This document shows, piece after piece, positions 1-780 of a stretch of 780 nucleotides of DNA. Below the pieces are notes generated by a model that ran no database searches, was not told the origin of the DNA, and saw only the letters and a list, made by a program, of their open reading frames with translations. Location: assembly GCF_003334355.1 (NCBI RefSeq), contig NZ_QOWP01000101.1, one strand, 5' to 3'. A program made the position numbers and the translations under genes. Positions within the stretch are counted from its first letter, which is position 1. Each line of letters opens with the position of its first letter. The stretch comes from Escherichia coli (GTDB lineage: Bacteria > Pseudomonadota > Gammaproteobacteria > Enterobacterales > Enterobacteriaceae).

Positions 1-328
1 CGGATATTGGCGCACCTCCGCAGCTACTGGCAAAATAGCCAGGACTCCACAAAACGCCTTTGTAGTAATACCTGACTGCAATATCTGGTCGATCTCGTCG
101 CAGTAACCTACCCGATACGCCTTTGAGGCTGTTTACCAGACTGGATATCGCCAGTTTGGGAGGATAGTTAATTAACAAATGGACGTGATCTGGTTCGCCA
201 TCCATTTCAACCAGTTCAGTTTCAAAATCAGCACATACATTTGAAAAGTAAGTGCGTAGTTTTTCTGTCGCGTCATAGTCAAAAATCTGACGTCGGTATC
301 TGGTGACAAAGACCAGATGAACATGCAT
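1..328 (-). CDS. tnpA: IS200/IS605-family Y1 (HUH) transposase TnpA; 3' end continues past position 1; alternative in-frame upstream start at ATG 391..389
   Basis: Minus-strand translation from ATG 328..326 is open to the window edge: MHVHLVFVTRYRRQIFDYDATEKLRTYFSNVCADFETELVEMDGEPDHVHLLINYPPKLAISSLVNSLKGVSGRLLRRDRPDIAVRYYYKGVLWSPGYFASSCGGAPIS. It shows the beta-1 motif HLVFVTRYRR (compare YHIVWCPKYRR in IS608/IS200 TnpA), the HUH motif DHVHLL (plus coords 179-187) and the catalytic Tyr context SPGYFASSCGGAP (Tyr codon at 37..35). The same frame stays open upstream to ATG 391..389 (adds MILWSVKKETDIRRGRHCVFL) and closes at TGA 445..443. Neither start has a strong Shine-Dalgarno (GGAAGG is about 16 nt upstream of ATG 328). 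Confidence 0.88.
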   Translation of the reverse strand, partial: MHVHLVFVTRYRRQIFDYDATEKLRTYFSNVCADFETELVEMDGEPDHVHLLINYPPKLAISSLVNSLKGVSGRLLRRDRPDIAVRYYYKGVLWSPGYFASSCGGAPIS

Positions 329-370
329 CAGGAAAACACAATGCCTTCCACGCCGGATATCGGTTTCTTT

Positions 371-404
371 TTTCACAGACCAAAGTATCATTTGGCCTGT
401 GAAA
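371..404. repeat. Imperfect inverted repeat / predicted stem-loop: 14-nt arms with one A/C mismatch and a 6-nt loop
   Basis: Left arm 371-384 TTTCACAGACCAAA, loop 385-390 GTATCA, right arm 391-404 TTTGGCCTGTGAAA. Thirteen of 14 positions pair; the single mismatch is 379 A against 396 C. It overlaps the tnpA alternative ATG (391..389) and the tnpB candidate GTG (399-401), and is preceded by a T-rich tract (363-373). Confidence 0.6.
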
Positions 405-509
405 CGACTACAGGCATTTAAATTCCAGTTAAGACCAGGTGGTCAACAGGAGCGTGAAATGAGGCGCATGTCGTTTCGTTTTCAATCGTGCTCTGGCGCT
501 TCAGAATGA
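399..509 (+). pseudogene. tnpB: Frame-0 ORF fragment carrying the conserved TnpB N-terminal motif, out of frame with the tnpB body; likely the original tnpB 5' end separated by a frameshift
   Basis: From GTG 399 in frame 0: VKRLQAFKFQLRPGGQQEREMRRMSFRFQSCSGASE, stop TGA 507-509. AFKFQLRP matches the TnpB N-terminal consensus KAYKFRLYPtkeQ. There is no ATG in this frame before 459. After residue M (459-461) the family-like sequence continues only in frame +1 (GACRFVFN from 463). Confidence 0.5.
448..452 (+). promoter_or_regulatory. Shine-Dalgarno-like AGGAG, 6 nt upstream of ATG 459-461
   Basis: AGGAG at 448-452, spacer CGTGAA, then ATG at 459. The ATG is in frame 0, which terminates at 507-509, so it yields only a 16-codon ORF unless the frame is corrected. 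The motif could also simply be coding sequence (QE) of the frame-0 N-terminal fragment. Confidence 0.3.
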
Positions 510-780
510 GAATCATGAGGCCGGTAATAAATACATCCCTTACGGGAAAATGGCTTCCTGGCTGGTTGAGTGGAAAAACGCCACTGAAACGCAATGGCTT
601 AAAGATTCTCCCTCACAGCCATTGCAACAGTCACTGAAAGACCTTGAGCGGGCTTACAAAAACTTCTTCCAGAATCGGGCTGCTTTTCCCCGATTCAAAA
701 AGCGGGGACAGAATGATGCATTCCGCTACCCGCAGGGCGTTAAGCTCGATCAGGAAAACAGCCGTATTTTTCTGCCGAAA
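463..780 (+). CDS. tnpB: TnpB/OrfB (IS605 OrfB family, RNA-guided nuclease family), N-terminal region only; continues past 780; 5' end frame-disrupted, so start is undefined and this may be a pseudogene
   Basis: Frame +1 translation 463-780 has no stops: GACRFVFNRALALQNENHEAGNKYIPYGKMASWLVEWKNATETQWLKDSPSQPLQQSLKDLERAYKNFFQNRAAFPRFKKRGQNDAFRYPQGVKLDQENSRIFLPK. It matches recalled TnpB N-terminal signatures: G-x-CRFVYN (here GACRFVFN), L-x-x-AYKNFF, FP+FKKK (here FPRFKKRG) and I-x-LPK. An in-frame TGA sits at 460-462 directly before the conserved Gly. The first canonical start in this frame is ATG 550-552. Confidence 0.8.

Follow-up and report, generated by a model that had tools for sequence, protein, structure and literature searches.

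Identity of the element and its transposase

The window, a 780-nucleotide stretch of Escherichia coli DNA (contig NZ_QOWP01000101.1 of assembly GCF_003334355.1), holds on the minus strand of bases 1-391 most of the tnpA gene of IS609, an insertion sequence of the IS200/IS605 family. On the plus strand it holds the 5' part of the accompanying tnpB/insQ gene, from which tnpA diverges in the IS605-type layout (Table 1). Of 5426 complete E. coli genomes, 4996 gave a megablast match to the window, at a median of 2 places per genome, and nucleotide identity to E. coli loci annotated as tnpA or IS609 was 97-99.9%. In MG1655 the resident copy is annotated as IS609, its tnpA being the pseudogene yncK and its tnpB insQ. 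IS609 is an E. coli insertion sequence already on record, and its transposase, a Y1 (HUH/Tyr) enzyme acting on single-stranded DNA, is typical of the family.

Table 1. Features of the IS609 locus in the window. Residues are numbered from ATG 391.
Feature	Position	Strand	Remark
tnpA coding sequence	1-376	-	From the conserved start; leaves the left window edge after Ser130
W115-SPGYFASSCGGAP, conserved Trp, strand and loop before helix alphaD	8-49	-	SPGYFASSCGGAP at 8-46
HUH motif H69-V70-H71, within DHVHLL (173-190)	179-187	-	Aligns to H64/H66 of ISHp608 TnpA
HLVFVTRYRR, strand beta-1 and the basic motif after it	290-319	-	
ATG 328 (Met22), first residue of predicted beta-1	326-328	-	Met in 63 of 72 loci
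Codons I12-L21 (IRRGRHCVFL), conserved N-terminal block of Y1 transposases	329-358	-	GRHCVFL at 329-349
14-bp inverted repeat	371-404		Arms 371-384 and 391-404, 13 of 14 complementary; holds both GTG starts symmetrically
GTG, conserved family start codon	374-376	-	O157:H7 transcription start maps to the third base (374)
TTGGTCT, seven bases before the start codon	377-383	-	Nearly invariant, non-coding
TGaTACTTT, extended -10-like element, tnpA strand	382-390	-	Family box TATAnT is GATACT at 384-389
TATCAT, -10-like box for tnpB/insQ	386-391	+	Overlaps the tnpA-side box by 4 bp
ATG 391, RefSeq/PGAP start (143-aa WP_000604943.1)	389-391	-	Probably no real start
Base-389 alternatives			ATGATACT versus ATTATACT
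5' part of tnpB/insQ, GTG 399	399-780	+	Frameshifted; premature stop at 507-509

The protein assignment made in the first-pass annotation, an IS200/IS605 TnpA, is backed by profile and structure searches. Pfam Y1_Tnp (PF01797) matched residues 18-129 with an E value of 5.4e-36, far beyond chance, and the NCBIfam profile NF033573 (transpos_IS200) scored 144 bits against a cut-off of 55, with residues 13-138 on profile positions 2-126. An AF2 model built on a deeper alignment had a pLDDT of 86.8 and the TnpA fold (RRM-like HUH); a model from a shallow alignment (32 sequences, 78-96% identity) had a pLDDT of 66 and was discarded. In a Foldseek search of the PDB with the retained model, the top 29 matches were all IS200/IS605 TnpA proteins (ISDra2, IS608 and Sulfolobus), with TM scores of 0.65-0.79. 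Beyond the window, the left-end hairpin CCCCGTCC-TTCA-GGGCGGGG is present in three related loci (L001, L003 and L086). Every family feature of IS609 TnpA that could be looked for in the window, or next to it in a near-identical locus, was found. An Rfam search of the window returned nothing at E <= 1.

Reading frame and catalytic residues

The minus-strand frame runs from 391 to 2 for 130 codons without a stop, and upstream of 391 it stays open as far as a stop near 445. TnpA had been described as catalytically intact, on the strength of its HUH motif and of a catalytic tyrosine placed in SPGYFASS. The HUH part of this description stands. Translation and alignment to ISHp608 TnpA bear out both the open frame and the motif in DHVHLL, and the positions given for DHVHLL, SPGYFASSCGGAP, HLVFVTRYRR and GRHCVFL hold (Table 1). 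The tyrosine part falls, as the wrong residue was named. In a HMMER alignment Y119 of SPGYFASS pairs with Cys111 of ISHp608 TnpA, and the catalytic Y127 of that protein, which lies on helix alphaD (PMC3597680), pairs with Y135 of AIRQYIEQQ; codon 135 is 11-13 nt outside the left edge of the window. The motif Y-x3-Q (Y135 and Q139) is present in a 99.9%-identical locus (L001), where it aligns to Y127 and Q131 of ISHp608. The nucleophile tyrosine thus lies outside the window, and catalytic intactness is therefore not readable from the window.

A conserved block ahead of strand beta-1

The N-terminus of the protein had been called unusual, with GRHCVFL as a second beta-1-like segment upstream of HLVFVTRYRR. 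Both views give way to another, in which GRHCVFL is part of a canonical block preceding beta-1. Across 72 distinct loci R13, G15 and F20 are invariant, with R16, H17 and C18 nearly so, and homologs sharing 40-60% identity keep the pattern h-R-x-G-R-H-x-V-F. Codons 12-21 vary freely at their third positions and differ from those of the window at 362 codons synonymously and at 100 non-synonymously over 71 loci. The block is the norm of the family: the NCBIfam profile spans it from residue 13, the Pfam model begins inside it at residue 18, and alignments to the solved chains 2ec2, 2f4f, 2xm3 and 2a6m start in the range of query residues 11-16 and chain residues 3-14, pairing RRGRHCVFLMHVHLVF with KSTRHAKYLCNYHFVW and KKGRGYVYQLEYHLIW and placing the block on chain residues 3-12. 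In the AF2 model from the deeper alignment, beta-1 is formed by residues 22-30, and residues 1-21 are a lower-confidence coil (pLDDT 64-67). GRHCVFL would be a conserved block ahead of the strand, with no duplicated strand.

Start codon of tnpA

We compared the start region over 74 distinct loci anchored on the conserved block, which came from dozens of species in a scan of one genome per species. The codon at 376-374 is ATG in 72 of them and GTG in the other two, one from an Escherichia sp. and one being the window itself. A length of 138 aa, with MKKETD, MKNETD or MTKETD from the equivalent codon onwards, is annotated for many homologs, and in representatives at 41-60% identity the first residue is at most a few positions away from residue 6 of the query. 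Upstream of this codon, 34 of the 74 loci have an in-frame stop with no intervening ATG, GTG or TTG. The first-pass annotation had posed a choice between ATG 328 and ATG 391, to be settled by where homologs start. The start ambiguity was a real problem, and on inspection of the sequence no Shine-Dalgarno core stands at a working distance from either ATG (GGAAGG is 15 nt upstream of ATG 328, and ATG 391 is preceded by AGG only). The answer is neither of the two, as homologs match neither and start at the equivalent of GTG 376, an in-frame codon that had been missed.

The same annotation had asked whether the segment 329-391 is conserved as protein or only as DNA, and the segment divides: bases 329-373 evolve as protein, 374-376 is the start codon, and 377-391 is conserved only as DNA and lacks coding periodicity. 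Within the last part, six of the seven bases of TTGGYCT are 95-97% conserved and position -3 is T or C. Variation falls on a "first" codon position and spares the "third" ones, contrary to what coding sequence would show. On this comparative evidence the family start is the 376-374 codon, GTG in Escherichia and ATG elsewhere. It would give a protein of 138 aa beginning M-K-K-E-T-D-I-R-R-G-R-H-C, and the 143-aa RefSeq form of IS609 TnpA is probably five codons too long.

Two other roles for TTGGYCT were considered and rejected. As a transposon target or TAM-like site it finds no counterpart at three insertion sites, where TTTAT next to the left end is the sole shared sequence; TTGGCCT does occur in the ytfA flank, by coincidence. 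Pairing of the heptamer with a downstream AGAC or AGGC in the R-H codons showed no covariation by eye.

The RefSeq annotation amounts to the rival view that ATG 391 is the true start, giving a protein of 143 aa that begins MILWSVKKETD; its transcript would begin within tnpB, and translation would do without a Shine-Dalgarno sequence. All E. coli loci inspected have their PGAP start at this ATG, the frame is open as described above, and some gene callers extend relatives likewise, to 143- and 146-aa forms. This recurrence across the E. coli loci inspected matters, as the annotation conflicts with the comparative data and with published transcript starts. An ATG at position 391 occurs in 2 of 74 loci, ATT being the commonest triplet there, and in 17 loci an in-frame stop lies at most five codons upstream of the conserved Met. 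The missing periodicity over 377-391 also counts against it, as does the transcript evidence given below.

Overlapping -10-like hexamers in the divergent region

In the 68 loci with the divergent layout, the start codons of tnpA and tnpB are 20-23 bp apart, and in IS609 they are 22 bp apart. In 67 of these loci a -10-like hexamer (nAnnnT) precedes the tnpA start by 6-8 nt; it is mostly TATACT, and 48 of the 68 match in at least five of six positions. The tnpB-side hexamer, 5-7 nt ahead of that gene's start, is mostly TATAAT, which is matched in at least five of six positions in 67 of 68 loci. The two hexamers overlap. A Shine-Dalgarno core before tnpA was found in none of 73 loci. The conservation of such a spacer, with its overlapping boxes, across many proteobacterial relatives makes, together with the leaderless insQ transcript of K-12, a promoter model worth considering, and the model is cheap to test.

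In the tnpA-side box Escherichia departs from the family pattern at a single base. Where TATACT begins with T, position 389 has G, and E. coli copies read ATGATACTTTGG where relatives have ATTATACTTTGG. A consensus scan found no strict sigma-70 promoter in the window, nor in a second locus (L005), and in a Serratia locus (L008) it found TTGAAG-18-TATACT ending 7 nt before the ATG.

Published transcript maps

Transcription starts were taken from published data for K-12 MG1655 and O157:H7 EDL933, which are strains other than the source of the window. Over bases 318-436 the window is identical to the IS609 copy at the ytfA site of O157:H7 (L002). For tnpB, a SMRT-Cappable-seq table lists an insQ transcription start site (TSS) at 1503656 (PMC6131387), and a dRNA-seq list has one on the forward strand at 1501681, in the coordinates of an older genome version (PMC4681348). 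The insQ gene begins at 1503657 in MG1655. The table with the insQ TSS gives thrL as 147 and the EDL933 study gives it as 148; the insQ table therefore appears to be 0-based, which makes the TSS the G of the GTG. Position 1501681 is presumably the same insQ base, give or take one. On these positions the K-12 insQ start maps to window base G399, the 8th base after TATCAT. The tnpB/insQ mRNA of K-12 is thus leaderless according to published maps, in two data sets.

For tnpA, Cappable-seq of O157:H7 EDL933 lists TSSs at 5331051 on the minus strand and 3334151 on the plus strand, in all 8 conditions (PMC10469882). They belong to two IS609 copies on opposite strands, and the distance from the annotated ATG down to the TSS is 17 nt in either copy. 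The start falls on window base 374, the last of the three bases of the conserved start codon, where the transcript does not count as leaderless, and this base is the 8th after TACTTT. The two copies differ at the start codon itself, one having GTG and the other ATG. The same study counts 466 TSSs that fall downstream of the supposed start codon, for which it offers misannotation as one explanation (PMC10469882). Among the rows listed there was no tnpB-side EDL933 TSS and no antisense or upstream tnpA TSS, though minor or upstream ones may exist (PMC10469882). The entries listed in an MG1655 Cappable-seq supplement held nothing for the IS609 locus (PMC4782308), and a paper on the kasugamycin translatome does not mention the IS609 genes.

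ATG 391 is thus absent from the main tnpA transcript in the EDL933 entries listed, with the TSS 17 nt downstream of it in both copies. On a read-through RNA it would be buried together with the GTG in the 14-bp hairpin. With the comparative data, this makes the view that translation begins at ATG 391 very improbable. The preferred start, the 376-374 codon, is itself touched by the map: with the mapped TSS inside it, the 376 codon is not usable on the main E. coli transcript.

The map also raises the reading that ATG 328 is the working start in E. coli IS609, from which a TnpA of 122 aa would begin at beta-1 without the N-terminal block and would possibly be altered or inhibitory. On the listed transcript start, ATG 328 is the first in-frame AUG, behind a 46-nt leader with no well-spaced Shine-Dalgarno sequence. 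Met22 is present in most loci (63 of 72), the AF2 model predicts beta-1 from residue 22 with residues 1-21 as coil, and some pipelines call proteins from Met22 (e.g. P0121). It would, however, discard codons 12-21, which are under strong purifying selection and lie inside the NCBIfam profile and the PDB alignments, the Pfam model beginning at residue 18. The Met is replaced by Leu or Ile in 9 of 72 loci, and GGAAGG, the sole purine-rich stretch, is too far upstream. We regard a working start at ATG 328 as unlikely.

An inverted repeat at the start codons

The placement of ATG 391 in a hairpin by the first-pass annotation is borne out, the codon being at the junction of loop and arm of the 14-nt inverted repeat. 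On the tnpA-sense RNA the repeat folds with z = -4.0. The palindrome was considered as a conserved regulatory hairpin and rejected, since outside Escherichia only the CAT/ATG and Lys-codon symmetry is left; predicted stability falls from -19 kcal/mol to between -2 and -15.5 kcal/mol there. On a read-through RNA this Escherichia-specific hairpin would bury ATG 391 and GTG alike.

Decay of the insertion in ytfA

The best matches to the window (99.9%) are insertions in the TetR-family gene ytfA, between yjfZ and ytfB. In O157:H7 the same site holds an intact IS609, with tnpA annotated at 143 aa and tnpB at 402 aa. Relative to intact IS609, the window has lost 11 bp between two AGGCGC repeats, at 461/462, and tnpB/insQ breaks down after codon 21. 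The deletion frameshifts the gene, so that the earlier suspicion of a disrupted tnpB partner was correct. In the 99.9%-identical locus L001 the tnpA stop after ...QQQTPG is lost (TAG to CAG); the frame runs past the end of the element into ytfA, and PGAP calls the gene a pseudogene. The ytfA-site insertion is also found in distant E. coli lineages, stop-less tnpA alleles occur at several different insertion sites, and the K-12 copy (yncK) carries an internal stop. No new IS609 insertions were seen in mutation-accumulation lines (PMC5009759). The window copy would on this evidence be a fixed, decaying insertion in ytfA.

A stronger form of this view holds that the tnpA of the window is a dead pseudogene, that no functional transposase is made and that the question of its start codon is moot at this locus. 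It can draw on the frameshifted partner, on the lost stop and pseudogene flag of L001, on the shared ytfA site across distant lineages, on the internal stop in K-12, on the absence of transposition in the mutation-accumulation lines and on a GTG start with the TSS inside the codon, as listed for EDL933. Against this, tnpA has no stop, frameshift or change of an invariant residue inside the window, the O157:H7 allele at the ytfA site has both genes intact, and the occurrence of stop-less alleles at several sites suggests that read-through forms may have stayed mobile. We consider the chance that the gene is dead to be substantial, falling a little short of even.

A model for expression of IS609-like elements

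The reading that joins these observations is that of a canonical IS609 tnpA with its start at 376-374, a 22-bp divergent control region and a decaying insertion in ytfA, to which we give a probability of about three in four.

As to the control region, tnpA and tnpB would be driven from the 22 bp between them (20-23 bp in relatives), with two -10-like hexamers overlapping back to back and each about 7 nt from the start codon of its own gene. This distance between -10 boxes and start codons would, in our explanation, be the reason that there is no Shine-Dalgarno sequence. In relatives with TATACT-N7-ATG the geometry is that of the validated tnpB side, where transcription begins at the 8th base after the -10 box, and their tnpA mRNA would likewise be leaderless. 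In E. coli the G at 389 would create both ATG 391 and TGaTACTTT, an extended -10 element two bases further downstream, and the TG at 390-389 would shift initiation downstream by 2 nt. G374 is the 8th base counted from the extended element and so matches the observed TSS. ATG 391 would then be an annotation artefact, produced by the T-to-G change within the -10 box and situated ahead of the point where transcription begins. The start codon for full-length TnpA would be missing from most E. coli tnpA transcripts, and the protein would be rare or absent, requiring either rare initiation at 376 or a read-through RNA. A nearly silent element of this kind fits the low copy number (median of 2 places per genome) and the absence of new insertions in K-12.

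We extend this tentatively to the group as a whole, as a possibility that we rate as clearly less than even. IS609-like IS200/IS605 elements may have a single bidirectional promoter of about 22 bp, with overlapping -10 boxes, which yields two leaderless mRNAs; the near-invariant TTGGYCT discriminator would hold the tnpA start at the A of ATG. One T-to-G change may, in Escherichia, have created the extended -10 element and moved initiation 2 nt into the codon, such that the choice of start site throttles transposase synthesis. Such a compact promoter would explain how a transposase and an RNA-guided nuclease can be expressed without ribosome-binding sites, and how the E. coli copies became nearly silent.

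Comparison with known systems

IS609 TnpA shares with the TnpA proteins of ISHp608/IS608 and ISDra2 (2a6m, 2vjv and 2xm3) a common fold (TM about 0.7), the HUH motif, the conserved Trp and, as seen in L001, Y-x3-Q, but its identity to them is only 28-31%. The gene layout also differs, as tnpA and tnpB run in the same direction in IS608, whereas in IS609 they diverge from a 22-bp spacer.

In IS200 of Salmonella, translation of tnpA is kept low by an mRNA structure that hides the start region. The IS609 transposase similarly has no effective ribosome-binding site, and its hairpin would bury the start on read-through transcripts. The IS609 hairpin is not conserved outside Escherichia, and the mapped transcript is without its upstream arm.

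Among mobile-element mRNAs of E. coli listed as leaderless (lambda cI, Tn1721 tetR and prophage dicA/racR/ymfK; PMC4681348), the insQ transcript resembles the others in having its listed TSS at the start codon, a -10 box about 7 nt upstream and no Shine-Dalgarno sequence. It differs in its start codon, which is GUG where the others have AUG, and the tnpA TSS, as listed for EDL933, departs further in lying 2 nt inside the codon. Leaderless GUG was reportedly found by Van Etten and Janssen in 1998 to be poorly translated in E. coli.

The closest comparison is with the IS609 of O157:H7, which has the same divergent tnpA/tnpB layout and the same ytfA site. There both genes are intact, whereas the allele of the window has the 11-bp deletion in tnpB, and the tnpA stop codon is gone from its nearest relatives as well.

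Start codons of tnpA and tnpB and the annotated TnpA N-terminus

GTG is the start codon of both divergent genes in the window (tnpA, 374-376; tnpB, 399-401), as it is in the examined E. coli ytfA and K-12 IS609 copies, and the two GTG codons base-pair with each other inside the 14-bp palindrome. Nearly all relatives, in contrast, start both genes with ATG, and in one E. coli copy, at the gltX site of EDL933, the tnpA codon is ATG. In RefSeq, the reference TnpA of IS609 (WP_000604943.1) takes as its first codon the equivalent of ATG 391 (1460-1891 in L002, the O157:H7 ytfA-site copy, and 1138-1569 in locus L085). Comparative and transcription start site evidence suggest that this protein is annotated five codons too long.

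Directly 5′ of the tnpA start lies a TTGGYCT block in which six of the seven bases are conserved at 95-97% across 74 loci, exceeding the conservation of the adjoining codons. The block might act as a discriminator that sets the tnpA transcription start. A role for TTGGYCT as a transposon target site was considered and rejected.

Features in the window and in related loci (L-numbers).
Feature	Position	Strand	Remark
TTGGYCT, directly 5′ of tnpA start	window 377-383	minus	L004-L083: positions -7 to -1
Terminator-like hairpin	window 352-364	plus	
Terminator-like hairpin	window 395-415	plus	
Terminator-like hairpin	window 580-598	minus	
tnpB frameshift	window 455-470		11 bp lost between a pair of AGGCGC direct repeats
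TTTAT at left end	L001 2398-2402		
TTTAT at left end	L003 1398-1402		
TTTAT at left end	L086 about 1623-1627		

Hairpins and lesions in tnpA and tnpB

The window holds three terminator-like hairpins with T-rich tails, where 0.7 would be expected by chance. The minus-strand hairpin (598-580) could halt antisense transcripts that arise within tnpB and head for tnpA. The deletion that shifts the tnpB frame (ATGAGGCGCTTCGCAGGCGCATG to ATGAGGCGCATG) is of a kind typical of replication slippage.

The TAG stop of tnpA has become CAG in many IS609 copies of E. coli (L003, and 2463-2468 in L001, the 99.9%-identical ytfA-site locus), and the frame continues across the left-end hairpin into whatever sequence flanks the element, giving predicted read-through products of 160-204 aa (proteins P0001, P0002, P0003, P0007, and P0012). 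Stop-less alleles are present at several distinct insertion sites; therefore, the form may have stayed mobile, or gene conversion may have spread it.

Relatives and insertion sites

A 2057-bp contig assigned to ‘Streptomyces mutabilis’ (L016, NZ_BMTT01000064.1) carries an element whose start region is nearly identical to that of a Proteus mirabilis copy (L027); it looks like contamination of the assembly rather than a genuine actinobacterial copy. Close relatives were also found in other non-proteobacterial assemblies, from Alicyclobacillus tolerans (L036), a Methylacidiphilaceae MAG (L055), and a cyanobacterium MAG (L058). These have 71-74% protein identity and an identical type of start-region layout (21-23 bp), and their presence reflects either horizontal transfer or contamination from binning or assembly.

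TTTAT stands directly 5′ of the left end (CCGGTGCG...) at all three insertion sites examined, two of which, one lying downstream of ydcL and the other beside gltX, directly follow terminator-like hairpins with T-runs. This pentamer is probably the IS609 target/TAM-type motif.

Follow-up and report, generated by a model that had tools for sequence, protein, structure and literature searches.

Insertion sequences of the IS200/IS605 family carry their end signals as subterminal hairpins that are bound by TnpA, and the guide RNA of TnpB (omega RNA or reRNA) comes from the 3' end of tnpB together with the right end of the element. In IS609 of E. coli, a member of this family, the end signals are represented by CCCCGTCCTTCAGGGCGGGGA and a right-end counterpart, and known copies carry tnpA and tnpB in a divergent layout. 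Judged by title and abstract, the 15 papers listed out of 49 on IS609 are genome inventories and surveys mentioning the element, and these titles and abstracts hold nothing on motifs inside it. The 780-bp stretch of E. coli DNA that was analysed here as a whole (the window) covers the central part of IS609, both ends of which fall outside it. The window has the same divergent layout as the known copies, and both copies of a 12-nt direct repeat, ATCAGGAAAACA, lie at the same positions as in those copies. It differs from them by an 11-bp deletion that shifts the reading frame of tnpB, and otherwise no difference in kind was found.

The window matched 4,996 of 5,426 complete E. coli genomes, typically at two places per genome, and in 4,980 of the 5,426 it was 97-99.9% identical to annotated IS609 copies; about 10,500 IS609-like places were counted in total across the 5,426 genomes. 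At these matches, the RefSeq names are "IS200/IS605-like element IS609 family transposase" for tnpA and "RNA-guided endonuclease InsQ/TnpB family protein" for tnpB. The closest match, with 99.9% identity, is an IS609 of E. coli strain J3 that lies within a TetR-family gene, between yjfZ and ytfB. In J3, an IS1A is inserted between tnpA and tnpB of the same IS609 copy (L001, positions 3389-4086), and the window is without this IS1A.

The two proteins of the intact O157:H7 copy were assigned with profile models. TnpA scored 145.7 bits with NCBIfam NF033573 (transpos_IS200; cutoff 55) over residues 13-138, and TnpB scored 378.8 bits with NF040570 (guided_TnpB; cutoff 100). The tnpA product is an IS200-type Y1 HUH transposase, and its translation in the window has the HVHLL motif and the C-terminal YY-K region. 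The second gene belongs to TnpB, an RNA-guided endonuclease accessory protein, and is present in the window in a frameshifted form. Subterminal hairpins in the form of imperfect palindromes, without terminal inverted repeats, were found in the intact copy L002; this copy has an inverted repeat at 1908-1949 and a direct-repeat pair at 1919-1939 and 3621-3641, just beyond both genes. The 12-mer shows no sequence relationship to these end hairpins; it is located centrally in the element and forms no structure. The coordinates of the features are given in Table 1.

Table 1 Features of the 780-bp window.
Feature	Position	Strand	Remarks
tnpA (insP; IS200/IS605-family Y1 HUH transposase), 5' part	1-391	-	annotated ATG 391-389; extends beyond the window on the left
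tnpB/insQ (RNA-guided endonuclease TnpB family), 5' part	399-780	+	starts with GTG 399; pseudogene here
Copy 1 of ATCAGGAAAACA	327-338	+	inside the tnpA coding sequence
Copy 2 of ATCAGGAAAACA	749-760	+	inside tnpB/insQ
Palindrome TTTCACAGACCAAA / TTTGGCCTGTGAAA	371-404	.	14-nt arms, 6 nt apart; separate from the 12-mer repeat
Site of the 11-bp deletion relative to intact IS609	463-469	+	GAAATG[AGGCGCTTCGC]AGGCGCATG, bracketed AGGCGCTTCGC lost

The start codons of the two divergent genes, at 391 and 399, are separated by only 7 bp. GTG at 376-374 is an alternative start of tnpA and the counterpart of the ATG that is used by relatives. The sequence-only reading had placed copy 1 at the start codon region of tnpA, taking 328 as the start. 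This placement had to be corrected, since the start annotated in RefSeq is equivalent to 391, the minus-strand frame stays open upstream of 328, where it reads MILWSVKKETDIRRGRHCVFLMHV, and the alignment to the IS200 profile begins at residue 13. Accordingly, the ATG at 328-326 is an internal codon, Met22 of TnpA, and the gene starts at 391 or 376; in an E. coli copy with 95% identity, this Met22 codon is AAG.

When the residues of TnpA are numbered from the annotated ATG at 391, copy 1 reads on the minus strand as (TG)T GTT TTC CTG AT(G), that is, Cys18-Val19-Phe20-Leu21-Met22. Copy 2 reads on the plus strand as (G)AT CAG GAA AAC A(GC), corresponding to Asp121-Gln122-Glu123-Asn124-Ser125 of intact IS609 TnpB. 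The two copies thus belong to different genes, which are encoded on opposite strands, and their codon phases differ. The assignment of copy 2 to DQEN codons of tnpB in the sequence-only reading is correct for intact IS609, but in the window the gene is frameshifted and copy 2 is out of frame with its start.

This frameshift is due to the 11-bp deletion listed in Table 1. The lost segment is flanked by two AGGCGC direct repeats, which is a signature of slippage. The tnpB frame that begins at 399 meets a stop codon at 507-509, and the homologous frame resumes at about 466; as a consequence of the deletion, copy 2 no longer shares a frame with the tnpB start. The same deletion explains why the 780-nt query gave matches of 791 nt. 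In the J3 copy, which is 99.9% identical, tnpB is annotated as "frameshifted". Hence, tnpB in the copy represented by the window is a pseudogene that was inactivated by a small slippage deletion.

The sequence search agreed with the sequence-only reading that the 12-mer occurs as an exact direct repeat. No third match to ATCAGGAAAACA was found on either strand of the window with up to two mismatches. The pair is the longest exact direct repeat of the window, and it cannot be extended by even one base on either side. When the 10-nt flanks of the two copies were compared, 4 of 10 positions were identical upstream and 2 of 10 downstream, indicating that the surroundings are dissimilar. A repeat search over the whole element returned ATCAGGAAAACA as a two-copy family unrelated to the end hairpins, and among the 24 loci retrieved the 12-mer was present only at the two homologous positions and nowhere else.

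To estimate the chance level, the window was shuffled 5,000 times with its dinucleotide composition preserved; 1.4% of the shuffled windows had one or more exact direct repeats of 12 nt, and 6.1% had one of 11 nt. By our own arithmetic, the rate of 1.4% corresponds to about 80 windows of 780 bp with such a repeat per 4.6-Mb genome, and about 0.5 additional copies of ATCAGGAAAACA itself would be expected by chance in 4.6 Mb. The repeat is therefore mildly unusual when a single window is considered, where 1.4% lies below the conventional 5% level, and within chance for one window picked from a genome scan; its statistical significance is weak. In a scan of a genome, repeats of this kind are expected many times. 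Another shuffle figure, 0.20 for 12-mers that are either direct or inverted, was set aside because it was dominated by self-complementary 12-mers.

Diverged relatives of the element were found by a distant blastn search of plasmids and by a TnpA-based scan of viral contigs. The sample comprised four distinct full-length lineages with 75-78% nucleotide identity, and both sites could be read in three of them. In none of these three lineages were both copies retained together, and the copy that survived varied by lineage. In the Klebsiella plasmid L005, site 1 reads ATCATGAATACA and site 2 is the exact 12-mer; in the Arsenophonus plasmid L006, site 1 is the exact 12-mer and site 2 reads ATCAGGGAAAAA; and the viral contigs L013-L016 have ATCAGGAATACA and ATCAATCCAATA at sites 1 and 2, respectively. 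In the fourth lineage, L019, site 1 reads ATCAGGAAGGTG, and the contig terminates ahead of site 2. The sequence-only reading had proposed to check a shared motif by the conservation of both copies in related elements, and had named the absence of the motif from one site of a near-identical copy as evidence against it. The relatives with 75-78% identity in which both sites can be read retain at most one copy, and the 95%-identical E. coli copy L004 shows such an absence, with TTCAGGAAAACA at the site of copy 1. Copies of IS609 within E. coli are all at least 94% identical, so that agreement among them is little informative.

The way in which the sites change also bears on their meaning. A synonymous change of a Val codon from GTT to GTA destroys copy 1 in L013-L016, indicating that it is the protein that is constrained at this place, and not the nucleotide string. 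The variation at copy 2 extends to the amino acids, which differ among the relatives (DQGKS, DQSNS, DQESS, EQGNS, DQTSN, and DQTNN). When mismatches in the three distinct diverged relatives were counted for all 12-nt windows, site 2 was at the 44th percentile and site 1 at the 8th percentile. Site 1 is thus somewhat better conserved than average, which follows from its position within the conserved transposase core that it encodes. At neither site did nucleotide conservation go beyond what the protein requires, and in the diverged relatives the two copies were neither retained together nor found to vary together. Furthermore, in six tnpB-only relatives the left-end hairpin immediately precedes tnpB and site 1 has no counterpart, and the intact ones among them retain a full-length tnpB. 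As judged from these alignments, the pair of ATCAGGAAAACA copies is restricted to the IS609 lineage of E. coli.

We consider it very probable that the repeat is a chance identity between two independent coding stretches of IS609. Copy 1 encodes, on the minus strand, the residues Cys-Val-Phe-Leu-Met of the conserved N-terminal core of TnpA, and copy 2 encodes, on the plus strand, the residues Asp-Gln-Glu-Asn-Ser in a variable stretch of TnpB. Each copy would then occur in thousands of E. coli genomes through the recent common descent of IS609 and not through selection on the 12-mer. Coincidence was one of the two options left by the sequence-only reading, and it is supported by the dissimilar flanks, the shuffles, and the lack of co-conservation in relatives; we infer that the pair has no function. 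The other option, a shared regulatory or recombination motif, found no support, given that relatives with both sites readable keep one copy at most.

Under a regulatory role, copy 1, either alone or jointly with copy 2, would bind a regulator or belong to the promoter or operator of the divergent tnpA and tnpB genes. Because the start codons are only 7 bp apart, the transcription signals of each gene necessarily lie inside the other gene, those of tnpB inside tnpA, and copy 1 is located 61-72 nt upstream of the tnpB start at a site whose conservation exceeds that of most 12-nt windows. This conservation is, however, accounted for by the TnpA core encoded there, and the site is broken by the synonymous change in L013-L016. 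Moreover, no equivalent sequence exists upstream of tnpB in the tnpB-only relatives, and copy 2 lies about 350 nt within tnpB, where it is unconserved. No sigma-70-like promoter was called in the window, and the consensus scan for promoters and terminators showed nothing promoter-like in the window and nothing at either 12-mer. When the complete sequence of the intact element was compared with Rfam at a permissive threshold, only two sub-threshold chance matches were obtained, neither of them close to the 12-mers, and the local RNA folds at the two copies were not stable. We therefore regard a regulatory role as very unlikely. A narrower form of it, in which copy 1 would belong to a tnpB control region that is specific to the IS609 lineage and lies within tnpA, and in which the same factor would bind copy 2 as a second site with low affinity, seems extremely improbable. 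What little weight we leave beyond chance falls mostly on copy 1 alone, within the transcription signals of tnpB, for which we found no positive evidence. A site for IHF was also considered; by-eye comparison with the consensus WATCAANNNNTTR gave no match.

RecA-independent deletions can be mediated by short direct repeats. Being direct and 422 bp apart, the two 12-mers would in principle be a substrate for recombination or slippage that deletes these 422 bp (433 bp in intact copies), and slippage does occur in this element, as the 11-bp deletion between the 6-bp AGGCGC repeats of the window copy demonstrates. Such a deletion, if it occurred, would inactivate the element, with the loss of both start codons. 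Nevertheless, the predicted junction was absent from the 5,426 complete E. coli genomes when they were searched with a 42-nt probe, which intact copies match over at most 27 nt and thus cannot seed with a megablast word; the sole hit was a 28-nt partial match in an ordinary tnpB. Unlike known repeats of slippage deletions, the 12-mers were thus not joined by deletion in any of these genomes, and a deletion between them would anyway be an accident and not a function. This largely refutes such a deletion as a recurrent event and makes a role as a recombination substrate exceedingly doubtful. The probability is close to nil that the repeat was left behind by a duplication or gene conversion inside the element, for which the exact identity over 12 nt is the sole argument: the similarity ends at these 12 nt, the copies encode parts of unrelated proteins from opposite strands, and each site diverges independently within its own gene among the relatives. 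With chance identity as the preferred reading, the present result removes a false lead, namely a coincidence inside a very well known insertion sequence of E. coli. More can be learned from the surroundings than from the repeat itself, in that the start codons lie 7 bp apart within one strong palindrome and the copy has been inactivated by slippage.

The palindrome covers the tnpA GTG at 376, the tnpA ATG at 391, and the tnpB GTG at 399. The RNA hairpins that it forms on the two strands have folding energies of -15.4 and -19.1 kcal/mol, with z values of -5.0 and -5.9, respectively, and the palindrome might occlude both gene starts. The relatives with 75-78% identity retain only its outer 6 bp, TTTCAT/ATGAAA, which correspond to the ATG AAA starts of the two genes, so that the palindrome in its extended form is specific to the IS609 lineage.

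The same relatives bear on the start of tnpA. In L005, L006, L013-L016, and L019, ATG is present at the equivalents of 376 (tnpA) and 399 (tnpB), where IS609 has GTG, and ATT is present at the equivalent of 391, where IS609 has the annotated tnpA ATG. Because of this ATT, the conserved start of tnpA is probably the one at 376. In addition, at the equivalent of 386-391, which is 7 nt ahead of the tnpB ATG, the relatives have a perfect TATAAT and IS609 has TATCAT. This arrangement hints at transcript leaders that may be very short or absent (leaderless or near-leaderless).

The tnpB-only relatives L007, L008, L009, L011, and L012, on plasmids of Salmonella, E. albertii, E. coli, and Klebsiella, share the left-end hairpin of IS609, GCGCCGTAAA.CCCCGTCCTTCAGGGCGGGGATATA.GGCGC, which lies at 1908-1949 in L002; in these relatives it is found at about 1420-1500, approximately 40 nt upstream of tnpB. 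Since this left-end hairpin is common to both kinds of element, IS609 looks like a tnpB-only element with an inverted tnpA inserted between its left end and tnpB, as far as the sequences indicate.

A further variant of the element was seen in L004, whose 95%-identical IS609-like copy lies at 2380-2670 beside ybcM. The tnpA annotated there is longer, with 540 nt, and tnpB breaks off after about 290 nt. Copies with a comparable truncation occur in other genomes (H27-H29), and the matches to them end at position 670 of the window.

Follow-up and report, generated by a model that had tools for sequence, protein, structure and literature searches.

A frameshifted tnpB (insQ) with an 11-bp deletion at a 6-bp repeat in the ytfA copy of IS609 in Escherichia coli

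In the 780-base stretch of E. coli DNA analysed here (the window), the 5′-end of a tnpB gene is divided between two reading frames. The locus raises the question of whether the split reflects an inactivated gene, a sequencing or assembly error, a programmed ribosomal frameshift, or a shorter protein that starts further downstream, all of which had been put forward in a sequence-only reading of this DNA. The reading best supported by the comparisons below, with a probability of roughly 95%, is that tnpB (insQ) is here a frameshift pseudogene produced by an 11-bp deletion, most likely through slippage or microhomology, and that it represents a derived minority allele of IS609 at ytfA. The frameshift itself is already known, as RefSeq flags the gene as a frameshifted pseudogene.

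The IS609 copy in ytfA and its tnpA gene

The window spans the left half of an IS609 copy (IS200/IS605 family) located on the chromosome, in ytfA. A megablast search of 5,426 complete E. coli genomes found the window in 4,996, and the top matches extended over all 780 bases without gaps at 99.9% identity. The insertion site in the best matches lies between yjfZ and ytfB, within the split TetR/AcrR-family gene ytfA, and the element is annotated there as a divergent pair comprising tnpA (“IS200/IS605 family transposase”) and insQ (“RNA-guided endonuclease InsQ/TnpB family protein”). At the locus in strain MCJCHV-1 (L001), the two parts of ytfA occupy positions 3609–3923 and 5640–5747. The window shares 97.95% identity with the K-12 IS609 over its 780 aligned bases, and a full-length alignment of the L001 locus to the annotated K-12 element reaches both subterminal hairpin ends, which are located outside the 780-base window. 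Both genes place the element in the IS200/IS605 family: TnpA, a Y1 HUH transposase, matches NF033573, while the RuvC-like and zinc-ribbon domains of TnpB are recovered by NF040570 and Pfam matches. The right-end junction between IS609 and ytfA is found in 1,743 of the 5,426 complete genomes, so the ytfA insertion is widespread, whereas the deletion described below is confined to a minority of genomes. A literature search for IS609 together with TnpB, judged by title and abstract, found nothing relevant.

The tnpA gene occupies positions 1–391 of the window on the minus strand (PGAP annotation tnpA). It starts at ATG 391–389, and its N-terminal ~130 codons are contained in the window, with the rest beyond the left window end. 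In the translated MCJCHV-1 coding sequence, TnpA residues 13–138 match NF033573 (transpos_IS200; E = 5.2e-43) over profile positions 2–126 of 126. The translation contains the HUH motif HVHLL, and the catalytic residue would, by analogy with IS608 TnpA, be the tyrosine of the C-terminal RQYIEQ. The tnpA stop codon of strain HH107 (TAG; 143-aa TnpA) is CAG in MCJCHV-1 and K-12 (L001 3960–3968, ~35 bp to the left of window position 1). The MCJCHV-1 tnpA ORF consequently runs into the left end of the insertion sequence, and PGAP describes it as “incomplete, missing C-terminus”. In the IS609 copy of the ST1193-type allele, tnpA and tnpB therefore both appear to be damaged. A further disruption is seen in strain J3, where an IS1A is inserted in the 5′ part of tnpA of a deletion-bearing IS609 copy (L002, about 4330–5140, near window positions 359–366) and splits the match to the window into two pieces.

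The start codons of tnpA (ATG 391–389, minus strand) and tnpB (GTG 399–401) are only 7 bp apart; this spacer is at positions 392–398 and corresponds to the interval between the coding sequence ends at L001 4391 and 4399. With divergent starts at this distance, the promoter and 5′ untranslated region of each gene must sit within the coding sequence of the other. A simple promoter scan found no sigma-70-like promoter on either strand of the window, and an Rfam scan of the whole window (E ≤ 1) returned no match. Pattern scanning, together with minimum-free-energy and centroid folds, identified a plus-strand stem-loop at positions 395–415 (GCCTGTG-AAACGAC-TACAGGC, 7 pairs), which encloses the tnpB GTG start. 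IS200 occludes the ribosome-binding site of its tnpA, and by analogy this stem-loop could occlude tnpB initiation. The window contains three terminator-like hairpins, compared with 0.7 expected, none of which bears on the frameshift. One of these hairpin and T-run structures (GCCGGATATCGGT TTCTTTTTTC) is found on the plus strand at positions 352–373, within the 5′ coding region of tnpA; the tnpB start is ~25 nt further downstream. Its role could be to terminate antisense transcription ahead of tnpB, or its presence could be a coincidence.

Two reading frames and a missing 11-bp block

The sequence-only reading had described the 5′-end of tnpB as split over two frames, and translation bears out all of its coordinates, including those of the two stop codons. 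The 5′ fragment of tnpB/insQ is at positions 399–509 on the plus strand. From GTG 399, frame 0 encodes the 36-aa peptide VKRLQAFKFQLRPGGQQEREMRRMSFRFQSCSGASE, which ends at TGA 507–509 and includes AFKFQLRPGGQQ at positions 414–449. According to translation and alignment to intact insQ, codons 1–23 of this frame are authentic TnpB (VKRLQAFKFQLRPGGQQEREMRR), and 13 out-of-frame codons lead from there to the stop. The authentic segment equals residues 1–23 of intact IS609 InsQ, except for R19, which is C19 in K-12. The 36-mer alone is too short to be scored against the family model.

The remainder of tnpB is found in frame +1, where TGA 460–462 is followed by GACRFVFNRALALQNENHEAGNKYIPYGKMASW, open from position 463 to the window end at 780 on the plus strand. 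This segment (GACRFVFNRAL and onwards) corresponds to residues 26–131 of the intact protein and matches NF040570 (guided_TnpB; E = 4.9e-23) over profile positions 20–138; the intact InsQ homologue matches the same model with E = 1.7e-113. Pfam domains PF12323 (HTH_OrfB_IS605, residues 1–48), PF01385 and PF07282 are recognised in the intact homologue. In the MCJCHV-1 copy, frame +1 runs on without other disruption until it reaches the normal stop beyond the window.

Alignment to homologous copies, which had been suggested as the way to locate the indel, resolves how the two frames are related. Against both the K-12 IS609 and the intact ytfA copy of strain 219, the window shows one exact 11-bp gap at 461|462 and no further indel. 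The missing bases are AGGCGCTTCGC. Intact copies read GAAATG AGGCGC TTCGC AGGCGC ATGTCG, whereas the window reads GAAATG AGGCGC ATGTCG, so that the lost block corresponds exactly to one AGGCGC, a 6-bp direct repeat, together with the 5-bp spacer. The sole remaining AGGCGC, at positions 462–467 on the plus strand, is the deletion junction, and any placement of the gap from 461|462 to 467|468 is equivalent. The codons removed are R22-R23-F24 and two bases of A25, and the lesion is located inside the N-terminal HTH_OrfB_IS605 domain. When the 11 bp were put back in silico, the window encoded EMRRFAGACRFVFNRAL in a single frame throughout; the same repair of the full MCJCHV-1 copy gave a gene of 1209 nt and 402 codons with a terminal stop only. 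The indel length is not a multiple of three, and its reversal restores the full ORF, as is characteristic of a frameshift pseudogene. In all four PGAP/RefSeq records inspected, the insQ coding sequence carries a pseudogene flag and the note “frameshifted”. An inactivating frameshift, the first explanation offered in the sequence-only reading, is thus the one borne out by these comparisons.

Loss of one repeat copy and the adjoining spacer is the usual footprint of replication slippage or of microhomology-mediated deletion. The anatomy of the lesion makes one of these two mechanisms the most likely origin. Such an event between the two AGGCGC repeats would have dropped the 11 bp, spanning codons 22–25, and shifted the frame. 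Ribosomes starting at the normal GTG would then make the 36-aa peptide ending at TGA 507–509, while the remaining ~377 codons would stay undamaged in the +1 frame, behind TGA 460–462. The undamaged state of the downstream ORF fits a recent event, and would also fit continued selection. Changes specific to the deletion allele comprise three synonymous and three nonsynonymous differences, a very small sample, and synonymous and nonsynonymous codon differences are about equal in number among all the IS609 tnpB pairs compared.

A strong AGGAG-ATG initiation signal had been singled out as curious owing to its position at the junction between the frames. This signal was neither made by the deletion nor specific to the junction. 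AGGAG (449–453) and, after 5 nt, ATG (459–461) span positions 449–461 on the plus strand and are simply part of codons Q17-E18-R19-E20-M21 of tnpB. The same string is present in intact copies, as CAGGAGCGTGAAATG in strain 219 and CAGGAGTGTGAAATG in K-12.

Distribution of the deletion and rival readings of the split

The deleted junction was found in 156 of the 5,426 complete genomes, ST1193 reference strains included, using a 50-nt probe centred on the junction; a full match was needed, and genomes with the intact gene match its first 32 nt only. The undeleted junction, queried with a 61-nt K-12 junction probe, is present in 4,919 of the 5,426 genomes, at 10,138 places. Each of the four deletion-bearing copies that were inspected lies in ytfA. 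A comparison with other copies of the same insertion sequence had also been proposed, and it proved informative at this very site: the two ytfA-locus copies inspected outside the deletion group, those of strains 219 and HH107, both encode an intact 402-aa TnpB.

These counts bear directly on the suggestion that the true sequence is in a single frame and that base-calling or assembly dropped 11 bp of it. Nothing specific speaks for such an error, which could in principle affect any single window. Against it stands the occurrence of the identical junction in 156 complete genomes that were assembled independently and span many laboratories, countries and years. Long-read assemblies typically err by 1 bp in homopolymers, and the missing block is 11 bp long and non-homopolymeric. 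An assembly error is accordingly very unlikely, to the point of being negligible.

Position 112 is the sole difference between the window and three full-length deletion copies, and the J3 copy matches the window in its right-hand part. The haplotype shared by the five aligned copies argues for a single origin of the deletion. Position 112 is C in the window and T in MCJCHV-1, E275a and SUISSEKPC3NDM5 (the three aligned full-length 99.9% matches), a C to T change that alters ...KGVSGRLL... to ...KGVSSRLL... in TnpA. The C is also found in K-12 and strain 219; the window therefore comes from a deletion-bearing strain without the later substitution. No intact copy with the exact haplotype of the window was found in the complete-genome collection, where the best match to the repaired window is 99.0% identical. 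The immediate intact ancestor is thus unsampled in that collection. The marker GGCGCTTCAG (window positions 495–504, queried as 468–527) was considered as a delimiter of the lineage and rejected, since it is common (2,813 records).

ST1193 is a pandemic clone. Strains MCJCHV-1, 09-02E, AVS0096 and MS10711/10858/10860/8320/8324 belong to it (PMC11488385). All of these strains are 99.9% matches to the window. Several ST1193 records, MCJCHV-1 among them, hold one IS609 place only, and those strains are therefore without an intact IS609 TnpB.

A programmed +1 ribosomal frameshift, occurring between positions 463 and 506, would give a near-full-length TnpB lacking about four residues. The downstream frame is otherwise undamaged, the SD-like AGGAG is located 5 nt upstream of ATG 459, and the rare Arg codon AGG (462–464) follows that ATG, all of which could be taken to favour recoding. 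However, AGGAG and AGG are ordinary codons that also occur in intact copies, and the two-frame layout is a derived, minority state (156 genomes) of a gene that is in a single frame in 4,919. The sole heptamer of the XXXYYYZ type in positions 381–520, TTTAAAT at 417, is in the wrong phase and upstream of TGA 460–462. By eye, no codon in 462–506 permits re-pairing of the P-site tRNA in the +1 frame. Stimulation of +1 shifting by an SD sequence, as in prfB, requires a spacing of about 3 nt, not 5 or more, and AGGAG is at least 5 nt ahead of the only possible shift codons. The predicted RNA fold of positions 380–520 is no better than that of shuffled sequences (z = −0.86), and the stem-loop at 395–415 within this region has no role in the frameshift. 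Neither a conserved two-frame layout nor a slippery sequence with a suitably spaced stimulator was found. The sequence-only reading had already rated a programmed shift as the less likely alternative, and with 4,919 single-frame genomes and no well-placed slippery site it is unsupported and highly improbable.

An N-truncated TnpB could instead be made from ATG 550–552 (plus strand), for instance by re-initiation after the frame-0 stop at 509, with some function kept. In the numbering of the repaired translation this codon is Met55, and it is the first canonical start codon (ATG, GTG or TTG) in the downstream frame, 41 nt past the frame-0 stop. The ORF that it opens continues to the normal stop, and the product would keep the OrfB_IS605 (RuvC-like) and zinc-ribbon/TNB domains. 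It would, however, lack all of PF12323 (residues 1–48). In TnpB structures, the N-terminal segment supplies the first WED strand and REC helices, by which the duplex of guide RNA and target is held. Also against this start, no clear SD sequence is visible by eye ahead of ATG 550 (acgggaaaATG), and PGAP treats the gene as a pseudogene. A functional Met55 product is accordingly improbable. More generally, there is only a slight chance that the frameshifted copy is not inert, whether through a recoded TnpB, a truncated TnpB from Met55, or a 3′ omega-RNA retained without its nuclease partner as a domesticated or regulatory remnant.

Taken as a frameshift pseudogene, the tnpB of the window is a record of the decay of one IS609 copy by deletion between 6-bp repeats. 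The ST1193 reference MCJCHV-1, with this copy as its sole IS609, has no intact TnpB of that element. The 11-bp deletion could be used to mark the lineage in a simple way, and may be a caveat for the cloning of E. coli InsQ/TnpB from deletion-bearing strains. Otherwise, the gene is a routine frameshift pseudogene in an insertion sequence that was already known, now with its exact lesion defined; no new biological question arises from it, and it matters very little.

Comparison with known systems

The layout of the window resembles that of known recoded genes, namely IS1 InsAB′, the OrfAB of the IS3 family and prfB with its +1 recoding, in having two overlapping frames and, close to where they meet, an SD-like motif. 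The recoded genes have a conserved, ancestral two-frame layout and a defined slippery site. Unlike them, the window carries a derived deletion allele (156 of 5,426 genomes) that has no slippery site. An IS1 with an annotated programmed frameshift adjoins the deletion-bearing locus in strain J3.

An IS609-related remnant was also observed in strain 98222, near ybcM/yedF (L005, 2417–3254), in which only an N-terminal TnpB fragment is left, annotated as a “helix-turn-helix domain-containing protein”. This strain also has a 174-aa “intact” TnpA, which was considered as a reference and dropped, because its C-terminal third is unrelated to IS609 TnpA.

The K-12 IS609 (NC_000913.3, 1503161–1504908) is the same element as that in the window, with yncK as its tnpA pseudogene and insQ/ydcM as its tnpB. 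The two copies share divergent tnpA and tnpB genes with starts 7 bp apart, and subterminal hairpin-bearing ends. They differ in the site of insertion, which in K-12 is flanked by ydcL and ydcO and for the window copy falls inside ytfA, and in the gene affected: insQ of K-12 is intact (402 aa) and its tnpA (yncK) has an internal stop, whereas the window copy has the 11-bp deletion in tnpB. The copies of strains 219 (WP_061128813.1) and HH107 (WP_001344082.1) are at the same ytfA insertion site and are 98–99% identical to the window copy after the 11 bp are restored. Both keep the two AGGCGC repeats and the full-length TnpB, and the HH107 copy in addition encodes an intact TnpA of 143 aa.

Follow-up and report, generated by a model that had tools for sequence, protein, structure and literature searches.

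Bidirectional promoters of E. coli are pseudo-symmetric, and their divergent transcription start sites (TSSs) lie most often 18 bp apart, with distances of 10 or 23 bp also found (PMC12825309). The junction between the divergent genes tnpA and tnpB of the insertion sequence IS609 resembles such published promoters (Warman et al.; PMC12825309; bioRxiv 10.1101/2020.01.31.928960) in that a short pseudo-symmetric segment carries −10 elements that coincide on opposite strands. The two also have in common a short, fixed distance between start sites and an arrangement in which RNA polymerase would bind in one orientation at a time. IS609 differs in that its symmetry reaches far beyond the −10 region, taking in 14/14 positions per side and both start codons; in that both genes are without a 5′ UTR (tnpB being leaderless); and in that the putative promoter belongs to a mobile element and has each −35 region within the coding sequence of the partner gene.

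Other described systems offer different comparisons. In IS200 tnpA, an inverted repeat at nt 69-138 sequesters the Shine-Dalgarno (SD) sequence AAGGGGGU within the 5′ UTR (PMC4513863). This stem-loop (Beuzon et al.; Ellis et al. 2015, PMC4513863) and the IS609 repeat belong to the same family, are inverted repeats near the tnpA start, and have both been proposed to limit transposase translation; the IS200 stem, however, is downstream of its TSS, where it forms part of the native 5′ UTR and hides a strong SD, whereas the IS609 repeat encloses both TSSs and has no SD to cover, and the two show no sequence similarity. The subterminal palindromes of IS200/IS605 elements (IS608, ISDra2) are, like the IS609 repeat, imperfect and hairpin-forming, but the latter is internal, differs from the end palindromes in stem length, base composition and loop, and is one that tnpB-only derivatives can do without. 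The native TSS of IS10 and IS50 is within an inverted repeat, and only read-through RNA folds over the translation start; these elements are protected from outside transcription, as Davis, Simons and Kleckner in 1985, Krebs and Reznikoff in 1986, and Schulz and Reznikoff in 1991 reportedly found. There the effect has been shown experimentally, for one gene with an SD; in IS609 the likeness is a possibility of geometry, involving two divergent SD-less genes, and it is not conserved in the family.

The 780-nt stretch of DNA analysed here (the window) is a decayed copy of E. coli IS609, a member of the IS200/IS605 family. The name is given both by PGAP and in the K-12 annotation; the window proteins match the NCBIfam models transpos_IS200 (145.7 bits) and guided_TnpB (383.9 bits), and the element combines a Y1 HUH TnpA and a TnpB with subterminal hairpins at both ends. 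The divergent tnpA/tnpB junction of an IS200/IS605 element, as it had been called in the first-pass annotation, is therefore its true gene context. This copy is inside a ytfA (TetR-family) pseudogene, between yjfZ and ytfB; PGAP annotates its tnpA as truncated and its insQ/tnpB as frameshifted, the frameshift being an 11-bp deletion between AGGCGC direct repeats at about 461/462. An intact copy is present at the same ytfA site in O157:H7 (locus L002). Matches to the window were found in 4996/5426 complete E. coli genomes, and K-12 mutation-accumulation lines gave no IS609 transposition (PMC5009759). The features discussed below are, in window coordinates:

1-376, minus strand: tnpA, 5′ part, an IS200/IS605 Y1 HUH transposase gene that runs off the window start.
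371-404: near-perfect palindrome of 34 bp, with 14-bp arms and a 6-bp centre; proposed core of the tnpA/tnpB promoter plus both gene starts.
374, minus strand: native tnpA-sense TSS, mapped in both EDL933 copies of IS609 and placed by alignment to the window.
374-376, minus strand: tnpA start codon conserved in the family; GTG in the window, ATG in relatives and certain E. coli alleles.
377-383, minus strand: spacer TTGGTCT separating the tnpA −10 from the tnpA start, non-coding; inner left arm.
382-389, minus strand: candidate tnpA-sense −10, either GATACT (389-384) or TACTTT (387-382); TATACT in relatives.
386-391, plus strand: candidate tnpB-sense −10, TATCAT, 7 nt before the tnpB TSS and start codon; TATAAT in most relatives.
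389-391, minus strand: tnpA ATG annotated by PGAP, arising from a T-to-G change within the −10 box.
392-398, plus strand: spacer TTGGCCT separating the tnpB −10 from the tnpB start.
399, plus strand: native tnpB (insQ) TSS, transferred by alignment from the K-12 copy; first base of the GTG.
399-401, plus strand: tnpB start codon GTG, ATG in all relatives beyond the chromosomal Escherichia lineage.
399-780, plus strand: tnpB/insQ, 5′ part, encoding an RNA-guided endonuclease; frameshifted.

The arms of the inverted repeat, TTTCACAGACCAAA (371-384) and TTTGGCCTGTGAAA (391-404), are 14 nt long and 93% complementary around a 6-nt centre; their sole mismatch, A379/C396 on the plus strand, becomes a G·U pair on the minus strand. 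As RNA, the repeat folds at −14.8 kcal/mol (z −5.5) on the plus strand and at −18.4 kcal/mol (z −7.0) on the minus strand, with 0/200 shuffles folding equally well on either, and the stem is kept on both strands in 66-nt and 121-nt RNA contexts; the DNA folds are at −9.4 and −10.9 kcal/mol. A repeat of equal quality (14-nt arms, at most one mismatch, loop of 3-10 nt) occurred in 1/3000 dinucleotide-preserving shuffles of the window. The first-pass annotation had thus described the arms, the single A/C mismatch and the 6-nt loop accurately, and folding of both strands, which it had proposed as a check, gave strong stems that persist in context. It had also set aside a canonical terminator, correctly, because no T-run follows the stem in either orientation (plus strand, CGACTACAGG; minus strand, AAAGAAACCG); a terminator scan did not call the repeat either, and an intrinsic (rho-independent) terminator is ruled out. 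A permissive Rfam scan gave no match at the repeat.

Published maps of primary 5′ ends bear directly on what the native transcripts contain. In O157:H7 EDL933, Cappable-seq places the IS609 tnpA TSS at 5331051(−) and that of a second copy at 3334151(+), each present in 8/8 conditions (PMC10469882 Table S5). The coordinates of this table are 1-based (the thrL TSS is given as 148), and by the sequence and annotation of NZ_CP008957.1 both sites are the third base of the conserved tnpA start codon, equivalent to window position 374; one of the two copies is at the same ytfA site as the window. In K-12, SMRT-Cappable-seq gives a forward insQ (b1432) TSS at 1503656 (PMC6131387 supplementary file 4). 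Taking that file as 0-based (thrL at 147 vs 148), the site is 1503657 of NC_000913.3, the G of the insQ GTG and window position 399. With its TSS on the first base of the start codon and no SD upstream, the tnpB mRNA is leaderless; under the opposite reading of the table convention (±1 nt) its leader would be 1 nt long. In both EDL933 copies the tnpA-sense TSS falls 2 nt into the start codon, which leaves the E. coli RNA without a complete start codon: the native tnpA-sense RNA of this species may be untranslatable. Of the repeat, the native RNAs carry 4 nt (tnpA-sense) and 6 nt (tnpB). Both TSSs being inside the arms, neither native transcript has both arms or can form the hairpin, and folds of the native tnpA and tnpB 5′ ends contain no notable structure. 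A literature search on IS609 or insQ TSSs and regulation found nothing direct.

The repeat spans the annotated tnpB GTG (399-401) and the annotated tnpA ATG (391-389), and the earlier suggestion that it sits on an expression-control region overlapping start codons holds up. The PGAP ATG at 391 is lineage-specific, with ATT or ATC in other copies, and is upstream of the mapped tnpA-sense TSS. The start that PGAP uses in the related loci L187 and L189-L192 is the codon equivalent to 376-374, which is the conserved one and is also within the repeat. Ahead of the tnpA and tnpB starts, no Shine-Dalgarno sequence was found in the window or in any relative compared. PGAP spacers between the two genes are 21-22 nt in five relatives; starts are 22-23 bp apart in all relatives compared, and since this stretch differs in length (22 vs 23 nt) among relatives, it is non-coding.

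The reading preferred here, with a probability of roughly 0.68, is that the repeat is the core of a putative pseudo-symmetric bidirectional sigma-70 promoter, its symmetry extended in the IS609 lineage. Two overlapping −10 hexamers would occupy the “loop” and the top of the stem, driving tnpA leftward and tnpB rightward; the inner arms would be two 7-nt spacers, each from a −10 to a gene start; and the outer 6 bp of the stem are the divergent gene starts, each a start codon plus a Lys codon, (A/G)TG AAA. Transcription begins within each arm, at 399 for leaderless tnpB and at 374 for the tnpA-sense RNA, as the mapping data show. The candidate −10 elements of tnpB and tnpA are on opposite strands with a 4-bp overlap, at a workable distance from each TSS: for tnpA, GATACT is 9 nt and TACTTT 7 nt before 374. 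The 25 nt between 374(−), mapped in EDL933, and 399(+), mapped in K-12, compare with a mirror ideal of 23 and with published distances of about 10, 18 and 23 bp, and are in keeping with a bidirectional promoter, for start sites that come from different strains. In Serratia, a promoter scan called TTGAAG-18-TATACT, ending 7 nt before the ATG; a scan of the window itself called no consensus-passing promoter.

Relatives of the element show which parts of this arrangement are general. The comparison set comprised 43 loci found by scanning genomes, additional loci on plasmids and in viruses, and 120 metagenomic copies. In the tnpA sense, every IS609-like relative reads CGTTT CAT, seven variable nucleotides, ATTATACT, TTGG(T/C)CT, ATG A(A/C)A AAA GAA. 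The conserved 8-mer ATTATACT yields TATACT when read on the tnpA strand and TATAAT when read on that of tnpB, in both cases 7 nt away from the gene's start codon, and its counterpart in the window is the “loop” plus the top of the stem. In tnpB-only derivatives, a −10-like TAAAAT is found 6 nt ahead of the ATG. The tnpA-side spacer, TTGG(T/C)CT, is conserved across genera, whereas that on the tnpB side is hypervariable beyond Escherichia; within the IS609 lineage of Escherichia it mirrors the tnpA-side one, and the long stem results.

The stem itself is largely a property of Escherichia. Equivalent 34-mers from other genera fold at about −1 to −9 kcal/mol, vs −18.4/−14.8 kcal/mol in the window, and mirror complementarity of the tnpB-side spacer to TTGG(T/C)CT, by a partly manual count, is 7-8/8 in Escherichia vs a mean of about 4/8, the level of chance, in some 23 other lineages. 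Outside Escherichia, in about 25 related lineages, the outer start-codon pairs alone are symmetric and the inner 7-8 pairs are mostly unpaired; the exceptions are three distant lineages at 6/8 and Caballeronia, which has 7/8 complementarity and folds at −13.0 kcal/mol on the tnpA-sense strand only, apparently as an independent stem. Plasmid-borne copies with ATG starts and consensus −10 elements keep only a core GCCAAA/TTTGGC along with the outer pairs; their folds are at −8.8 to −13.5 kcal/mol.

Within the Escherichia lineage, 94.9% of cells are paired across 14 alleles, covariation is at the level of shuffles (113/500), and the sole double-sided change is at pair 6, that is, in the two start codons. 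A conserved structure with compensatory arm changes, for which the first-pass annotation had suggested looking, was therefore not found: the inner arms are non-complementary outside Escherichia, and inside it covariation equals that of shuffles. One-sided transitions produced a G·U pair 5 times on the tnpA-sense RNA vs 3 times on the tnpB-sense RNA; strand-specific RNA selection, considered on the basis of an early tnpA-sense excess, was rejected when that excess was lost with more alleles. Among 97 haplotypes, the density of segregating sites is 0.176 in the hairpin vs 0.110 and 0.119 in the flanks, and pi is 0.044 vs 0.018 and 0.023. Polymorphisms are spread evenly over codon positions in both genes (11:10:10 and 10:13:11), and these IS609 copies therefore evolve like pseudogenes. 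A separate excess of hairpin substitutions between L003 and L004, two alleles at one chromosomal site, is explained by a gene-conversion patch of about 140 nt.

How, then, might the long symmetry have arisen? All alleles can be derived by a few transitions from a perfect ancestral palindrome, TTTCAT AGGCCAAA TTATAC TTTGGCCT ATGAAA. Point mutation is an improbable route to 7/7 complementarity (about 4e-4 per lineage, by our own estimate), which points either to a single templated change or to past selection. On the promoter reading, the tnpB-side spacer of the Escherichia IS609 lineage, otherwise free to vary, would have become the reverse complement of the conserved tnpA-side spacer, probably by one templated (quasi-palindrome-correcting) mutation, and the resulting near-perfect 14-bp palindrome would later have drifted by transitions. 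Quasi-palindrome correction by template switching is a process reportedly described by Ripley and by the Lovett laboratory. The IS609 case is like it in that a cluster of substitutions makes an imperfect inverted repeat perfect within one lineage; it differs in that the event is deduced from its outcome alone, with no intermediate found.

Another possibility is that the hairpin serves the RNAs that enter the element from outside. K-12 has a ydcL-insQ read-through transcript (b1431|b1432) that starts at the ydcL promoter and crosses the whole repeat (PMC6131387). By the mapped starts and predicted folds, the hairpin would be foldable only in RNAs that enter from outside and cross the junction, where it would bury the downstream start codon, the insQ GUG in the case of ydcL-insQ; in folds of this read-through context the stem is retained. 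Occlusion of a start codon that is limited to read-through transcripts is thus conceivable. A selected, dual-purpose version of this, in which one 34-nt structure blocks both SD-less divergent genes on entering RNAs and exempts the native ones, is unlikely, although it accounts for a good deal. The geometry fits, both native TSSs being inside the arms, so that native RNA would be without the 5′ arm and read-through RNA would have both; the stems are strong (−11 to −18 kcal/mol) and kept in 10/10 metagenomic alleles; 7/7 complementarity is improbable through drift; the one double-sided change preserves pair 6, the two start codons; and Caballeronia has its independent tnpA-sense stem. Pairing has not been maintained in evolution in either the family or the Escherichia comparison, however: some 23 other lineages of the family lack the stem and show chance-level complementarity; covariation within Escherichia does not exceed that of shuffles, and diversity in the hairpin is above that of its flanks; the G·U changes (5 tnpA-sense, 3 tnpB-sense) show no strand preference; and pairs 7-8 are broken in the plasmid-borne copies that have ATG starts and consensus −10 elements. 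An SD-less internal start would already be poorly translated, which should make the added benefit small, and the same geometry follows automatically from the symmetry of a promoter. If such selection were nonetheless real, the repeat would be a two-gene version of the read-through shield of IS10 and IS50, built from a bidirectional promoter.

The symmetry might instead act in the DNA, as an operator for a dimeric protein or as a cruciform that occludes the shared −10 region and shuts both promoters. The dyad is near-perfect, is centred on the overlapping −10 boxes, has an AT-rich middle, and gives DNA hairpin energies of −9.4 and −10.9 kcal/mol, but the element has no regulator gene, the dyad lacks conservation among relatives, and both promoters fire constitutively (8/8 conditions). 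Stems as short as 14 bp rarely extrude in vivo, which counts against a cruciform. A CRP-like operator was rejected on reading the sequence: the TCACA and TGTGA half-sites are placed outward and 20 bp apart, the wrong orientation and spacing for a CRP-type arrangement. Taken together, these points make regulation by operator or cruciform quite improbable.

It is very improbable that the repeat is an internal site for TnpA on single-stranded DNA, comparable to the imperfect palindromes near the element's ends. This had been put forward in the first-pass annotation, the transposase of this family being one that recognises imperfect hairpins, and the DNA folds (−9.4 and −10.9 kcal/mol) are compatible with it; the same annotation had suggested comparing the repeat with the true ends. 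In L002 these are at about 1821-1840 (left, CCCCGTCC-TTCA-GGGCGGGG) and about 3521-3540 (right, CCACGTCC-TTCA-GGGCTTGG): GC-rich 8-bp stems with a TTCA loop and CGTCCTTCAGGGC common to both, unlike the AT-rich 14-bp stem of the junction. The end hairpins thus resemble each other and share nothing with the repeat. The repeat is also absent in other genera, and it is missing in tnpB-only derivatives that retain the left and right ends; in those of Salmonella and Klebsiella plasmids the same left end directly precedes tnpB.

A cis-repressor of the IS200 type, in which a stem-loop at the 5′ end of native tnpA (or tnpB) mRNA would sequester the ribosome-binding site and so occlude initiation, as the first-pass annotation had also proposed, has a real precedent in IS200 and a repeat that covers the annotated start codons and folds strongly, but is scarcely tenable, being contradicted by TSSs (374 and 399) inside the arms that leave 4 and 6 nt of the repeat on native RNAs, by the lack of any SD to sequester, by the lack of an Rfam match, by a structure that is not conserved in other genera, and by IS200-like relatives (L039-L047) that bear a different, GGAGG-containing stem.

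The bidirectional-promoter reading is mostly deflationary for the hairpin itself, making it an example of a strong in-silico hairpin that would be the DNA symmetry of a two-way promoter and not an RNA or DNA structural element. Some consequences concern annotation and expression in E. coli: the ATG at 391, which is the annotated tnpA start in thousands of its genomes, lies further upstream than the mapped TSS and is not the family-conserved start, and K-12 translates insQ/TnpB, its ancestor-type RNA-guided nuclease, from a GUG mRNA that has no leader. For the family, a single bidirectional promoter within a 22-bp spacer would drive both genes of IS609-like elements, and this would be relevant to studies of native TnpB and TnpA expression and to the re-use of IS609-like elements.

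The tnpA start annotated by PGAP, an ATG at window position 391 (389-391, minus strand), arose when a T within the -10 box changed to G; it lies upstream of the mapped tnpA transcription start site (374) and is not conserved among copies. The start conserved in the family is the codon at 376-374 (minus strand). Native E. coli tnpA RNA begins at the third base of this codon, so full-length TnpA may be untranslatable from it; the following in-frame AUG is at window position 324. Directly upstream of the conserved start is a non-coding spacer, TTGG(T/C)CT (window 377-383), shared by L010 and other relatives and conserved from Enterobacterales to Xylella, Caballeronia and Victivallaceae; its tnpB-side counterpart is hypervariable.

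At the K-12 locus (L202, NC_000913.3 1502347-1504865), a SMRT-Cappable-seq list includes a "novel" ydcL-insQ (b1431|b1432) transcript, which initiates at the ydcL promoter, crosses the left end of IS609, continues in antisense orientation across the tnpA pseudogene yncK and enters insQ. Two small terminator-like sites in the window were picked up by consensus scan:

within 352-373, plus strand: small terminator-like site just before the repeat, GCCGGATATCGGT then TTCTTTTTTC
within 395-415, plus strand: small terminator-like site, GCCTGTGAAACGACTACAGGC, competing with the right arm of the repeat

In the tnpA-only, IS200-like relatives L039-L047 (approximately 50% TnpA identity), a stem of another kind, GGAGGG(N)4CCCTCC-like, lies just upstream of tnpA. 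It is consistent with the classical Shine-Dalgarno-sequestering stem-loop of IS200 and shows this structure and the IS609 junction repeat to be unrelated.

Another arrangement is found in the tnpB-only derivatives on Salmonella pESI and Klebsiella plasmids, in which the left-end hairpin is joined to tnpB via approximately 22 nt with TTAAAATAGC (L050 2420-2502, L052 2425-2502), and homology with IS609 begins exactly with the tnpB start codon. The joint places a -10-like TAAAAT 6 nt upstream of the tnpB ATG, with no Shine-Dalgarno sequence before tnpB in L050 or L052, so tnpB of these plasmid derivatives may be leaderless as well. In the intact O157:H7 element (L002 1809-1850) and at the left ends of L050, L051 and L052, the left-end hairpin sits inside a longer inverted repeat with 20-nt arms, GCGCCGTAAAACCCCGTCCT/AGGGCGGGGATATACGGCGC. 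Similar host sequence precedes the insertions (TTATCCGGT, TTATCCAGT, TTATCCGAT, TACCCCGGT; L002 flanks and L050, L051 and L052 left ends), and may represent the target or TAM-like motif.

Enterobacterial-type IS609/IS200-like sequence also occurs on short contigs labelled Streptomyces, Chlamydia MAG, Collinsella and Paceibacterota (L019, L048, L042, L043), likely through assembly contamination; the junction of L019 (Streptomyces mutabilis, 2057 bp) is nearly identical to that of the Proteus copy L029.

L003 and L004, two alleles of one chromosomal insertion at the ybcM-yedF site, show 14 differences over the 133 positions surrounding the junction (2203-2335) and only approximately 1.3% divergence elsewhere, a pattern suggesting gene conversion of a short patch, with a more diverged IS609 copy as the donor. 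In the window copy, the tnpB frameshift results from an 11-bp deletion at approximately 461/462, between two AGGCGC direct repeats, which reduces AGGCGCTTCGCAGGCGC to AGGCGC and looks like a classic slipped-strand event. Among Escherichia-lineage copies, non-singleton polymorphisms show an even distribution among the codon positions of tnpA (11:10:10, window-equivalent 71-353) and of tnpB (10:13:11, window-equivalent 419-704); judged by this evenness, the chromosomal IS609 copies are drifting as pseudogenes, even those with ORFs still open.

Follow-up and report, generated by a model that had tools for sequence, protein, structure and literature searches.

The stretch of Escherichia coli DNA analysed here, which is 780 bp long and is referred to below as the window, carries the greater part of a tnpA gene and the front part of a divergent tnpB gene (Table 1). 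When 5,426 complete E. coli genomes were searched, all 780 bases of the window were matched in E. coli chromosomes at 99.9% identity, which was the best value obtained; a 100% match was not present among these genomes. The locus of strain MCJCHV-1 (L001), in which the window corresponds to positions 3501-4280, differed from it only at window position 112. All sequence past base 780 was read from such near-identical proxy genomes, in which 1 of the 780 window bases is different. In MCJCHV-1 the site lies between yjfZ and ytfB, within the split TetR/AcrR pseudogene ytfA, and the PGAP labels are 'IS200/IS605 family transposase, incomplete' for tnpA and 'RNA-guided endonuclease InsQ/TnpB family protein, frameshifted' for insQ.

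Over 1.74 kb, the DNA was 96.9-98.1% identical to copies in which PGAP names the tnpA gene 'IS609 family transposase', and IS609 identity was judged on these PGAP-named copies. By this sequence comparison the window element is a copy of IS609, a member of the IS200/IS605 family, that lies within the pseudogene ytfA. Intact IS609 is 1,748 bp in length and consists of a left-end hairpin, a minus-strand tnpA, a plus-strand tnpB and a right-end hairpin. Both IS609 and InsQ/TnpB are already catalogued, and the frameshifted allele has already been flagged in RefSeq by PGAP. A literature search showed that surveys of E. coli genomes list IS609 as a matter of routine; for IS609 together with TnpB, or for insQ, it returned only genome surveys and one TnpB screen. 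What the window contains is, with high confidence, the front third of a recently inactivated tnpB (insQ) pseudogene belonging to an IS609 copy in ytfA.

Table 1. Features located in the 780-bp window (positions are those of the window).
Feature	Position	Strand	Basis or remark
tnpA, Y1/HUH transposase, codons 1-130 of 143	1..391	-	ATG at 391-389, open translation
Spacer of 7 bp between the two divergent start codons	392..398	.	PGAP CDS in L001 and L003
Hairpin, 7 pairs, covering the tnpB GTG start	395..415	+	Terminator-like scan
tnpB start and codons 1-23, original frame	399..509	+	GTG start, TGA at 507-509
Deletion junction, one AGGCGC left	462..467	+	Alignment with four intact IS609 copies
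tnpB codons 26-131 of 402, rest of the WED/REC N-terminal region, shifted frame	463..780	+	
Met54 codon, first in-frame start after the frameshift	550..552	+	Would give a 348-aa truncated product

The window encodes a TnpA with 3 amino acid differences from the intact O157:H7 TnpA; the C-terminal 13 codons, including that of the catalytic Tyr, lie to the left of the window. The MCJCHV-1 tnpA gene matched the NCBIfam model transpos_IS200 with an E value of 5.2e-43. In MCJCHV-1, KFu019, K-12 ydcO and other copies the tnpA stop codon is changed from TAG to CAG (L001 3460-3466, element position 60), and readthrough of this CAG runs via the left end into ytfA, giving an ORF of 204 aa as against 143 aa; copies that have lost the stop in this way are called 'missing C-terminus' by PGAP. 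Strain J3 carries a deletion-allele copy with an IS1A insertion close to the tnpA/tnpB start region, at about window position 360-380 (L002 3889-4586).

With so short a spacer between the tnpA and tnpB start codons, each gene must have its promoter within the other; a scan of the whole 780-bp window detected no sigma-70 consensus. Three terminator-like sites were detected in the window, compared with 0.7 expected from shuffled sequences. A terminator-like hairpin with a T-run is located at window 580-598 on the minus strand, antisense to tnpB and ~190 nt upstream of the tnpA start.

The ends of the element were located in the MCJCHV-1 locus. A left-end hairpin (CCCCGTCCTTCAGGGCGGGG) lies just inside the left end and the element is preceded by TTAT at L001 3399-3402; a right-end hairpin (CCACGTCCTTCAGGGCGTGG) follows the tnpB stop codon, and the last four bases of the element are TCAA, at L001 5136-5139 (window-equivalent 1636-1639). 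In proxy genomes the ytfA flank expected straight past TCAA reads CACATCAGTATGG. The arrangement of TTAT immediately before the element, a TCAA end and unrelated flanks was exact in all four of the independent insertion sites (4/4). An IS200/IS605 element with both of its hairpins, beside a short target motif, is therefore the setting in which this tnpB gene is found.

To rebuild the empty ytfA site, the 150 nt up to and including TTAT on the left (L001 3253-3402) were fused to the 150 nt on the right that begin with CACATC (L001 5140-5289). Of the 5,426 complete genomes, 3,249 had this sequence uninterrupted, K-12 derivatives and BL21 among them, and roughly 1,750 had a split site, the insertion being polymorphic. 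Since the empty site was found whole, the ends are fixed to the base and there is no target duplication; exact ends without target duplication are hallmarks of the IS200/IS605 family.

Reading frames of tnpB and the 11-bp deletion

The sequence-only reading had assigned positions 463-780 to a TnpB module of an IS200/IS605 element, an assignment that was borne out by matches to both NCBIfam and Pfam profiles. The 463-780 frame consists of 106 uninterrupted codons that run off the end of the window, and it reads GACRFVFNRALALQNENHEAGNKYIPYGKMASWLVEW... from its first codon. This fragment matched the NCBIfam model NF040570 (guided_TnpB) with an E value of 4.9e-23 and 82 bits, over profile positions 20-138 of 389, and NF038281 (IS200_TnpB) with an E value of 2e-19. 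The 82 bits fall under the whole-protein cut-off of 100 because the sequence is only a fragment; the full downstream frame in the 99.9%-identical MCJCHV-1 locus scored 368 bits against NF040570 (cut-off 100). When the two frames were joined, Pfam returned HTH_OrfB_IS605, OrfB_IS605 and the Cas12f1-like_TNB zinc ribbon. The match of the window fragment to the TnpB family is far beyond chance. As was also stated in the sequence-only reading, the window holds only the N-terminal region of the protein, that is, the N-terminal third, with codons up to 131 of 402.

Position 463 is merely the first codon past a stop in the downstream frame, and the start of the gene is the GTG at 399. From this GTG the frame reads VKRLQAFKFQLRPGGQQEREMRR, followed by 13 unrelated residues and the TGA at 507-509, to give a 36-aa product whose first 23 residues are identical to those of intact InsQ/TnpB. 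No ATG, GTG or TTG is present in the tnpB frame between 463 and 550. The gene in the window is TnpB by descent but a pseudogene, and the one feature of a tnpB gene that it lacks is an intact ORF, its frame being shifted after codon 23.

The cause of the shift was identified by alignment with four intact IS609 copies: the O157:H7 ytfA ortholog (L003), K-12 ydcO (L004), yedK (L005) and yeaR (L006). The intact copies read GAAATG-AGGCGC-TTCGC-AGGCGC-ATGTCG and the window reads GAAATG-AGGCGC-ATGTCG, so that the 11 bp AGGCGCTTCGC have been lost between two AGGCGC repeats; the exact breakpoint is ambiguous within the AGGCGC repeat. This 11-bp gap was the sole indel of the window with respect to the intact copies in an alignment that also included the MCJCHV-1 locus. 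When the 11 bases were restored, a 402-aa protein was obtained with 7 amino acid differences from the TnpB of O157:H7, of which 3 fall in the window. The loss of 11 bp between 6-bp direct repeats is, as judged from the sequence, the signature of replication slippage. A slipped-strand deletion of this kind would end translation from GTG 399 after 36 codons, and we infer that TnpB function has been lost from the window copy.

The distribution of the deletion was determined with a 76-nt query spanning the junction. It matched 167 records at 99% identity or above and 9 at 95-99%, and 4,895 other records were matched only with an 11-nt gap; the deletion allele is thus carried by about 170 of the 5,071 matching E. 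coli records (~3%). The exact 30-nt junction pattern had no match in the GTDB representative genomes. The lesion is considered real and lineage-restricted because it is common to many independent assemblies and is found in ~3% of records. The 5' disruption of tnpB that had been suspected from the letters of the window therefore exists, as an 11-bp deletion at 462-467 relative to the intact copies.

It could be argued that the gene is really intact, with a frameshift that was introduced in sequencing or assembly, or one that ribosomes overcome by programmed +1 frameshifting; a +1 shift anywhere in 463-507 would indeed rejoin both frames. The probability of this explanation is close to nil. An error is contradicted by the occurrence of the same 11-bp gap in 167 independently assembled complete genomes, and by the signature of real slippage, between 6-bp direct repeats, that the gap displays. 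As to recoding, no known +1 slippery motif or upstream Shine-Dalgarno stimulator was seen on inspection of 463-509, the product of a +1 bypass would lack or miscode the residues from 24 onward to the site of the shift, and the intact IS609 copies need no recoding. Programmed +1 frameshifting was rejected on the lack of a slippery motif in 463-509 by inspection.

The downstream part of the element and its putative guide RNA

In the MCJCHV-1 locus the shifted frame is open to a stop codon at L001 5094-5096, ~816 bases past the end of the window. The remaining 377 tnpB codons are intact in the near-identical genomes, and they have no start before Met54. Intact TnpB aligned end to end with the ISDra2 TnpB structures 8H1J/8BF8 (E value of about 1e-52), and the motifs GLDAG, VIEDL and NADVN coincided with the columns of the RuvC Asp-Glu-Asp triad in ISDra2 TnpB, corresponding to D183, E267 and D363 in MCJCHV-1. 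The zinc-finger CxxC...CxxC residues C334/C337 and C353/C356, as well as a match to Pfam PF07282 (E value of 2.7e-24), were found in MCJCHV-1, that is, in the proxy genome only. The 99.9%-identical genomes consequently contain what had been expected downstream: the D-E-D triad of the RuvC motifs, both zinc-finger Cys pairs and a right-end subterminal hairpin in an element that ends in TCAA. Neither absence of the remainder of tnpB, nor loss of its motifs, nor lack of a right end was encountered in these genomes.

The guide-RNA and right-end region corresponds to window-equivalent positions ~1450-1639, which is roughly 0.7-0.86 kb past the window end. The expectation that it would lie just outside the window was not upheld, since it begins ~0.7 kb further on in the near-identical genomes. 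When the ~190 nt at the right end of the element were scanned with Rfam, no family exceeded its gathering score. Sub-threshold matches of the 3' region were obtained only to HgcC (E value of 0.011), RAGATH-18 (0.077) and sot0042 (0.11), which we take to be RNA families that overlap tnpB 3' ends. The 3' region folded better than shuffled sequences (z-score of -2.7). An alignment that took in diverged copies from Salmonella, E. albertii and Klebsiella plasmids gave a consensus fold with several stems and 47 pairs, 6 of which had compensatory changes, the alignment comprising 8 sequences, several of them near-identical. These features are consistent with a putative omega RNA, with modest structural support. 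For the structured RNA looked for at the tnpB 3' end there is a putative fold, and the Rfam matches lie only below threshold.

Right ends related to that of IS609 were also observed on plasmids. Between repB and parA of the IncY plasmid CP057875 (L019 1148-1286), an IS609-like element is represented by its final ~145 nt alone, at ~80% identity. This remnant comprises the guide-RNA-like scaffold and the right-end hairpin with no tnpB upstream, and the point at which its homology begins coincides exactly with the start of the long-range closing helix that was predicted. It may represent an orphan right end, or else what is left of a guide RNA. An Rfam scan of this tnpB-less remnant gave nothing relevant. 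Two Klebsiella plasmids (L016 and L018, positions 1501-1740 of each) carry IS609-related right ends at ~81-82% identity, with no upstream tnpB in the PLSDB table, which reflects either incomplete annotation or further tnpB pseudogenes.

If IS609 behaves like ISDra2 and IS608, its intact TnpB would bind a guide RNA (omega RNA or reRNA) that comes from the 3' end of tnpB together with the element's right end. The guide would be the ~16 nt of flank just past TCAA, which at this site is CACATCAGTATGGTTT. The complex would be predicted to cut TTAT-flanked copies of CACATCAGTATGGTTT, in other words the empty donor site that is left after excision, and cutting of the empty site would bias repair to restoration of the element, so that its retention would be favoured. 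The assignment of TTAT as the TAM of IS609, like that of the guide, is drawn from these analogous systems and is to be read as probable.

A guide RNA might still be made from the window copy and loaded in trans on an intact IS609 TnpB encoded elsewhere, to target empty TTAT-CACATCAGTATGGTTT ytfA sites, in which case the module would retain part of its function. The 3' region, the right-end hairpin and TCAA are unchanged in the deletion-allele genomes, some of which (H11, H14, H15 and H72) have 3 IS609 places, and the intact TnpB copies elsewhere have 97% DNA identity. This possibility is nevertheless considered unlikely, since MCJCHV-1 and many other top matches hold a sole IS609 place and there is then no partner protein, and since a sigma-70 scan found no promoter consensus near the 3' region. 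Production of the guide RNA may need transcription of tnpB and protection by TnpB, as in other elements. It is considerably more doubtful that the copy acts as a guide-RNA-only module that polices the ytfA site, either through use in trans by another TnpB or because a protein started at Met54 keeps RNA binding. The ytfA site that would then be policed is polymorphic, and about 60% of E. coli genomes lack an insertion there.

Decay of the ytfA insertion and comparison with known systems

The IS609 insertions at ytfA were found in several states. In O157:H7 both tnpA and tnpB are intact; in C325 tnpA is frameshifted and tnpB intact; and in 23a and FDAARGOS_1281 the tnpA stop has been lost or an internal stop gained, with tnpB intact. 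In JML285 and eco-241 tnpB is broken by other small indels, and MCJCHV-1 and KFu019 carry the 11-bp tnpB deletion.

Pairwise dN/dS across IS609 copies was about 0.15-0.45, as expected if the gene still functions in most lineages. The two deletion-allele copies, MCJCHV-1 and KFu019, differ at 15 tnpB sites with a dN/dS of 0.32. They are identical up to element position ~951, save for site 871, and their haplotypes switch after ~991; a site table showed that the differences on the 3' side match alleles of other lineages. Since these differences match the haplotypes of other lineages, they are older than the deletion haplotype. Constraint acting after the frameshift, as an explanation for the value of 0.32, was rejected because the differences are all 3' of the recombination breakpoint at ~951-991. 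The breakpoint corresponds to L001 about 4342-4382, to the right of the window. The IS609 copies at ytfA are recombination mosaics, and naive dN/dS values between copies are therefore misleading.

These data bear on the suggestion that a 348-aa TnpB initiated at Met54 (window 550) has been kept, for example as a domesticated RNA-guided binder or regulator. Its 348-codon ORF is open in MCJCHV-1 and includes all catalytic and zinc-finger residues, and the dN/dS of MCJCHV-1 versus KFu019 over the 15 sites could be read as constraint. That signal, however, is an artefact of recombination. The product would also be without its first 53 residues, which aligned to the WED/REC N-terminal region of ISDra2 TnpB and include the conserved RFVFN. 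An Asn in the N-terminal region near RFVFN is among ten functionally critical TnpB residues (PMC12781874). Moreover, only about 3% of records carry the deletion allele, the ends of the transposon are still intact, and the gene is bordered by a broken TetR gene and a tnpA in decay, a setting that differs from that of known exapted TnpBs. Retention of such a product is accordingly regarded as highly improbable.

Of the two fates that the sequence-only reading had offered, decay or domestication, decay is supported by the slippage deletion, by its presence in ~3% of records and by the differing lesions. Domestication is not, as the ends and the catalytic residues are intact and no selection was detected after the frameshift; the pattern of an exapted TnpB, in which nuclease residues and ends are lost and the gene is conserved beside host genes, was not seen in the window allele. 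The best-supported reading is that of a recent, lineage-restricted pseudogene, and domestication is without support.

The copy has little importance beyond its correct annotation. The 11-bp AGGCGC slippage deletion marks one haplotype of the ytfA insertion and is a precisely dated kind of lesion. At one chromosomal site, ytfA presents a natural series that passes from empty, through fully intact and tnpA-dead/tnpB-intact, to tnpB-dead, and this series could aid study of the influence of TnpB and its guide RNA on the retention and decay of IS200/IS605 elements.

Among known systems, IS609 itself (tnpA/insP and tnpB/insQ, with the K-12 insQ beside ydcO) shares 97-98% DNA identity with the window element over the whole 1.75 kb, and the divergent tnpA and tnpB genes, the end hairpins, the TTAT target and the TCAA end are all as in the window copy. 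Unlike the intact IS609 copies, the window copy has the 11-bp tnpB deletion, and the closest genomes are also without the tnpA stop.

The TnpB of ISDra2 from Deinococcus radiodurans (8H1J, 8BF8/8EXA), the reference RNA-guided nuclease, has the same RuvC columns, Cys residues and domain order, and its size of 408 aa compares with 402 aa for IS609 TnpB. The two proteins are nevertheless distant in sequence, tnpA is divergent from tnpB in IS609, and the probable TAM of IS609 is TTAT, whereas that of ISDra2 TnpB is TTGAT. A TnpB of the IS609 group has been purified and screened for trans-cleavage, the individual result being absent from the text (PMC12781874).

With IS608 of Helicobacter pylori, the model for single-strand transposition, the window element has in common subterminal hairpins at both ends, insertion 3' of a tetranucleotide without duplication and a TCAA right end. 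These shared features are established properties of IS608, in which the target is TTAC and tnpA and tnpB are co-directional; the window element, in contrast, targets TTAT and has divergent genes. Finally, TldR and other exapted, nuclease-dead TnpBs resemble the window allele in that their ORFs descend from TnpB but have ceased to serve as a transposon nuclease. Exapted TnpBs such as TldR have lost the RuvC residues and the transposon ends and are conserved beside host genes, whereas the window allele keeps the catalytic residues and both ends, and its frameshift is found in few genomes.
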